The notes under the pieces are model-generated. The model ran no database searches and had not been told where the DNA came from. It saw nothing but the letters and a program-made list of their open reading frames with translations. Source: an uncultured Pseudanabaenaceae cyanobacterium (GTDB lineage: Bacteria > Cyanobacteriota > Cyanobacteriia > PCC-9006 > JAAUQQ01). Taken from it: DNA of 64,000 bases. Location: positions 576 to 64,575 of the forward strand of contig CALECT010000032.1 of NCBI GenBank assembly GCA_937949725.1. The letters are read 5' to 3'. Positions within the stretch are counted from its first letter, which is position 1. Every line of letters starts with the position of its first letter. This document shows positions 1-64,000 of this stretch, piece after piece. The position numbers were made by a program, and so were the translations under genes.

Positions 1-170
1 AGGTGGATGGCAAGATTCATGAGGAGCGTAAAGAAGCTGATGCTGTGCGCGATCGCTTTTTCCAATCCCAAGGCCTAACCGTTCTGCGCTTCACCAATGA
101 CGAAGTTTTCGATGGGTTAGAGGTCGTGCTAGAGCAAATTGCCCACCATGTCGCAGCTGCGCCCCAGTAG
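1..170 (+). CDS. 3' end of DUF559 (Vsr-like PD-(D/E)xK) endonuclease, 5'-partial
   Basis: Frame 3 reads VDGKIHEERKEADAVRDRFFQSQGLTVLRFTNDEVFDGLEVVLEQIAHHVAAAPQ*, paralogous to the C-terminus of 26518..26949 (EVDGKVHE...RD...GLTVLRFTNEQV). Confidence 0.85.
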   Translation, partial: VDGKIHEERKEADAVRDRFFQSQGLTVLRFTNDEVFDGLEVVLEQIAHHVAAAPQ

Positions 171-271
171 ATAGGCTCTGTTACCCGTTTATTACAAGGT
201 TGCTTTCCTGACTCCGGCTTGGGTTGATTAGCGTTATAAGAGAGGGGAAGCATTTTTTATACGCATCGAAA

Positions 272-709
272 ATGACTGATCCTGTGACGATGGCTGCTGT
301 AGGAATAGCAACCCTAGCATTTCAAAAATTTGTCGAGGCTGGAGCTGGCGAACTGGCAAAGAAATTCACAGATGCTGGCGTTGAGAAGATTGATGTGCTG
401 TGGCAGAAGATTCGCGAGAAGCTGTGGGGCCAGTCGCCGCAGGTGAATGATGCGCTGATTTTGGCGGAGGGCGGTGATGATGCTGCGCTGGATAGGATCG
501 CCAGCTATTTGAATGTGGAGATGGATAAGGATGAGGTGTTTGCTCAGGAGCTACAGCAGCTAGCCCATGAGATTACGCTGACTCAGAAGCAGGGGGATGG
601 TTCCCAGATTCAGAACAATTTTGGTGGCACCAATTTCCAGAATCAGATTTCGGGTGGCACGGTTAATCAGGGCACGATCAATATCAATCAGGGACCGAGC
701 AAGGCTTAG
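272..709 (+). CDS. Bell/HeLo-like helical effector with C-terminal N/Q/G-rich amyloid-like (BASS-type) motif
   Basis: Probable start is ATG at 272 (MTDPVTMAAVGIATLAFQKFVEAGAGELAKKF..LWQKIREKL). The C-terminus is QIQNNFGGTNFQNQISGGTVNQGTININQ. It lies directly upstream of an NB-ARC remnant. Confidence 0.7.
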   Translation: MTDPVTMAAVGIATLAFQKFVEAGAGELAKKFTDAGVEKIDVLWQKIREKLWGQSPQVNDALILAEGGDDAALDRIASYLNVEMDKDEVFAQELQQLAHEITLTQKQGDGSQIQNNFGGTNFQNQISGGTVNQGTININQGPSKA

Positions 710-1012
710 CTGGAGGCGGAGGGTTGGAAACCTCCAGAGTCAATCTCCTCACAATTCAACGTGCCCTATGCTCGCAATCCGTTTTTTACGGGGCGGGACC
801 AGGTTCTGCTGGACTTGCATGGGGCGTTGCGGGGCGAGGGGGCGGCGGCGCTGAGTCAGTCGATTCGCGGTTTGGGAGGCATTGGCAAGACCCAGACGGC
901 GGTGGAGTATGCCTATTGCTATGGGCAGGGGACGGATGCGGTTTATGACTGGGTGTTTTGGGTGCGGGCTGAGCCGGGCACAGGATTTTGGTGCGATTGC
1001 TCAGATCGATAG
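710..1012 (+). pseudogene. Truncated, frameshifted NB-ARC (NLR-type STAND ATPase) remnant
   Basis: FNVPYARNPFFTGRDQVL...GLGGIGKTQTAVEYAY...VFWVRAE (Walker A). The next NB-ARC-like segment, QDFGAIAQI, is in another frame near 980-1007, then homology ends at AT-rich DNA. Confidence 0.8.
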
Positions 1013-1118
1013 CCCATTTATATCTTTCACTGTACAAGAATTTGAATCCTTCTACTATCATTTCCTCAACAGCGAAACGAACAATATCCACAATCGAAGC
1101 CTACGGACTTGAAGCACC

Positions 1119-1472
1119 ATGCAATTAGCTCGATTGATTTGTCTTGCGATCGTTGTTTTTCAATATCTTCTATCAATCAACCTAGCGCTAGAACCAGCCA
1201 AAAGAGGCGACAATAATGTCTCTCGAGGAGGTTTTATACAGTACTTTACTTTTGTCTCCATTTCTTATGTATGGTTAGCCTTAAAAATTCTTGCAGGCAT
1301 AGCATTATGGAAAATCCTAATTGGCTGGGTCATTGTCACTTTTTTTATAATTGGCTGGTTGTTTAATGGCTATATCTCGAAGATGAAAACAACATTTTTG
1401 CAAAACCTATTTGCCGATACATTTGCAGTAAGCCTACCAATATTGTTGCTGGAGAAGCTGCTTCTGACATAG
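1119..1472 (+). CDS. Hypothetical multi-pass membrane protein (AT-rich)
   Basis: 117-aa ORF with several hydrophobic segments. Confidence 0.5.
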   Translation: MQLARLICLAIVVFQYLLSINLALEPAKRGDNNVSRGGFIQYFTFVSISYVWLALKILAGIALWKILIGWVIVTFFIIGWLFNGYISKMKTTFLQNLFADTFAVSLPILLLEKLLLT

Positions 1473-1508
1473 CCTTACACCTAGCCGTCTGTTCCAGACC
1501 GAGAAACT

Positions 1509-1760
1509 ATGCAATTTGAAGGCTCTTTTTTTAACGCTGCCCACGTCTATAAGGCAGAGCTTGCCCAGATGCTTGCCGACAAAGGATTCACGGTAGTTGT
1601 ATCCGAACAAAAAACACCATTTTATCGTCGACGTCGTTTTACAGTGTTTGTAGATGTCAATGGCATCAAAGCCCTTCCCCACGAAAACCTTACAAAGCCT
1701 CAACTGTGGGCTGTCTTAACCTCAATAGCAAAAGTGTCTATATGCTACCCATCTTTGTAG
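1509..1760 (+). CDS. Hypothetical protein
   Basis: 83-aa ATG ORF following 1119..1472, no recognised motif. Confidence 0.45.
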   Translation: MQFEGSFFNAAHVYKAELAQMLADKGFTVVVSEQKTPFYRRRRFTVFVDVNGIKALPHENLTKPQLWAVLTSIAKVSICYPSL

Positions 1761-1915
1761 GATTTATGGCTCCGACTTCTACAAAACGGGTTTTCGAGTT
1801 CAGGATACATTAAGCTCTGCACACGAGAATTCTCTTACAGAAAACAGCCTAGGCCGAGCTCTCTCCCCCCTTTGACCAAACAGTTGCTCCAGCAAATCCA
1901 AACCGACCCACCCAC

Positions 1916-4297
1916 CTAACGCCCCAACAACAACGCCTCCGCCCCCGCCCGATCCACCGGCCGCGAAAACAAATACCCCTGCCCAAACCCACAACCCATC
2001 TCCACCAACTGAGCCAACTGCCCCTCCGTCTCAATCCCCTCCGCGATCGCCGTCAACCCCAACCCCTCACTCAACCCCACCATCGTCCGCGTCACCTGAT
2101 CCTGCCCCGGCTGCAAATCCATCACAAACGACCGATCAATCTTCAACGTATTCACCGGAAACTGATGCAAATAACTCAGCGACGAATACCCCGTCCCAAA
2201 ATCATCCAAACTCAAATGCACCCCCAACCCCCGCAACGCCTCCAACCGCGCCTTAAGAACCGCAGTCGCCTCAATCAACACCGTCTCCGTCATCTCTAAC
2301 TTAATGCAACTCGGCGGCAACCCACTCTCCGCCAACAACTGCCCCACCTGCCCCACAAAATCCGCCTGCAACAACTGCCGCCCCGAGACATTAATACTCA
2401 TCATCAACGACTCATCCCCCAGTTGCTGATGCCACAGCTTCAACTGCTCACAAGCCGATCGCAACACCCAACTCCCCAACGGAATAATCAACCCCGTCTC
2501 CTCCGCCACTGGGATAAACTCCACCGGCTCAATCCTTCCCCGTAGCTCATGTTGCCAACGCAACAAGGCCTCAAACCCCACAATCTCCCGATTCGCCAAA
2601 CTCACAATTGGCTGATAATGCAGCTCCAACGCTGGCACCATTGGAGCTCCTTCCCCTGCCATCGCACCCCGTGAATGCCAAGCCTGCTGAATAGATCGCC
2701 GCAGCCCCGTCTCCAAGCCATGGCGAGCCATCACCCGCTCATGCATCGCTTGATCAAACACCGCGATCTTCTCATCCGAAAGCGTTTGCTTCGCCTGGTA
2801 CATGGCAATATCGGCGTCCCGCAAAATCTCCTCAGGATCCTGGTAGCGATCGCCACCATAGGCAATTCCCACACTCGTCGTCGCAAACAGGGAATGATCG
2901 CCCAACTCGAACGGCATCGAGAACTGCTCCACAATACGCTTCAAGACCCCCTGGGCTCCCGACTGTCGAGAATACCCCTCTAGCAAAATTGCAAATTCAT
3001 CCCCCCCCAGGCGAGCCAGCACAGCACTGTCAGGCAAACAGCTCTTAAGACGATGGGCGATCGCCACCAATAGCTGATCACCCACACTGTGGCCCCAACT
3101 GTCATTGACTAGCTTGAAGTGATCCACATCCAGAAAAACAACCGCAAACGACTCTGAAGGAGGCCTTTCTAGCTGAGCCTGAATCCTGGCCTCAATCCGT
3201 GACAGCAGCGTTGCCCGGTTATAGAGCCCTGTTAGCAAATCACGCTGAGCCTGGTGGCGGAGTTGGGCCGTGGCACGACTGCTTTCCGTCGTAATACTCG
3301 CCAAATGGGCAGCGGTTTTAATCAGCTGGTGATGGAACTGCAACGGTGCACAGGCAGAGCGATGGGACAGAGCCATGCTGCCCAAAACCTCCCCCGTCTT
3401 GGAAAAAAAAGGCGTGGACCAACAGGAATGAATGTCGTGCTGCTTGGCGAAAGCTTTAAAGGGAGCCCAGAGTGGATCTTTGGCAATATCTGTGACAAAA
3501 ACGGGCTCCTTGCGATGCAGGGCCGTACCGCAAGAGGCCACGCCCTCCCCAATGGTCAATCCATCGATCGCGTCATTCCACTCCTGGGGGAACGTGGGCG
3601 CTGCCCCAGCCACCATCTTGGTGCCTGATTCATCCAGCAACATGATGGAACAGAGGCTGCCCGGTGACTGGGCTTCAATCAATAAACAGAGGCTGCTGAG
3701 GATGTTCTGTAGAGAGTCCCCCGCAGCCAATTGCTCCAATATCTTGCTCTGGGTTGCTAGCAGGCCTTCAGAACGCGATCGCTGAATAGCAGTGGCCAGC
3801 AAATGCGCCACGGACTGCAAAAACGGTAGCTCACTACTGCCCAATTGAGACTCGGTGCCGTAAAGCTCAATGGCAGCTAACAACTCTTGATCAGCACCCA
3901 GAACCGGAATGAGGAAGCCTGTCTTGCACTCTGCTGGCGCTAAAATCGTAGTCCAAGCTTCTGGCGAACGCTGATGGGAGCTTTTGAGAGAAAACGGCTG
4001 TTTGCGTTGCTTAAGACTGTTAATCCAGGGAGCCTCAGCGCCACTAAATGAAGTCGGGAGCTGCTGTGCTTTGAGGTTGTCGGTGACCGAAATGCATTTG
4101 AGCGTGAGATTGTCAGACAGCATCTGCCAGCAGCGGCAGTAGGGCATTCCCAGAACCGTCTTGAATGTTGTGGCGATCGCCTCAAATAGCGCTGCGATGC
4201 CAGTATGGCTGAGCGCTTGCTGGGCTAAGAGTTGCAGGGCATCTTGCTGGCTAATGGGCTCTGTGCCGACAATCTGACGAGGTAGAGGCTGCAACAT
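1916..4297 (-). CDS. GAF-GAF-GGDEF-EAL diguanylate cyclase/phosphodiesterase
   Basis: DLLTGLYNR, intact GGDEF, FEALLRW and DDFGTGYSSL, with two N-terminal GAF-like regions. ATG at 4297 is preferred over TTG at 4333. Confidence 0.95.
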   Translation of the reverse strand: MLQPLPRQIVGTEPISQQDALQLLAQQALSHTGIAALFEAIATTFKTVLGMPYCRCWQMLSDNLTLKCISVTDNLKAQQLPTSFSGAEAPWINSLKQRKQPFSLKSSHQRSPEAWTTILAPAECKTGFLIPVLGADQELLAAIELYGTESQLGSSELPFLQSVAHLLATAIQRSRSEGLLATQSKILEQLAAGDSLQNILSSLCLLIEAQSPGSLCSIMLLDESGTKMVAGAAPTFPQEWNDAIDGLTIGEGVASCGTALHRKEPVFVTDIAKDPLWAPFKAFAKQHDIHSCWSTPFFSKTGEVLGSMALSHRSACAPLQFHHQLIKTAAHLASITTESSRATAQLRHQAQRDLLTGLYNRATLLSRIEARIQAQLERPPSESFAVVFLDVDHFKLVNDSWGHSVGDQLLVAIAHRLKSCLPDSAVLARLGGDEFAILLEGYSRQSGAQGVLKRIVEQFSMPFELGDHSLFATTSVGIAYGGDRYQDPEEILRDADIAMYQAKQTLSDEKIAVFDQAMHERVMARHGLETGLRRSIQQAWHSRGAMAGEGAPMVPALELHYQPIVSLANREIVGFEALLRWQHELRGRIEPVEFIPVAEETGLIIPLGSWVLRSACEQLKLWHQQLGDESLMMSINVSGRQLLQADFVGQVGQLLAESGLPPSCIKLEMTETVLIEATAVLKARLEALRGLGVHLSLDDFGTGYSSLSYLHQFPVNTLKIDRSFVMDLQPGQDQVTRTMVGLSEGLGLTAIAEGIETEGQLAQLVEMGCGFGQGYLFSRPVDRAGAEALLLGR

Positions 4298-4866
4298 GGT
4301 TGATGGTGTGCTCACAAATTCACTTTCAAACAAGGCCTGAGCTAAACGGTCACGATAATGTCATTGTTCAACCATATGTTGCCCGTCATCTAGGCTGAAT
4401 CTCCTTTAAAGAATCAACCTAACTCCTAAGTATCAGGGAAATAATGTCATCGATATATGACCTAGAGAATGTTGTTGCAGGCCAACAAGTGCAATTCTCT
4501 CATTTATAGTGTTGCAGCACCATCCATTCACACAGATGGCAATAGACAGGGTTTAAGTCGTGAATCTTATAACCTAAAACAGCGATAAATTTACGCAATT
4601 CTGGATTAAATAGAGCTGTTTTTATACTTTGTTTTGATAAGTGCTTTGCCTGATGTATTTACCTAAGGTAAGAGAAAGTAGCGGAAAGTTGTAGGAGCAA
4701 TTTTAGAAGCTTTGATGTTTACTTAAATAGTTGGCTATGCAGAAAATGTTGAGGATGTAGTCCCGAGCGACCTAGCTCCCGTGGAGCCGTTTGACTTCGT
4801 TCTGAAACGGTACGAGCCATTCTGGGAGAGAACTGTAGTCATTCCCCAGCAAAAAGGACGACCCAA

Positions 4867-6201
4867 TCAAGCATTTTGGGGGGACAAGAAGGTACTTCCC
4901 AAGGTTAGGGTGCGACCCAACATTAGACTGCTCATGGCCAGCCAGAGTAACGTCGGACTATTTTGTTGAACGGCTGCAATGCCCAGGGGCAGGAAAAATA
5001 CCCCTGTCGAAATGAGCGAGGCATTACGGAGAATAGGCCCTGCCGTTAAACCTAAGAAATAGCCATCTAATAGATAGGCTATCGAGCCGATACCCAACAC
5101 GGGCAACAGCCAAATACTGTATTGACCGACAGTATCTAGAACCGATTGATGATGGGTCAACAATTCAAAGAGGCGAGGCATTGCCAAAAACAGTAGCCCG
5201 AAGCCAAGACCACAAAATAAGCTGAGTCCTAAACCCAATTGCAAGAGCTGTTGTCGTCGCTGGGGCGTTGGATCAGCCGCAAATTGTCCGGCGAAGGTTT
5301 CGGCAGTGAAGGCAAAGCCATCAATGAAGTAAGCCGCCAAGCTAATCACCTGCAACAGTAGTGTATTGGCTGCCAGCACCGTCTCACCAAAGCCTGAGCT
5401 GAAGTTGGTAAACAGGCTAAAGGCCGTGACCAGCGCAAAAGTGCGAATCAAAATATCGCGGTTGAGGGCAAAGAGAGCCCTCAGGTCAGGCCAATGCCAG
5501 AGTTTGCCTTGGAGGGCTTGCCAAGATTGATCCTGCTGGCTGCGCCACTGCTGGATAACAAAGCCTAAACCCACGACCAGGGCCAAATACTGACTCAGCG
5601 CCGTGGCTAATCCTGCTCCAAAGCTGGCCCAGCCGAAACGTACGACAAATACATAGTCCAGCAGAATATTGCCACCATTGGCGATCGCTGCCAGCACCAG
5701 CACTCGCCGTCCCTGCCCTTGACCTAAAAACCAGCCCAGCAGCACAAAGTTCAGCAGCACCGCCGGAGCGCCCCAAATGCGCCCCTGGAAAAAGGCAATG
5801 CCTGATGCTTGAACCGTCGCCGTGGCATTGAGTAACGCAAAGCCCAGCTCCCGGATGGGCCATTGCAGGAGCAAGATGGCTGTGCTGAGGGCGATCGCTA
5901 TTCCCCCGCTGCGCCACAACAGAAGCCACAAGTCCTCCGCCTCACCTCGCCCCACGGCCTGGGCCGTCAGTCCCGTCGTGCCCATGCGGAGGAAGCCAAA
6001 ACTCCAATAGAGGTAGTTAAATAGAATTGTTGCTAAAGCAACCCCGCCCAGATAATGAATTTCACTCAAATGTCCCAAAAAGGCCGTATCGACCAAACTG
6101 GCCAGCGGCACCATGAGGTTTGAAAGGACATTTGCAGCCGAAAGCTTGAGAAACTGAGTCGTGAAACTCGGCCAAATCTTGCGAAAACGCGAAACGCCCA
6201 T
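4867..6201 (-). CDS. MATE family efflux transporter (DinF-like)
   Basis: NLMVPLASLVDTAFLGHL...FGFLRMGTTGLTAQA, with about 12 hydrophobic segments. Confidence 0.9.
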   Translation of the reverse strand: MGVSRFRKIWPSFTTQFLKLSAANVLSNLMVPLASLVDTAFLGHLSEIHYLGGVALATILFNYLYWSFGFLRMGTTGLTAQAVGRGEAEDLWLLLWRSGGIAIALSTAILLLQWPIRELGFALLNATATVQASGIAFFQGRIWGAPAVLLNFVLLGWFLGQGQGRRVLVLAAIANGGNILLDYVFVVRFGWASFGAGLATALSQYLALVVGLGFVIQQWRSQQDQSWQALQGKLWHWPDLRALFALNRDILIRTFALVTAFSLFTNFSSGFGETVLAANTLLLQVISLAAYFIDGFAFTAETFAGQFAADPTPQRRQQLLQLGLGLSLFCGLGFGLLFLAMPRLFELLTHHQSVLDTVGQYSIWLLPVLGIGSIAYLLDGYFLGLTAGPILRNASLISTGVFFLPLGIAAVQQNSPTLLWLAMSSLMLGRTLTLGSTFLSPQNA

Positions 6202-6380
6202 GGAATCTCTGCAATTGGGCCTTTAGCGTAGAGGATTATGGGCCTAAATTTATGCTTCGGAGAAAGTGTTGTCTGACTGTCTAGCCTGGGAAATATAGGG
6301 TCTGAGCCAGCTTTGCAACTACCGATGATATGCCCCTAGACCCAAAAGCATAGTTTGTTGTTGTTGAGTTGCGCTGAAAT

Positions 6381-9300
6381 ATGGATCGCCGCCAGTCGCT
6401 GATCTACCCCATTATATTTTTAGGAGCCTTGGGCAAGTCCGATGGTGCCATCGCTCAGGTTCTGAGCGATGGCACCATGGCTATGCCGACCTCCGTGCTG
6501 ACCTTGGGTAGCAACAGCACGATTACGGGTGGTACGGCGGTTAACAACAATCTTTTCCATAGCTTTTCTCAATTCTCCATCCTGCCTGGGAGCCTGGCGA
6601 CTTTTAATAGTGCGCCCAATATTGAAGTCATTTTTGCGCGGGTTACAGGCAACAATCCCAGCAGTATTCAGGGTGGGATTGTTGTGCCTGGAGCAACTGA
6701 TTTATTCCTGCTGAACCCTGCTGGTGTGGAATTTTCCAACGGGGCTACTTTAAGCTTGGGTGGCTCATTGTTTGTGACCACGGCTGAGAGGCTTGACTTT
6801 GCAGGGGGAGGTAGCTTTAGCGCGGCAGCTGGAGCCCTCAATGACCCCTTGCTGAATGTCAATGTCCCCAGTGGGTTGCAGTGGGGAGCCCAGGCTGCGG
6901 GCCTATCGCTTTCCAATCTTGCTGGGACTTATGGGGGGGGGCAAGATTTTCATCTCTTGGGTGGACCTGTTACGCTCGACAATATCCAGCTCGCTTTCGG
7001 AAGCCGGAATTTCTCAGCAGGAGCGGTGGGCCCGAATAGCCGGGTGGGGCTCGTGAGCAGTAATAGCACTGCCCAGCTTGAGAGCTTGAGTGCAGATTAC
7101 AGTGCCGTCACAGCTTTTGAAGACATCACGCTCAGCAATGGAACTGAGCTTGACACATCATCAGCTGCCATTCCTGGCAGTATCCGCTTGCAAGGGCGCC
7201 AAGTGAACCTTTTGGATGGGGGTCGCCTGAGTACGGAAACCTCGGGATCTTCAGCTTCGGGAGATATTGAGATTAATGCTTCTGAGTCTTTCTTGGCTCA
7301 AGGGGGGCGCAGTAATGGATCTCACAGTCTGACGGTGGGAACTCTGGCTGGTTCTACTGGATCTGGAGGACGTTTATTGATTAATGCTCCCTCTGTGACC
7401 TTGGCAGATGGCGTATTGGTTTATGCCGATACGCTTAGCTCTGGCAATGGAGGGGTAATTGAAGTCAATGCGTCAGATCTTTTAGAGATTCGAGGAGAGT
7501 TGCCGGGTAACTCCAATCAAGTGAGTTTGCTGGCTGCCATTACAGAGGCTCCGGCGACGGGGGATGGAGGCACATTAGATCTCAATGTCGGGACGCTACG
7601 GCTCTTGGATGGTGGCAGTATTGATGCTCGCAATGTGCTGAATGGTGATGGTGCTTTGATTAATGTCAATGCAACGAACTTGATCGAAATCAGAGGCAGT
7701 AATAGCGATGGTGGGAGCGTTAGCCAAATTTATGGCTATGGGAGCACGGGGAGTAGCGGTGCGGGTGCAACTATTAATCTCACAACCAATCAGCTCTCTC
7801 TTCTAGACGGCGGCATCATTGATATCAGCCCCAGAGGGGCTGGCAGGGGGGGGGAGCTGAACATCAATGCCCAGGACATCCTGATTCAAGGGACTGGCCC
7901 CACTATGGGCAGCGGAATCATGGCTTTGGTGGATAGTGGTCAGGGCGGTAATGGGGGGGACATTAACATCACGACTGCTGGCCTAAACTTGCTGGACGGC
8001 GGGGCAATTTTGATGGGTGCGGACCAGGCTGTGACGGGAGGAAACCTGTCGATTCAAGCAACGGATCTCCTGGTGGATGGATCGGGTCAAGCCGGAAATG
8101 GGCAAACCTCCACTAGCCGTATTCTCAATCAAGCCACTTTGGGAACCAGCGGTGCTGTGGTGATTAATGCGACGGATCTAGATGTGACAGGTGGGGGGAT
8201 TATTGCAAGCTATCTCCAGGGGACTGGCACAGCAGGACCGCTGAGCATCACGGGCGATCGCATCACCATTGCCGGAGATAACCAAAGCTTTAGTCGTATT
8301 GAGGCCCCAGACCTCAGCGGGAGCGGAGGCAACAATGGCGATCTAACAATCACAGCAAATCAGAGCTTGAGCTTGGTCGATGGTGGCAGAATTCTTTCCC
8401 AGGTTAGCGGCTCGACCACAGCCGGAACTCTATCCATTTCTGCTGGGGATTTACAGGTGAGGGGCCAGGGCCAGATCAATAGCCAAATCGCGACCCTGGC
8501 AACTAACGGAGCCCAGGGGAGCAACATCAACATCAATGCTCCCAGTTTGACCTTGGATGACGGAGGACAAATTGTCTCCCAGGCGACCAATGGAGGACGG
8601 GGAGGAGATATTGGAATTACCAGCAATGCTCTTAATATTCTCAACACCACAGGCGATCCCAACCGTTTGAGCGAAATCCTGGTTCAGGGGAACGGAGGGC
8701 AAGCAGGCAACGCGACGATTACAACCGATGCGCTGCAAGTGACCCAGAGCAGCCGCATTCGCCTGTTAGGGGATAACGGTTCTACAGGCAGCAATTTAAC
8801 TGTCGCTGCAAATACCTTGGCCTTGGATGGCGGTGTCATTCAAAGTCAGATGAATGCTGCGACGGGGGGCAATATTGATTTGGCGATCGCCAATGGAATT
8901 GCGATCGATAATGGTGCTGAAATCAAGACCGAATTAGCAAACGGTGCCAATGGCGGCAATTTGACGATTACAACGACAGGTGACATCACGGCTTCTGGTA
9001 ATAGCGATATTTACACCAGCGTTAACGGAGCTCAAGGCGGTAATGTCGCCGTTACTGCCAATGCTTTGGTGGATTTAGAAGTTAGGGCAGCTTTGACACC
9101 CGAGAATGATTTGGTGTCTGGAGGCAATTTATCGCTAGTTCTGACCGCTCCTCCGCCTGTCGATCCTCCAATTGAGCCACCTGTAGACCCACCGATTGAA
9201 CCTCCGGCTAATCCGCCTGTGGAGCCACCTGTGGAGCCACCTGTTGTTCCCCCGGTCGAGCCACCTATTGTTCCTTCGGTTGAGTCACCTCCGCCCATCC

Positions 9301-9755
9301 TTCCTGCATTTCCCAATGGATTAAGCCCTGCAGCTTTGGCCCAACTTGCAGCTGCGACGCTAGCCCAGTCTCAGGAAGAGTCGAGCGGGAATAGCGATGA
9401 GGTGGCGGCCGCATTACGAAACTCCGCTGCGATTCAAGATGCAGAGCTTGCACCAGGCTGTATTGCTGGGCCAGACAACCGCTTTGTGCGAACTGGCAAA
9501 GGCGGCTTGCCCGATAATCCCAGCCATGTGCGATCGTCGGTTCCCCTATGGCAGGATGGCGCAGCAGCCCAGGGTCGCTTGGCCCAAGTACAGCCAGAAT
9601 CTCCCCAGGCAGAATGGTCTGCTGCGTCAGCGCTCCCCGAAGCTGCCCCACCTTTGGCGGAAGCCCAGGGCTGGACAATGAATGACAGTGGCCAAGTGCA
9701 GTTGTTAGCGGAGGCCCCCTTGCCGGTTAAGGCTGCGGGTTGTGGTTTGTCCTAG
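6381..9755 (+). CDS. Filamentous-haemagglutinin-like (TpsA) exoprotein
   Basis: TPS domain (NLFHSFSQFS, ARVTG, LFLLNPAG), G/N/S/T-rich beta-helix repeats, and the cyanobacterial C-terminal motifs FVRTGKGGLP and EAQGW. Confidence 0.9.
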   Translation: MDRRQSLIYPIIFLGALGKSDGAIAQVLSDGTMAMPTSVLTLGSNSTITGGTAVNNNLFHSFSQFSILPGSLATFNSAPNIEVIFARVTGNNPSSIQGGIVVPGATDLFLLNPAGVEFSNGATLSLGGSLFVTTAERLDFAGGGSFSAAAGALNDPLLNVNVPSGLQWGAQAAGLSLSNLAGTYGGGQDFHLLGGPVTLDNIQLAFGSRNFSAGAVGPNSRVGLVSSNSTAQLESLSADYSAVTAFEDITLSNGTELDTSSAAIPGSIRLQGRQVNLLDGGRLSTETSGSSASGDIEINASESFLAQGGRSNGSHSLTVGTLAGSTGSGGRLLINAPSVTLADGVLVYADTLSSGNGGVIEVNASDLLEIRGELPGNSNQVSLLAAITEAPATGDGGTLDLNVGTLRLLDGGSIDARNVLNGDGALINVNATNLIEIRGSNSDGGSVSQIYGYGSTGSSGAGATINLTTNQLSLLDGGIIDISPRGAGRGGELNINAQDILIQGTGPTMGSGIMALVDSGQGGNGGDINITTAGLNLLDGGAILMGADQAVTGGNLSIQATDLLVDGSGQAGNGQTSTSRILNQATLGTSGAVVINATDLDVTGGGIIASYLQGTGTAGPLSITGDRITIAGDNQSFSRIEAPDLSGSGGNNGDLTITANQSLSLVDGGRILSQVSGSTTAGTLSISAGDLQVRGQGQINSQIATLATNGAQGSNININAPSLTLDDGGQIVSQATNGGRGGDIGITSNALNILNTTGDPNRLSEILVQGNGGQAGNATITTDALQVTQSSRIRLLGDNGSTGSNLTVAANTLALDGGVIQSQMNAATGGNIDLAIANGIAIDNGAEIKTELANGANGGNLTITTTGDITASGNSDIYTSVNGAQGGNVAVTANALVDLEVRAALTPENDLVSGGNLSLVLTAPPPVDPPIEPPVDPPIEPPANPPVEPPVEPPVVPPVEPPIVPSVESPPPILPAFPNGLSPAALAQLAAATLAQSQEESSGNSDEVAAALRNSAAIQDAELAPGCIAGPDNRFVRTGKGGLPDNPSHVRSSVPLWQDGAAAQGRLAQVQPESPQAEWSAASALPEAAPPLAEAQGWTMNDSGQVQLLAEAPLPVKAAGCGLS
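9150..9296 (+). repeat. Coding 12-nt-period repeat encoding a PP(V/I)(E/D) linker
   Basis: PPVDPPIEPPVDPPIEPPANPPVEPPVEPPVVPPVEPP within the TpsA gene. Confidence 0.85.
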
Positions 9756-9885
9756 GTGAAATTTAGCGAGTTCACCGTAAAACTCATAATGTTAAAGATG
9801 CACGGCTGGGTAATGTCATCGCCCAATACGCCTTAGTATTTTTAATGTAGATGTTTGCTTTGCTCGGGACTGCTGCCTCGGCTTC

Positions 9886-10575
9886 ATGACTAGAACTATT
9901 ACCCACGTCATTTTTGATCTTGATGGACTGTTGCTGAATACGGAGTCCATTCATGAAGCGGTCAATCAAATCGTTGCTCAGCGCTATGGCAAGGTCTACA
10001 GCGCTGATGTAAAGGCCCAGGTGGTCGGCAAGCGAGCCTTGGAGTCGTCCCAGGCCTTTGTAGATGCAGCGGGGTTACCGCTCACGGCAGAGGATTGCTT
10101 GGCGGCTCGCTATGAGTTGCTGTGGGCGCGTTATGGCGACGCAGAGCTGATGCCGGGGGCGCAGCGGCTGACGGCGCATTTGCAGCAGACGGGAGTGCCT
10201 ATGGCGATCGCCACCAGCTCCCACCAGAAGAATTTTGAGATGAAGACGGAACGTCACCAGGACTGGCTGGGTCTGTTTGATTTAATTGTCCGGGGGGATG
10301 ATGACGCGCTTAAGGCGGGCAAGCCTGCGCCGGATATTTTTCTGTTGGCGGCCCAGCGTTTGGGGGCCAATCCTGAAACTTGTCTGGTGTTTGAGGATTC
10401 GCCTGCGGGGTTGGAGGCGGCGCGACGAGCGGGCATGGCGGTGGTGATGGTGCCAGACCCTGATTTGCCGCGATCGCTGTTCTCAGATGCTGATGCGGTG
10501 CTGGAGAGTCTGCTCCAGTTTGAGCCAGAGGCTTGGGGCTTACCGGCGTATGAAGAGTCCATAACCTCTCATTAA
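9886..10575 (+). CDS. HAD-superfamily hydrolase (subfamily IA)
   Basis: FDLDGLL, ATSS, GKPAPDIF and VFEDS motifs. Confidence 0.92.
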   Translation: MTRTITHVIFDLDGLLLNTESIHEAVNQIVAQRYGKVYSADVKAQVVGKRALESSQAFVDAAGLPLTAEDCLAARYELLWARYGDAELMPGAQRLTAHLQQTGVPMAIATSSHQKNFEMKTERHQDWLGLFDLIVRGDDDALKAGKPAPDIFLLAAQRLGANPETCLVFEDSPAGLEAARRAGMAVVMVPDPDLPRSLFSDADAVLESLLQFEPEAWGLPAYEESITSH

Positions 10576-10677
10576 TCGCTGAGCGAAGTCAGGAGAATCG
10601 ACCATAATTAAATGACAGGTCAGTTCTATGGGCGGTCCTGGTAAGGCGATGTTTGGCGACTTCGATTTCCATAACCC

Positions 10678-10998
10678 ATGTTTCTAAAACAGGGCAGAGA
10701 GCTGTTGAGCTCCCTGGCATATGTCTGGGAGACAAGCCCCTATTTATTTATTGAGTTGCTGCTGCTAATGGCAGGGGCATTGTCTGTGGTGCTAGCGCTG
10801 GTGCTGGGCTATGTTTGGCCATTTGGATTTTTAGCACTGCTGTTTTTTATGACTTATTGCCTCGCTTTGTTGGTGCGGGAGACGATGATGCCTAGCGCTC
10901 GGCAGCGATGGCATCGCCTGGGGGCAGTGGCTTGTTTTGGGGTTTGTTTGTTGCTGCTGCTGAATTTTGTGCGGTTGTATATAGAGGCCTATGGCTAG
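10678..10998 (+). CDS. Hypothetical membrane protein
   Basis: 106 aa with three hydrophobic helices. Confidence 0.6.
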   Translation: MFLKQGRELLSSLAYVWETSPYLFIELLLLMAGALSVVLALVLGYVWPFGFLALLFFMTYCLALLVRETMMPSARQRWHRLGAVACFGVCLLLLLNFVRLYIEAYG

Positions 10999-12191
10999 GC
11001 TGCGTTGTTGCTTGAGCTGACGATTTCGTTGTAGTGGCCTTGGAGGGTTTGGGCGATCGCTTCCCAGCCATAGCGATCGGCAGCACAATGAATGGCATTC
11101 TGACCGCGAATTTCCCGTTCTGCTGGGTTCTTGATGGCGTTGCGGAGCTGTTCGGTGAGGCTCTCGACGGTACATTCGTGGACCCAGCCCGATTCGGTTG
11201 CGGTTACATCTTTGTGGATATCGACGCCGTTGGAGAGGACGGGGGGAACGCCTGCGGCGAGGGCTTCGGCGGCGGCGATGCCAAAGTTTTCGTAGTAGGA
11301 GGGGAGGACGAAGAGGTCACTGAGGGTGAGGAGGGCGCGTTTGCGATCGCCCCTAACAAAGCCAGTCTTGGTGACGTGGTCTTTGAGGTTGGAGTTATCG
11401 ATTTGGTCGTAGATACTCTGTTCGTAGGCGGGGTCTTGGGGGTTGCCGCCTGCAAGGATAAGGTGGAATTCGAGGCCTTCGTTGATGAGTTGTTGGAGGG
11501 CCGGGAGGAAGAGGTCGAAGCCTTTTTTGGGTGCAATGCGGGAGAGGAAGAGGAGGAGGGGGCGATCTGTGGGTAAATCGTATTCTAATCTCAGTTGCTC
11601 AGGCAAGTCTTGATCTTGCAGGTCGGGGAGGGTGACGCCGATGGGGAGGATGAAGTCTTTGGGGCTGTGGCCGAAGCGTTCGGAGGTTTGTTGCTCTTTG
11701 AGGCTGGTGAAGTGGAGGGCTGCGCAGCCGCCGATGTTGGGGGCTTCGAGGAGGGTCGCGTAGAGTTTTTTGGCGAGGGCTTTCTTTTTTAGATCTGTTG
11801 GATCTAGGGTACCGAGGGGGCGAAGGATGTAGGGGAGGCCTGCTTTGCGGCAGGTTTTGGCCGCTATGCTGCTGAGGGGGGAGAAGAGGGCATGGATGTG
11901 GGCGATGTCGTAGTTATGGGCGTTGGCTTTGAGCCATTGGATGAGGGGGGCAGAGTATTTGTAGCGTTTGAAGGGGGCGCAGGGGTAGTAGCGGATGTTG
12001 TAGCCATCCTGTTCGACGGGTTGGTTGAGGGGGACGTCGAGGGGGGCTTGGCCGTTGTCGCCGTTGCTGGTGGTGGTGAGGATGGTGACTTCGTGGCCTT
12101 GGGCGGCTAGGGCGGCGCTGAGGCCTCGGACCATTTGGCTGGGGCCACCGTAGATGAGGGAGATGGAGGGGATGATTTGGAGGATTTTCAC
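10995..12191 (-). CDS. hpsP: GT4 glycosyltransferase, hormogonium polysaccharide HpsP-like
   Basis: MKILQIIPSISLIYGGPSQMV N-terminus, LPSYYENFG motif, and synteny with hpsO/hpsN. Confidence 0.85.
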   Translation of the reverse strand: MKILQIIPSISLIYGGPSQMVRGLSAALAAQGHEVTILTTTSNGDNGQAPLDVPLNQPVEQDGYNIRYYPCAPFKRYKYSAPLIQWLKANAHNYDIAHIHALFSPLSSIAAKTCRKAGLPYILRPLGTLDPTDLKKKALAKKLYATLLEAPNIGGCAALHFTSLKEQQTSERFGHSPKDFILPIGVTLPDLQDQDLPEQLRLEYDLPTDRPLLLFLSRIAPKKGFDLFLPALQQLINEGLEFHLILAGGNPQDPAYEQSIYDQIDNSNLKDHVTKTGFVRGDRKRALLTLSDLFVLPSYYENFGIAAAEALAAGVPPVLSNGVDIHKDVTATESGWVHECTVESLTEQLRNAIKNPAEREIRGQNAIHCAADRYGWEAIAQTLQGHYNEIVSSSNNAA

Positions 12192-12302
12192 GGTGCTTTG
12201 CCTGGGCCTTTGGCCTAGGAGTTGTGGTGGTTTTAGCTTGGCTGATTAGGCCTGTCGAACCATGAGGGCCAGCCCTCCCAGAAAATTTTAGGGCCCGCCG
12301 AT

Positions 12303-12341
12303 GGGGACGCTTCGTCCCCCTACGGGTTACCCCCTCCTACA
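12303..12341. repeat. GTAG-tagged REP-like palindrome
   Basis: GGGGACG-CTT-CGTCCCC hairpin followed by CTAC, then a second CCCCCTCCTAC. Confidence 0.55.
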
Positions 12342-12526
12342 ACGGTGTCGGAGTTTGAGTTGATCGGTTAGGCGGCCTCTTGTCTCATTGGTTCGCGTTA
12401 CCACCCTGGGTTCAAGTAGCCTGTTAGGTCTGCTGCTACGCAGTCACAACAGGGCTGGCGAGGTTGTTCATTGACTTCAGGGTTGGTGAGGTTGTTTATT
12501 TTCTGCACCTAATTAACTTTTGCCAA

Positions 12527-12565
12527 CGTCCCCCCTCGCCTTTAGGAGAGGGGCCGGGGGAGAGG
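12527..12565. repeat. Solo arm of the DUF559-associated palindromic element
   Basis: CGTCCCCCCTCGCCTTTAGGAGAGGGGCCGGGGGAGAGG closely matches the right arms at 26526-26564, 27124-27162 and 27347-27385. Confidence 0.8.
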
Positions 12566-12578
12566 CCTCTTGTCTCCT

Positions 12579-13799
12579 CTAAGCCATCGCCTCACCGCCA
12601 ATAGTTGCTTCTACACCCTCGGTCAAAAGCTCCTCATAAAACCGCAACTGCTCTTTCGCTAAAGCAGTGTTGGTATAGCGCTTCATGGCTTTCTCATAGC
12701 CGCGCTGTCCAATCTTCTTGGCTAGGCCTGGTTGGGTCATGAGACGGTGTAGGCGTTCACGCAACTCTTCTACGTTGCCTTCGGGGAAGACCATGCCCGC
12801 TTCACCAATCACGTTGGGGATTTCGCCGGAGTCGGAGCCAATGACGGGGATAGCGCTGCCCATGCCTTCGATGATGACGTGGCCAAATTGCTCTTTCCAG
12901 CCTGCTGCGGTCAGCGTCTTAAATTCGTAGGTGGTTTCGGAGGGGAGGAGGAGGGTGCTCATCAGGTTGATGTAGCGGGGGACGTCGGCGTGGGGGACGC
13001 TTTCAATCAAGATCAGGCGATCTTCCAGGTCTTCGTCTTTAGCCCATTGCTTCAGCTCAGCTTCGAGGGGACCACGGCCGAGGATGAGCCATTTCCAGTT
13101 TTGGTCTTTGAGGCCTGCCAGGGATTTGGCGAGGGTCATGAGGCCTTTCTCTGGGACAAAGCGACCGACGAAACCGACGATGAAGTCGGTCTCGCTGATG
13201 TCGTATTTCTGCATCAGGTCGGGCTGCTGCTGGGGCTTGAAGATGCTTTCGTCGATGCCCAGTTGGGGCATGATTTTCATGGGGTTGTGGTAATTGCGAT
13301 CGCGCAATACATCAAATCCATCCTTGTTCCCCACAACCACACCATCGGTATTGTTCAGGTTGTAGGCTTCCAAAGTTGAAATGGGGAACTTCAGCTCATA
13401 GGACATGTTCCACCAGGTGAAGAACAGCATCTTGGCTTTCAGGCCCAGCAGTTTGTTCAACGTGATCAGCTGGGCGTAGGCGATGGATTTGGCACCTTGC
13501 TCAACTTGGATGACATCGGGGCGGAAGTTTTTGAGGAGCTTGACGAGGTCCCAGCCAAAGCTGAGCATGCCCTGGTTGTTTTCGCTAAAGTTGCTGATGG
13601 GGACGATGCGGAAGTTGTCTTCGACCTTGGCCTCGGGTTCGATGATTTTATTTTGCACGCCGCCGGGTCGCCAACGCTTAGGGACGACGACAGTAACTTC
13701 CACGGGCTCGCCGTTGCGGCTATTGAGCTTGGCGAGTTCGCGCAGCTTTTCGCAGTTGAGGTCAACGATATAGGTGTGGCTGACGACGAGGATTTTCAT
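12579..13799 (-). CDS. hpsO: GT4 glycosyltransferase, HpsO-like
   Basis: Probable start is MKILVVSHTYIVDLNCEKL at 13799, with the WKEQFGHVIIE motif. The ORF-track N-terminal extension runs into a REP element. Confidence 0.85.
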   Translation of the reverse strand: MKILVVSHTYIVDLNCEKLRELAKLNSRNGEPVEVTVVVPKRWRPGGVQNKIIEPEAKVEDNFRIVPISNFSENNQGMLSFGWDLVKLLKNFRPDVIQVEQGAKSIAYAQLITLNKLLGLKAKMLFFTWWNMSYELKFPISTLEAYNLNNTDGVVVGNKDGFDVLRDRNYHNPMKIMPQLGIDESIFKPQQQPDLMQKYDISETDFIVGFVGRFVPEKGLMTLAKSLAGLKDQNWKWLILGRGPLEAELKQWAKDEDLEDRLILIESVPHADVPRYINLMSTLLLPSETTYEFKTLTAAGWKEQFGHVIIEGMGSAIPVIGSDSGEIPNVIGEAGMVFPEGNVEELRERLHRLMTQPGLAKKIGQRGYEKAMKRYTNTALAKEQLRFYEELLTEGVEATIGGEAMA

Positions 13800-13872
13800 C
13801 GGAGTTGTTGAAGTGGATGTTCGTGGTGGTGGATGCGGGGTGGGTGGCGATCGCAAATTGTGTTCATGCACC

Positions 13873-14021
13873 GTAGGGGCGGGTTTAGCCAACGCCTAAA
13901 TAACCCATTAGGTTAATCTCGCCAAAACCCGCCCGGCTCAAGCAACCGCCCCAGGCATGAACGCGTTTTGATTAGAGGTTAGTTTCTTGAGAGCCACAGA
14001 TATCGCCTAAACCCGCCCATA
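13873..14021. repeat. GTAG-type REP/REPIN-like inverted repeat
   Basis: GTAGGGGCGGGTTTAG at 13873, with inverted AAACCCGCCC copies at 13925-13934 and 14009-14018. Confidence 0.65.
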
Positions 14022-14031
14022 AGGGGCTGTC

Positions 14032-15078
14032 TTATTTGCCAAACAGGGGGTCTTGGCGACTATTGACCTGGCCATGGTCCCAAATGGACTTAACTTGAGT
14101 GGCAGCAGCCTTAAAGAAACCCAGGCTGTAGAACGCGCCACGCACAAGGGTCTTCTTCAATGACGGACTCTTATTGCAAGGAGCATGGCCAAGAACATGG
14201 CAGTCGAACAGCTTGGCAAAAAAACGCAGGTTTTGCCCCAGGCTCAGATTCTTGAGGCCCATCAAAAAGTGGTTGTGGTAGAAGGTGAGCTGGTACTTAA
14301 GTGACTTAGTACTCACATCATGGCACCCCCCACTCTCCTCACCCAGATGAACCAACTCTGCAGCCGGGGCATACCAAATCTGGTAGCCCGTCTTGCGGAT
14401 GCGCAGGCAAAAGTCCGACTCTTCGCGGATGGCGCTACCGCCGAAGCGTTCGTCGAAGAAGACGCCGTGCTTGTAGAAGATTTCGCGGCGGAAGGACATG
14501 TTGCAACCCCGCGCTGTGAGGACACGCTGGGGTTTGACGGTATGGACCAAATCCATGTGGTACCAGGCAATGCCGGGATCCATGGCTTCGGGAGGTAGGT
14601 CTTCAATCACTCGCCCGCTGGTAGACTCGTTGCCGCAGCAACCTTCTGTTGCTGCTGTTTTGGCTTGGGCTGCGTCTTCTCGCTTAGCATCGGCGAGCTT
14701 CATGCGGTCCAGGACGCGCCCGGCTACAGCGCCCACTTCAGGCTTATCGAGGAAAACCTGGGCATGGGTTTTGAGGAAGCTCGATTCCAAGACAACATCG
14801 TCATCCAGGAACAGCATGATGTCCCCCTTGGCCCGGCGGACAGCGTAGTTGCGCGCGCCGGGGAGGCTGGCCCAGTCGAGGGTGAAAAGCTTGATTTCGC
14901 CCGCACCAGCTACTTGGTCCAGGTAGAGCTGGACTTCCTCGTTGTGGTTGGGCTTTTGGTCCACTACGAGGATTTCAAAGTTTGGATAGTCCTGGGCGAT
15001 CGCATCTCTAATGCTGTCGCGCAGGGCCTCTTCCCGACCGTAGGTGGGAATGATGACGGAAATAAACGGCCAGTCCAT
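14032..15078 (-). CDS. hpsN: GT2 glycosyltransferase, HpsN-like
   Basis: ISVIIPTYGREEAL, FLDDD, GCNMSFRR and EESDFC motifs, first gene of the hpsNOP cluster. Confidence 0.85.
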   Translation of the reverse strand: MDWPFISVIIPTYGREEALRDSIRDAIAQDYPNFEILVVDQKPNHNEEVQLYLDQVAGAGEIKLFTLDWASLPGARNYAVRRAKGDIMLFLDDDVVLESSFLKTHAQVFLDKPEVGAVAGRVLDRMKLADAKREDAAQAKTAATEGCCGNESTSGRVIEDLPPEAMDPGIAWYHMDLVHTVKPQRVLTARGCNMSFRREIFYKHGVFFDERFGGSAIREESDFCLRIRKTGYQIWYAPAAELVHLGEESGGCHDVSTKSLKYQLTFYHNHFLMGLKNLSLGQNLRFFAKLFDCHVLGHAPCNKSPSLKKTLVRGAFYSLGFFKAAATQVKSIWDHGQVNSRQDPLFGK

Positions 15079-15403
15079 GGGGATGCTGCTACTGCTGGGA
15101 TGGGCGGTTGATATGGCAGTCAGAATGGGCCGATGCAGAGTTTCATCGCCGTTCTAATTGACACCCTTGGTTCATAGAATGCACGAAAGCGCTGGGGTTG
15201 TATCACTCTGGGGACAAAATGCTGCTGTTTGGCGGGTTTGTGGGCTGGGGTGTTTCAATCTTTGAATGCTGTGGGCATAGCTAGGCTAGGGTGATCGGCT
15301 TGGGTCAACACCAGGCTGGCGGAAGCGATAAATCCGTCTTGGGCCCCAGCGTCTGTCCAGTTTGGGAGCATGAGCCACTTAAAGCGATGGTGAGTTCTGA
15401 GCG

Positions 15404-16447
15404 ATGTCGAAGAAGATTGAGTGGATTGCTCCTTTAAAGGGCATCGGCATTTTGGCAGTGGTAGCGGGTCATGTATACAGCGGCGATCTCCAAGCGCTGA
15501 TTTTTGTGTTTCACATGCCGCTATTTTTCTTTGTGGGTGGATTCTTGCTGAAACCGAAGACCCATTATCTAGAAAATCTGAAGCATAAAGCTGTGGTGCT
15601 ACTCGTTCCCTATGCGTCTTTTCTGTCTTTGTTGTATGGCGCTCAAGTTCTAAAAAGACTTGTGGCTAACCCAGATTTTTCCATTGCAAACTTAGTCCAA
15701 CTCGCATTGCAGCCCCTGTTTGCAGGTCATTTGTTTTTGGGTATCACCTCAGTGTTTTGGTTCACGGGCTGTTTCTTCCTCACTCAGCAGCTTGCCAACT
15801 ATCTTGTGAGTAAGCTGCCGATGAAGACACTGTGGCTAATCATCACAGTGTTTTTGGGCGCTAGCTACGGCAATTACCTTTGGTTTCCGACGCTGCGGTT
15901 GCCTTGGAGTTTGAATGTTCTTTTGGGTGCAACGCCGATTTATCTCCTGGGCTTTCTCTTTGCCCAGGTTTCGTCACGGAGGCGGTATTACCTTGCGGCT
16001 TTGCCCATTTGCATTGTCACGGCGTTCTATATTTTTGGAGACCTTGTGTTGAGCGGCTCTTACGGGTCTTTGCCCTATGACATGAAGTTTGGCATCTATG
16101 GGATTCCTGGGCTAAGCCTGATTGCTGCCCTGGGTATCGTTGTGGCGCTGATTGGACTGTGTGAGCAAGCGGTGGTTTGGACACCTCGCTTGGCTGGAGG
16201 CTTTGCTTATATAGGCAATGCTTCCATGGTCATTATGTATGTCCATGTGCCGTTTCTGTTTGTGCTGATGGGCTGGGTTGCATCCCACGAACTGCTTACG
16301 CTGCTGTCTTTAGTGGGGTCTCTGGTTACCCAAGCGCTGCTGCAGAGATCGCAATGGGGCCGTGCTTTCTTTCTGGGCTCCAGTGCTGACCTCGCCAGCG
16401 TGACTCAAAACTGGCCGAGTCCGAGGAAGCTGTTGAAGCTGACCTGA
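15404..16447 (+). CDS. Acyltransferase family 3 (membrane O-acyltransferase)
   Basis: IEWIAPLKGIGILAVVAGH and FHMPLFFFVGG motifs, multi-pass. Confidence 0.88.
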   Translation: MSKKIEWIAPLKGIGILAVVAGHVYSGDLQALIFVFHMPLFFFVGGFLLKPKTHYLENLKHKAVVLLVPYASFLSLLYGAQVLKRLVANPDFSIANLVQLALQPLFAGHLFLGITSVFWFTGCFFLTQQLANYLVSKLPMKTLWLIITVFLGASYGNYLWFPTLRLPWSLNVLLGATPIYLLGFLFAQVSSRRRYYLAALPICIVTAFYIFGDLVLSGSYGSLPYDMKFGIYGIPGLSLIAALGIVVALIGLCEQAVVWTPRLAGGFAYIGNASMVIMYVHVPFLFVLMGWVASHELLTLLSLVGSLVTQALLQRSQWGRAFFLGSSADLASVTQNWPSPRKLLKLT

Positions 16448-16618
16448 ACCGATTACTGTTTCAAGTTTGTAATGGCGAGTAGTAGGTCATGGTCATAGGT
16501 AATGGACCTCAGCAGGACTGCTCCTGCTACCTATGACCTGCTGAACCTAAATCTAGCCCTGATAGACGACTCGTTCCTCTGGCGAGATCGCGGATGTGTT
16601 TCTGCCTGTCCACTGACA

Positions 16619-17164
16619 TCAATCTGTGCCACCCCAACGCCAGACTGGATTTCCGGCTTCAATGTCTTGATAGAGGATGTTGAGGGTGTAGTCGTTGATG
16701 TCGGAATAGCCGGTCATGTCGAGGATGAAGTCAACATTGCCGTTCTCGAAGCGCATCCGCATGAAACTGGGATTGGGGGAGCCGTTTTCGTCCACGAGGC
16801 CTGCGGTGCCGATGCAGTTGCGGTATTGGGGCTTGAGGCGGGCGCGCCAGGTGGTGCTGAAGCGATCGCTGGCTTCAAATTTGGCTGGGCCTGCAATTTG
16901 GGACAGTTGAGCCACGCCAAAGGCATCGTATCCGCCTTCGCGGTAGGGGCTGGATGTGGTGATGACGGTGACGTTTTTGGGGCAGCTGCCTTCGTCATAG
17001 GCGTCGAGGCTGGAGTAAACCCTGAAGGTCTCGGAGACGGGCTGGGGCACTTCCCCTTGGGCCTGGGCGGGAGCGGAACCAAGGCTGACGATCGCGGCAG
17101 CACCAAGGCTGGCGGTGAGTAATCCTAGGCCAAAGCCCATCATGGCAGTGGGTAGTTGGTCCAT
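16619..17164 (-). CDS. Hypothetical secreted protein
   Basis: Signal-peptide-like N-terminus ending AQA, with an AAAGGAG RBS upstream. Confidence 0.7.
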   Translation of the reverse strand: MDQLPTAMMGFGLGLLTASLGAAAIVSLGSAPAQAQGEVPQPVSETFRVYSSLDAYDEGSCPKNVTVITTSSPYREGGYDAFGVAQLSQIAGPAKFEASDRFSTTWRARLKPQYRNCIGTAGLVDENGSPNPSFMRMRFENGNVDFILDMTGYSDINDYTLNILYQDIEAGNPVWRWGGTD

Positions 17165-17470
17165 CGTCTAGTCTCCTTTCTCGGTGGGCTGCATTTCCCT
17201 GGTGGCTGGGGCAATTGGGTCAGCTTGCCGCTGAAAGAGCAGGCTTGACTGGAGGGCGATCGCCCCAGGCTCCCAATTCAGCGAAGTATCGATTGCCACA
17301 ACTGCCACTGCTTTATTCTCAGGGTAGCTACGGTCTAATGGATAAAACCTTTAGATCCCGTAAGAATTCAGGCCAGCAATTCAGTCAATTCCCAAGATCG
17401 TTTTTGAGAAATGCTGCCCTAGGCGACTGTATCTAGCGGTAATGTCTAGCCCCAACGCGCCTTTTCCCCG

Positions 17471-17821
17471 ATGGACTCAGTATTTGGTTTAGAGATGTTA
17501 TTGATTGCCCTGGGTTGGGGCCTGTTGACGCTGTTGCGGTTGTTGGTGCCCCTCGTGATGCTGGGAGCCGCGATTTGGGCGGCGCGGCGATTGCCGACGG
17601 GGATCGGGAGTGCGTTGATTGTGGGAACGTCGGTGACGCTACTTTGCGCTTTGGCCTCTGCTCTGGTGTTTTCGCCCCTGGGAATGAGCCGAATGAATTT
17701 AGGCGCTGAGGTTTTTAGCTATGTGTCTATGGGCTTGAACATTGTGGGGACGCTGGGCGGTTTGTGCTTTGCAGGGGGATTTGTCGCGCTGGTGCTTTGG
17801 CTGCCTGAGCGGAATCGTTAG
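17471..17821 (+). CDS. Hypothetical membrane protein
   Basis: 116 aa with three hydrophobic segments. Confidence 0.6.
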   Translation: MDSVFGLEMLLIALGWGLLTLLRLLVPLVMLGAAIWAARRLPTGIGSALIVGTSVTLLCALASALVFSPLGMSRMNLGAEVFSYVSMGLNIVGTLGGLCFAGGFVALVLWLPERNR

Positions 17822-17827
17822 GTCGTT

Positions 17828-18421
17828 TTATTCCGCTGTCTTGGCGAGTTTGATCTCCATGGGCTCCGAGCCGTGCCAAATGTGGTGAACGGGCTGGGGC
17901 GCTTGGGCTTGGGGCTGGAGCAGCCAGTCGTTTTTCTGGTTGAGGCTGGCGAGGGAGAGGATGAAGTGGGCCTGTTGCTGGAGCGGGGATGGGTGACCCT
18001 GGGTAAGGGCTGAGGGGGGATTCCCGCATGGAGCGAGGTGCCTCAAGTTTTCACTGTTGCTCCTGTTCCATTGGGTTAGGGCTGGTTTAGGGGCTTGGGG
18101 TCTGGGGGCGTTGGCGATCGCATTTTCCTGGGTGATGCCGTACCAGTTCAGTCGCTGGGGCAAGGCAGGGACATGTTTGAGCAGGCTGATGTTTTTGGGA
18201 TGGGGGGTACGAAGACCAGTGCTGCTATCGTTGGTGGCGCAACTGGTGGCTGTCGCTAAAGGCTGGACAGCAGTTGCTGAAGCAATTGTGCTGTGACCAA
18301 TGGGCGAATCAATGGCGGCGATCGCCCGTTGAACCATTGCGCTGTAAAAGTCTAGATTGAGCAGGCTCGCAGCTCCAAGGCCCACTGCAAAGCCTAGCGT
18401 GGCAGAAAATCGTCGTCCCAT
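17828..18421 (-). CDS. Hypothetical protein, possibly exported
   Basis: N-terminal RR followed by a hydrophobic stretch, 197 aa. Confidence 0.5.
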   Translation of the reverse strand: MGRRFSATLGFAVGLGAASLLNLDFYSAMVQRAIAAIDSPIGHSTIASATAVQPLATATSCATNDSSTGLRTPHPKNISLLKHVPALPQRLNWYGITQENAIANAPRPQAPKPALTQWNRSNSENLRHLAPCGNPPSALTQGHPSPLQQQAHFILSLASLNQKNDWLLQPQAQAPQPVHHIWHGSEPMEIKLAKTAE

Positions 18422-18650
18422 TGGCCTGGCCCCCCGTGAGTTGAGCTGAAAAGATCGCTGCTGAGTAACGCAGTCTTGAACTTATGTTGGCCGATGGCTT
18501 AGCAATTGGCACGGATTTATCTGGGATCTTAAGGATGTCGTGATATTTGAATTTGTAACCAGGCAATTCCGTATTTTTCGTTACGTTCTAGGCGCGCTTT
18601 TGTGGGGATTTGTTAACGATATTGGGCTGGGTCGGGCTCGGGGGAAGGCC

Positions 18651-19514
18651 TTAGCTTCGGGATTGGGCGATGAGGGTGACGCCGCTGAGGATGAGGGCGG
18701 TGGCGGCCAGTTTTTGGGGGAGACGCGATCGCTCCCCAAGCCAAATATAGGAACCGACGAGGCTGACGAGCAGTGAAGCGGTGCGCAGAGGTGTGACGAG
18801 GGAGACTTCGCCGAGGCGGTAGGCCAGGAGGGCAAAGGTGATGGCGAGGCTCCAGGTGAGGCCAGTGATCAGGTAGTCGCGGCGGGGGCCGGTGAGCCAT
18901 TCCTGGTGGAGCTGCTTGAGAGAGATGCGCTCTAAGCCCATGAGGAAGAGGCTTTGTAGGCTCCAATCGATGGCGAGGTAGAGAGGAATATTGAAGTCTC
19001 GGATGAAGAGGACTTCTAGGGTCATGCCGGTGACGAGGAGGGCGACGGCGAGGATGTTGAGGCTGAGGCGTTTGTCGAGCTGGAATTTTCCCCGTTGCAG
19101 TTGCAACACAAGGCTGGAGAGGAGGATGAGGCCTGCGCCGCCGATGCGGGTGGGGGTGAGTTGTTCTTGGAAGACCGCAACGCCGACACCGATCATGAGG
19201 ATGTTGCTGAATTCGTTGAAGATGAGGATTTGGCCGTTGTCTTGGTGTTGGCGCAGGTGGATTTGGCTGCGGTTGAAGAGGGCGTAGCTGATGGAGGACC
19301 CGGCCCAGAGGAGGAGGGCACGGGGGCTGTAGCTGATGGGGGTAGCGGTATCGAGAAGGGGGATGGCGCAGAAGCTGACGGTGGCGGCGACTAGCTGGGT
19401 GAGGATGGTGGCAGCGCCGGGGTTATGGCTGAGGCGGGCGATGCGTTGCTGGTAGTGGGCAAAGGCGGCGCGCAGCAGGATGCAGTAGCTGATGACGGGC
19501 CAGAAGGTGAGCAT
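18651..19514 (-). CDS. EamA/DMT family transporter
   Basis: About 10 TM segments, with FQEQLTPTRIGG and LGERSRLPQKL half-repeat motifs. Confidence 0.8.
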   Translation of the reverse strand: MLTFWPVISYCILLRAAFAHYQQRIARLSHNPGAATILTQLVAATVSFCAIPLLDTATPISYSPRALLLWAGSSISYALFNRSQIHLRQHQDNGQILIFNEFSNILMIGVGVAVFQEQLTPTRIGGAGLILLSSLVLQLQRGKFQLDKRLSLNILAVALLVTGMTLEVLFIRDFNIPLYLAIDWSLQSLFLMGLERISLKQLHQEWLTGPRRDYLITGLTWSLAITFALLAYRLGEVSLVTPLRTASLLVSLVGSYIWLGERSRLPQKLAATALILSGVTLIAQSRS

Positions 19515-19565
19515 GGGGGAGGGGAAACCAGCAGTGGCCCAGTCATTTTAGGCCTAGAGATACGA

Positions 19566-19599
19566 AGACCCTCAGGATTGCTACAAATACTGAGGGTCT
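19566..19599. terminator. Hairpin downstream of the DUF3747-like gene
   Basis: AGACCCTCAG...CTGAGGGTCT 10-bp stem. Confidence 0.5.
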
Positions 19600-19625
19600 A
19601 GCATGGGCTGGACGTATAACTGGGC

Positions 19626-20549
19626 TTAGAGACCAGAGACTTGCTGAGCTTCGGAGAGCCGTTCACCTTTCATGAGGTGCCATTCCACTTCGGCGAGGGA
19701 CCAGCCGTCTTTCATGCGTTGGCGGTGGCTGCGTAGCATGGCGGGGCTGCCGCTTTTGCCGAGGATGCGCTGGTAGAGCTGGTTGAGGGCTTGGGTGGTT
19801 TCATCGCGGTTGATGATGTCTGCACGGACGAGGTTGAGGGAGACGCCACTGCTGAGTAGGTGGGCGTAGCTTTTTGATGTATCTGCATCAACAGTCGTAC
19901 CAACAACTTCACGATAGATGGCTTCGACTTGGTTGTTGTAGGCGTTGTCGAATTGATTGGAGCGGTTGTCGCGATTGTCTACTTCAAACGGTACGAGACT
20001 CGCAAGGGAGTTGTCGTTGGTGAGATAGAGATGGCCTAGTTTGCGGCCTTTGTAAGTGCGCTGGGTAATGCGCCAGCCGGGTTCAAATTTGAGCTGGGAG
20101 AAGGACTCAGCGGGGCCATGGCTGCGGGCGATGATGATGCTGGGACGACCGGCGCGGCTGGGTTTGGCGATGAGTTGGAGTTCGTTGTTCTCGCTGATGA
20201 TTTCTGGGCTGTATTTAACGTATTGGTCTTGACCATCGATGCGGATGGAGTAGCCATTGCTATCCACACCTCGCATGCAAATACCGTTGAAGTTGAAGTT
20301 TAGGAGGAGAGGGGTGATGACGGCGGGCTGCTGGCCCTGTTGGTTCCAGCAGGGGCGTTTGCCGCTGAGTTGGCCGATGACGGTGAGTCGATGGAGGTCA
20401 CCGCCTTGGTAAGGGGTGGCCATGAGGACGAAGTCGCTTTGGCGAACTTCTTTTTGGTCGAAGATGGTGCTGGCGACGGCGGGTTTTAGGGCTAGGGAGC
20501 TAAGGGTTACGGAGAGGGTGGCGAGGATTGTATGTGTAAGGAGTTTCAT
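19626..20549 (-). CDS. DUF3747-like secreted protein with C-terminal helical repeats
   Basis: Start MKLLTHT at 20549, with FDQKEV, RPCW, PLLLNFNFNGIC, DSNGYSIR and LGHLYL motifs. Confidence 0.75.
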   Translation of the reverse strand: MKLLTHTILATLSVTLSSLALKPAVASTIFDQKEVRQSDFVLMATPYQGGDLHRLTVIGQLSGKRPCWNQQGQQPAVITPLLLNFNFNGICMRGVDSNGYSIRIDGQDQYVKYSPEIISENNELQLIAKPSRAGRPSIIIARSHGPAESFSQLKFEPGWRITQRTYKGRKLGHLYLTNDNSLASLVPFEVDNRDNRSNQFDNAYNNQVEAIYREVVGTTVDADTSKSYAHLLSSGVSLNLVRADIINRDETTQALNQLYQRILGKSGSPAMLRSHRQRMKDGWSLAEVEWHLMKGERLSEAQQVSGL

Positions 20550-20863
20550 TATGGGGTGGTTCCCCGAGGTGGGGAAATGGCTTGTGTGGTGAGGTTGGTA
20601 GATGACACCACTGAACTCCATTAAATTTTTTATACAAAATAAATATGATGTCGACAAGCGCCATCTGGTGGATGTTAGAGGATGGCGAATGTTACGTAGA
20701 TCTGCTTGCGGTGCAAGCCCTATAAATACGGGGTCTTGGGGTTGTGGTTTGGTAGATGCTGTGAGGGATAGTCAGAGATTTGGGATATATAGAATAAAAG
20801 CAATTCGTATGTACTATGATTGAATTGCCAAATTTATCTTGAAATCTTCAGGAGTCAGCAGCT

Positions 20864-21274
20864 ATGCAACTGAGTCCCTATCTTTCGTTTAATGGTCAAT
20901 GCGAAGCGGCGTTTAAGTTCTATGAGCAGGTTTTGGGGGGCAAGATTAGTTCTTTGCTTCCCTATGAGGGGTCACCAATGGCGGATGAGGTGCCTGGGGA
21001 TTGGGGGAAGAAGGTGATGCATGGTGAGTTTCAGTTGGGCGATTTGACGATTATGGGGTCGGATTGTTTGTCGGATTGGTTTGAGAAGGCTCAGGGGACT
21101 TCGCTGTCGGTGAGTGTGGCTGAGCCGGGGGAGGCGGATCGGATTTTTGATGCTCTGGCGGAGGGTGGCGAGGCGAAGATGCCGATGCAGGAGACGTTCT
21201 GGGCGACTCGGTTTGGGGTGGTGACAGATAAGTTTGGGATTCCTTGGATGATTGGCTGCGATAAGGGTAAGTGA
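20864..21274 (+). CDS. VOC/PhnB-like (glyoxalase fold) protein
   Basis: PYLSFNGQCEAAFKFY...MPMQETFWA..FG..TDKFGIPW, with an AGGAG RBS. Confidence 0.9.
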   Translation: MQLSPYLSFNGQCEAAFKFYEQVLGGKISSLLPYEGSPMADEVPGDWGKKVMHGEFQLGDLTIMGSDCLSDWFEKAQGTSLSVSVAEPGEADRIFDALAEGGEAKMPMQETFWATRFGVVTDKFGIPWMIGCDKGK

Positions 21275-21378
21275 CCTTGTTGAGGTTGATTTATCGTTTG
21301 GTTTGGGGTTGGGATGCGGGATTCTGTGTTTTAACCCCATCGCTTAGAATTTAGGGGCTGCGCTTTTGTGATGTTGCG

Positions 21379-21957
21379 ATGATTGCTACGCCGAGTCCAC
21401 AACAGCCAAGTTCAAGCCGGATGTCTGGGGAGGCGTATTTGGCTTGGGAGCCTTTGCAGGAGCAGCGCTATGAGTATGTGGATGGGGCGATCGTTGCGAT
21501 GACTGGGGGGACGGTACCCTATAACGATATTGCGGTGAATTTGTTGACGGCGCTCCATGGTGCGGTGCGGGCGAAGGGTTGTCGGATCAATATTGCGGAT
21601 GTGAAGGTGCAGGTTTCTGCGATGGGGGCTTATCGCTATCCGGATTTGGTGGTGAGTTGCGATGGGCGGGATTTGCAGAATAGGGAGCTGGTGCAGTTCC
21701 CGAGTTTGATTGTGGAGGTGTTGTCGCCGGGGACGGAGGCGGTGGATCGGGGGGCGAAGTTTAATGAGTATCGCAGTTTGGAGACGTTGCAGGAGTATGT
21801 GCTGGTGGATGCCAGTGCGGTGGGGGTTGAGGTTTATCGTCGGGGGGAGGGGCGGATGTGGCTTTATTATCCCTATGGTGCGGGGGAGCGGGTGGCGTTT
21901 GAGAGTCTTGGGGTTGAGCTGGGTGTAGCGGAGGTTTATGCGAATACAACTGTTTGA
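21379..21957 (+). CDS. Uma2 family (DUF820) endonuclease-fold protein
   Basis: RYEYVDG, YRYPDLVV, VEVLSPGT, DRGAKF and EYVLVD motifs. Confidence 0.92.
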   Translation: MIATPSPQQPSSSRMSGEAYLAWEPLQEQRYEYVDGAIVAMTGGTVPYNDIAVNLLTALHGAVRAKGCRINIADVKVQVSAMGAYRYPDLVVSCDGRDLQNRELVQFPSLIVEVLSPGTEAVDRGAKFNEYRSLETLQEYVLVDASAVGVEVYRRGEGRMWLYYPYGAGERVAFESLGVELGVAEVYANTTV

Positions 21958-21997
21958 GGTTTGGGCTTGGCCGCTAGGCGTGGTGGTGCATGGCTGA

Positions 21998-22304
21998 GCA
22001 GCAGAGAGCTGAAGCTCACCGCTCAGAGCTGAAGTCGGTTGAAACCGACTGGGGAGTTCAGGCAGAGAACTTTCTAAACAAGAATTTCAGCCCGTTTCAA
22101 CGGGCTTGAGCTTTGAGCCGGGGGATTTATCCCCTGGCGGCGATGCTTGGCTTGGCAGCGGAGAGCTGAAGCTCGCCGCTCAGAGCTGAAATCGGTTGAA
22201 ACCGACTGGGGAGTTCAGACAGAAAATTTTCTAAGCAAGGGTTTCAGCCCGTTTTAACGGGCTTGAGCTTTGAGCCGGGGGATTTATCCCCTGGCGGCGA
22301 TGCT
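21998..22304. repeat. Two tandem ~150-bp REPIN-like palindromic elements (period 157 bp)
   Basis: Copies at 21998-22147 and 22155-22304. Each has hairpins TCGGTTGAAACCGA, GCCCGTTT(C/T)AACGGGC and GGGGATTTATCCCC, and inverted arms GCTCAGAGCT/AGCTTTGAGC. Confidence 0.85.
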
Positions 22305-22344
22305 AGACGAAGCAGACACGACAGTTTGATGCATTCAGGTTGAA

Positions 22345-25300
22345 TTAAGAGTCCTCGGCCTTGCGAATGTCGGCTTCCTGCTCACGGACTTTTTTGAGGA
22401 CAGCGGTGACGATTTTGCCGCCAGGGATGGTCTCTACAGCAGCTTCGCCTGCGGTTTGGACGATTTCGGTGATGCGTTGAAGGCGGCTGGGGGGTAGTGC
22501 TTTGCGGACGTGTTCGGCTTTTTCGTCTTCGGTGGCAAGGGGGTTGTCTTTGGCGAGTTGAATCAGTAAGTCTTTGATTTCTTCGGCGGCTTCGGCTGGT
22601 GTTTTGGGTTCGGGGTTGTTGGTGATGTAGATGTTCTCGGCTTGGTAGACGACGCCACCGCTAACGTCAGCTTGGTAGCCTTTTGCATTGCCAGAGTTGT
22701 TTTGAGTAAATTTGCTAGTCATGATGTCTTGCCGGTTAGAGGAATTGGGGAAGTCGGGATTTAAGGGCTCTGTCACGTCAGAAATAAGCCGACGCACATT
22801 GACCATTTGATAACTTTTGGAGCATTGAATTTCATATTGTTTGTCGGTTTCAAATTGCTGAAGGATTGAGAGGGGATAAAGAACAGGGGTTTGTTGGCCT
22901 TTGCATTTGGAGCAGTTGCAAGGGATAAGTTCTTCAACTTGAATGTTGGGATAGCTCCTGTGGATTTTGTAGATTTCGCGGCGAATCCAGTCGAGGAGTG
23001 TTTTTTGTTGGGCTCCGGCGACGCGGATGGAGAGTTCGCTTTTGTTGTAGTTCTCGATGACTTCGGCGCGGGCGTTGCCGTGGCGAAGAACCACGCCGCT
23101 CTTCCAGACCAGGCCCTGAACGTTATCGTCGGGCTCGATTAGTTCGTGCATTTCGACGATGAGGCGGGTGATAAGGCCTTTGGGCATGAATTCATAGGTG
23201 TAGCGGAGGATGAGGTTGTTGGTTTCTTCCCAGTGGTAGTCGGGGCGATCGATGCTGAGCAGGCTGGGGGCGATGAAGCTGCCTTCGCGCTCGCCACGCA
23301 GGGGGTAGCAGATGGCGAATTTCTGCATGAGGGCGAGGAGTTCGTCTTGGACATCGGCGTATTCGCTACCGCTCCAGATTTCGTCGAGGTCTTCGCGGCT
23401 GAAACGGCCCAGGTCGTCTTTGATCTTTTGGCTGTCGGTGACTTTGTAGACGGCATTGGTGGCCCATGTGGGGCTGAGGATGACGTAGTTTTTGAGGCCG
23501 AGGTCGCTTTGGAAGTGGAGGCAGATGCCTAGCTCGTGGAGCTGGCTGCTGATGGTGAGGGCTTCGTTTTTATCAGTGATGCCTTCTCGATGGCAAAGTG
23601 CTAGGTAGTTCGCCACTTCGATGTATTGGGCTTTTGGGTTTTTGCTGTAGTTTTCCAGGGCGTAGCGGACTTTGGCCCATTTGTGAGGCCAAGGGTCATT
23701 CACTCCGTCGAGTTGAGTCATACGTTGCTGGATGTGGTCGCGCAGTTGGTCTAGTCCGGTGTTGTCAGCGAGGTCTACAGAGATGCTTTGATTGATGAGG
23801 TTGGGGAACTCTTTGCGCAAGCTGCCTTCATCAATTTCGCATTGGCGCTTGCTTTTTTCGTTTTTGATTAAGAGGACGGGGCTGTTGTCGCCTAGGAGGC
23901 GGATGATGTTGAGCCAATAGTAGACGCTGCTGAGGTTGAGGTCGCGGCGGCTGTCGATGACGAGGGCATAGAGGGAGCGGCGGGTGAGGAAGAATTGGTG
24001 GGTGGCATGGTAGATTTCTTGGCCGCCGAAGTCCCAGATGTTGATTTTGAAGAGGTCGCCGTTAGGTTGATCGAAGCTGATGCGGTTGACTTCGATGCCT
24101 TCGGTGGATTTTTCGGGGTTTTTGCTGTCTTCGGGGTTGAGTTCGTAGAAGGGATATTGTAGCTTTTTAGCCAGTGTGGTTTTACCGACGCTGCCTTCAC
24201 CTACAATTAGAAGTTTGGCTTCGCTGAGGGGGGCGGCGTCTTCAGCAGTCGCTTTGAAGTAGAAATTAGTGAGGGTTTTTAGGTCACTGGGCTCTTTGAA
24301 TAGAAGTCCGAGTCCGTATTGGTCAGGTTGGGTTAGAAGTTCGATAGGAACGGAGATTTGATTGCCTTGGAGAGCTAGTTTGAAGTTAGTTGTGCAATCC
24401 TTGGTCCACTGCGGCAGAGAAGAGATTTGGTTCGATCTTAAGTCAAGTGTCTCTAAGCTCTGGAGATTCGCGATCACTGCAGGAATCTCTGAGATTTCGT
24501 TCTGCCATAATGCAAGTGTTTCTAAGCTCTGGAGATTCTCAATCGTCTTAGGAATTTCCGTGATTTTGTTTCCACCTAAGAAGAGACCCTGAAGTTCTTC
24601 AAGATGAGAAATCGCTCCAGGAATTTCTGAGATGCAATTACGATTTAAGTTTAAAGTGTTAAGGTTACATAATTGAGCAATTATCTCAGGGATATTTGAA
24701 ATTTTATTTTGCCATAGGAGAAGAGTCTTAAGGGGGGGTAGCTGGGTTATACCTTCTGTTATCTTGGATATATTATTATTCCCTAGGTTAAGAAACTGAA
24801 TGTTTTTTAGATGAGAAATTTCCTTTGGTATATCACTAATTCGATTGTCTCCTAAACAAAGAGCATGGAGGTTTTCTAGTTGGGAAATCCTCTGAGGTAT
24901 ATGGTTGATCTGATTATATTCCAAGTTAAGAATATGAAGGTTACGCAAATGAAAAACTGCTTCGGGGATTTGGGAAATCTTATTATGACTAATGTTTAAA
25001 ATCTGTAGTTCATGAAGATTCTTGATTGAGTCCGGAATCTGGCATATCTCATTCATGCCTAAGTCAAGAATTTGTAGTCTCTGGATGTTTAGAACTTCTT
25101 CCGAAATATCCTCGATATTGTTATTGCCTAGTTCAACTATATGTAAGTTTTCAAGCTTTGCAATTTCTCGTGTAATCTCACGTATTTGATTTGAAGCTAA
25201 ATCGAGATTTTGCAAGCACTGAAGTTGAACGATCACGTCTGGAAGAAATGAAAATCGATTGAAACTTGCATTTAGTATACGCAAATTTTCGAGTTGAGTT

Positions 25301-25701
25301 ATTTCATTCGGTATCTCCTCTAACTCAATCTGAACTAGCTCAAGTTCTTCTAGACTGACAATGTCAAATATCTTATCCAACTTAAGGAAAGGATTTCCAC
25401 TTAATCTGAGCACCTTCAGATTTTCTAGTAGTAGTAACTCTTTCGGAAGCTCTCTCAAATAATTTCCAATGGGCCAAGCACTATACTTTGAACTGACAGG
25501 ATGGATGTTGGCCTGCCAGCTATCTCGTTTATTGTGCTTTCCTAGAATCAGCGTCTCCAGCCGCTCCAGTTTACCAATTTCTCTCGGCAGCTCCTCCAGC
25601 CCCAACCCCGCCAAATCCAGCTCAGTCCACCCCTCATCCGCGGCCCGATCAATCAACCGCAGCAAATCCGCCTTCGTCTTCACCTCATGGCTCGCCATCA
25701 A
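22345..25701 (-). CDS. Roco protein: LRR-Roc-COR with C-terminal amyloid-like motif and helical domain
   Basis: Many 23-aa LRRs, Roc motifs GEGSVGKT, IWDFGGQEIYHATHQFFLT and NEKS, COR motifs LHELGICLHF and MPKGLITRLIV, and tail FTQNNSGNAKGYQADVSGGVVYQAENIYI. Confidence 0.93.
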   Translation of the reverse strand: MMASHEVKTKADLLRLIDRAADEGWTELDLAGLGLEELPREIGKLERLETLILGKHNKRDSWQANIHPVSSKYSAWPIGNYLRELPKELLLLENLKVLRLSGNPFLKLDKIFDIVSLEELELVQIELEEIPNEITQLENLRILNASFNRFSFLPDVIVQLQCLQNLDLASNQIREITREIAKLENLHIVELGNNNIEDISEEVLNIQRLQILDLGMNEICQIPDSIKNLHELQILNISHNKISQIPEAVFHLRNLHILNLEYNQINHIPQRISQLENLHALCLGDNRISDIPKEISHLKNIQFLNLGNNNISKITEGITQLPPLKTLLLWQNKISNIPEIIAQLCNLNTLNLNRNCISEIPGAISHLEELQGLFLGGNKITEIPKTIENLQSLETLALWQNEISEIPAVIANLQSLETLDLRSNQISSLPQWTKDCTTNFKLALQGNQISVPIELLTQPDQYGLGLLFKEPSDLKTLTNFYFKATAEDAAPLSEAKLLIVGEGSVGKTTLAKKLQYPFYELNPEDSKNPEKSTEGIEVNRISFDQPNGDLFKINIWDFGGQEIYHATHQFFLTRRSLYALVIDSRRDLNLSSVYYWLNIIRLLGDNSPVLLIKNEKSKRQCEIDEGSLRKEFPNLINQSISVDLADNTGLDQLRDHIQQRMTQLDGVNDPWPHKWAKVRYALENYSKNPKAQYIEVANYLALCHREGITDKNEALTISSQLHELGICLHFQSDLGLKNYVILSPTWATNAVYKVTDSQKIKDDLGRFSREDLDEIWSGSEYADVQDELLALMQKFAICYPLRGEREGSFIAPSLLSIDRPDYHWEETNNLILRYTYEFMPKGLITRLIVEMHELIEPDDNVQGLVWKSGVVLRHGNARAEVIENYNKSELSIRVAGAQQKTLLDWIRREIYKIHRSYPNIQVEELIPCNCSKCKGQQTPVLYPLSILQQFETDKQYEIQCSKSYQMVNVRRLISDVTEPLNPDFPNSSNRQDIMTSKFTQNNSGNAKGYQADVSGGVVYQAENIYITNNPEPKTPAEAAEEIKDLLIQLAKDNPLATEDEKAEHVRKALPPSRLQRITEIVQTAGEAAVETIPGGKIVTAVLKKVREQEADIRKAEDS

Positions 25702-26121
25702 CCCAACTCCTCGCCAAACCCAGTGAAAACACGCACAGCCCTATCCTAACCAACCCTACCCAAAATCTCCCAATCCCTAAATAAAATTTCCATTTAGCCC
25801 CAACCTCAGTCCCAACCAACTTACCAAACGACCCAAAGCCCCCACGGTCCAAGCCCTCTAACCCGCCAGGGTATCCCACCCCTCCCGGACCCTCACCCCC
25901 CACAAAAACGCAAAGCTTCCATCAAATTTCCCCATCCACGGCACCTTCCCCCGCTTCCCTCCGTCACACTGCACCAAGAGCGAACAAGTTTTTCGGTTAC
26001 ATCACGACATCCGTATCCCAACAGGGAACCTATCCGACAAGCCCTGGCCATCCTTCCCAGCGCTACCCCCACTCAGGCCCCATGCACCCAACACAATAAC
26101 CACCTTCCATGGGCTAAAGCC

Positions 26122-26427
26122 ATGATCCCTGCCATGACAGACCTCAACGCCCAAATCATCAACGAAATACTCCACCAAGCCCGCGAAAGCTTCGCCCTTG
26201 CCAAGCACAACTACCGCATCGCCCTCACCGCCACCAGCGCCAGCATCCTCGTCAGCCTCATCGGCATAGGCGTATTTGCCAGCGGCCGCGCCACCCAAGG
26301 CGCAATTGCCACAGCAACCGGAGCCCTGCCCCTCATCGCCTGCGCCCAATACCTCAAATCCGCAGGCGACCAACTCGACGCCGCCAGCAAACAGCTCAAT
26401 GAAACGCTGGATAACCTGGATGCTTGA
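26122..26427 (+). CDS. Small 2-TM protein resembling the cyanobacterial TRADD-N-associated membrane domain
   Basis: EILHQARESF...ALTATSASILVSLIG...GAIATATG followed by a coiled C-terminus. Family assigned by recollection. Confidence 0.55.
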   Translation: MIPAMTDLNAQIINEILHQARESFALAKHNYRIALTATSASILVSLIGIGVFASGRATQGAIATATGALPLIACAQYLKSAGDQLDAASKQLNETLDNLDA

Positions 26428-26444
26428 ACCGAGCGGAACAGCCG

Positions 26445-26564
26445 CCTCTTCCCCTAACCCCTACTCCTCAAGGAGCAGGGGGACCGAGCCACGTAGCGCA
26501 AAACTTATCAAGAAGTATTAGTTTACGTCACCCCGCTCCTTCAGGAGAGGGGCCGGGGGAGAGG
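26445..26564. repeat. Palindromic element A (DUF559-flanking)
   Basis: Left arm CCTCTTCCCCTAACCCCTACTCCTCAAGGAGCAGGGGGA and inverted right arm TCACCCCGCTCCTTCAGGAGAGGGGCCGGGGGAGAGG. Confidence 0.9.
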
Positions 26565-26949
26565 ATTCTTGCCTCAACCCAACCTCCGCAATCTCCTCCA
26601 ACACCCCTTCCAAATCCTCAAAAACCTGCTCATTCGTAAACCGCAAAACTGTCAAACCCTGCTCTCGCATCCAAGCATCGCGAATCCCATCCGCCTCCCG
26701 CTGCTGCTCATGCACCTTGCCATCCACCTCCACCACCAACGCAGCAGCATGACAATAAAAATCCGCAATAAAGCGACCCAAATTATGTTGTCGGCGAAAC
26801 TTCGCATTGCATAGCCGCTTCACCCGCAAGCATTCCCACAGCAACAATTCCGCAGGCGTTTGCCGCAGCCGCAGCTCCAAAACGCGCTGCATCAACACCG
26901 GCGGAATCCGGCGGCTACAGGCTCCAGACAAAAGACGTTCATCAGTCAT
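26518..26949 (-). CDS. DUF559 endonuclease (Vsr-like)
   Basis: LRLRQTPAELLLWECLR, KFRRQH, FIADFYC, VEVDGKVH, RD and LRFTN motifs. Confidence 0.9.
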   Translation of the reverse strand: MTDERLLSGACSRRIPPVLMQRVLELRLRQTPAELLLWECLRVKRLCNAKFRRQHNLGRFIADFYCHAAALVVEVDGKVHEQQREADGIRDAWMREQGLTVLRFTNEQVFEDLEGVLEEIAEVGLRQESSPPAPLLKERGDVN

Positions 26950-26971
26950 GTCTGTAGGCTGCCCACATAGG

Positions 26972-27162
26972 CCTCTTCCCCTAACCCCTACTCCTAAAGG
27001 AGCAGGGGGACCGAGCCACGTAGCGCTACCCCTCTGTCAGATAAGTTTAAACGACTTCCCCCCCTCTCCTTTCGCACGGATCGAACCAAGTCGCATCACA
27101 ACCCCGTAATACCTGTGGATCTACGTCACCCCGCTCCTTTAGGAGAGGGGCCGGGGGAGAGG
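26972..27162. repeat. Palindromic element B (longer spacer containing a degenerate arm)
   Basis: Same arms as element A, with an internal CCCCCTCTCCTT remnant at about 27060. Confidence 0.88.
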
Positions 27163-27264
27163 ATTCTTGCCTCTTCACTCCCCCTCATAATCAGAAAAAT
27201 ACGACAACTACAAGCCCCAGGCAAAAGACGTTCATCAGTCATGTCTGTAGGCTGCCCACATAGG

Positions 27265-27385
27265 CCTCTTCTCCTAACCCCTACTCCTAAAGGAGCAGGG
27301 GGATCGAACCACGTAGCGTCACCCCCCTGTCATACCTGTGGATCTACGTCACCCCGCTCCTTTAGGAGAGGGGCCGGGGGAGAGG
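27265..27385. repeat. Palindromic element C
   Basis: Same arms as elements A and B, and shares ATACCTGTGGATCTACGTCACCCC with B. Confidence 0.88.
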
Positions 27386-27397
27386 ACTTTTGCCTCT

Positions 27398-28678
27398 TCA
27401 CTCACCCTCATACCGCAACGGCAAATCCCCCCCATCTGCCGTCTCCTCAAACTCATAACTAAACGCCAACGACATCTTCCCCTCCGGCGTCACCTCATAA
27501 ACCCACGTCTCCCCCGGACAAACTTGCGACTCCAAACCTAACAGTTGCTTAGGCCACTTATCACCCTGCTTCTGCGCCTTCGCTTGCAACACCTTCTGCG
27601 TCAGCTCTAGCTCCAGCATCCGCCGACTGCCCTTTGTTGCCACTACCTCTGCAAAAGGCTGTGCAGTTTCGTCGCCCAAGGAATTCCACCAGGCAACCTG
27701 GCTCAGGTCTAGCTCTGCGAGCTCTCCAGAGCTGCACATATTGAAATCTTCCAGCTGCTGGTAATGGTCATCCATCACCCGCGCTGTATCCGCCGCCGAC
27801 AAGCTGAACAACAGGCTCTTGAAAGGACCGGGCTTTTCCTCTTCTCCCAACTGCTGTTCTACAGTTTCCCCAGAAGCAAGCTTTTGCATCCCCTCATACA
27901 TCATCCAAGTCTCAAAGCCCAAAGCTTGCTGACCAGCCTCCTGGCGATTTCCCGCCAGTAATTGCTCTGCCAACTCCACTGACACCCCATCCAAATGGCG
28001 CAACACCCCGACCTGGTTCTGCTCCATCAGCAACGACGTGAGATAGCTGAGCAAATCAGGGCGTTGCTTAAGGGGCTCATGTAACTTCTGCGCGATCGCC
28101 AATACCTCCAGCATTTCTTCGGGCTGATTGTTTTGGCTGTGGGCGATCGCCTCCACCAGCAACAACTTATTCAACCTGCCCAAATTCAAAAAACTAGACA
28201 GCGCATAGGAGGAAAGATCTGCCATTCTCTCTGGATCTTGCTCCCACACCGGCGCTTCCGCAGTGGCGAGATGCTGCTTGACCGCATCGAGTTCAGCCTG
28301 ATGCTGCGCCAGAAAATCCGTCAGTTCCGCTGGCACAGGCTCCAAGGGACCTCCGGTCTTTTGCTCCTGGCTCTCCAAATAATTTCCTAAAATTTCGTGA
28401 ATCGCTGCGAATGCCTCAGCCTTTTGCTCATCCACCTGGGGTGTAGTCTTGCTCTGCTCTGAGGAAACCATGCCAAGACGGGTGCTGAGCCGATCCAGCT
28501 CACGAGCGGAATCGTTGGTTTCGGTCACAGGGAACTGGGCAAAGAATTCGGTGGCGTTCTCATCTAGTTCCGCCCTCTGCTGACTTGCCACCGCCTTACC
28601 CACACCCAACAGTGCGACGGTGAGCCCAATCAGCCCTAGGCCCGACAAAAGCAAAGACTTGACCAACTTGTTAGACAT
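27398..28678 (-). CDS. Hypothetical membrane-anchored or secreted helical protein
   Basis: 426 aa with an N-terminal hydrophobic signal. Confidence 0.75.
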   Translation of the reverse strand: MSNKLVKSLLLSGLGLIGLTVALLGVGKAVASQQRAELDENATEFFAQFPVTETNDSARELDRLSTRLGMVSSEQSKTTPQVDEQKAEAFAAIHEILGNYLESQEQKTGGPLEPVPAELTDFLAQHQAELDAVKQHLATAEAPVWEQDPERMADLSSYALSSFLNLGRLNKLLLVEAIAHSQNNQPEEMLEVLAIAQKLHEPLKQRPDLLSYLTSLLMEQNQVGVLRHLDGVSVELAEQLLAGNRQEAGQQALGFETWMMYEGMQKLASGETVEQQLGEEEKPGPFKSLLFSLSAADTARVMDDHYQQLEDFNMCSSGELAELDLSQVAWWNSLGDETAQPFAEVVATKGSRRMLELELTQKVLQAKAQKQGDKWPKQLLGLESQVCPGETWVYEVTPEGKMSLAFSYEFEETADGGDLPLRYEGE

Positions 28679-28979
28679 TGAGGTTGAAAGAAACAGCTGT
28701 GATTCGCGGATACAGCCTCTAGCATTCCCAAATCCCGAAACCCTTTACCAGAAAGCTTTTCGCTTACATCACGACTAGAAGGTTAGTCCTTTGGTACCAG
28801 CTCTTCTAGTCCTTCTTGAAGCGAAGTTAGGAACATTGATCCATGTGCTTTCCAGACAGGTCTCATAAAGTGAATACATCGGCAAACAACGCAGCGGCCC
28901 ACAGCTACAAACGTTAGCTAGCAGCCAATGCCTTGCTGAACTTGTTCGCTCCTCACCACAACCTCTTCGGAGTTATCCA

Positions 28980-29471
28980 ATGAAAATTCGCACTACTGTT
29001 TTACTGGCTGCTGCAACCCTAATCATCCCCATGGCAGGTTCCCTGCTGACCCCTAACGTGGTTGAAGCTCGTGGTAACCGTGCTCAAACCATCGCCATGC
29101 GTGGTGGCAAAGACCTCACTCCCGAGCAACGCGAAGCCAAGCGGGCTGAGCGGGCTGCCAAAATGAAGGAAGCTCTGGGCCTCTCCGATTCCCAAGTTGC
29201 GGCTATCCAGGACATCAAAGAATCCTATCGGCCTCAATTCGAAGCCCTTAAGGAGCGCGCCAAAGCCCTGAAGGAAAGTGGTGCTGACCGCGAAGCGATG
29301 CAGCCCATCCGCGAAGAAAAGCGTGCCCTCAAAGATGCAGTGAAAGCTGAAGTCGCCACCATCCTCACCCCCGAGCAGCAAGCTAAGCTTGAAGAGCTAA
29401 AAGCTGAGCGTGGCGAGCGTCGCGGCGGCGGTCGTCGCGGTGGCCGTCGTGGTGCTGACGCTAACTCCTAG
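28980..29471 (+). CDS. Spy/CpxP family periplasmic chaperone-like protein
   Basis: Signal peptide plus LSDSQ and LTPEQQ (LTXXQ) motifs. Confidence 0.85.
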   Translation: MKIRTTVLLAAATLIIPMAGSLLTPNVVEARGNRAQTIAMRGGKDLTPEQREAKRAERAAKMKEALGLSDSQVAAIQDIKESYRPQFEALKERAKALKESGADREAMQPIREEKRALKDAVKAEVATILTPEQQAKLEELKAERGERRGGGRRGGRRGADANS

Positions 29472-29504
29472 AATCACCCCTAGGAGCAACTCCTAGAAAT
29501 TTGC

Positions 29505-29540
29505 GAGGCGCTTTAGACTGGCCGCTAAAGCGCCTCATTT
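29505..29540 (+). terminator. Intrinsic terminator-like hairpin
   Basis: GAGGCGCTTTAG-actggccg-CTAAAGCGCCTC followed by ATTT. Confidence 0.7.
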
Positions 29541-29800
29541 CTATATTGTTGTCTGTGATGTTGTGCTTACATCAAAATCGTTATACTGCCGAGACTTTGG
29601 AAATACTGCTTATTTAGGTCTGATAGAGTTCAGTCGCGAGAATGGAAGACTGCTGAACTGAAGCATGAACGGACTTCTAAAAATCGAACTGGCGATGGAC
29701 TTCCTAAAAGGCTCCATCCCAGCAATCGGCAACGCCCCTCTTTGAGTCTTGTGGGACTTGTACCCATAGGTGCAGGCCCAAGCAGACGAGGCCCAATCCA

Positions 29801-30193
29801 TCACACAGGCTCCGCCTCAAGATTCCTGACGACCACACGAGAGCTGGGTGGCATCCAATCCTGGGGAGACGTGGTTGTGGCTTGGATATAGATCCCCAGT
29901 TGCCTTAGCATCTGGCTGAGTTGGCGATCGCTCAAGTGAATCTCACATTCCTTGCTGAGGTGATAGTTGAGCCAACTAATGGTCCAGCGTCGAAAGGGAT
30001 AGCCCAATTGGCGGGGAGAGGCAGTGGCGATCGCTTGAAGATGTTGGCGATAGGATGGATTGCTCAAGGCCGGTTGTCCTTCACTTTGGAAAACAGACTG
30101 TTTAGAAACGGAGTTGACGGTTGCAGTAGTGCGACTGGGAGTGAGCCCAGGCGAAAGAATCGTTTGCGATGGGAGCAGAAGCACGAATTTCAT
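29801..30193 (-). CDS. Winged-HTH protein related to IS630-type transposase HTH (start uncertain)
   Basis: SPRQLGYPFRRWT..WL..HL..ECEIHLSDRQLSQMLRQLG, with no DDE domain. Confidence 0.6.
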   Translation of the reverse strand: MKFVLLLPSQTILSPGLTPSRTTATVNSVSKQSVFQSEGQPALSNPSYRQHLQAIATASPRQLGYPFRRWTISWLNYHLSKECEIHLSDRQLSQMLRQLGIYIQATTTSPQDWMPPSSRVVVRNLEAEPV

Positions 30194-30482
30194 CCTTCAA
30201 TAGTTGACCTGAAAAGCGACCTGTTGAACCCTGTAGATTGGCTTGTGCGAAGACTTGGCCAATCATCAATTCCTGGCGAAAGCCCCAGTCAATGTTGAAA
30301 GCTGAATCATTGATGACTGGGAAAATTGAGTCATTGTTCCACACTGTTTCCCAGGAGTAACCGCCGAGCTATGGATCGCTCAGGTTATGCCCTTCCGAGG
30401 GCAAGGCTGCAAACGATGCTTGAGCCGTAACCACTTGGGCTGTCATTAGGAGCGCGGCAAAAATACGGGAGATCAAATTCAT
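30102..30482 (-). pseudogene. Secreted-protein gene interrupted by one in-frame TAG
   Basis: AGAGGA RBS, then MNLISRIFAALLMTAQVVTAQASFA...HNLSDP*LGGYSWETVWNND..., with TAG at 30369-30371, in frame with ORF 30102..30344. Confidence 0.55.
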
Positions 30483-30661
30483 CGTTGCTTCCTCTGCGAT
30501 CGGGAGTCCCTAGAAATGAGGGCTGGACAGCAGCCAATTTGCTGGCATATCTACAGCCTGTGGCGCTTGCCTGAATCTGCTCTGAAGCCTATCTGAGGCG
30601 TTTTGAATGTTTGCCTGAAAATTTGCTGAATTGAACAAGTTGCCTCTCAGTAGTGCCGGTT

Positions 30662-31636
30662 TTAGCCGCTATTGCGCGATCGCCAAACCCCAGGAGGCAC
30701 ATCCAAATGACGCTTAAAGGCTCGATTAAAGGCCGCGAGGTTTTCGTAACCGACTTCTGCGGCGATCGCGCTGATGTTCTTCTCACTGTTATTCAACAGG
30801 CGGCTAGCCACATGAATTCGCCACTTCGCGACATAGCTCATGGGGCTTTCGCCCAAAGTGGCTTTGAAGCGCGCTGCAAACCGCGATGGAGAGAGAGCGA
30901 CCGCTTGGGCCAAGCGCTCAATTGACCAATCATGACCCGGTTCGGCATGGATCAGGGCGAGCGTCCGACCCACGATAGGGTCACGCAATCCGGTTAACCA
31001 GTTGCTTTCCTGGTTGTCCAACTGAGCCATATAGGCTCGCACTGCCCCTGCACAAAGCAGTTCCAGCAGGCGCTCCACCATAAAGTCACTGCCCGGTGCA
31101 GGTTGCTCCAACTCCTGGGCAAGTAAGTGAGCAACCCCGCCAAGATTTTGAAAGGTTGTCGTTTGGGAGACGGGGGCCTTGAGGGTGGGAGGCAAGGCGG
31201 CAAACAAGGGATTGAGGTGGATGTCATGCAAATAGAAAACACCGCAAAGGCAAATAACGGAGCTACCCGGTTCATCCGGGGGACAACGAAACGGAATGTC
31301 TGCACCCTTCAGAACATCTGCGACCTGCAAGCTCTGGGAATAGGAACCTTGGGCAATCTGGTGAGAGCTGCCGTTGAAGCAGATCACCATTTCGCCCGCA
31401 TTGACCACCAATGTCGGCTGATCCGGGTTGGGGGTGGTGAGTTCAATATGGCCACGCTCAACGAGGTGAAAGGCCACCGCCCGAACACCAGGCTTCACGT
31501 TCATCAGTTGGGCAAGCTTTGCTCCTTCGGGGACTGCGATCGCCCAGGGAGCCACGTAAGACTCGCGCAGCAGCGTGCTGCCACAGATTCGCAATGAATC
31601 CAGCACATCACTGAAAATATCAAAATTAGGACTCAT
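30662..31636 (-). CDS. AraC family regulator with N-terminal cupin domain (RclR-like)
   Basis: D.FSDVLDSLR, FHLVERG, GLRDPIVG, and C-terminal double HTH (VGYENLAAFNRAFK). Confidence 0.92.
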   Translation of the reverse strand: MSPNFDIFSDVLDSLRICGSTLLRESYVAPWAIAVPEGAKLAQLMNVKPGVRAVAFHLVERGHIELTTPNPDQPTLVVNAGEMVICFNGSSHQIAQGSYSQSLQVADVLKGADIPFRCPPDEPGSSVICLCGVFYLHDIHLNPLFAALPPTLKAPVSQTTTFQNLGGVAHLLAQELEQPAPGSDFMVERLLELLCAGAVRAYMAQLDNQESNWLTGLRDPIVGRTLALIHAEPGHDWSIERLAQAVALSPSRFAARFKATLGESPMSYVAKWRIHVASRLLNNSEKNISAIAAEVGYENLAAFNRAFKRHLDVPPGVWRSRNSG

Positions 31637-31800
31637 GGCAGTCGTTTCAGCAAAACAAATAGGCTTTTAGGTGATTTATATTCTTGCCTCCCTTGATTAA
31701 ACTGCATTCTATCGGCGCGAACAACTCTGACTCCATAGAATGTCTGATGGAGTGAAGGTCTGGTTGAGTCGCCCATACAACTAGAGGCAGGAAGCGAAGC

Positions 31801-32199
31801 ATGACACCCGAATTATTTTGGTTAACACTCACCGTGACCATGACCGCATTGTTTTGGATGCCTTATATCGTCAACCGCATGGTGGAGGATGGCGTATTAG
31901 GCGCAATGGCTAATCCCAGTTTTGATGCAGCCCCCAAAGCTGCCTGGGCCGATCGCATGACCCATGCCCACAGCAATGCTGTGGAGAACTTAGTGATCTT
32001 TGCGCCGCTGGTCTTGATGCTGGCGATCGCCAATGTCTCGACCCCTGCCACGATCGCGGCCTGCCAGCTCTACTTTTTTGCTAGGCTGGCTCACTACATT
32101 ATTTATTCTCTAGGCATCCCCTTTCTGCGCACAGTGGCCTTTATCGCAGGCTTTGTGGCTCAAATGACCCTGGCGTTTGCTTTGCTGGGGGCGGCGTAG
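31801..32199 (+). CDS. MAPEG family membrane protein
   Basis: WADRMTHAHSNAVENLVIF and ARLAH motifs. Confidence 0.88.
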   Translation: MTPELFWLTLTVTMTALFWMPYIVNRMVEDGVLGAMANPSFDAAPKAAWADRMTHAHSNAVENLVIFAPLVLMLAIANVSTPATIAACQLYFFARLAHYIIYSLGIPFLRTVAFIAGFVAQMTLAFALLGAA

Positions 32200-32296
32200 G
32201 TTTATCAAATGACTAGGCTCTCTCCCAAGGGTTGGTTTTATATCGCGTTACGGCTGAGCAGTTTGGATTGTTGTCAAACCCCACCCCTAGGAAATC

Positions 32297-32986
32297 ATGG
32301 CTGAGCAACAACCGTTGATGATCGTGGCTGGGGCCGGGCCAGGCTTGGGCCAATCCCTAATGCATCGCTTTGAAGCGGGGGGCTATAGGACTGTGGGGTT
32401 GGTACGAACAGTACCGCCGGAGAATCCGAGCAAGCTAGATTTGCGGCAGGTCGATATGGCAGATGCTGAGGGAGCGATCGCCCTCATTACCGATCTGATT
32501 TCCACCTATGGACCTCCCAAAACGGTTATTCACAACACCGCTGAATTGGTCATACAACCCTTCGCTGAGACGACCCTAGAGGACTTCGAACGCTGTTGGT
32601 CTTCCACTGTCAAGGCAGCAGTTGTCTTAGCCCAAGCCGTGATGCAGCCGATGGTGCGAGGTGGCGGCGGTGCGCTGATTGTCTCTGGGGCGACGGCTAG
32701 CTTGCGAGGTGGGGCAAGGTTTTCAGCCTTTGCCTCAGCCAAGTTTGCCCTGCGGGGATTGACTCAATCCTTGGCGCGGGAGTATCAGCCAGCGGGGGTC
32801 CATGTGGTCCACGCCATCTTGGACGGTATCATTGACACGGAGCGGAGCCGTCAGTTGCATAGCTTGGACCCAGCCAAGATGCTCAAGCCTGAAGATATTG
32901 CTGAAGCCTATTGGCAATTTGCCCACCAGCCCCGCTCGGCCTGGTCCCATGAGGTTGATTTGCGCCCCTGTTCGGAGAACTTTTAA
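32297..32986 (+). CDS. Short-chain dehydrogenase/reductase
   Basis: GAGPGLG, SGATASLRG and FASAKFALRGL motifs. Confidence 0.9.
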   Translation: MAEQQPLMIVAGAGPGLGQSLMHRFEAGGYRTVGLVRTVPPENPSKLDLRQVDMADAEGAIALITDLISTYGPPKTVIHNTAELVIQPFAETTLEDFERCWSSTVKAAVVLAQAVMQPMVRGGGGALIVSGATASLRGGARFSAFASAKFALRGLTQSLAREYQPAGVHVVHAILDGIIDTERSRQLHSLDPAKMLKPEDIAEAYWQFAHQPRSAWSHEVDLRPCSENF

Positions 32987-33031
32987 GGCCAATCATCTCT
33001 CAATCAGATTCTTCCAAAGCGACATAGCTTA

Positions 33032-34111
33032 ATGCAGACCGATGTTTTGATTGTGGGTGGCGGACTCTCTGGGCTTTCCTTGGCTCGTCAGCTGCAAGGA
33101 GCTGGGGTGGATTATCACTTGGTGGAAGCGCGATCGCGGTTCGGTGGTCGCATCCAAACCCAGTTCGTTGAATCCCAAGGCCAAACGGGCTACTTCGACA
33201 CCGGCCCGGCTTGGTTTTGGCCCGGTCAGCCCCGCCTGGAGAAGCTGGTACAGGAACTGGGCCTCAAAGTATTCCTACAATATGCCGAGGGCGAGTTGAA
33301 CTTTGAAGATGAGCGAGGGCAAGTCTTTCCGGGGCAGGGCTATGCATCCATGGCAGGCTCCTATCGTTTAGATGGTGGGTTATCGAAGTTGGTGGATGGG
33401 GTGCGTCAGCAACTGGATTCTGCTGCACTGTCCCTGGGGGAGACTGTCACAAAACTGGAGCAAACAGCGGCTGGGATTGGGGCGACCTCGGTGGATGGTG
33501 AGGGGCAGGTGCAAACGATTCATTGTCAGCGGGTGGTGTTGGCACTGCCACCTCGGGTTGCGGCGGAGCGGATTGTGTTTGAACCGGAGCTGGAGGAGGG
33601 GGCGATCGCAGCCATGACCAACATCCCCACCTGGATGGCAGGCCAGGCCAAGATTATTACCATCTACAATTCTCCTTTCTGGCGAGAAGCCGGATTCTCC
33701 GGTGACGCCATGAGTCGCCGTGGCCCCCTAGCAGAAATACACGATGCCTCTCCAGCAGAGGGTGGTCCCTATGCCCTGTTTGGTTTCGTCGCTATGCCAG
33801 CCCAGGTGCGCCAGCAACAATCCGATGCGCTAAAGCAAGCAGCAGTGGAACAGCTAGGCCGACTGTTTGCTAAGGATGCTCTGCAACCGATTGAGGTGAT
33901 TTTGAAAGACTGGGCCTTTGAGCCCGAGACGGCTACGCCGCTGGATGCCCAGCCGATGTATAGCCATCCAGCCTATGGTTTGCCCCATGCCCTCTCCAAT
34001 CTGTGGCAGGGCCAGCTGATGTTGGGCTCGACGGAGGTAGCTGCAAATTTCGGAGGTTACTTGGAAGGTGCGCTGGAATCTGCTGAAATGGTGTTCCGCA
34101 AGCTGATGTAA
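33032..34111 (+). CDS. Flavin-containing amine oxidase family protein
   Basis: VGGGLSG, EAR.R.GGR, DTGPAWFWP and GGYLEGALES motifs. Confidence 0.9.
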   Translation: MQTDVLIVGGGLSGLSLARQLQGAGVDYHLVEARSRFGGRIQTQFVESQGQTGYFDTGPAWFWPGQPRLEKLVQELGLKVFLQYAEGELNFEDERGQVFPGQGYASMAGSYRLDGGLSKLVDGVRQQLDSAALSLGETVTKLEQTAAGIGATSVDGEGQVQTIHCQRVVLALPPRVAAERIVFEPELEEGAIAAMTNIPTWMAGQAKIITIYNSPFWREAGFSGDAMSRRGPLAEIHDASPAEGGPYALFGFVAMPAQVRQQQSDALKQAAVEQLGRLFAKDALQPIEVILKDWAFEPETATPLDAQPMYSHPAYGLPHALSNLWQGQLMLGSTEVAANFGGYLEGALESAEMVFRKLM

Positions 34112-34137
34112 CGCAACCTGTTTCCCCAAGGAGAAGT

Positions 34138-34518
34138 ATGAGTCGTCGGTTGATTTCCAGTGGCTCGGAGTTCGAATCTAAGATTGGCTATTCCAGGGCC
34201 GTGGTGGATGGAGACTATGTTTTTGTCTCTGGGACAACGGGCTATAACTATGAGTCCATGGCGATCGCTGATAGCCCAGTTGAGCAAGCGGAGCAGTGTT
34301 TTCAAAATATTCAAAAGGCTTTGCAATCCGCTGGGAGCAGCTTGGACCAGGTGGTGAGAGTGCATTACATTTTCCCAAATCGGGATGACTTTGAGCCCTG
34401 CTGGCCTATTTGCCAGAAGTATCTTGGGGTGGCACGCCCAGCGGCGACGATGTTTGTGGCTGGGTTGATGGATGATCAGATGAAGTTGGAGATTGAGGTA
34501 ACGGCGCGGGTGGGTTGA
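34138..34518 (+). CDS. RidA/YjgF family protein
   Basis: GYSRAV, FVSGTTG, RPAAT and EIEVTA motifs. Confidence 0.92.
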   Translation: MSRRLISSGSEFESKIGYSRAVVDGDYVFVSGTTGYNYESMAIADSPVEQAEQCFQNIQKALQSAGSSLDQVVRVHYIFPNRDDFEPCWPICQKYLGVARPAATMFVAGLMDDQMKLEIEVTARVG

Positions 34519-34661
34519 AGATTGCTGTGGATGGATCAGTGTGGACCAGCGACTGACTCTAATGGGAACTGGGTCTCACAGCAGGCTTTCATCCTGAACC
34601 GTAGGATAAAGCTCAAGGCAAATCGTTCTAGACTTTAGATTCGTCATGGGACAGAAGCGAT

Positions 34662-35555
34662 ATGGCACTTTGGGGTGGAATTGAGGCGGGGGGGACAAAG
34701 TTTGTTTGTGCGGTGGGCACAGCGCCGGACAAGCTCAGTGCAGAAATACGTATCCCAACCACCACGCCGGATGAAACGCTAGGTCAAGTGGTTGAGTTTT
34801 TTCAGCAGCAACAAGCCCTACACGGTGAGATTGAGGCGATCGGCATTGGGGCGTTTGGCCCCGTAGACGTGAATCCAGATTCATCGAAGTTTGGCTGGTT
34901 TTTGAATACGCCCAAGCCCGGCTGGCAGCAAGTTGACTTTGTAGGCCTAGTAAAGCGCGAGCTGGGGGTGAGGGTTGGCTTCGATACTGATGTGAATGCA
35001 GCAGCCCTAGGCGAGCATCGCTGGGGAAATGCCCAAGGCATTGAGAACTTCATTTATTTGACGGTGGGGACTGGCATTGGCGGGGGCGGGATGATTGGCG
35101 GCAAGCTGATTCACGGCTTATTGCATCCTGAAATGGGCCATATTTTGATTCCCCATGATCGATCTGCTGATCCATTTCCAGGGTCCTGTCCTTTTCACCA
35201 GAATTGTCTGGAAGGTTTGGCCTCTGGCTTTGCAATGGAAAAGAGGTGGGGGCAAAAGGGAGTCTCCCTGCCAGCGGATCATCCGGCTTGGGCTTTGGAG
35301 GCTCGCTATCTTGCAGTGGGCCTAGTCAATTACATTTTCACGCTGTCTCCCCAACGGATCATTCTGGGTGGTGGGGTGATGGAGCAAAAACAGCTGTTTC
35401 CCATGGTGCGAGAGCAGGTGCTTGAGCAACTCGGCTCCTATCTGGATGTGCCAGCAATAACTCAGAATATTGATAGTTATATTGTGCCTCCAGGGCTGGG
35501 GAGTCATGCTGGACTGGCAGGTGCGTTTGCCCTGGCATTGGCAATGGCAGAGTAG
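34662..35555 (+). CDS. ROK family sugar kinase (fructokinase-like)
   Basis: [26 protein letters not shown] and CPFH..CLEG motifs. Confidence 0.92.
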
Positions 35556-35702
35556 CTCTGTCTGTGAGGGCTAGCGAGTCAATGGATTAAATCCCTTTGG
35601 CTCTATTCGTTAGCGCTGACAATGTTTTGATTTGCAATCCTCGGGACTAGAAGAGGATCAAATCTGGGACGATCAATCCGTCGTCTTCGCGGCTTGGGTT
35701 CT

Positions 35703-37106
35703 ATGGGTGCTTTGAATGCGGATGCTCATCTCTATGATGTGGTGGTCATTGGCGCAGGTCCAGTGGGGCTGGCAACGGCAGTGGGCTTGCGATCTCGCGG
35801 CATTACCAATATCGCTGTGCTTGAACGGGCCAGAAGCTTTCGGCAAGTGGGGCAAGTGCTGGATATTCTGCCCAATGGCCTACGGGCATTGAAGTATCTC
35901 GATCCCCAAGCCCACCAAGCAATTCTCGAACCCACGGCTCCCGCCGGTCCACCTAGACCCGCCTCTCAGTGGTTCTATCGCGATCTTCAGGGACAACCGA
36001 TTCGTTCCGTCTCAATGGATAGTGAGGATTGGTTGGAGAAATATGGGGAAGGGCGCAACTCCCTGTCTTGGTTTAACGTGCAAACTCGCCTCCGGGAGCT
36101 GCTTCCCCAGGAGGACATTTGGGTCAATCATCGTTGCATCAATCTCAAGGCAGAGGCGGATTATGTCGAGATTGATTGTGTTTCTAATACAACAGAAGAA
36201 CGTAATCCCTACGCCCATTGGGCGACACCCGCTCCGGAAGTCGCTGAAACTGCGTCTCCCGCAACGCTTGAAAACAAGCAGCTCCGGGCCAAGCTCGTCG
36301 TTGCAGCAGATGGGATCAATTCCACGGTGCGCCAGTGGCTCCATCCAGAGGGCTCCGGCTTTGTTCAGGCAACACCAGTCTATTCAGGGTTTGTGGCCTT
36401 TCTTTGTATGGATGTGGGAGAACTGCCCGAGGCGTTATGGGCTGAGCTTTCAGAACAATATTTCCAGGGGCAGCCCATTGTCACGGTCTGCCAGGATGCA
36501 GAGCCCCATGAAGCGGCATTGAGTCTCGATGCACCAACGGGCCGTTCCAGAATTATGATGTTTCGCCGGGGTAATAGTTGCGGCTACATTGTTCATGCCC
36601 CCATCAGCTTGGAAGTGTTGCAGGGTAAGTCTGGTGCAGCGTCTATCGACTTGGCCGTACAACAATTGGAGCAGGCCGGTTTCTCCGATTGTATTAAGCA
36701 GTTTGTGGGCCTGGCTCCTCCCGAGCAATTTACTCAGCGTCCCTACTACATGCATCCGGTGGACTTGGAAGGCAATACAGCAGCTTGGTCGTCTGGGAAG
36801 GTGGTTTTAGTGGGAGATGCCGCCCATGGGATGCCGCCGTTTTTGGCCCAGGGCGTGAATCAGGGCTTTGAGGATGCAGCGGTGGTTGTGGCTGGGATTG
36901 AACGTATTCGTCAGCAGGGGCTATGGGGAGATGAGGGGGCGATCGCTTCTCAATTCCAGCAGTACGAGCAACTGCGCCGCCCGGTAATGGCTCGCGTTCA
37001 GAAGCTGACGTTGACGGAAAAGGCACGCTGGTCAGATGAACAGTCAGAAGATTACAACCAGTGGGTATTTTGTCGAGATCTAGTGCGGGATCTTGAGGTG
37101 TTTTAA
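35703..37106 (+). CDS. FAD-dependent monooxygenase
   Basis: GAGPVG, ADGINS and GDAAH.MPPFLAQG..QGFED motifs. Confidence 0.9.
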   Translation: MGALNADAHLYDVVVIGAGPVGLATAVGLRSRGITNIAVLERARSFRQVGQVLDILPNGLRALKYLDPQAHQAILEPTAPAGPPRPASQWFYRDLQGQPIRSVSMDSEDWLEKYGEGRNSLSWFNVQTRLRELLPQEDIWVNHRCINLKAEADYVEIDCVSNTTEERNPYAHWATPAPEVAETASPATLENKQLRAKLVVAADGINSTVRQWLHPEGSGFVQATPVYSGFVAFLCMDVGELPEALWAELSEQYFQGQPIVTVCQDAEPHEAALSLDAPTGRSRIMMFRRGNSCGYIVHAPISLEVLQGKSGAASIDLAVQQLEQAGFSDCIKQFVGLAPPEQFTQRPYYMHPVDLEGNTAAWSSGKVVLVGDAAHGMPPFLAQGVNQGFEDAAVVVAGIERIRQQGLWGDEGAIASQFQQYEQLRRPVMARVQKLTLTEKARWSDEQSEDYNQWVFCRDLVRDLEVF

Positions 37107-37155
37107 AGATAATCTCCGGGTCTGCATTTATTGAGATGTAGACCATATTCTTGAA

Positions 37156-37848
37156 CTACAACAATCCCCGATAGCGAATAAATAGCAAGATCGCCGCCCA
37201 GGAGCCTAACGCAACTTTCAACGCCACAAGCACATTCAACAACGGAATCCAGCCACCGCTGAGCAAACTGCCCAACTCTCCCTGGGACAGGCTCAATCCC
37301 AGCAAGCTGACCAGCGCGATCGCCACAAACAGCAGCACCGACACCTTTTCCCAAATGGCCGCACCATAGCGCTCATACAGCTGCTCCATATACTGAGCCG
37401 AAGAAGTGATCGCCACCAATCCAATAGCAGTGCCTCCCGCCACCCCCGCAGCAAAACCACCGCCGGGGCTCAGATGTCCGCGAATGGCAAGCTCCACGCA
37501 AACCAAGGCTGCAATAGTTGCACCCAGTCGAGCCAAGACAATGGAGGGCTGGTCCGTAAATTGGTAGACCGTACAGGTCGGCTGCTCATCAGCCAGTAGA
37601 AACTTCACTCCCATGATGGCAACGGTGAAAACCACCACTTCAAAAATGGTGTCATAGAGGCGATTGCGAAAGATGATACCGGAAACGGCATTGGGAACAC
37701 CGGCTTCGCTTACGACAGATTGGACAATTTCCCAGTCAGCTAGCGCCCAGTCCACGGCTTCTAACTCACCTCCATTGCTGCCAAACAGTGGCAACAGCAA
37801 CAGCTTGAGAAAAACAGCGACCCCAGCAACGGCATAAATCCACTTCAT
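37156..37848 (-). CDS. mrpB: Mrp Na+/H+ antiporter subunit B
   Basis: NAVSGIIFRNRLYDT and GHLSPGGGFAAG motifs. Confidence 0.88.
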   Translation of the reverse strand: MKWIYAVAGVAVFLKLLLLPLFGSNGGELEAVDWALADWEIVQSVVSEAGVPNAVSGIIFRNRLYDTIFEVVVFTVAIMGVKFLLADEQPTCTVYQFTDQPSIVLARLGATIAALVCVELAIRGHLSPGGGFAAGVAGGTAIGLVAITSSAQYMEQLYERYGAAIWEKVSVLLFVAIALVSLLGLSLSQGELGSLLSGGWIPLLNVLVALKVALGSWAAILLFIRYRGLL

Positions 37849-37856
37849 GGCAACTC

Positions 37857-38552
37857 CTAAGCGGTATGGGAATGGGAGGACTGGGCCAGAGGACGGCCAG
37901 GGCTAGCAGGGGAAGTGGGAACTAAGTCGAAGTACTCCACTGTGGCCAGCTCGGGGGGGAGGCGATCGCTCAAAATATCGTAAAGCCGCTTGACTCGGAC
38001 CTGGATTGGGTAAGGGCCAGCTGATGTCGGCAATGGCTCGACCGTCACCCCAGACCAAACGGCACTGTGGATACGTTTAGTTTCCAAAGCAACTTGCATG
38101 GCTTCAAGGTTCGGGTAGGCCAAAATCTCTAACCGCAGGTGGTGGAGCTTGAGAGCCTGCCGCAAGGCTGTGACGAGGGTTTCATCAAGGGGAGAATCGG
38201 AATTTTTTGCGATTTCCGCCCCAGAGGAATTGACCTCAGCCTCAGCGCTAGCGATTGCATCGGCTGTCAATGAAGGCTGCGGAGCGGATGGCTGTGGCTG
38301 GACCCAGCCCAGGCGCATTTCCATGGAGGAGCGCACCGCTACGGCGTAGAGCGTGATCGATAGCATTGTGCCCACCAGCGCTTCGGTCAATGCCACATCT
38401 GCAGCGCCAAAGAGTGCGTAGACCAGGGCCGCGATCGCCCCCAAAATCCCCCGCATCACCAAGGCTTGGTAGGGATTAACTTGTAACACCAACAGCACGG
38501 CCGTCAGGGGTAACAATGCCGTAATAGCAATCAAATAAAAATCATCCATCAC
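37857..38552 (-). CDS. Mrp-associated DUF4040 (MrpA/MnhB-like) subunit
   Basis: GAADVALTEALVG motif, inside the mrp operon. Confidence 0.82.
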   Translation of the reverse strand: MMDDFYLIAITALLPLTAVLLVLQVNPYQALVMRGILGAIAALVYALFGAADVALTEALVGTMLSITLYAVAVRSSMEMRLGWVQPQPSAPQPSLTADAIASAEAEVNSSGAEIAKNSDSPLDETLVTALRQALKLHHLRLEILAYPNLEAMQVALETKRIHSAVWSGVTVEPLPTSAGPYPIQVRVKRLYDILSDRLPPELATVEYFDLVPTSPASPGRPLAQSSHSHTA

Positions 38553-38920
38553 AACATACCTCCCGAAGGACTCTCATCGTTGACTTGTGATAGTTTCTGG
38601 GGCCAATCTGTTTCTTGCTGCAGCGGTCCATCTCCAGCTGAGCAATAGGCCAGCACATAGCCCAAGACCGTATTCCAAATCGCCAAGGAGATCAGCGCCA
38701 GGATCAACAGCGGCCATTCGCGGGGGATTTTCAAGAGCAGGCCCACGATGATCAGCATGGAGCCGAGGGTGTCAGACACCGATAGGCCATGGAGCTTGTA
38801 GAGCACGGAGCGATCGCCCAACAATGGCCAAGTGCCCCAAAGCCAAAACCAAAGGCCAAGACCCAGACAGCCATAGCTCAATCCATTGAGCAGCAGCGGA
38901 ATAACAACTGATAGATTCAT
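38549..38920 (-). CDS. mrpG: Mrp subunit G
   Basis: KLHGLSVSDTLG motif and overlapping operon junctions. Confidence 0.8.
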   Translation of the reverse strand: MNLSVVIPLLLNGLSYGCLGLGLWFWLWGTWPLLGDRSVLYKLHGLSVSDTLGSMLIIVGLLLKIPREWPLLILALISLAIWNTVLGYVLAYCSAGDGPLQQETDWPQKLSQVNDESPSGGML

Positions 38921-39180
38921 GATTGATTCACCCGTCGCAAAATATGGGCCAACAGCATCAGAGAAGCATTACCCAGGCTGAGAATCAGCACGCCCACTAG
39001 GCCAATCATCCAGTCATCCCGCAGGACGGAAATCACCAAAATCATTAGAGAAGTTTTGGTCGCGATGCTGGCAAAGGCCAACATGCGCTGCCAAACATCT
39101 TCTTCTTGGGCCGACTCATAAATGGGAATCAGCAAAATTCCGATCATCACCAATACAACCCAACTCATAGCTTCGTTCAT
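38917..39180 (-). CDS. mrpF: Mrp subunit F
   Basis: 87-aa 3-TM protein between mrpE and mrpG. Confidence 0.7.
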   Translation of the reverse strand: MNEAMSWVVLVMIGILLIPIYESAQEEDVWQRMLAFASIATKTSLMILVISVLRDDWMIGLVGVLILSLGNASLMLLAHILRRVNQS

Positions 39181-39569
39181 GTTTCTCCTCGACGACGAAT
39201 GCGATGGACCTCAAACCAGCCGTCTTCTCGACAATTCAAAACGATAGTTTTGGGTGTGAAGGTGATGATGAAAATATCTAGAAAAATCAGGCCCGGCGAT
39301 CGCTGGGGCTTGACTCGCTCCAGCACCACATCCTCGGCCCGGTGGGGCTTGAGCATGATTTCAATGGCTTCCCAATAGGCTTGGGGAATGGCGATCGCCA
39401 CTTCCCACAGCGTCCGCAGCCAATCCTTTAGCTTGGGCGGAACCAACTGGCTACTGCGAGGCAACAGCAGCGCCACCGCCAGACCAATGGCAATATTGGC
39501 CCAGCTACTATCGGCGGTGAGCAAAAACCAAATGGTGAGGCGTAAAACAATATCTAGAATGCGAATCAT
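39177..39569 (-). CDS. mrpE: Mrp subunit E
   Basis: ITFTPKT motif. Start ATG 39569 overlaps the mrpD stop (ATGA). Confidence 0.8.
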   Translation of the reverse strand: MIRILDIVLRLTIWFLLTADSSWANIAIGLAVALLLPRSSQLVPPKLKDWLRTLWEVAIAIPQAYWEAIEIMLKPHRAEDVVLERVKPQRSPGLIFLDIFIITFTPKTIVLNCREDGWFEVHRIRRRGET

Positions 39570-41056
39570 GCCAGCACCATCCAAAACAGCAGGGTTAGCA
39601 TCAGGCTCATAGTGCCAATCAGGTTGTCAAACTGCTCCATCATGCGAGGCAATTTCAGGGGCACTCGCCGAATCACCAGCCAATAAACTGACCAGCCAGC
39701 CCCTAAAGTTAGTATTGCTTTAGCCATGGAGACTAGGCTATAGGCCTTTAGATAGAAGCCATTTGCCAGTACCAGTCCCCCCAACAAAATCCCCATGGCG
39801 ATCCAAAAGCCTGGGTTATCGATGGACTTTAAAGCGGGTTGATCAACCTCAGCAAGGCTATCTTCAGAACGCCGAGTACCGTGGGGCAAGAAGATAAATT
39901 TGGCAAAGGAAATCGCGGTGCCCAGTGCCGCAACGTTCATACCAATAACCTGCCAGGGCTGAATGGTCTTCAAGGTCAGCGTCTTGGCTCCAAAGCCTGC
40001 CAGGAGGGGGAGACCCGAAATGGAGAGAGCCGCGATCGCCAATACGCCCCACAGCGCCCAAGAAATCGGTTGCTTTTGCAACGCCTTAAAGTTCCGATCC
40101 GGCAACTGCCCCGCCCCCAGAAACAGCGCCGACTTCACCAGCCCATGGGTCAAGGCATAGAAGCCGCCCACCGCCGGAGCCGCCAAGACAAACCCCAACT
40201 GGGACACCGTATGGAACGCCAGCATCCGCTTGGCATCTTTCTCAAACATGGCATAGCCCACGCCTAGTAGAGCTGTGCCCATTCCCAAAATTCCCAGCAG
40301 CGGCTGAAGCTCAGGGAATAGCAAGGCACAGCGTACCAGGGGAAACACTCCGGTCTTCACCACCACGCCAGATAGCATGGCCGATACCGGCGTTTCCGCT
40401 TCGGAATGGGTTAGAGGTAACCATAAACCCGAGACAAAAATTCCGCCTTTGGTTAGAAGGCCTAGCGTCATTAGGGTGATCGCTTCTGGCGGAGCATCAG
40501 CCAGCCCCGTAAAGGCAAACGTTCCACTGGACTGATAGAGCAGCACTGCCCCCATGAGATAGAACAGCATGGCCGTGTTGCTGACAAACAGGTAACGCAG
40601 GCCGACCCAGATTGCGCGATCGCTCCTGGCATAGGTCATCAATAAAAACGAGGCAACCCCAATTACCTCTAGCGCCACATAGAGGCTAATAAAGTCAGCG
40701 CAGATAAACACCGCATTGACACTGCCATGGAGAACCATCGCCTGGGCGTAAAAAAAGCCACCCTTGTTGCTCGACCAACAGTAAGCCAACACTGCCGCCG
40801 TTACCACCGCATTAGTTAGCACGAAGTAACCGCTCTGGGCATCGACTTGCAGAGTTACACCAAAGCTATCCACCAGCTGCGTGGTCAGTTCAGAACCTTG
40901 AAACAACAGCGGCAGGCTATAGACCAAAGACAGCAACGCCATCAGCAATGCCAGAGGACGCGCCAGCTTGGGCAACAGATAAATGCTAAAGCCAATCAGA
41001 AATGGCAGAGCAATCCAAATGAGGGTCGTCGTTTCTAGAGATATCACAGCACTCAT
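39566..41056 (-). CDS. mrpD: Mrp subunit D (cation:proton antiporter)
   Basis: LYVALEV, WLPLTHSEAETPVSAMLSG and KRMLAFHTVSQLG motifs. Confidence 0.9.
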   Translation of the reverse strand: MSAVISLETTTLIWIALPFLIGFSIYLLPKLARPLALLMALLSLVYSLPLLFQGSELTTQLVDSFGVTLQVDAQSGYFVLTNAVVTAAVLAYCWSSNKGGFFYAQAMVLHGSVNAVFICADFISLYVALEVIGVASFLLMTYARSDRAIWVGLRYLFVSNTAMLFYLMGAVLLYQSSGTFAFTGLADAPPEAITLMTLGLLTKGGIFVSGLWLPLTHSEAETPVSAMLSGVVVKTGVFPLVRCALLFPELQPLLGILGMGTALLGVGYAMFEKDAKRMLAFHTVSQLGFVLAAPAVGGFYALTHGLVKSALFLGAGQLPDRNFKALQKQPISWALWGVLAIAALSISGLPLLAGFGAKTLTLKTIQPWQVIGMNVAALGTAISFAKFIFLPHGTRRSEDSLAEVDQPALKSIDNPGFWIAMGILLGGLVLANGFYLKAYSLVSMAKAILTLGAGWSVYWLVIRRVPLKLPRMMEQFDNLIGTMSLMLTLLFWMVLA

Positions 41057-41397
41057 TGGCTATAGGTCTTCTCAATTTCGTGGCTCTCTAATGTCGGGTT
41101 ATCCCGAGAAAGCTTCATCACGCCCACCAGCATTAGCGCCTGAATGGAAAAGCCTATGACGATCGCCGTCAAAATAACCGCCTGGGGCACTGGATCGGCA
41201 TAGTCCACAGTGCGTTCGGGGTTCTCCAGGATGGGCGTAAATAATCCCCCGCGAGCCGCAATCAGCACATAAAAGGCAATGACCCCCGTGCTCATCACAT
41301 CCATGGATAGGATTTTCATCATCAAGTTCTGCTTGAAAACGATGCCGAAAAATCCACAAAAAATCGTGGCAAAGACTAAGGCTTGGAGAATTAACAT
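41053..41397 (-). CDS. mrpC: Mrp subunit C
   Basis: ADPVPQAVILTAIVIG motif. Confidence 0.92.
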   Translation of the reverse strand: MLILQALVFATIFCGFFGIVFKQNLMMKILSMDVMSTGVIAFYVLIAARGGLFTPILENPERTVDYADPVPQAVILTAIVIGFSIQALMLVGVMKLSRDNPTLESHEIEKTYSQ

Positions 41398-41477
41398 GGT
41401 TCAATTTCCATCAAAATCTACTTCTACCGATCTCGGCAGGAGAGCAAAGCTGGCTGTGGGCAATACAGCTTAGTGAC

Positions 41478-41741
41478 TTAGAGCTTAATGCGGCACGCTT
41501 GGAGCTGAAGCCCGCCTAGGGCTAGCAGGCCTAAGCTAATCTGAGCTTCGCTAGGAGCAACGGCGAGGCCCCAAAGCGCCGCCACGCTGGAGGCGCAGTA
41601 GAGCGCCACACCATAGATTTCATCCATGAGGTGGAGGCGACGGGCGATGACAATACAGGCGATCGCCAAACTAAATAGAATGAACCAAAGCATCACAGAA
41701 ATTCCGTAGGGTGCAGCGGTTGGAGAGTCTGGCTCACTCAT
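41478..41741 (-). CDS. Small hypothetical membrane protein
   Basis: 87 aa, hydrophobic, upstream of mrpC. Confidence 0.55.
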   Translation of the reverse strand: MSEPDSPTAAPYGISVMLWFILFSLAIACIVIARRLHLMDEIYGVALYCASSVAALWGLAVAPSEAQISLGLLALGGLQLQACRIKL

Positions 41742-42064
41742 AGGCTTTAACCTATGATAAATCTTTTCTCCATTGATTAAACTCTAGCAATGGATGCCTC
41801 ATTTGTCTTTCGCTCAGGCCTTGAAAGTTTTCAATAGTAAGGATAAGCAGGAGTTTTGTTTGCGAATCGGGGCAATGCAAAGACTTCGGAGCATTGCCCT
41901 CTTCATGGAAGGCGGTCATTTCCTATTAAGTGCCGGATGTCTGGCGATTGGGGGATGTGCTCGCCCCAAAAAATGCCCTAAGCTGCATCATTACAGTCGT
42001 CGGCCAAAAGTAAATCCAACAGTGCCAAATATGTTCAGGCGCTGCTCATACATAGTCTTCAGCA

Positions 42065-42190
42065 TCAGCTTAAACCCGGCACTACAGCTCTGTCTAAGGT
42101 CTCCAGCTCGGCACTATGGCCGTCCAACAGTGGCAACAGCAACAGTTTTAGAAAACCAGCGACCCCGGTGATCGCATAAATCCACTTCAT
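42065..42190 (-). pseudogene. Truncated duplicate of the mrpB 5' end (41 aa)
   Basis: MKWIYAITGVAGFLKLLLLPLLDGHSAELETLDRA.. versus MrpB MKWIYAVAGVAVFLKLLLLPLFGSNGGELEAVDWA. Confidence 0.75.
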
Positions 42191-42549
42191 AGTGAATTCT
42201 GAATAGAAGCTTTGAAGGTTTTTACCCACAATCTCTAGAATGCTGGTTATTCAAGCTTCTCCAGATTTTATCCCTCCCCAAGAAGACAGCGGCGCAAAAT
42301 GATAACTGTCTTCTGCTCGAAGGCAGTGGGATTGGTGTGTGAGGTTCAGCAAGCTGAACATCGGCAGGTTATAAAAAGAGACGCTCCAGCTTGGATACTT
42401 AGGCCGCAACGAGCAAAATCTATGATCAGGCCCTGAAATAACTGGAGCCCTGAGGCTTCTGAAGACCTAACCTTGGTCAACTCTTGCCCCTATGAGTGAC
42501 TCGAAGATAGAGAAGGAGATTTACATTTTCCAACACCTAGAAATAACCA

Positions 42550-45249
42550 TTAGTAACGAGCAGTAGCCTGGAGCGATTTGCAGATATCGCCCAGGCTAGG
42601 GGCCTTTCCCGATGGGAAAGACTCCGACCGTTCACTCACAGGCAAATAGGGGTCACTATAGCCTTGGCGCTCCACAGCCTTAAGAGACTGACGATATCCC
42701 CAAAAGCCTGCCAGATACCCCGAGATCTCTGCCCAGAGAAAGCGCCAGGGCACTTGATTTTGCCCCTTTGCTTTTTCGAGCAATCGACTAATGAAATAGC
42801 GAGGTAGTCCGCTAAGCAACTGTTGTTTTGCACGCATATCCTGATCAACGCGCCAGAGGCGCAGATGATAGGCAGTCCCTCCCATCATTTGCCGATGAAT
42901 TTGATAACGCAACTCAGGGATAGTGCGGCGATGACGATGCCAGGCATAAGCAGAAGGGTCATAAACCAAGGTTCCCCCTGCTCGCAAAAGACGGTAAATC
43001 AAGTAGTTTTCCTCACCCCCCCCTACAGGCGTGCCAGGCCCCAATTCTTCGGGCATCATCCCAATATTGGGATGATGGAAAATGCTGGCCCGAAAAGCTG
43101 AATTGGCTGAAACTCCCAAGTCCCAAACTGGAGGAGAGTAGTTAAAAGAGCTGAGCCAATGCCCATTGACCTCAAAGCGTTCCAACCCTTCACCCAGACC
43201 ACCGTAAAGGTCTTCATACATTCGCTGGGCCTCAGTTTCCAATTCCCGAGGCAGAACATTTCCCGTGACAGCTAGAACTTCAGGGCGAGCCATGGGAGCC
43301 AGCAGTTTTTCGAGCCAATCCGGGGGGACAGTGACATCATCATCCACAGTGACAACAATATCGCCAGTACTCGCGCAGAAAGCAGAATTGCGACCATAGG
43401 AACCACCCACTCGGGGTTCTGAGACCAGCCTCACGCCAGGAAAGTCTTTCACAACGGTGGGGGTGATGCCAGAGGCGGGGCGATTGTCCGCCACGATAAT
43501 CTCGAAATTGCGATCGCTGGTTTGAGCTCGTAAATGTTGGAGACAGTTGCGCAGATCCTCAGGACGATCGCAGGTGGTAATAATGACCGAAACCGGAACT
43601 TCCAGGGGTAACTGCTCTGTAATTCCGGTGTTCTCTGCCAGAGAGGAAGCTTGCTGAGGCTGAAGCCAATGGGCCACTTGAAGCTCTAAAGCTTGCCAAG
43701 CTTGGGTATGGCCGCTTTGGGACTTGAGAAAGAGGCGATCGCGTAAGCTACGCACCAGCACTTGGCTAATCTGCCGAGGCGAAATATTGCCCTTGTTGTG
43801 CCATAGGTCAACGTTACCTAAGAGCTCTTCACCATGGGTGACAAAAATGCGCACACCATCGTATTCCTCTAAATCATCCCAGAAAGGTAGAGGGCTTTGG
43901 AGGTCGAGGCTACGGCTAGCCATTCGCTGTCCGGCCTTGGCAGCCTGCTCACCCAAGCCTTTACCCGGAAGCATTTCAGCTAATCCTGCGAGGGCTTGCT
44001 TGAACGAAGTGAAGCGATTGGCTTCGCTGACAACGGTCTTAAGCCCCGAGAAGAAACCCGCTAGCTTGGCTTGGAAAAAGGTCTTCGCCAGTCCCGACTG
44101 TTGCAGGCTAGATTGACCATACCAGCGGAGTCCCCCCAGGCTTTCTTTTAAAAAGATGAGCCTATAGCCCGAAGGAATACCGCTAGTTGCACAGCTGCCC
44201 CAGGCAAAGTAACGACCCAAGCGAGCTGCCTCTTGTTTAGCACTGAGACTCAGCTGCTCATCGCTTTGCTCAAAGCTCTCCCGAGCCCACATAGAAGAGT
44301 CATTGCAAAGCCCATGACCCTGGACCATTTGCGTGAAGGTTAAGCGATAGTCATTGGCGATCTCACCATCTTCAGCCAATGCCGAGAGTAATGCCGAACG
44401 ACGCAAAGCAACGTTCTGTTCAGGAATAGGATGGTGGAAATGAACCTGATTCCATCGTTCCGAGGGAATAGGGCTTTGGTGATACCACCAACGTTTAAAG
44501 GACGGAGCCATAATGCTCTGTCCCTTAAGCACTTCCCAGGCATCGCTCGCTTCTGCCTTGGGCAGTAAAGGTCCAGTCATCACCATGATGCTGGAATCTT
44601 CCTGAAAACGCTGGGAGATCGCCGAGGCCCAGCCAGAACTCACTTGAACTTGAGGGGAAAGAAATGCAAGAACTTCCTTTTGACTAGCCTCCACAGCCAA
44701 GCGCCGCTGGGTTGCAAGGTCATTGCTCTCGTCAGGTATATATTGCAGAGACAGTTCCCCTGCGGCATCGCAAATCTGGGTTTCACTCATGGCCGGTCCC
44801 ACGGCAATAAGCTGCCTTGCTGCCTGGGGTAAAAGTGACAAGCTGGATTTTAGTTGAGCAAAGCAGCTTGCAAGTTGCTCGGCAGTAATCTCACCTTGGG
44901 CAGCCGCACAACACAAAACCACCGTGACTGAAGCTGAGTCACTTGCAGAAGTCAAACGAGCTTCCTGCTGCTGAAGTAGGTCTGACCAACTAATATCTGG
45001 AGTCCATTGCCCCGCAACCAAGCTTTCACTCAAACTGCGCAGGAGAATTTCCTCCGAGAACTGTTGCGTGATCGCCTCCCTTTGGTCAGCCACCGAGCAA
45101 CATCCTCCTTTCACAGGAAGCTCTATTTCCCCTAAGGCCTCTCCTCCCCAAACAACAAGCCCTCGAACAGACCTATACCCCTCTAAAGATTCCAAATTCT
45201 GAAAAGGTTGATTGAGATTAAAATCAACTAAGAAAGAAGGCTTGGTCAT
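42550..45249 (-). CDS. Tandem GT2 glycosyltransferase (degenerate N-terminal plus intact C-terminal GT-A domain)
   Basis: C-terminal VSVIITTCDRPEDL, GRN, VDDD and GGGEE motifs. The N-terminal copy lacks DxD. Confidence 0.85.
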   Translation of the reverse strand: MTKPSFLVDFNLNQPFQNLESLEGYRSVRGLVVWGGEALGEIELPVKGGCCSVADQREAITQQFSEEILLRSLSESLVAGQWTPDISWSDLLQQQEARLTSASDSASVTVVLCCAAAQGEITAEQLASCFAQLKSSLSLLPQAARQLIAVGPAMSETQICDAAGELSLQYIPDESNDLATQRRLAVEASQKEVLAFLSPQVQVSSGWASAISQRFQEDSSIMVMTGPLLPKAEASDAWEVLKGQSIMAPSFKRWWYHQSPIPSERWNQVHFHHPIPEQNVALRRSALLSALAEDGEIANDYRLTFTQMVQGHGLCNDSSMWARESFEQSDEQLSLSAKQEAARLGRYFAWGSCATSGIPSGYRLIFLKESLGGLRWYGQSSLQQSGLAKTFFQAKLAGFFSGLKTVVSEANRFTSFKQALAGLAEMLPGKGLGEQAAKAGQRMASRSLDLQSPLPFWDDLEEYDGVRIFVTHGEELLGNVDLWHNKGNISPRQISQVLVRSLRDRLFLKSQSGHTQAWQALELQVAHWLQPQQASSLAENTGITEQLPLEVPVSVIITTCDRPEDLRNCLQHLRAQTSDRNFEIIVADNRPASGITPTVVKDFPGVRLVSEPRVGGSYGRNSAFCASTGDIVVTVDDDVTVPPDWLEKLLAPMARPEVLAVTGNVLPRELETEAQRMYEDLYGGLGEGLERFEVNGHWLSSFNYSPPVWDLGVSANSAFRASIFHHPNIGMMPEELGPGTPVGGGEENYLIYRLLRAGGTLVYDPSAYAWHRHRRTIPELRYQIHRQMMGGTAYHLRLWRVDQDMRAKQQLLSGLPRYFISRLLEKAKGQNQVPWRFLWAEISGYLAGFWGYRQSLKAVERQGYSDPYLPVSERSESFPSGKAPSLGDICKSLQATARY

Positions 45250-45799
45250 AGTAGGAAAAAGGTCAATATAAAATAGATTAAATAAGGTTTTAGAGAGAAC
45301 TTCGAGAGAAATAAAAATCCCTAAGACCCAAACGCCCAGAGCAATCTAATAAGCTCATTTCCCAATTGTGCAAGTTACGAATAGATAGGTTTTGATGGGA
45401 TTTGGCGGACTGCTCCTTAAACAAGGAAACAATTGACATACCGCTTATTTCTGAGGAAACAAAAAACCAAAATCGCATCCAAAACTCTCTGGCTGAATGG
45501 ATGGGCATGTTTGTGGACATCCGCAAACATTTGTCTCTCATACCAAATCCGGTTCGGTGACCCCCGATTCCTGTCAGTTTATCTGCAGGGGCGAACAGCG
45601 GTTGGCTCGCAGAGAGTTTAGGAGGACAGCTATTAGGATTTGGTATCAGACGCTATCCATGTCAAGTATTGCACAACCTAGAACCTAGATTAACATTTTT
45701 CTAGACCCAGAGATATTGTGGTAGACAGCTAAAAATTTAAGATTCAGATGCAGTTTCAAGCAGTTCTGCATTGACCATTAACTTGCATCTATCAACTGC

Positions 45800-47053
45800 T
45801 TAAACAGCAGAAGCTTCCGGTGAAATCTTGGAATCACCGGCTAAATTGGAGTCTTGCTTCGATTCAAGCCTCGCAGTTTCAATCGTCCATATGCAGGGGG
45901 GATGGAGCAACCCTTCAATAACGCGAGTGGGCTTCACAATAAGCTCTGCCATTTTGTCTTGGTATTCCAAAAGCGTTTTCCAATTTTTGGAATGAACGCC
46001 AGCATGCATAGAATATTTTCCACCGTTGAGATCTAAACGATCAATCTGTAAGCGAATTCGCCCAGTTCCAGGCGAAATCATCTTATTGCAGTCCATGCGA
46101 TGGGTATTACTGGTAAAACACACCGCACCATTTTCATGGAGAATACGCACCGAAAAGATCGGATCAGGCAAGGGCTCTAAACAGTTGTAATCCAGTTCTA
46201 CCGTTAAAGGATCACCGCAATGGAATGGTTCTGTAGGCGAGAGGCGCATGGCCGTGATAGCAATCTGTCGTCCCAGAACCTCGACTTCAGCCTGGGGAAG
46301 CCGAGGTTTTTGATCCGGATGCATGGCAGCTTGATATTCTGTCACGACAGTTTTAGGGTCACTGTAGGCAGCAACCTGACCCCGGTTTAGTAGAAGGGCG
46401 CGATCGCACAATTCCATCACCTGATCGGGGCTTTGGGAGATGAACATAATGGCACAGCCCTGGTCTCGCAAAGCTTTGACTCGCTTAATACATTTAGTCT
46501 TAAAGCCAATATCTCCTACAGATAAATGCTCATCAATCAACAACAACTGAGGATCCGTATGGATCGCAATGGAAAATGCTAATCGCATTCCCATCCCGGT
46601 GCTGTAGGTCCGAATCGGATTATCAATAAAGCTTTCTAGCTCCGCAAATTCAATAATTTCCGCTTCTCTAGCCAGAACTTCTACTTTGGTAAGGCCGCCA
46701 ATTAAGGCAGCTACCATGAGATTTTCCCGGCCCGTGAGGTCTTCATGGAAGCCTGCTCCCAGATCTAACAAGGCTCCTACGCGTCCTCGAATATGGATCT
46801 GTCCTTCATCGGCACTACCAATACCACCAATGAGACGTAGCAGAGTCGATTTGCCTGCACCGTTATGACCTAGCACACCCAGGATTTCGCCCGGTTGCAC
46901 CTCAAAACTGACATTGCGTAAGGCCCAGAAATCATTCATGGGTTTGAAACGCTTGAAGCCACCCATGGCCGCTTGCATAATGGTGCGGGGGCGATCGCTG
47001 GGATAAGCGCTAAACCGCTTGCCTAGATTTTGAACAACGATTCCGTGACCCAT
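45800..47053 (-). CDS. wzt: Polysaccharide ABC exporter ATP-binding subunit with C-terminal Wzt_C domain
   Basis: GHNGAGKST, YSTGMGMRLAF and LLIDEHLSVGD motifs. Probable start is ATG 47053. Confidence 0.9.
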   Translation of the reverse strand: MGHGIVVQNLGKRFSAYPSDRPRTIMQAAMGGFKRFKPMNDFWALRNVSFEVQPGEILGVLGHNGAGKSTLLRLIGGIGSADEGQIHIRGRVGALLDLGAGFHEDLTGRENLMVAALIGGLTKVEVLAREAEIIEFAELESFIDNPIRTYSTGMGMRLAFSIAIHTDPQLLLIDEHLSVGDIGFKTKCIKRVKALRDQGCAIMFISQSPDQVMELCDRALLLNRGQVAAYSDPKTVVTEYQAAMHPDQKPRLPQAEVEVLGRQIAITAMRLSPTEPFHCGDPLTVELDYNCLEPLPDPIFSVRILHENGAVCFTSNTHRMDCNKMISPGTGRIRLQIDRLDLNGGKYSMHAGVHSKNWKTLLEYQDKMAELIVKPTRVIEGLLHPPCIWTIETARLESKQDSNLAGDSKISPEASAV

Positions 47054-47142
47054 CGATTTCGATTCCTTAATGATGTGCTCCTTGGGATTGGAGCGGAGAG
47101 CATCTAAATCTAACCACTGACTCAAATAGGCGAATATTCAGG

Positions 47143-47961
47143 CTATAGCTCTTCCACAAATCGCTCGCTTTGACGCTGGAAAATTCGATGGCCGAGGGGT
47201 AAGAGAACAGCGGTAACCGCAGCAAGAATAAGAACAGGCATCCAGCCAAAGCTAGCCGTTGTCGCTTCAGGGGAAAGCAGAATCGAGCGATAACCATCAA
47301 TCAAGATCAACACTGGATTGAACTGGAAGATGTGACTGTATTGCTCGGGGACCTGGTAGAAAATTGCCGAAAAATAAAACAACATTTGCAACAGTACTCC
47401 CAAGGTATGTTGCGTATCGCGAAAGGTCACATTGAGGGAGGCAAGGACGTAGGCCAAGCTCACAGTGAGTGCAAACTGCAAAGCCATCAGTAATGGTAAC
47501 AAGAGCAACCCGGCATGGAGCTCAATGCCATCTATCCATAGAAAAATCAGTAATATCGGCAGGGACATAAGGAAGTGAATCAACCCCGTTGCAACATTGA
47601 CAACAGGCAAAACCGCGACCGGGAAACCTGGCTGACGGATGAGAGCGCGATTGTGGACAATGGCCCCAGTGGCCTCTGTTAGGGAACCCTGGAACCAAGT
47701 CCAGACCAGTAGACCGCTAAAAATATAAGAGGTGAAATTAGGAATTGAATTATTGACTAACAGAATGCCAAAAACAAAGGCATAGACAACGAGCTGCATT
47801 AAAGGGTTGATCAGCATCCAAGCAATCCCGAGAGCAGAACGGTTGTAGAGCAGCTTGATATCCCGACTCACGAGCCCAACGAGTAAATCTCGGCGCTGAA
47901 TCCAAGGCCGATTAATCAACTTTTTTTGCTGGGGAAGTTTAGAGCTAATAGCCATGGTCAA
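47143..47961 (-). CDS. wzm: Polysaccharide ABC exporter permease
   Basis: RDIKLLYNRSALGIAW, FRD and FNP motifs, about 6 TM. Confidence 0.9.
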   Translation of the reverse strand: MTMAISSKLPQQKKLINRPWIQRRDLLVGLVSRDIKLLYNRSALGIAWMLINPLMQLVVYAFVFGILLVNNSIPNFTSYIFSGLLVWTWFQGSLTEATGAIVHNRALIRQPGFPVAVLPVVNVATGLIHFLMSLPILLIFLWIDGIELHAGLLLLPLLMALQFALTVSLAYVLASLNVTFRDTQHTLGVLLQMLFYFSAIFYQVPEQYSHIFQFNPVLILIDGYRSILLSPEATTASFGWMPVLILAAVTAVLLPLGHRIFQRQSERFVEEL

Positions 47962-48104
47962 AGAAAAGATTGCTTGGGATGTCGCCTCAAGGCTAGGACA
48001 AACGGCCCATATAAAGGGACATCACTGCTTTAGCCAGCTTTTCCAGACTAGACCAGAATTCTTGTGATTGTGGCCCAACCTGAGGAATTTATCGAGCGAC
48101 AAAT

Positions 48105-48118
48105 CCGTAAATTTACGG
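48105..48118. promoter_or_regulatory. Perfect 14-bp palindrome, candidate operator in a divergent promoter region
   Basis: CCGTAAATTTACGG between wzm and the GT2 gene, with related TACGG half-sites at about 48212 and 48268. Confidence 0.45.
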
Positions 48119-48363
48119 GGAGTCAACCCTAACAAGCCACAAAAGGCCAAAGGTAGAGCGGCTTCATCTGAACTTTTTGTACTGCTGAAGACTGGATGAG
48201 TCAGCGGAAACTACGGGAACAGGAAGGCTAACTTAGGGTCAAGACATCAACAATTGCAAGTATTCCTACGGTGGTCACACCTAGGCCAGTTGATGATAGT
48301 TGCTCTAATTGACTTTGTCCTGAGCTGCTGCCAGTTGCCGCTTCTTCTTATTCAAAATCTGAA

Positions 48364-49494
48364 ATGGTATTTAACCAGCCCAGCCTCTCTGTTATTGTGC
48401 CAGTGCTTGATGGAGGAGAAGACTTCCGTCGGTGTTTACAGAGCATCCGCCAGGGAGATACCCAGCCCAGCGAATTAATTGTGGTGAACGACGGCAGCCG
48501 CGATGGCTCGGGTGATGTAGCCCGTCAGTTTGGCGCAAAGGTGGTTGATTTACCCCATGCCCATGGGCCTGCCTTTGCTCGAAACCGTGGCGCAAGTCTC
48601 GCCAAGGGTGAGATTTTATTTTTTGTTGATGCAGATGTCACGGTACAGCAGGGCACGCTACGTAAGGTTGCTCAAACGTTCCAGGAACAATCCCAAGTGG
48701 ATGCACTGATTGGCTCCTACGATGATCAGCCGGGCGCTGAGAACTTTACATCTCAGTACCGCAACTTACTTCACCATTACACCCATCAAGTATCTTCTAC
48801 AGAGGCTTCTACGTTCTGGGGAGCTTGTGGGGCAGTGCGTCGCTCAGTATTTCTATCGGTGGGTGGCTTCGACGAAGGCTACCGCGTTCCCTGTGTGGAG
48901 GATATCGAGCTGGGCTATCGCTTTAAGCGAGCAGGCTACTCTATTCGCTTGTGCAAGGGCATTCAGGTCAAGCATCTCAAGCGCTGGGAGCCTGTAAAGA
49001 TGATCAAGACGGATATCCTTTGCAGAGCATTGCCTTGGACTGAACTATTGCTCCGCGATCGCCAACCCATGAACGATCTAAACCTCAAGCGTGGTAATCA
49101 GTTCAGCGTTGTTTGTTCCTTTGTTTCCCTGTTGGGCTTGTTGACGCCTTTGGCTCCAACCTTATTTAGCACGATTTCTCTGCTAGCTCTGGCTGGAATA
49201 GTTGGGCTCAATCAGGACATCTACCGCTTTTTCTTGGCCCAGCGAGGCCCAGTCTTTACGCTGAAGTCCATGGCCTATCACTGGTTGTTCTACGTCTACA
49301 GCGGCCTAGCTTATGCTATCGGCCTGGCTAATCACCATCTCCAGCCTCGCCATGCCCGTCAGCAGCTGATGCCTTTGACAACGATCCCTGCTGACCTACG
49401 TCAGTCTGCACAGGTTCAAATAGGGCAGCATGTGACTCCATACGGCTCTAGCAGCAGCCCCAAAGCGATGCCCCAACTCACCTCTGTGAGCTAG
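48364..49494 (+). CDS. GT2 glycosyltransferase
   Basis: SVIVPV, NDGS, ARNRG, FVDAD, GGFDE and EDIELG motifs. Confidence 0.9.
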   Translation: MVFNQPSLSVIVPVLDGGEDFRRCLQSIRQGDTQPSELIVVNDGSRDGSGDVARQFGAKVVDLPHAHGPAFARNRGASLAKGEILFFVDADVTVQQGTLRKVAQTFQEQSQVDALIGSYDDQPGAENFTSQYRNLLHHYTHQVSSTEASTFWGACGAVRRSVFLSVGGFDEGYRVPCVEDIELGYRFKRAGYSIRLCKGIQVKHLKRWEPVKMIKTDILCRALPWTELLLRDRQPMNDLNLKRGNQFSVVCSFVSLLGLLTPLAPTLFSTISLLALAGIVGLNQDIYRFFLAQRGPVFTLKSMAYHWLFYVYSGLAYAIGLANHHLQPRHARQQLMPLTTIPADLRQSAQVQIGQHVTPYGSSSSPKAMPQLTSVS

Positions 49495-49716
49495 GAACTC
49501 AGTCCATCATGGCTGGATGGGAGCTTTAGACAGCGGCCCATGGGACCCTGAATATTCATGTTTATCCACGCCTTGGCAAACCAAGGCGTTTGTTTTTGGG
49601 CAAGGCAACCTAGGCTCAAGCAACAGACCCGTAGCATCAATAACCTCTCCCCTGCGGAGGTCCCCAATCATTGCCGCTGATAAGATCATCCCCATAGCCC
49701 CTCTGCCCCAGCCTGA

Positions 49717-50415
49717 ATGTCTCCTGACCAAATTGACCTGTTCAACGTTGCCGATACCGTCAATGCCCCCCCGGAAGACTTTGACCCGGCTTTGATTCCC
49801 ACCGATGCCAACATCCCCATTCCTGCGGGGACCTACAGCACTATGGAGGACTTAAAGGCTCCCTGTAATGGCTGCCATCGCTGTGGGTTAGGCACAACGC
49901 GAACCAATGCCGTCATAGGTCGAGGCAACCCTAAAGCAGACATTCTCGTCATTGGTGAAGGGCCAGGCCAAACCGAGGATGAGACAGGATTACCCTTCGT
50001 AGGCAAAGCAGGACAGCTGTTGGAGAAAATCCTTGCGGCGGTGAAGCTGGATACGGAAAAGGATGTCTACATCGCCAATATTGTTAAATGCCGACCTCCG
50101 GGCAACCGCAAGCCAACGGATAAGGAAATGAAGTCCTGTACGCCCTACTTGCTAGAGCAGGTTCGGATTATGGACCCTAAGATTGTTTTGCTCATGGGAG
50201 CCACTTCGGTTCAGGGCCTACTGGGGGAAAAGGCTGGCATTACGAAAATTCGAGGTCAGTGGCGCGAGTGGGAAGGTCGCCTTTGTATGCCCATGCTGCA
50301 CCCCGCCTATTTGCTGCGTAATCCCTCGCGTAAAGAAGGCAGTCCCAAATACCACACCTGGAAAGATATTCAGGCAGTGCGAGCAAAGTACGATGAGATT
50401 TGTCAGGGCGAGTAA
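49717..50415 (+). CDS. Family 4 uracil-DNA glycosylase (4Fe-4S)
   Basis: CxxC, GEGPG, PFVGKAG, KCRPP and HPAYLLR motifs. Confidence 0.93.
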   Translation: MSPDQIDLFNVADTVNAPPEDFDPALIPTDANIPIPAGTYSTMEDLKAPCNGCHRCGLGTTRTNAVIGRGNPKADILVIGEGPGQTEDETGLPFVGKAGQLLEKILAAVKLDTEKDVYIANIVKCRPPGNRKPTDKEMKSCTPYLLEQVRIMDPKIVLLMGATSVQGLLGEKAGITKIRGQWREWEGRLCMPMLHPAYLLRNPSRKEGSPKYHTWKDIQAVRAKYDEICQGE

Positions 50416-50494
50416 TTCTGGCCTAGGGGGCTCACCCCCATTGGTGTTAGAGATTAAGGCTGCTGACGACTGAACTATTGAGACCGCGATCGCT

Positions 50495-51019
50495 ATGGCT
50501 TCTGATCTCTACGTCAACTGGACCGATTATCACCGCCAGATTGAACAGCTTGCTGTGAATATTCATCAGTCTGGCTGGGAATTTAATCAAATTCTCTGCT
50601 TGGCGAAGGGCGGTTTACGCATTGGCGATATCCTGGCACGGCTATTTGACCAACCCCTAGCCATTCTCGCGGCTTCATCCTATGGCGGCAGTGATGGTCG
50701 CCAGCGTGGCTCCATTACCTTTTCTCATGACCTCACCATGACGACGGCAAATTTGGGCAGTCGCATCCTCGTTGTGGATGATCTCGTGGACTCCGGCATT
50801 ACCTTGCAAAAAAGTCTGGTCTGGCTGGATCGGAAATATGGGTTTTATGTTGATGAGGTGCGTACGGCGGTGCTGTGGCATAAAGCTAGCTCCGTGATTA
50901 AACCGGACTATGCGATCGAATATTTGGAAGACAATCCCTGGATCCATCAACCTTTTGAACAATACGAACTAACGTCAGCAGAGGCTTTGATGAAACGGGC
51001 AAATGGAAAGACGCCTTAG
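50495..51019 (+). CDS. Type I phosphoribosyltransferase (purine salvage-like)
   Basis: LAKGG and VVDDLVDSGIT PRPP motif. Confidence 0.9.
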   Translation: MASDLYVNWTDYHRQIEQLAVNIHQSGWEFNQILCLAKGGLRIGDILARLFDQPLAILAASSYGGSDGRQRGSITFSHDLTMTTANLGSRILVVDDLVDSGITLQKSLVWLDRKYGFYVDEVRTAVLWHKASSVIKPDYAIEYLEDNPWIHQPFEQYELTSAEALMKRANGKTP

Positions 51020-51176
51020 TTCAAAGACCTACAAGCTTTCTCACAAATCGCTGAGACTTTGCCAAGGCTTCTAGGGGGAGATCACCATCAAAATGTGAAA
51101 TCCTCTCGACCCTCCCCCAATTTTTATCCGGAGCGAGTACACTCCCCCTTAGTAAGCTGCATTTGCACTCCCTGGG

Positions 51177-52196
51177 GTGGACCCTATGTCGTCGAGCCGT
51201 ATGACCTCCAAACCTCGCCAGCCAATGGCGGGTCGAAATCGCCGCACCACAGGTCAGCGTCCTCCGGCAAATCGTCAGGTAAGATGGCAAAGCAGTCAGC
51301 CCTCAATGGGGCAGAACCCCTTCATGATGGACGATTTCGACGATATTCCCGTTGCTCTGCGAGAGGGCAACATTCCCAAAAAACGTAGCGCTTCAAAATG
51401 GCGCTGGGTTATTGTCGGCGGTACCTTGGCAGGGGCCGTTGGCCTGTCTATGGGCATTGCTGCTGCTGTCTTTAATGCCAATGTGTTGTCTTTCAGCCAG
51501 GCTCAGGCTGAATCTGATATAGACAGCGCGATCGCAGTCATGGGCGATGGCCCCCTCAATGGCGATCGCACCAACTCAAACTCAATCCTAACAACAGCAC
51601 CGGGAGGCTCAAACCAGGTTAACGAATCTTCTCCATCCAAGCCAGTGGGCGAAGATACGGCGCAGCAAACACTGCAACTCGATTCCCCTGACTCCGTTAA
51701 GACGATCCTGGGCCATTACCCCTTTGAAGAAGCCGCTAATACTCAGCTCACTGACATTGGCGGCGGCATACTGTTGAATAGTGCTACGGCCTCAGCCTTC
51801 AGGGAAATGCGGGCCGCAGCCCAGGCTGATGGAATTGACCTGGTTCCCCTCTCTGGCTTTCGTTCCGTAGAGGTTCAGCAAGATCTATTCTTTAACGTCA
51901 AAGCAGAGCGTGGCCAAACCGCGAGCGAGCGAGCCAAGGTCAGCGCCCCTCCGGGCCACAGTGAACACCACACGGGCTATGCCGTAGATATTGGCGATTC
52001 CAGGGACGCTTCCACCGACCTGAGCGAGCGGTTTGAAACGACAGCAGCCTTTGCCTGGCTGCAAAAGAATGCGCCTTACTTCAGCTTTGAACTGTCTTTT
52101 CCCAAGGGCAATGAACAGGGTGTCAACTACGAGCCCTGGCACTGGCGCTATGTAGGGGACCAGGCTAGCCTGGAGTTATTCCATCGGGATCGCTAA
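51177..52196 (+). CDS. D-alanyl-D-alanine carboxypeptidase (M15B/VanY) with membrane anchor
   Basis: SGFRS, SAPPGHSEHHTGYAVD and YEPWHWRY motifs. Confidence 0.92.
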   Translation: MDPMSSSRMTSKPRQPMAGRNRRTTGQRPPANRQVRWQSSQPSMGQNPFMMDDFDDIPVALREGNIPKKRSASKWRWVIVGGTLAGAVGLSMGIAAAVFNANVLSFSQAQAESDIDSAIAVMGDGPLNGDRTNSNSILTTAPGGSNQVNESSPSKPVGEDTAQQTLQLDSPDSVKTILGHYPFEEAANTQLTDIGGGILLNSATASAFREMRAAAQADGIDLVPLSGFRSVEVQQDLFFNVKAERGQTASERAKVSAPPGHSEHHTGYAVDIGDSRDASTDLSERFETTAAFAWLQKNAPYFSFELSFPKGNEQGVNYEPWHWRYVGDQASLELFHRDR

Positions 52197-52205
52197 ATCA
52201 CCTCC

Positions 52206-52922
52206 ATGAGCCAAACTGCTATTAATTTGCTGGCGGTCGTCATTTTTGTCATGACCTGCGGCTCTATCTTGGCTCCTGCCTTAGACGTTTCACTTTTTAT
52301 TCCAGCTGGACTTGCCTTTGCCGGCCTGAGTCTAGCTACGGTGGACCGGTTTGCTTTTAACAACATTGGCGTAACGCTATTAATTGACTGGGTTGCTCAG
52401 TTTTCTGAAGAACATCGTGATCGCGTTCTTCAGCATGAAGCGGGCCACTTCCTAGTCGCTTATTTATTGGGTATTCCAGTCACAGGCTATGCCCTCACCG
52501 CTTGGGAAGCATTGCAACAGGGTCATAATGCCCAGGGCGGCGTGCGCTTTGATGACCAAATCATTCAGGCTCAGATTGAAGAGGGGCAGCTCTCTACGCT
52601 ACTGGTGGAGCGCTACTGCCAGGTTTGGATGGCTGGGGGGGCTGCGGAGAAAGACGCTTTTGGGAATGTAGAAGGGGGTGTGGATGACGTGATGAAGGTG
52701 CGATCGCTCCTGCGCCAACTGCGAGTCCCCGGTGCCCAGCTAGAGCTGAAGGAGCGGACAGCAGCTCTCCAAGCCAAACAGGTCATGGAACGGAACCAAG
52801 AGGCTTACGAAGCGTTGAAACAATCCATGATGAAGCGAAAGCCGGTCCAAGACTGCATCGAAGCAGCCATCAACGCCGGCATGGAGAAACCCTCTGCCAT
52901 TCCAGCGATGGGTGCTAACTGA
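52206..52922 (+). CDS. M41-like Zn peptidase domain membrane protein
   Basis: RVLQHEAGHFLVAY and MAGGAAE motifs, without an AAA domain. Confidence 0.8.
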   Translation: MSQTAINLLAVVIFVMTCGSILAPALDVSLFIPAGLAFAGLSLATVDRFAFNNIGVTLLIDWVAQFSEEHRDRVLQHEAGHFLVAYLLGIPVTGYALTAWEALQQGHNAQGGVRFDDQIIQAQIEEGQLSTLLVERYCQVWMAGGAAEKDAFGNVEGGVDDVMKVRSLLRQLRVPGAQLELKERTAALQAKQVMERNQEAYEALKQSMMKRKPVQDCIEAAINAGMEKPSAIPAMGAN

Positions 52923-52957
52923 AATTCAAGTCCTTGCAAGTTTCACAAGTGCTGCTT

Positions 52958-53260
52958 TTACAGCAGTCGCTTAGCCATAAAGTCGACCTGAGGCTCTAGC
53001 GGATCGGTCACAAAAGCGACTCCAGCAAACCCCCAACGCTCCAGGGATGTTTTGAGCTGGGTGAGGCTGTGGGATTCGACAGCGAAGCGATCGCCCATAT
53101 CAGGCGCATGGGCGTTGAGATAACTCATCGCTTCAAAGTCTCTTTGAAACAGCAGTAAGTAGCGCTCTTGCTCGACAGGTTCCCCCTCTGAATTAGGCTG
53201 TCGAGCTGCCAAATATTGGCCATTTTGCCGCGATCGCAGCAGGTAGTAGAGCGCTGTCAT
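52958..53260 (-). CDS. Conserved cyanobacterial hypothetical protein
   Basis: YYLLRSR..GQYL...LLLF..DFEAMSYLNAH...RWGF.G pattern. Confidence 0.7.
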   Translation of the reverse strand: MTALYYLLRSRQNGQYLAARQPNSEGEPVEQERYLLLFQRDFEAMSYLNAHAPDMGDRFAVESHSLTQLKTSLERWGFAGVAFVTDPLEPQVDFMAKRLL

Positions 53261-53281
53261 AGTGACTGACGACCTAACGAG

Positions 53282-54253
53282 CTATTTGCTAGAAGTAGAC
53301 CCCAATACTGAAATCTGCTCCATGCCCTCGAAAAGAGGCGTGCTGAGGTATCGTTCACCAAAGCTAGGCTGAACCATGACAATGAGCTTACCTGCGTTCT
53401 CGGGACGCTGAGCAAGCTTTACAGCAGCACAGAGAGCAGCACCAGTGGAAATGCCTGAGAGGAGTCCCTCTTCACGAGCTAAGCGGCGACCAAAGGCGAT
53501 CGCTTCGTCATCGCTCACTGTAATCACTTCATCAATCAGGTCGGTATTCAGAACTTCGGGGACAAAGCCTGCACCAATACCTTGGATTTTATGGGGACCG
53601 GGATTACCCCCTGAAAGAACCGGGCTAGTCACCGGCTCCACAGCAATCGTTTTAAAGCCAGGCTTCTTCGCCTTCAATGTTTCGGAAGTGCCCGTGAGCG
53701 TCCCACCGGTGCCCACGCCAGACACTAGGAAATCCACTTTGCCGTCAGTATCCGCCCAAATCTCTTCACCTGTGGTTTCGCGGTGAATTTTGGGGTTAGC
53801 GGGATTGCGGAACTGTTGCAGCATGAAGGCACCTTCATGGGTGTCTGCAATTTCCTGGGCACGCTGAATGCAGCCCTTCATTCCCTCGCTACCAGGGGTC
53901 AGTTCCAGCTCAGCACCGTAAGCCTTGAGCATCGCCCGACGCTCCGAGCTCATGCTATCGGGCATGGTCAGTACCAGGCGATAGCCCTTCGCCGCCGCAG
54001 ACATGGCCAGACCAATGCCGGTATTACCAGAGGTGGGCTCCACTAGAATCGTTTTGCCGGGGGAAATTTGACCCGCCTTTTCCGCCTCTTCGATCATGCT
54101 GATGCCGATGCGGTCCTTCACAGAAGAGGAGGGGTTCATCCCCTCTAGCTTAACGACAATGTCAGCAACGCAGCCTTCAGCCTGGGGAATTCGGTTGAGG
54201 CGAACCAGAGGGGTGCGACCAATGAGCTGTGTGACATTATCGGCAATGCGCAT
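53282..54253 (-). CDS. cysK: Cysteine synthase A
   Basis: [25 protein letters not shown] and HKIQGIG motifs. Confidence 0.96.
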
Positions 54254-54840
54254 GGCAGTTAATAAATGGGGAGCTTTAGTAGATGATGCGGGAGACCTTC
54301 TAAAGGAGAAGTCCCATACCTTCTAAGGTAAAACAATGGTGAGGCGGGCTTCAATGGTTCTTGTCTAGACAGGCAAAAGAGTTGACAATCTGTTGCGTTT
54401 GGAATTTGAGGTCGCATCAGACTTAGACAGGGTTTGGCAGGAAAAGTCGATAGCCTACAAACGGCCAAACTGTTGCAAACTGACACATTCCCATCGGTCT
54501 TTTGAGCAGTCTGAAAGCAACTTTCAAAGACTTCGACAAAAGATAGGCCAATAACTCTATCTTTTGGAGCGCGATAGCTACAGCCCTACTGGATTAGGAC
54601 ATTGTTGTACCGTTCACCGTTTGCCTAGTGTCGGTTTGGCTGCTTATGAATTTTCTAAGGAATGAAAAAATATCAATAAGACCTGCTGCATAGCAGATAT
54701 GGCATGCCATCTGTTTGTCGTTGTGGTGGGTCACTAACGGTTTTATTAAATTTCCGCTCCTCACTGGTGATATCGCCAAACTGCTCTGAGATAAGTTTGT
54801 TCAGTCAGGAGTCTGAATCTGAAATAGCTGTTTAAAGCAA

Positions 54841-54874
54841 ATAGCCCATGCCCAAATTTTTAGGCATGGGCTAT
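54841..54874 (-). terminator. Terminator-like hairpin downstream of the PP2C gene
   Basis: ATAGCCCATGCC...GGCATGGGCTAT 12-bp stem. Confidence 0.7.
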
Positions 54875-54928
54875 GAACAACCAGAAGAATCTAAGCCTTG
54901 AACAAAGACAGGCAAAATCAACTGGTTA

Positions 54929-55684
54929 CTATTCACTCTCTTGGATATCAGTCGCGATCGCGATGACCGTAATGTTATCTCGTCCGCCATTTTCCTTCGC
55001 AGACTCAATGAGTTTCGTTGTCACTTTCTCGCAGGCGCGGGTGCTCTTGAGCAGCTCAGCAATAATGTGGTCCGAAACCTCTTCGGTCAATCCATCACTG
55101 CAGAGCAAGAGTCGATCACCAGGGACAACCTCCAAGGGCTGAACACTCACTTCAGTCAGGTCTGGGCGACCCAAACATTGGGACAACACATGACGCCAGG
55201 GGTGAGTCTTGATTTGGTCCTGGGTAATCACGCCCATTTTGCTGGCCTTGTTAACCCAGGTATGGTCTTCGGTAACTTGATCCAGCTTTGCACCGCGCAG
55301 GCGATAGAGACGAGAATCCCCCACATGGGCGCACCACGGCTCGGGGACGGCATCACCATTCTTAGGACGGAAAACAATCACTACAGCAGTTGTCCCCATG
55401 TCAGAGCGTTGAGGATTATCCTGCTGATCTTGAATAATGCTTTGGTTTGCCTTGAGCAGAGCCTCCTCCAGCAACGCTTCTGAGGACTGATCAGTTTGCC
55501 AATGCTCCTCTAGGCAGCCACGCACGACTTCGGCAGCAAGCTTGCTAGCTTCCTCGCCACCCGCATGGCCTCCCATGCCGTCTGCCACAATAAAAAAGCG
55601 GCCTTCGGGGTCAATGTAATATGCGTCTTGATTAGCCGAGCGAACCAGCCCGGTATCAGTGGCGCCATCAAAATACAGCTTCAT
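54929..55684 (-). CDS. PP2C/PPM Ser/Thr protein phosphatase
   Basis: NQD, VADGMGGH, HVGDSRLY, LLCSDGL and GGRDNIT motifs. Confidence 0.94.
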   Translation of the reverse strand: MKLYFDGATDTGLVRSANQDAYYIDPEGRFFIVADGMGGHAGGEEASKLAAEVVRGCLEEHWQTDQSSEALLEEALLKANQSIIQDQQDNPQRSDMGTTAVVIVFRPKNGDAVPEPWCAHVGDSRLYRLRGAKLDQVTEDHTWVNKASKMGVITQDQIKTHPWRHVLSQCLGRPDLTEVSVQPLEVVPGDRLLLCSDGLTEEVSDHIIAELLKSTRACEKVTTKLIESAKENGGRDNITVIAIATDIQESE

Positions 55685-55727
55685 CGGCCTGCAATCCTTC
55701 CTCTATTCCCCAAGTGCCTAGTTTCGC

Positions 55728-57476
55728 CTAAATACGATCGTTTCGATTTAAGCGTAGTAGCAGACGCACGAATGCCAATGCCATTACCGCAGCTGCGAAG
55801 AACAGCATCACAGCAAGGGGCAGCTTATCATAGACAAACAATATCGTTCCCGAAAGTGTAAGGGAACCGAACAAAATTGCATAACTCGTACCCATCTGGA
55901 TACTGCCTAAGCGGCGCATGAGGCGATCGCTCTCAATGGAGCGAACCCGCACTCGCACATCCCCCTGTTCAAGCTTTTCCAGGGTTTCTTCAATGCGAGT
56001 GGGCAGGCCAAAGGCAGTGGAACCCACCTGGGCTGCTTGGCGACCAATTTGATCAAACAGACCGGGAGAATTAGGCGAGGTTTGACTCATAATATCCAGG
56101 GCAAATGGCTTGGCCACCTCCATAAAGTTAAATTCAGGGTCAAGACCCTTGCCAACGCCTTCTAGAGTTGAGAAGGCGCGCATGACAAAGGTGAAGGTTG
56201 CTGGAAACCGGAAAGGCTGACCGTAGGCAATTTCATACAGATCATCACTAATACTATCAACCGATTGATTCTCAAAGGGTTGGTCCATGAAGTTATCCAG
56301 CATGTACTGGATAGACCGGCGAACGGGACCCATATCACCAATGGGCTCTAGGGCGCCCACTTCAATCATGGCTTTCATCACCTGATTGCCATCTTTTTGG
56401 GCAACGCCAAAGAAAATGCCCAGGAGCTTGGAACGCATATCGGACTGAATTTGGCCCATCATGCCAAAGTCATAGAAAATCAGCGACCCATCGGGGCGAA
56501 CTGCAAGGTTGCCGGGGTGGGGATCTGCATGGAAGAGGCCGTAGTTGAGAATCTGGCGAAGGTAAGCTTCTGCCCCCAGCTTGGCCAAGCGCTTGCGGTC
56601 CAGGCCAGCAGCTTCCAGGGCTTCGTAATGGCTGATCTTGATGCCAGGCATATATTCCAGAGTCAGCACCCTGGGGGAGGAATAACGCCAGTACACCCGA
56701 GGAACCGCAACCCAGTCCTGCTCACGGAAATTGCGTCGGAAGGCATCGGCATTGCGGCCCTCATTGAGATAATCAATCTCTTCCCAGAGAATACGGCTGC
56801 ATTCGCCATAGATGCCCATCCAGTCCCTGCCTTTGCCCCATTTGGGGTGGCGCTGGAAGTAGCGAGCAATATTCTTAAGAATCTTGAGATCAATATCAAA
56901 CAGCTGCTTGAGGCCGTTGCGCTGGACCTTAACCACAACCTCTTCACCTGAATGAAGCTGGGCTTTATGGACTTGGCCCAAACTAGCAGCAGCTAGGGGC
57001 ATGGCCTCAACGGATTTGAATAAAGGACCTAAGGATTTCCCTAGATCCGCTTCAATGATCTCTTTAGCATCCTCAAAGGGAAAGGCCGGGACGCGATCCT
57101 GGAGCTTAGAGAGCTCTTCGACGTATTCCGTAGGGAAAAGGTCAGCGCGGGTGGAGAAGAGCTGGCCAAGTTTAATAAAGGTGGGGCCGAGGTCCAGGAA
57201 AGTTTCGCGAATCCAGACCGCACGCGATCGCCTTCGCCTCACCAAGTTCTCTTCGGTCATGCCCCCACGATAGGACCAAGCCTTGCCATCCATCCAGAGG
57301 CGGCGAGACAGTGTCAGCACAAAAGTCCAGATACGAGCTGCTCGGATCGTCGGGGAGTAGTTACCCCGATTCCAAGAATAGTCGCGCCCAGCCTCCAGAG
57401 AGTCTTGCTCAGCAGAGGACAACTCTGGGACGGTGCTCACGGGCACGATGGTGCTGTCAAGAACAGGAGGGGTCAT
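55728..57476 (-). CDS. ABC1/AarF/UbiB atypical kinase
   Basis: LGPTFIKLGQ, AAASLGQVH, VKVQR, FHADPHPGN and DFGM motifs. Confidence 0.94.
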   Translation of the reverse strand: MTPPVLDSTIVPVSTVPELSSAEQDSLEAGRDYSWNRGNYSPTIRAARIWTFVLTLSRRLWMDGKAWSYRGGMTEENLVRRRRSRAVWIRETFLDLGPTFIKLGQLFSTRADLFPTEYVEELSKLQDRVPAFPFEDAKEIIEADLGKSLGPLFKSVEAMPLAAASLGQVHKAQLHSGEEVVVKVQRNGLKQLFDIDLKILKNIARYFQRHPKWGKGRDWMGIYGECSRILWEEIDYLNEGRNADAFRRNFREQDWVAVPRVYWRYSSPRVLTLEYMPGIKISHYEALEAAGLDRKRLAKLGAEAYLRQILNYGLFHADPHPGNLAVRPDGSLIFYDFGMMGQIQSDMRSKLLGIFFGVAQKDGNQVMKAMIEVGALEPIGDMGPVRRSIQYMLDNFMDQPFENQSVDSISDDLYEIAYGQPFRFPATFTFVMRAFSTLEGVGKGLDPEFNFMEVAKPFALDIMSQTSPNSPGLFDQIGRQAAQVGSTAFGLPTRIEETLEKLEQGDVRVRVRSIESDRLMRRLGSIQMGTSYAILFGSLTLSGTILFVYDKLPLAVMLFFAAAVMALAFVRLLLRLNRNDRI

Positions 57477-57932
57477 GTGGACAGAGCAAGTACTGCTAGC
57501 CTGAGGGGAAAGAGGAGCGTGGGGCAGACTCGCTTTGCAAGATTACCTGGGTCAGTTCCAGAGGTAACTCAAGCTTTGGCAAGGGAGGCAATGGCTGGAA
57601 TGTTCAACTAGTCCACCTAAACAATCGTTGGATTGTGGATGTTTTAGAGGGAATCAGCACTATTAGCCCAGTTACGAATAGAAATGCATTGCTGCACCTC
57701 TATCGCGGACCTACAGTATAGAGCCATTTTAGCTGGGATCTCTCTGGGAGAATTGCAGTGCTCCTAAGTCGTGAATTCCCTAGGATTGAGGAATGAGGTC
57801 CGTTGCCAGATGCTCAAAGCAACTGGATGACCCAAGAAATGGCATCCCTTAAGGCGATTGGATTCAAATTAAAGTTCAACGAACCTGGACTTTCTTTTAA
57901 GACGTTGAGCCTTTGAATTCGCCGAGCACCAG

Positions 57933-58253
57933 CTAGTTGTTTTGATTCCGATGGGCTTGGAGCGTTGTCCGTAGCTGAGCAACTTCGGCTCTGAGTTCAT
58001 CAATCGTTTCTTGAAGGTCTATAGAAGAAACAGCTGTGCTTCCGCTAGCTGTTGTTGTGGAACCAGTTTGACTGGCGTCTTGCTGAGCACGAGCCTGAAC
58101 TTGCTCGGTGAAATTGCGAAAGTTTTCTCGCTGCTCAGCATCAAACTTACCAACCTCACTGAGGGCAGATGATACGGCGGCTTCGACCTGCTCATTGATG
58201 CCTTCAGCCAAAGCGCGACCCAGAAAAAAGGCATTAACGAGGGGATTTGTCAT
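57933..58253 (-). CDS. Conserved cyanobacterial coiled-coil protein upstream of the ABC1 kinase
   Basis: Probable start MTNPLVNAFFLGRA at 58253, with GKFDAEQRE and IDELRAEVAQLR motifs. Confidence 0.75.
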   Translation of the reverse strand: MTNPLVNAFFLGRALAEGINEQVEAAVSSALSEVGKFDAEQRENFRNFTEQVQARAQQDASQTGSTTTASGSTAVSSIDLQETIDELRAEVAQLRTTLQAHRNQNN

Positions 58254-58414
58254 GGAGAGCGTCCAAACGGTGGCAGTGGTCATTATAGCGAGGGATTGAG
58301 CGGGGAGCCTGGCTCTTTCTGGGGAGTTTGGTTCAAGGCCAAAACTCAGCCTCTTTGCCACCGTGAAGAGAAAGAAACCCGTTCGAACTTCAATACTGCG
58401 TTTTGTCCGACTTG

Positions 58415-60580
58415 TTAGACGTCCTCATAGATAGCATCACCCTCAGCTGGAGCCGGACTGATGCCCTGGGGGATCGCTTCCTCATAGAGAGGAGGTAAGT
58501 CTGGCTCGGGGAAGTCATCGGCCGTAATGCTCGGTGGTTCCTGCCAATCTGTAGGCGCTTCTTCAACCCAGGGATCCTCTTCAACCCAGTCATCTTGGCT
58601 GGCACTGGATTCAGGTTCCACATCGGAGTAATCGCTGTAATCATTGTCATCTAGTACGGCAGCTTCATCCTCTACATAGGGCTCGGCATAGTCATTGGAA
58701 TAGCCATCCGAATCGCTTTCGCTACCATACTCATCGTTGTAAGCTTTCTCACTGTAGTTATCTTCCACAGCTTGCTCTAGGGCTTCCCCATAGTCCTCGA
58801 CCGTCGAGCTGTCTGGGGAAGGCTCCGGTTCATCCCAACGCTCAGTAGGAGCTGACAAGACCTCATCTTGAACAGCATCTTCATCCAAAATAACGTCGGG
58901 TAGCTGATCGTCTCTAGGTTCATCCCAGCGATCGCCACCGTATTCGGGGAGTGGTACATCTCCAGGCAGGTCGTCTAATTGAGTTTCACCCGGCCAGTTT
59001 GTTTCGGGAAAGTTTTGAGCTCTGCCCAGACCGGAGAAACCCGCAACGGACCCAGGATTAAGGACACGCAGGAGTAATCCACCTGCTAAGCCGATAGATG
59101 CCATCAAGAGACTGATGGAAGTGAGGCGCTTGAGGGGCTTAAAAGGAGCAGCAGCAGATGTTTTTGACTGTTGAGCAGCACCAACCATAGCTTTGGGGGG
59201 ATGAGTTGCCTGGGATGAAGCTCCCTGTGAAGGAGAACCTGTAGTCCTGGAAGAATGGGAAGGGGAAACTGTTCCCAGCTTAGAGCGCTGAACCTGTTGT
59301 TGATCAGATGGGTAAGAGGGAGCATTGTTGTGAGGGGAGGCTCCTTGGCGATTGCGCAGCGAGTTTCCTGGGGAATTGCGTTGCAGACTCGCTCCGGAAT
59401 CACTGAGGACATAGTTCGTACCGGGTGGATTGGGGGAATTGGGCCGCTTGGGGAGAGACGGAGTTGCGGTGTTTGTATGAGTTCCAGATGGGGATGATGA
59501 CTGCTGTGGCGTAGCTCCTTGGAGGGGGGAAGAGAAGGCCGGGGGATTTGTGGCGGGGGCTTGGCTGGTAGAAACGGGGCTGTCCAAGTTTTGACTGGGT
59601 GGGGGCTGGGTCGCCCAAACTTGTCCTGGGTTGATGTTTCCCCTAGCAGGACTGCTTGGGGTAGAACCTCTGGACCCGGCTGATTGTGACGAAGGATGAC
59701 TAGGCGATTCCGCAGGAAGCTTGCTTTGCAATCGCTCCTGGGAAACAACCCCTGAGGAATGACTAAGGGGAAAGAGTTGGAGCCAGTTTTCCAGGGTGGC
59801 AGGCCGCTGGGTTGGATTGAGGGTCATGCCCTGGAGAATGGCCTGTTCAGTGACTGGACTGAGGCTGGGTTGTAGTTGACGCGGAGGAATCAGTCCTGCG
59901 AAAGCCGTTGGGCCGGGGTTAGGGACTTGATATTGACGCTCCGCCGGATGAACTGGGACCTGACCCGTGACAGCCGCATAGAGCGTCGCGGCTAGGCTAT
60001 AAATATCAAGTCGATTTTTGAAGATATCACCGCCTTGAAGTTGTTCTGGAGCACTGAAGGGAGTGAGGCGATCCGCAGGACAATGGGCCAGCTGCAACCC
60101 CCAATCAACAAGGGTTGGAATACCCACACCCTGGCGAAGAATGATGTTCTTAGGCTTAATGTCTCGATGGAGCAAGCCCTGGCTGTGAATACCTGCTAGG
60201 CCGGCAGCAATCTGGCGAATGAGCTGTAGGGCAACAGCTTCGCTTAGGGGGCCTTTTTGCAGTTGCTGTTCCAGGCTGGTTCCCTTGACTTTTTGCATGA
60301 CCAAGAAGGGGCGGCCATCCTGCTCAAACCAATCCAAAATTCGGTTGCGACTGGGGTGGTTAAAGTCTCCTAGGGCTTGGAAGGTGCGTCGCGTCCAGGC
60401 AGATTGAAACCGGGATTTCCCCTGGGGAGCTACCGGGGTCTTAATAATGACTGCAGTGAGGTCCTTGGCTCGAATGCCATGGATCGTCACACTCCAACGG
60501 CCTGGCTGGACAGAGGAGCGCAGGAGGTATCGCCCATCGGCAAGGGAGACGCCAGGCTGGAATGTGAGGATATCTGACAT
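58415..60580 (-). CDS. Hanks-type Ser/Thr kinase with P/S linker, one TM helix and acidic C-terminal tail
   Basis: HRDIKPKN, DWG, SAPEQ and DIYSLA motifs, TM near SISLLMASIGLAGGLLL. Confidence 0.88.
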   Translation of the reverse strand: MSDILTFQPGVSLADGRYLLRSSVQPGRWSVTIHGIRAKDLTAVIIKTPVAPQGKSRFQSAWTRRTFQALGDFNHPSRNRILDWFEQDGRPFLVMQKVKGTSLEQQLQKGPLSEAVALQLIRQIAAGLAGIHSQGLLHRDIKPKNIILRQGVGIPTLVDWGLQLAHCPADRLTPFSAPEQLQGGDIFKNRLDIYSLAATLYAAVTGQVPVHPAERQYQVPNPGPTAFAGLIPPRQLQPSLSPVTEQAILQGMTLNPTQRPATLENWLQLFPLSHSSGVVSQERLQSKLPAESPSHPSSQSAGSRGSTPSSPARGNINPGQVWATQPPPSQNLDSPVSTSQAPATNPPAFSSPLQGATPQQSSSPSGTHTNTATPSLPKRPNSPNPPGTNYVLSDSGASLQRNSPGNSLRNRQGASPHNNAPSYPSDQQQVQRSKLGTVSPSHSSRTTGSPSQGASSQATHPPKAMVGAAQQSKTSAAAPFKPLKRLTSISLLMASIGLAGGLLLRVLNPGSVAGFSGLGRAQNFPETNWPGETQLDDLPGDVPLPEYGGDRWDEPRDDQLPDVILDEDAVQDEVLSAPTERWDEPEPSPDSSTVEDYGEALEQAVEDNYSEKAYNDEYGSESDSDGYSNDYAEPYVEDEAAVLDDNDYSDYSDVEPESSASQDDWVEEDPWVEEAPTDWQEPPSITADDFPEPDLPPLYEEAIPQGISPAPAEGDAIYEDV

Positions 60581-60665
60581 GTGATTCTGGAGATGAACCT
60601 GCCGTCTCCATGTCCCATCGGAGTAGCAGATGTAGTTTTGGGAAGCTTAACGCCTTCTTCTGAGC

Positions 60666-62012
60666 TTAGGTCGTGTATTCCGCATTGATTTTCACATAGT
60701 CGTAGCTTAAGTCACATCCCCAGGCTAAGCCTTGCCCCGGACCGTCTCCTATAGATACTGCAATGACAATGGGATGTTCCAGGGGGCTATGGCCCATGGC
60801 AGGGCGCAGGGGGCTTTTCCCAGCATCTGTCACTAGGTCATTGGAGTTGGCGCTGCTCTGGAGGCTCGTTCCCCCGGCCTCGGCTGGAAGCTGAGACGCC
60901 TCAGCTTGGCGGCAGAGGTAATCGTGGGCCGCTTGGACATCGAATTTGAGGGGTTGACCTTGGTCCATGAGCAATGAATCGCCCAGCTGAATGCGCAGTT
61001 GATTTTGATCAAAGCTCACCCCAGCCCGGCCTGCAGCTCCGGCAATGCGACCCCAGTTGGCATCGCGTCCAAAGATGGCTGCTTTGGTTAGGGAGGAACC
61101 CGCGATTGTGCGAGCGATTTGTCTGGCGGCAGCATCATTTGCCGCACCAGTGACATTGACTTCAATTAGGGCTGTTGCTCCTTCGCCATCTCGGGCGATC
61201 GCCTTAGCTAGATGCTGACAAACCACTGTAAGCATTGCCTCCAATTGCTCCGCCTCTGGGCCAGGAGCAGTGATTGCTGGGGTGCGAGACTGTCCATTGG
61301 CTAGGGCAATCAGAGAATCATTGGTACTGGTATCTCCATCCACCGTGATTTGGTTGAAGCTGGCATTGGCAGCCCGAGTCAACATTTCTTGCCACAACGC
61401 TGGAGAGACCGAAGCATCGCAGGTGACGAAGCCCAGCATGGTGGCCATGTCAGGGTGGATCATGCCGGAGCCTTTGGAAATACCGCCGATGCGCACAGGC
61501 CGACCGTCCAGTTCCATCTCCAGGGCGATGGATTTGGTTACTAGATCTGTCGTGACGATCGCTTGGGCCGCAGAATCTGAGCCCGCTTCACTTAAAGCCT
61601 CTGCAACCTTATCTATACCAACGAGAAAAGGCTCCATGGGAATCTGTTTGCCAATCACCCCTGTGGAAGCCACCAGAACAGAGCTGGGGTCAATGCTTAA
61701 TGCTTTTGCAGCCCGCTCTGTGGAGAGGCTAACTGCTTTTTCTCCGATGGCTCCTGTTCCTGCATTGGCCTGGCCTGCATTGCAAAGCAGGGCTTGGACT
61801 GTGGCATCTTGTTTCAGAGTTTGGCGACAATAGTCAACGCAGGCGGCGCGCACCTGGCTTGTGGTGAAGACCCCAGCAGCGATCGCTGGAACATCAGACA
61901 CAATCAAAGCCACATCAGGAGCCCCAGAGGGCTTTAGACCTGCTGCAATGCCTGCTGCTCGATAGCCTTTAGGAGCAGTAATACCACCAGGAATCCGTTG
62001 CCAAGTTGCCAT
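60666..62012 (-). CDS. argJ: Bifunctional ornithine acetyltransferase/N-acetylglutamate synthase
   Basis: KGSGMIHPDMATML, DGDTSTND, DGEGAT and WGCDLSYDYVKINAEYTT motifs. Confidence 0.97.
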   Translation of the reverse strand: MATWQRIPGGITAPKGYRAAGIAAGLKPSGAPDVALIVSDVPAIAAGVFTTSQVRAACVDYCRQTLKQDATVQALLCNAGQANAGTGAIGEKAVSLSTERAAKALSIDPSSVLVASTGVIGKQIPMEPFLVGIDKVAEALSEAGSDSAAQAIVTTDLVTKSIALEMELDGRPVRIGGISKGSGMIHPDMATMLGFVTCDASVSPALWQEMLTRAANASFNQITVDGDTSTNDSLIALANGQSRTPAITAPGPEAEQLEAMLTVVCQHLAKAIARDGEGATALIEVNVTGAANDAAARQIARTIAGSSLTKAAIFGRDANWGRIAGAAGRAGVSFDQNQLRIQLGDSLLMDQGQPLKFDVQAAHDYLCRQAEASQLPAEAGGTSLQSSANSNDLVTDAGKSPLRPAMGHSPLEHPIVIAVSIGDGPGQGLAWGCDLSYDYVKINAEYTT

Positions 62013-62291
62013 GAATCAATTCTGTCCTTTCCGCAGAGGTTGCCCTACTTTTGCCCTTTCAACCATGGCTGGGGGCAAAACAAGGCATGCTTAAAGCTTG
62101 GGAGCGCTCTAGCCCATGGACTAGAGTCTGGGATGGGTCGTAACAACAACCTGACCAGTTCTCCATTGTTCTGATGTATTGTCCCAGTTTTTGCACCTTG
62201 GTCATTATCTAGTCTGAGACGGGCTTACAGACTGACCAACTGGTGCCTCCGGGGTTGTTATGAGGAGTCCAAAAGAAAATGTCCTCGATGC

Positions 62292-62326
62292 TCCGGGTGT
62301 AGCAAATCAAACCAGTAGTAATAACT
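62292..62326 (+). promoter_or_regulatory. DIF1-like promoter (TCCGGG at -35, GTA in the -10 region), repeated at 62544 and 62795
   Basis: TCCGG(G) begins 35 nt before GGTAGATGCACC. The DIF1 consensus is TCCGGA at -35. Confidence 0.6.
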
Positions 62327-62378
62327 GGTAGATGCACCCTGACTCATTAATCCTCGGCTAAGGCTGGGGATTTTTTTT
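62327..62378 (+). ncRNA. nsiR1: NsiR1-like small RNA, copy 1
   Basis: GGTAGATGCACCCTGA 5' end, hairpin AATCCTCGGC-TAAG-GCTGGGGATT and a T-run. Identity with NsiR1 is from recollection of its 5' sequence. Confidence 0.65.
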
Positions 62379-62578
62379 GTCCATTTTTATGCCTGCTGCT
62401 ATTGGGCAAGTCGCGAGCTAGCGATACATGGGTTGAAGGCAGAAGTGAGGCGCTAAACCATCATGAATGCTGGTTTACAAGAAAATATACTCCTGTTAAA
62501 CAGGTCTGAATTAGCCCATCTTTCTAGCAATCCAGACTCATCTTCCGGGTGTAGCAAATCAAACCAGTAGTAATAACT

Positions 62579-62630
62579 GGTAGATGCACCCTGACTCATT
62601 AATCCTCGGCCAAGGCCGGGGATTTTTTTT
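62579..62630 (+). ncRNA. nsiR1: NsiR1-like small RNA, copy 2
   Basis: Same 5' end, hairpin AATCCTCGGC-CAAG-GCCGGGGATT and a T-run. Confidence 0.65.
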
Positions 62631-62829
62631 GTCAATTTTTACGCCTGCTGTTATGAGGCAAGTTGCGAGTTCGCGATACCAGATTCGCAAACAGCAGTGG
62701 GGCGTTAAACCATCATGAATGCTGGCTGCTAAGGAAATTTAGGCCCACAGAATAAGACTGAATCAAGCCGAGTTCGAGTAATCCAGGTTCATCTTCCGGG
62801 TGTAGCAAATCAAACCAGTAGTAATAACT

Positions 62830-62878
62830 GGTAGATGCACCCTGACTCATTAAGCCCCGGCTACGGCTGGGGCTTTTT
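62830..62878 (+). ncRNA. nsiR1: NsiR1-like small RNA, copy 3
   Basis: Same 5' end, hairpin AAGCCCCGGC-TACG-GCTGGGGCTT with a compensatory T-A to G-C change. Confidence 0.65.
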
Positions 62879-63111
62879 CTTATTTAAATGGCCTTGTTAA
62901 GCGCCATTGATAATCACTTCTGCCATTCAGCCCATCACAAAACATTGAATCAAGTCATGCAGTTGCTTCGGGCCATCTCTTGGTGAGCATCCATTCAGTC
63001 TTTCCTAGAAATGAACTCGCTCGGACTTCATGAATTTGGGCAATCGCGGAGATAGATAAAAAGCTGAGATTAAGCCTAGTTTTTCTCTCCATAGAACTCC
63101 TGCAAAGCCAG

Positions 63112-63306
63112 ATGACAGTGGAAGCCGTGAACAGTTCCTTCAATGGTCTGGCTATGAACTCCACCCAAAATCCTTCCTCTGATTGGATGCTATTGATTGC
63201 AGGTCTATTGATCGCAACCTTAGTCGCTGCTGTCATGTCCCCCCAAGCCGAACTCGATGCATCGGTGGTGGGGGACTATCCGCTTGAGCAAGCTATTTCG
63301 GAATAA
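63112..63306 (+). CDS. Small single-TM hypothetical protein
   Basis: 64 aa with one hydrophobic helix (MLLIAGLLIATLVAAVM). Confidence 0.4.
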   Translation: MTVEAVNSSFNGLAMNSTQNPSSDWMLLIAGLLIATLVAAVMSPQAELDASVVGDYPLEQAISE

Positions 63307-64000
63307 TATCGTCTTGATCTAAGAAATAAAGATCTAGGGTTTGAGCGATCGCTGCTTGCCGCCGTCGTTGATCTTCCGAGATGCTCAGCCACTGGTTACC
63401 CAGTCCTGGCGCATTCCATTGATCAAGATCTGGATCCCAATAGGACCAAGTGCGAGCATGGAGAATGCCTTCAACTTCCCCTAGGGATAACTGTCGTGCT
63501 TCCTCAAGTCGATTGATATATCCCCGATCCAATGCTGCAAGGGGAGCCTGATTGGCAAGGTCAATACCGTTTAGAGCTTCAGTAATTGAAAGCTTAAGCT
63601 GCTTTTGAACAGCCAATTGCTGTAGCTGCTGTGCCTGGATTTGCAGGCGCTTAAGTTGTTTTTCATCTGCATCAGCCGGGGAGCTGGCTTCATGCTGGTA
63701 GGAGAAGCTGCCCAGGTTCCAATGGCCATTGCCGGGGTCATGGTGGCCATGGTAAGCCCAGGTGCGATCGCCGTTGGGCCTACGAGTGCCCTCCGCACTA
63801 CCCACAGCCAGGGCTACTACTGAATCTGCCCCTCCTTGGAACAAGGCTTGAATGGACGGTGCCAATACCGGCAGCACTGCTGAGTGAGAACTATTTTTTT
63901 GATCTGCATCGGAAATGATGACGCCTGAAGCAGCTGGTGACTCGGGGGATGGGTCATTATCCAGTTGGGGGACAGATGCTGGCGAAGTTAAACTGCGAAT
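63293..64000 (-). CDS. Conserved cyanobacterial hypothetical protein, 5'-partial
   Basis: AVGSAEGTR, GHHDPGNG..NLGSFSYQH and DLANQAPLAA motifs. The frame stays open to the window edge. Confidence 0.7.
   Translation of the reverse strand: MRSLTSPASVPQLDNDPSPESPAASGVIISDADQKNSSHSAVLPVLAPSIQALFQGGADSVVALAVGSAEGTRRPNGDRTWAYHGHHDPGNGHWNLGSFSYQHEASSPADADEKQLKRLQIQAQQLQQLAVQKQLKLSITEALNGIDLANQAPLAALDRGYINRLEEARQLSLGEVEGILHARTWSYWDPDLDQWNAPGLGNQWLSISEDQRRRQAAIAQTLDLYFLDQDDIIPK

Follow-up and report, generated by a model that had tools for sequence, protein, structure and literature searches.

Amyloid signalling in bacteria has so far been described for NLRs and for one tested TPR-GreA/B-C-PIN sensor. 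In BASS1-10, a motif links Bell-like proteins to adjacent NLRs (Dyrka et al. [quoted passage not shown] 2024, bioRxiv 10.1101/2024.11.07.622273). Fungal NWD2/HET-S follows a logic in which the receptor oligomerises, a short motif is templated and the effector is activated (10.1101/2020.01.06.895854; 10.1101/2024.11.07.622273). Kaur et al. (2021, PMC8195603) have already presented Roco proteins as sensors of an NLR-like kind whose C-terminal effectors vary. In the cyanobacterial Roco protein analysed here, a motif of the Bell/NLR family sits between the COR domain and a C-terminal helical domain (HD), and Roco proteins may therefore use amyloid-type signalling too.

The window, the whole stretch of 64,000 nucleotides that was analysed, holds one further copy of the motif, which lies about 21.6 kb from the Roco copy on a Bell-like gene and is of another subtype (Table 1). 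The Roco protein has the N-terminal LRRs, the Roc, COR-A and COR-B domains and the variable C-terminal part by which Roco proteins, or prokaryotic AP-GTPases, are recognised, as judged from Pfam and from the tails of 24 cyanobacterial homologues. Both the P-loop GEGSVGKT and DFGGQ can be read in its Roc domain, and past residue 975 there is no Pfam match. The motif is internal, between COR-B and an 85-residue domain, rather than at a protein end as in BASS. The adjacent partner gene of BASS is likewise missing: Roco is flanked by genes for Uma2, a VOC-type protein, DUF3747, EamA and DUF559, and an HMM search of the genome's ORFs found none of its neighbours to be motif-bearing. PADLOC returned no match for Roco or for the Bell protein. 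In the AF2 monomer model the motif is without structure (pLDDT < 50), which is neutral for the amyloid question. Its place directly after COR-B is comparable to that of the motif ahead of the NOD in NLRs.

Table 1. Features of the Roco and Bell-like loci, by position in the window
Feature	Position	Strand	Details
Bell-like protein	272..709	+	145 aa; stand-alone family, members 141-163 aa
C-terminal motif of Bell-like protein	593..706	+	subtype A1
Bell stop TAG and in-frame LEAEGWKPPES	707..745	+	contains GGAGG(8 nt)CCTCC hairpin; kept in one same-genus genome
Partner NB-ARC NLR remnant	761..1012	+	without N-terminal motif; NLR likeness about 752 to 975
Roco gene	22345..25701	-	1118 aa from TTG 25701; database copy one codon shorter at start, 1117 aa
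C-terminal helical domain (HD)	22348..22602	-	aa 1034-1118; predicted 4-5 helix bundle, AF2 pLDDT about 85
BASS-type motif of Roco	22603..22722	-	aa 994-1033 MTSKFTQNNSGNAKGYQADVSGGVVYQAENIYITNNPEPK; subtype V2-like, second half A-type-like
Variable linker, COR-B to motif	22723..22776	-	unalignable across 7 Roco tails
COR-B	22777..23220	-	aa 828-975; Pfam E 5e-43
COR-A	23257..23688	-	aa 672-815; Pfam E 1.2e-40
Roc GTPase domain	23857..24216	-	aa 496-615; Pfam Roc E 1e-20
Leucine-rich repeats	24292..25584	-	roughly aa 40-470, limits approximate (from sequence); Pfam LRR_14, LRR_8, LRR_4, E 1e-40 to 2e-44

The initial annotation had aligned the Roco tail with the C-terminus of the Bell-like protein and taken the two segments for the same motif. 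Both read as it quoted them and can be aligned: 45-aa pieces give a local BLOSUM62 score of 44 with 13 identities, a value reached by composition-matched shuffles 33 times in 20,000 when one side was shuffled and 36 times in 20,000 when both were, and the 30-aa cores score 42, which shuffles reach in 66 of 20,000 trials. The likeness thus exceeds what composition gives. Of the genome's 66,538 ORFs with 40 aa or more, three match the pattern first written for it. An HMM built from six seed copies recovers 11 of 125,111 ORFs at E <= 0.011, and the next-best stands at E 1.1. An HMM made from four other copies in the genome (C48, C72, C98 and C101; the A1 profile) gives the Bell copy E 6.4e-8 and the Roco copy only E 1.3, and therefore these are sister subtypes and not one subtype. 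The V2 profile, drawn from 26 Bell-like C-termini that all come from other genomes, places the Roco tail as its top match among the 125,111 ORFs (E 4.8e-6); profiles V1 and V3 gave no match to Roco. When the Roco-tail family was compared with the Bell family by hhalign, the motif alone was aligned (probability 93%, E 3.3e-7, 35 columns). A complex prediction with two Roco and two Bell motif copies scored 0.02 against a mark of 0.32 and counts neither way. The N/Q/G-rich segment of about 30 residues in the Roco tail is a member of a genuine motif family, in which the Bell motif some 22 kb away is a sister subtype; sameness holds at the level of the superfamily and fails at that of the subtype.

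Across cyanobacteria this family pairs Bell-like proteins with NLRs. Profile A4, run against 1.84 billion representatives, matched 227 proteins at E <= 1e-3. In the 150 matches listed, the motif falls within the first 95 residues of 43 long proteins (20 NB-ARC, 12 NACHT) and at the C-terminus of 24 proteins of about 140-180 aa. Of 58 Bell-like loci, 25 contain another ORF with the motif, which in most cases follows on the same strand after 4-170 nt; a Walker A motif is present in the partner ORF at 19 of those 25. The motif subtype is concordant in 21 of the 22 loci that could be typed on both sides, and the mean motif score is 76 within Bell/partner pairs versus 45.8 between pairs. We use "BASS-type" as an operational definition following Dyrka et al. 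(2020), namely a motif that a Bell protein carries at its C-terminus and that the product of the neighbouring NB-ARC/NACHT gene carries at its N-terminus, and not as a consensus match to a numbered BASS family. The family has this distribution, and the sequence evidence supports its assignment to the Bell/NLR type of putative amyloid-signalling motif.

The composition largely agrees with that of BASS motifs, which are about 25 aa long, rich in Q/N/G/V/I and poor in K/P/L. Relative to the genome level, the motif core is enriched in N (3.5x), Q (2.0x), G (1.9x) and I (1.6x) and depleted in P (0.02x) and L (0.12x); V (0.81x) and K (1.05x) depart from the reported bias. Besides forming the free C-terminal end of Bell proteins, the motif precedes unrelated domains, among them NB-ARC, CHAT, SEFIR/TIR and HEAT, and EAD1, EAD7 and EAD8 co-occur with it in the same proteins. 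Internal copies are also found elsewhere in the fused architectures Bell-motif-NB-ARC, Bell-motif-CHAT and PNP_UDP-motif-SEFIR; such copies between fused domains could be relics of gene fusion.

Roc-COR proteins account for four (P0007, P0094, P0117 and P0160) of the 27 proteins with an internal motif among the matches listed in the wide A4 search. The initial annotation had made conservation in Roco orthologues a test of its proposal, and the motif is indeed conserved: in seven Roco tails the positions F71, Q73, N75, Q83 and G88 inside it are invariant, and no alignment is possible for the linker immediately ahead of it. Three kinds of domain follow it in these proteins, HD, a second helical domain (HD2) and CHAT, showing that the motif is maintained in related Roco proteins irrespective of what comes after. 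The Roco motif is 48-60% identical to that of its orthologues, and the whole tail reaches 73% in one of them (L067). Among 24 distinct cyanobacterial Roco tails the motif is found at E <= 1e-7 in four, all of the window Roco's own family; the remaining 20 are without the motif and have TIR, helical domains of other kinds or TM segments.

The suggestion that motif and helical domain form a fused cassette of 125 aa has held up. Pentapeptide-repeat proteins have the same combination, as does a DUF4926 protein (C63) with 57% identity to the Roco tail, and HD copies occur on four proteins of the genome, always C-terminal and always preceded by the motif. These observations support the reading of the Roco tail as a shuffled cassette. 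Some HD homologues (P0002, P0003, P0005, P0006 and P0008) have a different N/G-rich segment before HD, or none, and HD is therefore independent of the motif; Nostocales-type copies have a short N/Q-rich stretch (...FNQNNY...) ahead of the first helix. HD has no Pfam match at E <= 0.1, EAD models included, and no NCBIfam match, a protein atlas search returned unnamed clusters only, and fold searches with the Roco tail model gave generic helical matches (Foldseek best E 1.4, VIA best Z 5.7). Kinship between HD and the helical domain of Bell was considered and set aside, the hhalign alignment covering the motif only. The tail module had also been said to start at an internal Met at position 22722. 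This residue (Met 994) is there, as a conserved residue of the motif that is present in the Bell-side motif too, where it is not a start; no Shine-Dalgarno-like sequence and no promoter-like site lies ahead of it. We reject separate translation of the tail because such sites are missing and the Met belongs to the motif.

The description of ORF 272..709 as Bell-like stands as well. As in Bell domains, which are found in proteins of 120-140 aa, it has a predicted helical bundle of about 100 aa, a hydrophobic N-terminal helix, an acidic residue at position 2-3 and the motif at the very end of the protein; its family begins with MTDP..LTAxAIATLAFQKF, and the AF2 model has helices over residues 9-102 (pLDDT about 85). 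The ORF behaves like a Bell-like effector, and in other genomes its C-terminal motif recurs on the adjacent NLR. It has no match in Pfam, NCBIfam or PADLOC. A PDB profile search with alignment A1 gave only weak, chance helical matches, and fold searches with the model were equally generic (Foldseek best E 0.89, VIA best Z 4.9). As a single query the protein found no related locus in genome contigs; alignment A1 then gave 63 loci. Directly behind the gene lies a degraded NB-ARC remnant, which resembles the N-terminus of NCBIfam FxSxx_TPR at E 1.2e-17, far under the model cut-off. Shuffled sequences fold as well as the hairpin that follows the stop codon of Bell (z 0.15 and -1.45).

The 11 motif carriers in the genome comprise seven of sensor type (two Roco, two NB-ARC-TPR and three pentapeptide-repeat proteins) and four that are effector-like (Bell, EAD1-CHAT, a protein with an unknown domain and DUF4926-HD); the scan that yielded them and the tabulation of their partner domains had been proposed as a check in the initial annotation. 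Nine carriers of unrelated architecture have the A1 subtype in common, with pairwise scores of 66-117 that are within the range of adjacent cognate pairs. The second Roco, P0160 on C48, is a paralogue of the window Roco with a CHAT tail; in C72 and C98 the motif is followed by another N/G-rich segment, of B type. A TRADD-N domain in the pentapeptide carriers was dropped because Pfam found pentapeptide repeats only (P0127, P0151 and P0114). A CHAT cleavage site was likewise considered; by eye, the A1 subtype is without a conserved basic residue.

In a solved bacterial Roco tandem, COR-B is the element that joins the two chains, that is, the dimer interface. The Roco tail consists of a variable linker, a BASS-type motif of about 30 residues and an HD of about 85 residues. 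We propose that the motif acts as a homotypic assembly and signalling module, which would take a cross-beta (or beta-arch) form beside COR-B. On sensing of a ligand by the LRRs, the Roc-COR switch would change state and the motifs of neighbouring chains would stack, activating the attached C-terminal domain through proximity; the stacked motifs could also recruit further proteins with a matching motif. To this scheme as a whole we give a modest preference. Amyloid formation by the motif and its nucleation by Roco are inferences here. More tentatively, and short of an even chance in our view, Roco GTPases might be a second, non-STAND receptor class that signals via amyloid-type templating, with the 11 carriers forming one or two motif-matched networks in which effectors of the Bell, CHAT or HD kind could be seeded in trans by whichever sensor is activated.

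The alternative that we weigh most seriously, while holding it rather unlikely, is that the Roco motif was left behind by domain shuffling, for example by recombination of a sensor-motif with a motif-effector gene, and is now a flexible linker with HD coupled purely covalently. Many fused architectures do have the motif where two domains meet, its divergence exceeds that of COR or HD (48-60% identity to orthologues versus 73% for the whole tail of L067), HD exists without it and 20 of 24 Roco tails are free of it. However, a relic would not account for five invariant positions beside an unalignable linker or for retention with three different downstream domains, and one subtype spread over unrelated proteins of one genome is not expected of a passive linker. 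That all four HD copies in the genome are preceded by the motif, and that Nostocales-type HD keeps a short N/Q-rich stretch before its first helix, would also suit a regulatory or docking strand belonging to the C-terminal modules, for instance one that autoinhibits or that builds a small beta-sheet when chains dimerise, with no templating onto other proteins. We give this little credence, as Bell proteins carry the same motif at a free C-terminus, and elsewhere it is followed by the unrelated domains NB-ARC, CHAT, SEFIR/TIR and HEAT. A chance likeness of two low-complexity N/Q/G-rich linkers is scarcely credible: the composition of both segments is biased and the genome's own A1 profile gives the Roco copy E 1.3, but shuffles reach the observed score only 33-66 times in 20,000, the independent profile (E 4.8e-6) and hhalign (E 3.3e-7) find the relation, and the motif is conserved in orthologues.

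The model put forward in the initial annotation, in which the window Roco would act in trans as the amyloid nucleator for the Bell-like protein encoded 21.6 kb from it, we consider improbable. The two proteins belong to the same motif superfamily, and since the Bell gene's own NLR is reduced to the remnant at 761..1012, a trans activator would be needed if Bell is still used. Yet their score of 44 (13 identities) falls under all 20 adjacent Bell/NLR pairs (53-135, median 84.5), the genes are unlinked, and the genome holds better carriers for Bell: C63 scores 106, C98 97, the NB-ARC-TPR protein C101 95 and the Roco-CHAT protein C48 92. The Roco motif, in turn, scores 71 with the Bell at locus L118 in a genome of the same genus, more than with the Bell of its own genome. 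The window Bell would more probably depend on proteins that share its A1 subtype, such as the C101 NLR and the C48 Roco-CHAT, than on the window Roco. Nor is there support for a Roco nucleator in place of NB-ARC/NACHT proteins here, as had been suggested: two NB-ARC NLRs, C101 and C145, carry the motif N-terminally, and the remnant behind the Bell gene is itself NB-ARC. The initial interpretation is thus supported in part.

If our proposed scheme of a homotypic assembly module beside COR-B is right, the LRRK2/DAPK-type Roc-COR switch would be linked to prion-like signal transfer, and the placement rule for such motifs would be that they stand beside whatever joins the chains. It would also provide small testable peptide pairs of about 30 residues from one non-pathogenic cyanobacterium. 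One genome can house motif-matched sensors and effectors outside gene neighbourhoods, and searches for adjacent pairs would therefore overlook them.

No paper tying BASS or amyloid signalling to Roc-COR/Roco proteins was found. Papers naming both topics overlap in their reference lists only, and six motif strings did not occur in the paper texts searched; supplements (Table S2 of Dyrka et al. 2020, Figure 6-source data 1 of Kaur et al. 2021) may bear on novelty. Thus, the idea of Roco as an NLR-like sensor with variable effectors has already been published, and a Roco-linked motif that appears by sequence to be of BASS type was, supplementary tables aside, not found in print. Like the AP-GTPase conflict systems of Kaur et al. 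(2021), the protein has an LRR-Roc-COR architecture with a C-terminal slot for alternative effectors or adaptors (there caspase, TIR and EADs), and there are several paralogues per genome, with HD on C32 and CHAT on C48 here and TIR, HD2 and TM tails in other cyanobacteria. Unlike in that account, a motif stands between COR and effector, an element without mention in its section 15, and "amyloid" is confined to its reference list (PMC8195603). The EAD principle, in which sensors and effectors of one genome have a small module in common (Kaur et al. 2020, PMC7159879; Kaur et al. 2021), is a further parallel; EADs, however, are folded helical domains of about 90 aa, whereas the motif has about 30 aa and is disordered in the monomer model.

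The closest likeness in sequence terms is to BASS1-10 (Dyrka et al. [quoted passage not shown] The window copy differs in following the COR of a Roco GTPase ahead of another domain, whereas the BASS motifs described in that text are at protein ends, and in lacking an adjacent partner gene. The logic proposed for Roco resembles that of NWD2/HET-S and differs from it in receptor class and in the absence of pseudo-repeats from Roco. Bab/Agp, in which a non-NLR sensor acts through a BASS motif on a Bell-like effector, differs in that the Roco motif is near the C-terminus, belongs to a different sequence family and is unlinked to the Bell gene; Roco may nonetheless be its candidate parallel, a non-NLR sensor carrying a BASS-type motif.

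The Roco protein continues beyond COR-B with ...DIMTSKFTQNNSGNAKGYQADVSGGVVYQAENIYITNNPEPKTPAEAAEEIK... and then a helical region to its end; no Pfam match was found beyond residue 975, and no NCBIfam match in the last 125 residues. The initial annotation held this tail to carry the same amyloid-like motif as the C-terminal end of the Bell-like protein (...QIQNNFGGTNFQNQISGGTVNQGTININQGPSKA). The likeness exceeds composition-matched chance, as the local score of 44 between 45-aa pieces was equalled by 33-36 of 20,000 shuffles, and that of 42 between 30-aa cores by 66 of 20,000. The two copies are thus related, but not identical: when four other copies from the window's genome (5.24 Mb in 237 contigs, 88% complete) were made into a profile, it recovered the Bell copy at E 6.4e-8 and gave the Roco copy no better than E 1.3, which counts against identity. 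The Roco copy is nearest to subtype V2, and its second half (SGGVVYQAENIYI) resembles A1. The annotation's sequence pattern matches three ORFs of this genome, and an HMM from six copies, run on 125,111 stop-to-stop ORFs, found 11 at E <= 0.011 (next E 1.1); further copies are thus present in the genome.

An independent profile of 26 V2 Bell tails, all from other genomes, had the Roco tail as its top match in the window's genome (E 4.8e-6), ahead of an NB-ARC-TPR protein of contig C145, which was matched at its N-terminus (E 0.004). When the tail family was compared with the Bell family, profile against profile, the motif alone aligned (probability 93%, E 3.3e-7). On these two results we regard the Roco tail, by sequence, as a true member of the Bell/NLR motif family, nearest V2; with the shuffles, they contradict a chance likeness.

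Positions of the features discussed (window coordinates unless a contig, locus or protein is named)
Feature	Position	Strand	Remarks
Bell-like protein	272-709	+	145 aa
Region of the Bell TAG	707-760	+	in-frame L-x-x-EGW-x-PP, then NB-ARC start without own motif
GGDEF/EAL protein	1916-4333	-	805 aa; signatures read from translation
TPS protein	6381-9755	+	1124 aa; N-terminal two-partner secretion domain
Roco protein	22345-25701	-	1118 aa; LRRs at front (Pfam)
Roc	Roco aa 496-615	-	Pfam
COR-A	Roco aa 672-815	-	Pfam
COR-B	Roco aa 828-975	-	Pfam
Site in Roc	about 23740-23770	-	KNEKS at position of Ras-like NKxD guanine-specificity motif (by eye)
L118, same-genus genome	590-651	-	same layout as 707-760, behind different Bell paralogue
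L110, second Bell-like protein of window's genome	C107:321-824		distant; profile E 2.6e-14
Second Roco of window's genome (L070, L096, L129; P0160)	C48:52036-56625		1522-1530 aa; LRR-Roc-COR-A-COR-B, A1-type motif, CHAT caspase-like domain
L107, first gene	C235:54-791		N-terminal motif, unknown ~190-aa domain
L107, adjacent gene	C235:807-1820		EAD1-motif-CHAT

A search for Bell relatives gave 30 proteins, and the 28 that were aligned stand alone (141-163 aa), with a conserved N-terminus (MTDP..LTAxAIATLAFQKFvEAGAGELAKKFT) and a C-terminal motif of several subtypes: A1, the type of the window's Bell; V1 (QTNYGGTNYQTKTGxDNTNFFGGTH); V2 (QNNxDNAKGWQTKVEGGTAYIGEIHI); and a further type, V3. N, Q, G and I are abundant in the motif core, and P and L nearly absent from it. 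Searching with this alignment yielded 63 loci in named cyanobacterial genomes, including Myxacorys, Stenomitos, Pseudanabaena, Egbenema, Phormidesmis and Elainella. Of the 58 loci in which the Bell domain matched well, 25 have a second motif-bearing ORF, mostly on the same strand and 4-170 nt downstream; this ORF has a Walker A motif in 19 of the 25. Bell and partner agree in subtype at 21 of the 22 loci typed on both sides (L042 is the exception), with a mean motif score of 76 within pairs versus 45.8 between them.

In frame right after the TAG of the window's Bell lies an NB-ARC beginning (FNVPYARNPFFTGRDQ...GLGGIGKTQTA), the N-terminus of which matches NCBIfam FxSxx_TPR (E 1.2e-17). Since NLR likeness stops near 975, we read this piece as an NLR remnant, devoid of N-terminal motif and C-terminal part. 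The post-stop DNA (TAGCTGNAGNCGGAGGGNTGGANACCTCCA, with a GGAGG/CCTCC hairpin) is shared with L118, and the pattern occurs at these two places only; translational coupling, stop read-through producing a Bell-motif-NLR fusion, or shared decay could be its cause. The second Bell-like protein (L110) has a different, charged C-terminal segment, from which the motif family is absent.

The annotation's further proposal, that the Roco protein templates its motif onto the Bell effector 22 kb away, fares worse. Adjacent Bell/NLR pairs (n = 20) have motif scores of 53-135 (median 84.5, 13-22 identities), whereas Roco against the window's Bell scores 44 (13 identities), under all 20, which makes a direct link unlikely. 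Bell is better matched by the C63 protein (106), the C98 protein (97), the N-terminal motif of a C101 NB-ARC-TPR protein (95, 22 identities) and the Roco-CHAT protein of C48 (92), the last a far better match than the window's Roco. Roco scores 67 with the C145 NLR and 71 (16 identities) with the Bell of L118, in the same-genus genome G004. These scores suggest that nine proteins of the window's genome form an A1 group, and the window's Roco and the C145 NLR a V2-like one; unrelated proteins share a subtype. The V2 profile found no Bell protein of Roco's subtype in the 88%-complete assembly.

Across eight genomes of the taxonomic order, the motif persists in Roco orthologues and is followed by varying domains: the ~85-aa helical domain (HD) in G003, another helical domain (HD2) in G005 and a frameshifted HD in G004; G001 has a mere degenerate stretch ahead of HD2, and G002 has GDK repeats ahead of an HD-like domain. 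In seven aligned Roco tails, F71, Q73, N75, Q83 and G88 of the motif are invariant and the 18-50 residues separating it from COR-B are unalignable, so that conservation among orthologues is upheld. A census of 24 distinct tails, drawn from the order and from 301 sampled cyanobacterial genomes, counts against generality: the motif is in four, all of the window's Roco family, and in the remaining 20 the C-terminal end is a TIR, TIR-like, HD-like, HD2 or TM segment. In G004 (C49; L068 / L113) the frameshift falls between motif and HD, which resumes in another frame, and might reflect either a faulty assembly or a broken gene. HD2 (...LRQIASTFPQDLQDDL...KLKKRLLALA...) follows the motif or a degenerate stretch in Roco proteins of L065, L066 and L088. 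At the NKxD position of Roc, the paralogue and the orthologue P0007 have, by eye, KNEKQ and RNEKQ.

The last 125 residues of Roco recur, at 54-69% identity, as the C-terminus of pentapeptide-repeat proteins, a DUF4926 protein, an unnamed protein and other Roco proteins, and recurrence on such unlike proteins bears out their description as a cassette. HD occurs four times in the window's genome (the C32 Roco, the C63 DUF4926 protein, C72 and C98), each time preceded by the motif; in other genomes a different N/G-rich segment or none precedes it. The AF2 model predicts a bundle of 4-5 helices for HD (pLDDT about 85) and an unstructured motif; fold searches and a protein atlas did not place HD in any known fold or family. 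In C72 (L104), C98 (L105), P0002, P0003, P0005 and P0006 there is another N/G-rich segment (NNxEGAxIGNFANQxxDNA) between motif and HD, or in place of the motif; it may represent a pseudo-repeat or a different family of motifs.

Searched against 1.84 billion representatives, a 42-copy profile matched 227 proteins at E <= 1e-3. Sorted by protein length and motif position, the 150 listed of these 227 comprise small proteins with a C-terminal (24) or N-terminal (18) motif, long proteins with the motif in the first 95 residues (43; among these matches listed, NB-ARC in 20 and NACHT in 12) or internal or C-terminal (27), and fragments (38). The architectures revealed by domain scans of all 27 in the internal class include Bell-motif-CHAT, Bell-motif-NB-ARC-TPR, EAD8-motif-NB-ARC-TPR, PNP_UDP-motif-NACHT, PNP_UDP-motif-SEFIR/TIR, TIR-motif-CHAT, three pentapeptide-repeat proteins and four Roc-COR proteins (P0007, P0094, P0117 and the LRR-Roc-COR-motif-CHAT protein P0160). 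One fused protein of G001 (L115) unites EAD1, the motif and the ~190-aa domain of the first L107 gene.

We propose that the motif is a putative homotypic beta-assembly module adjoining an element that joins chains, which would be COR-B in Roco, on the basis of the solved C. tepidum Roc-COR dimer, and NOD in NLRs. Activation of the sensor would stack the motifs and switch on the attached domain (HD on the window's Roco, CHAT on that of C48), and possibly also matching free effectors. That the motif in Roco is instead a relic of gene fusion is a serious alternative, since fused proteins often have internal copies and HD does not require the motif. That it is a strand with no amyloid role, belonging to the domain downstream, we consider very improbable. 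We retain homotypic assembly as our working model, the Roco motif being of BASS (bacterial amyloid signalling sequence) type by family and its amyloid formation putative.

Bell/NLR motif pairing and Roco conflict systems are each already known. The searched literature yielded no internal BASS-type motif after COR in a Roco protein, though supplementary tables may list one. In the accessible part of the report that defined BASS, the definition is by such a layout of motifs in Bell and adjacent NLR (Dyrka et al. 2020, bioRxiv 10.1101/2020.01.06.895854), and the cyanobacterial loci show the same arrangement. The Roco tails show the variety that the available text of Kaur et al. (2021, PMC8195603) describes for prokaryotic LRR-AP-GTPase-COR conflict systems, in which 24 or more C-terminal domains occur, caspase, TIR and EADs among them. 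For use of a BASS motif by a sensor other than an NLR, the Agp/Bab system, a defence of E. coli against phage T5, is a precedent, as far as the available portion of that account goes (Ibarlosa et al. 2024, bioRxiv 10.1101/2024.11.07.622273).
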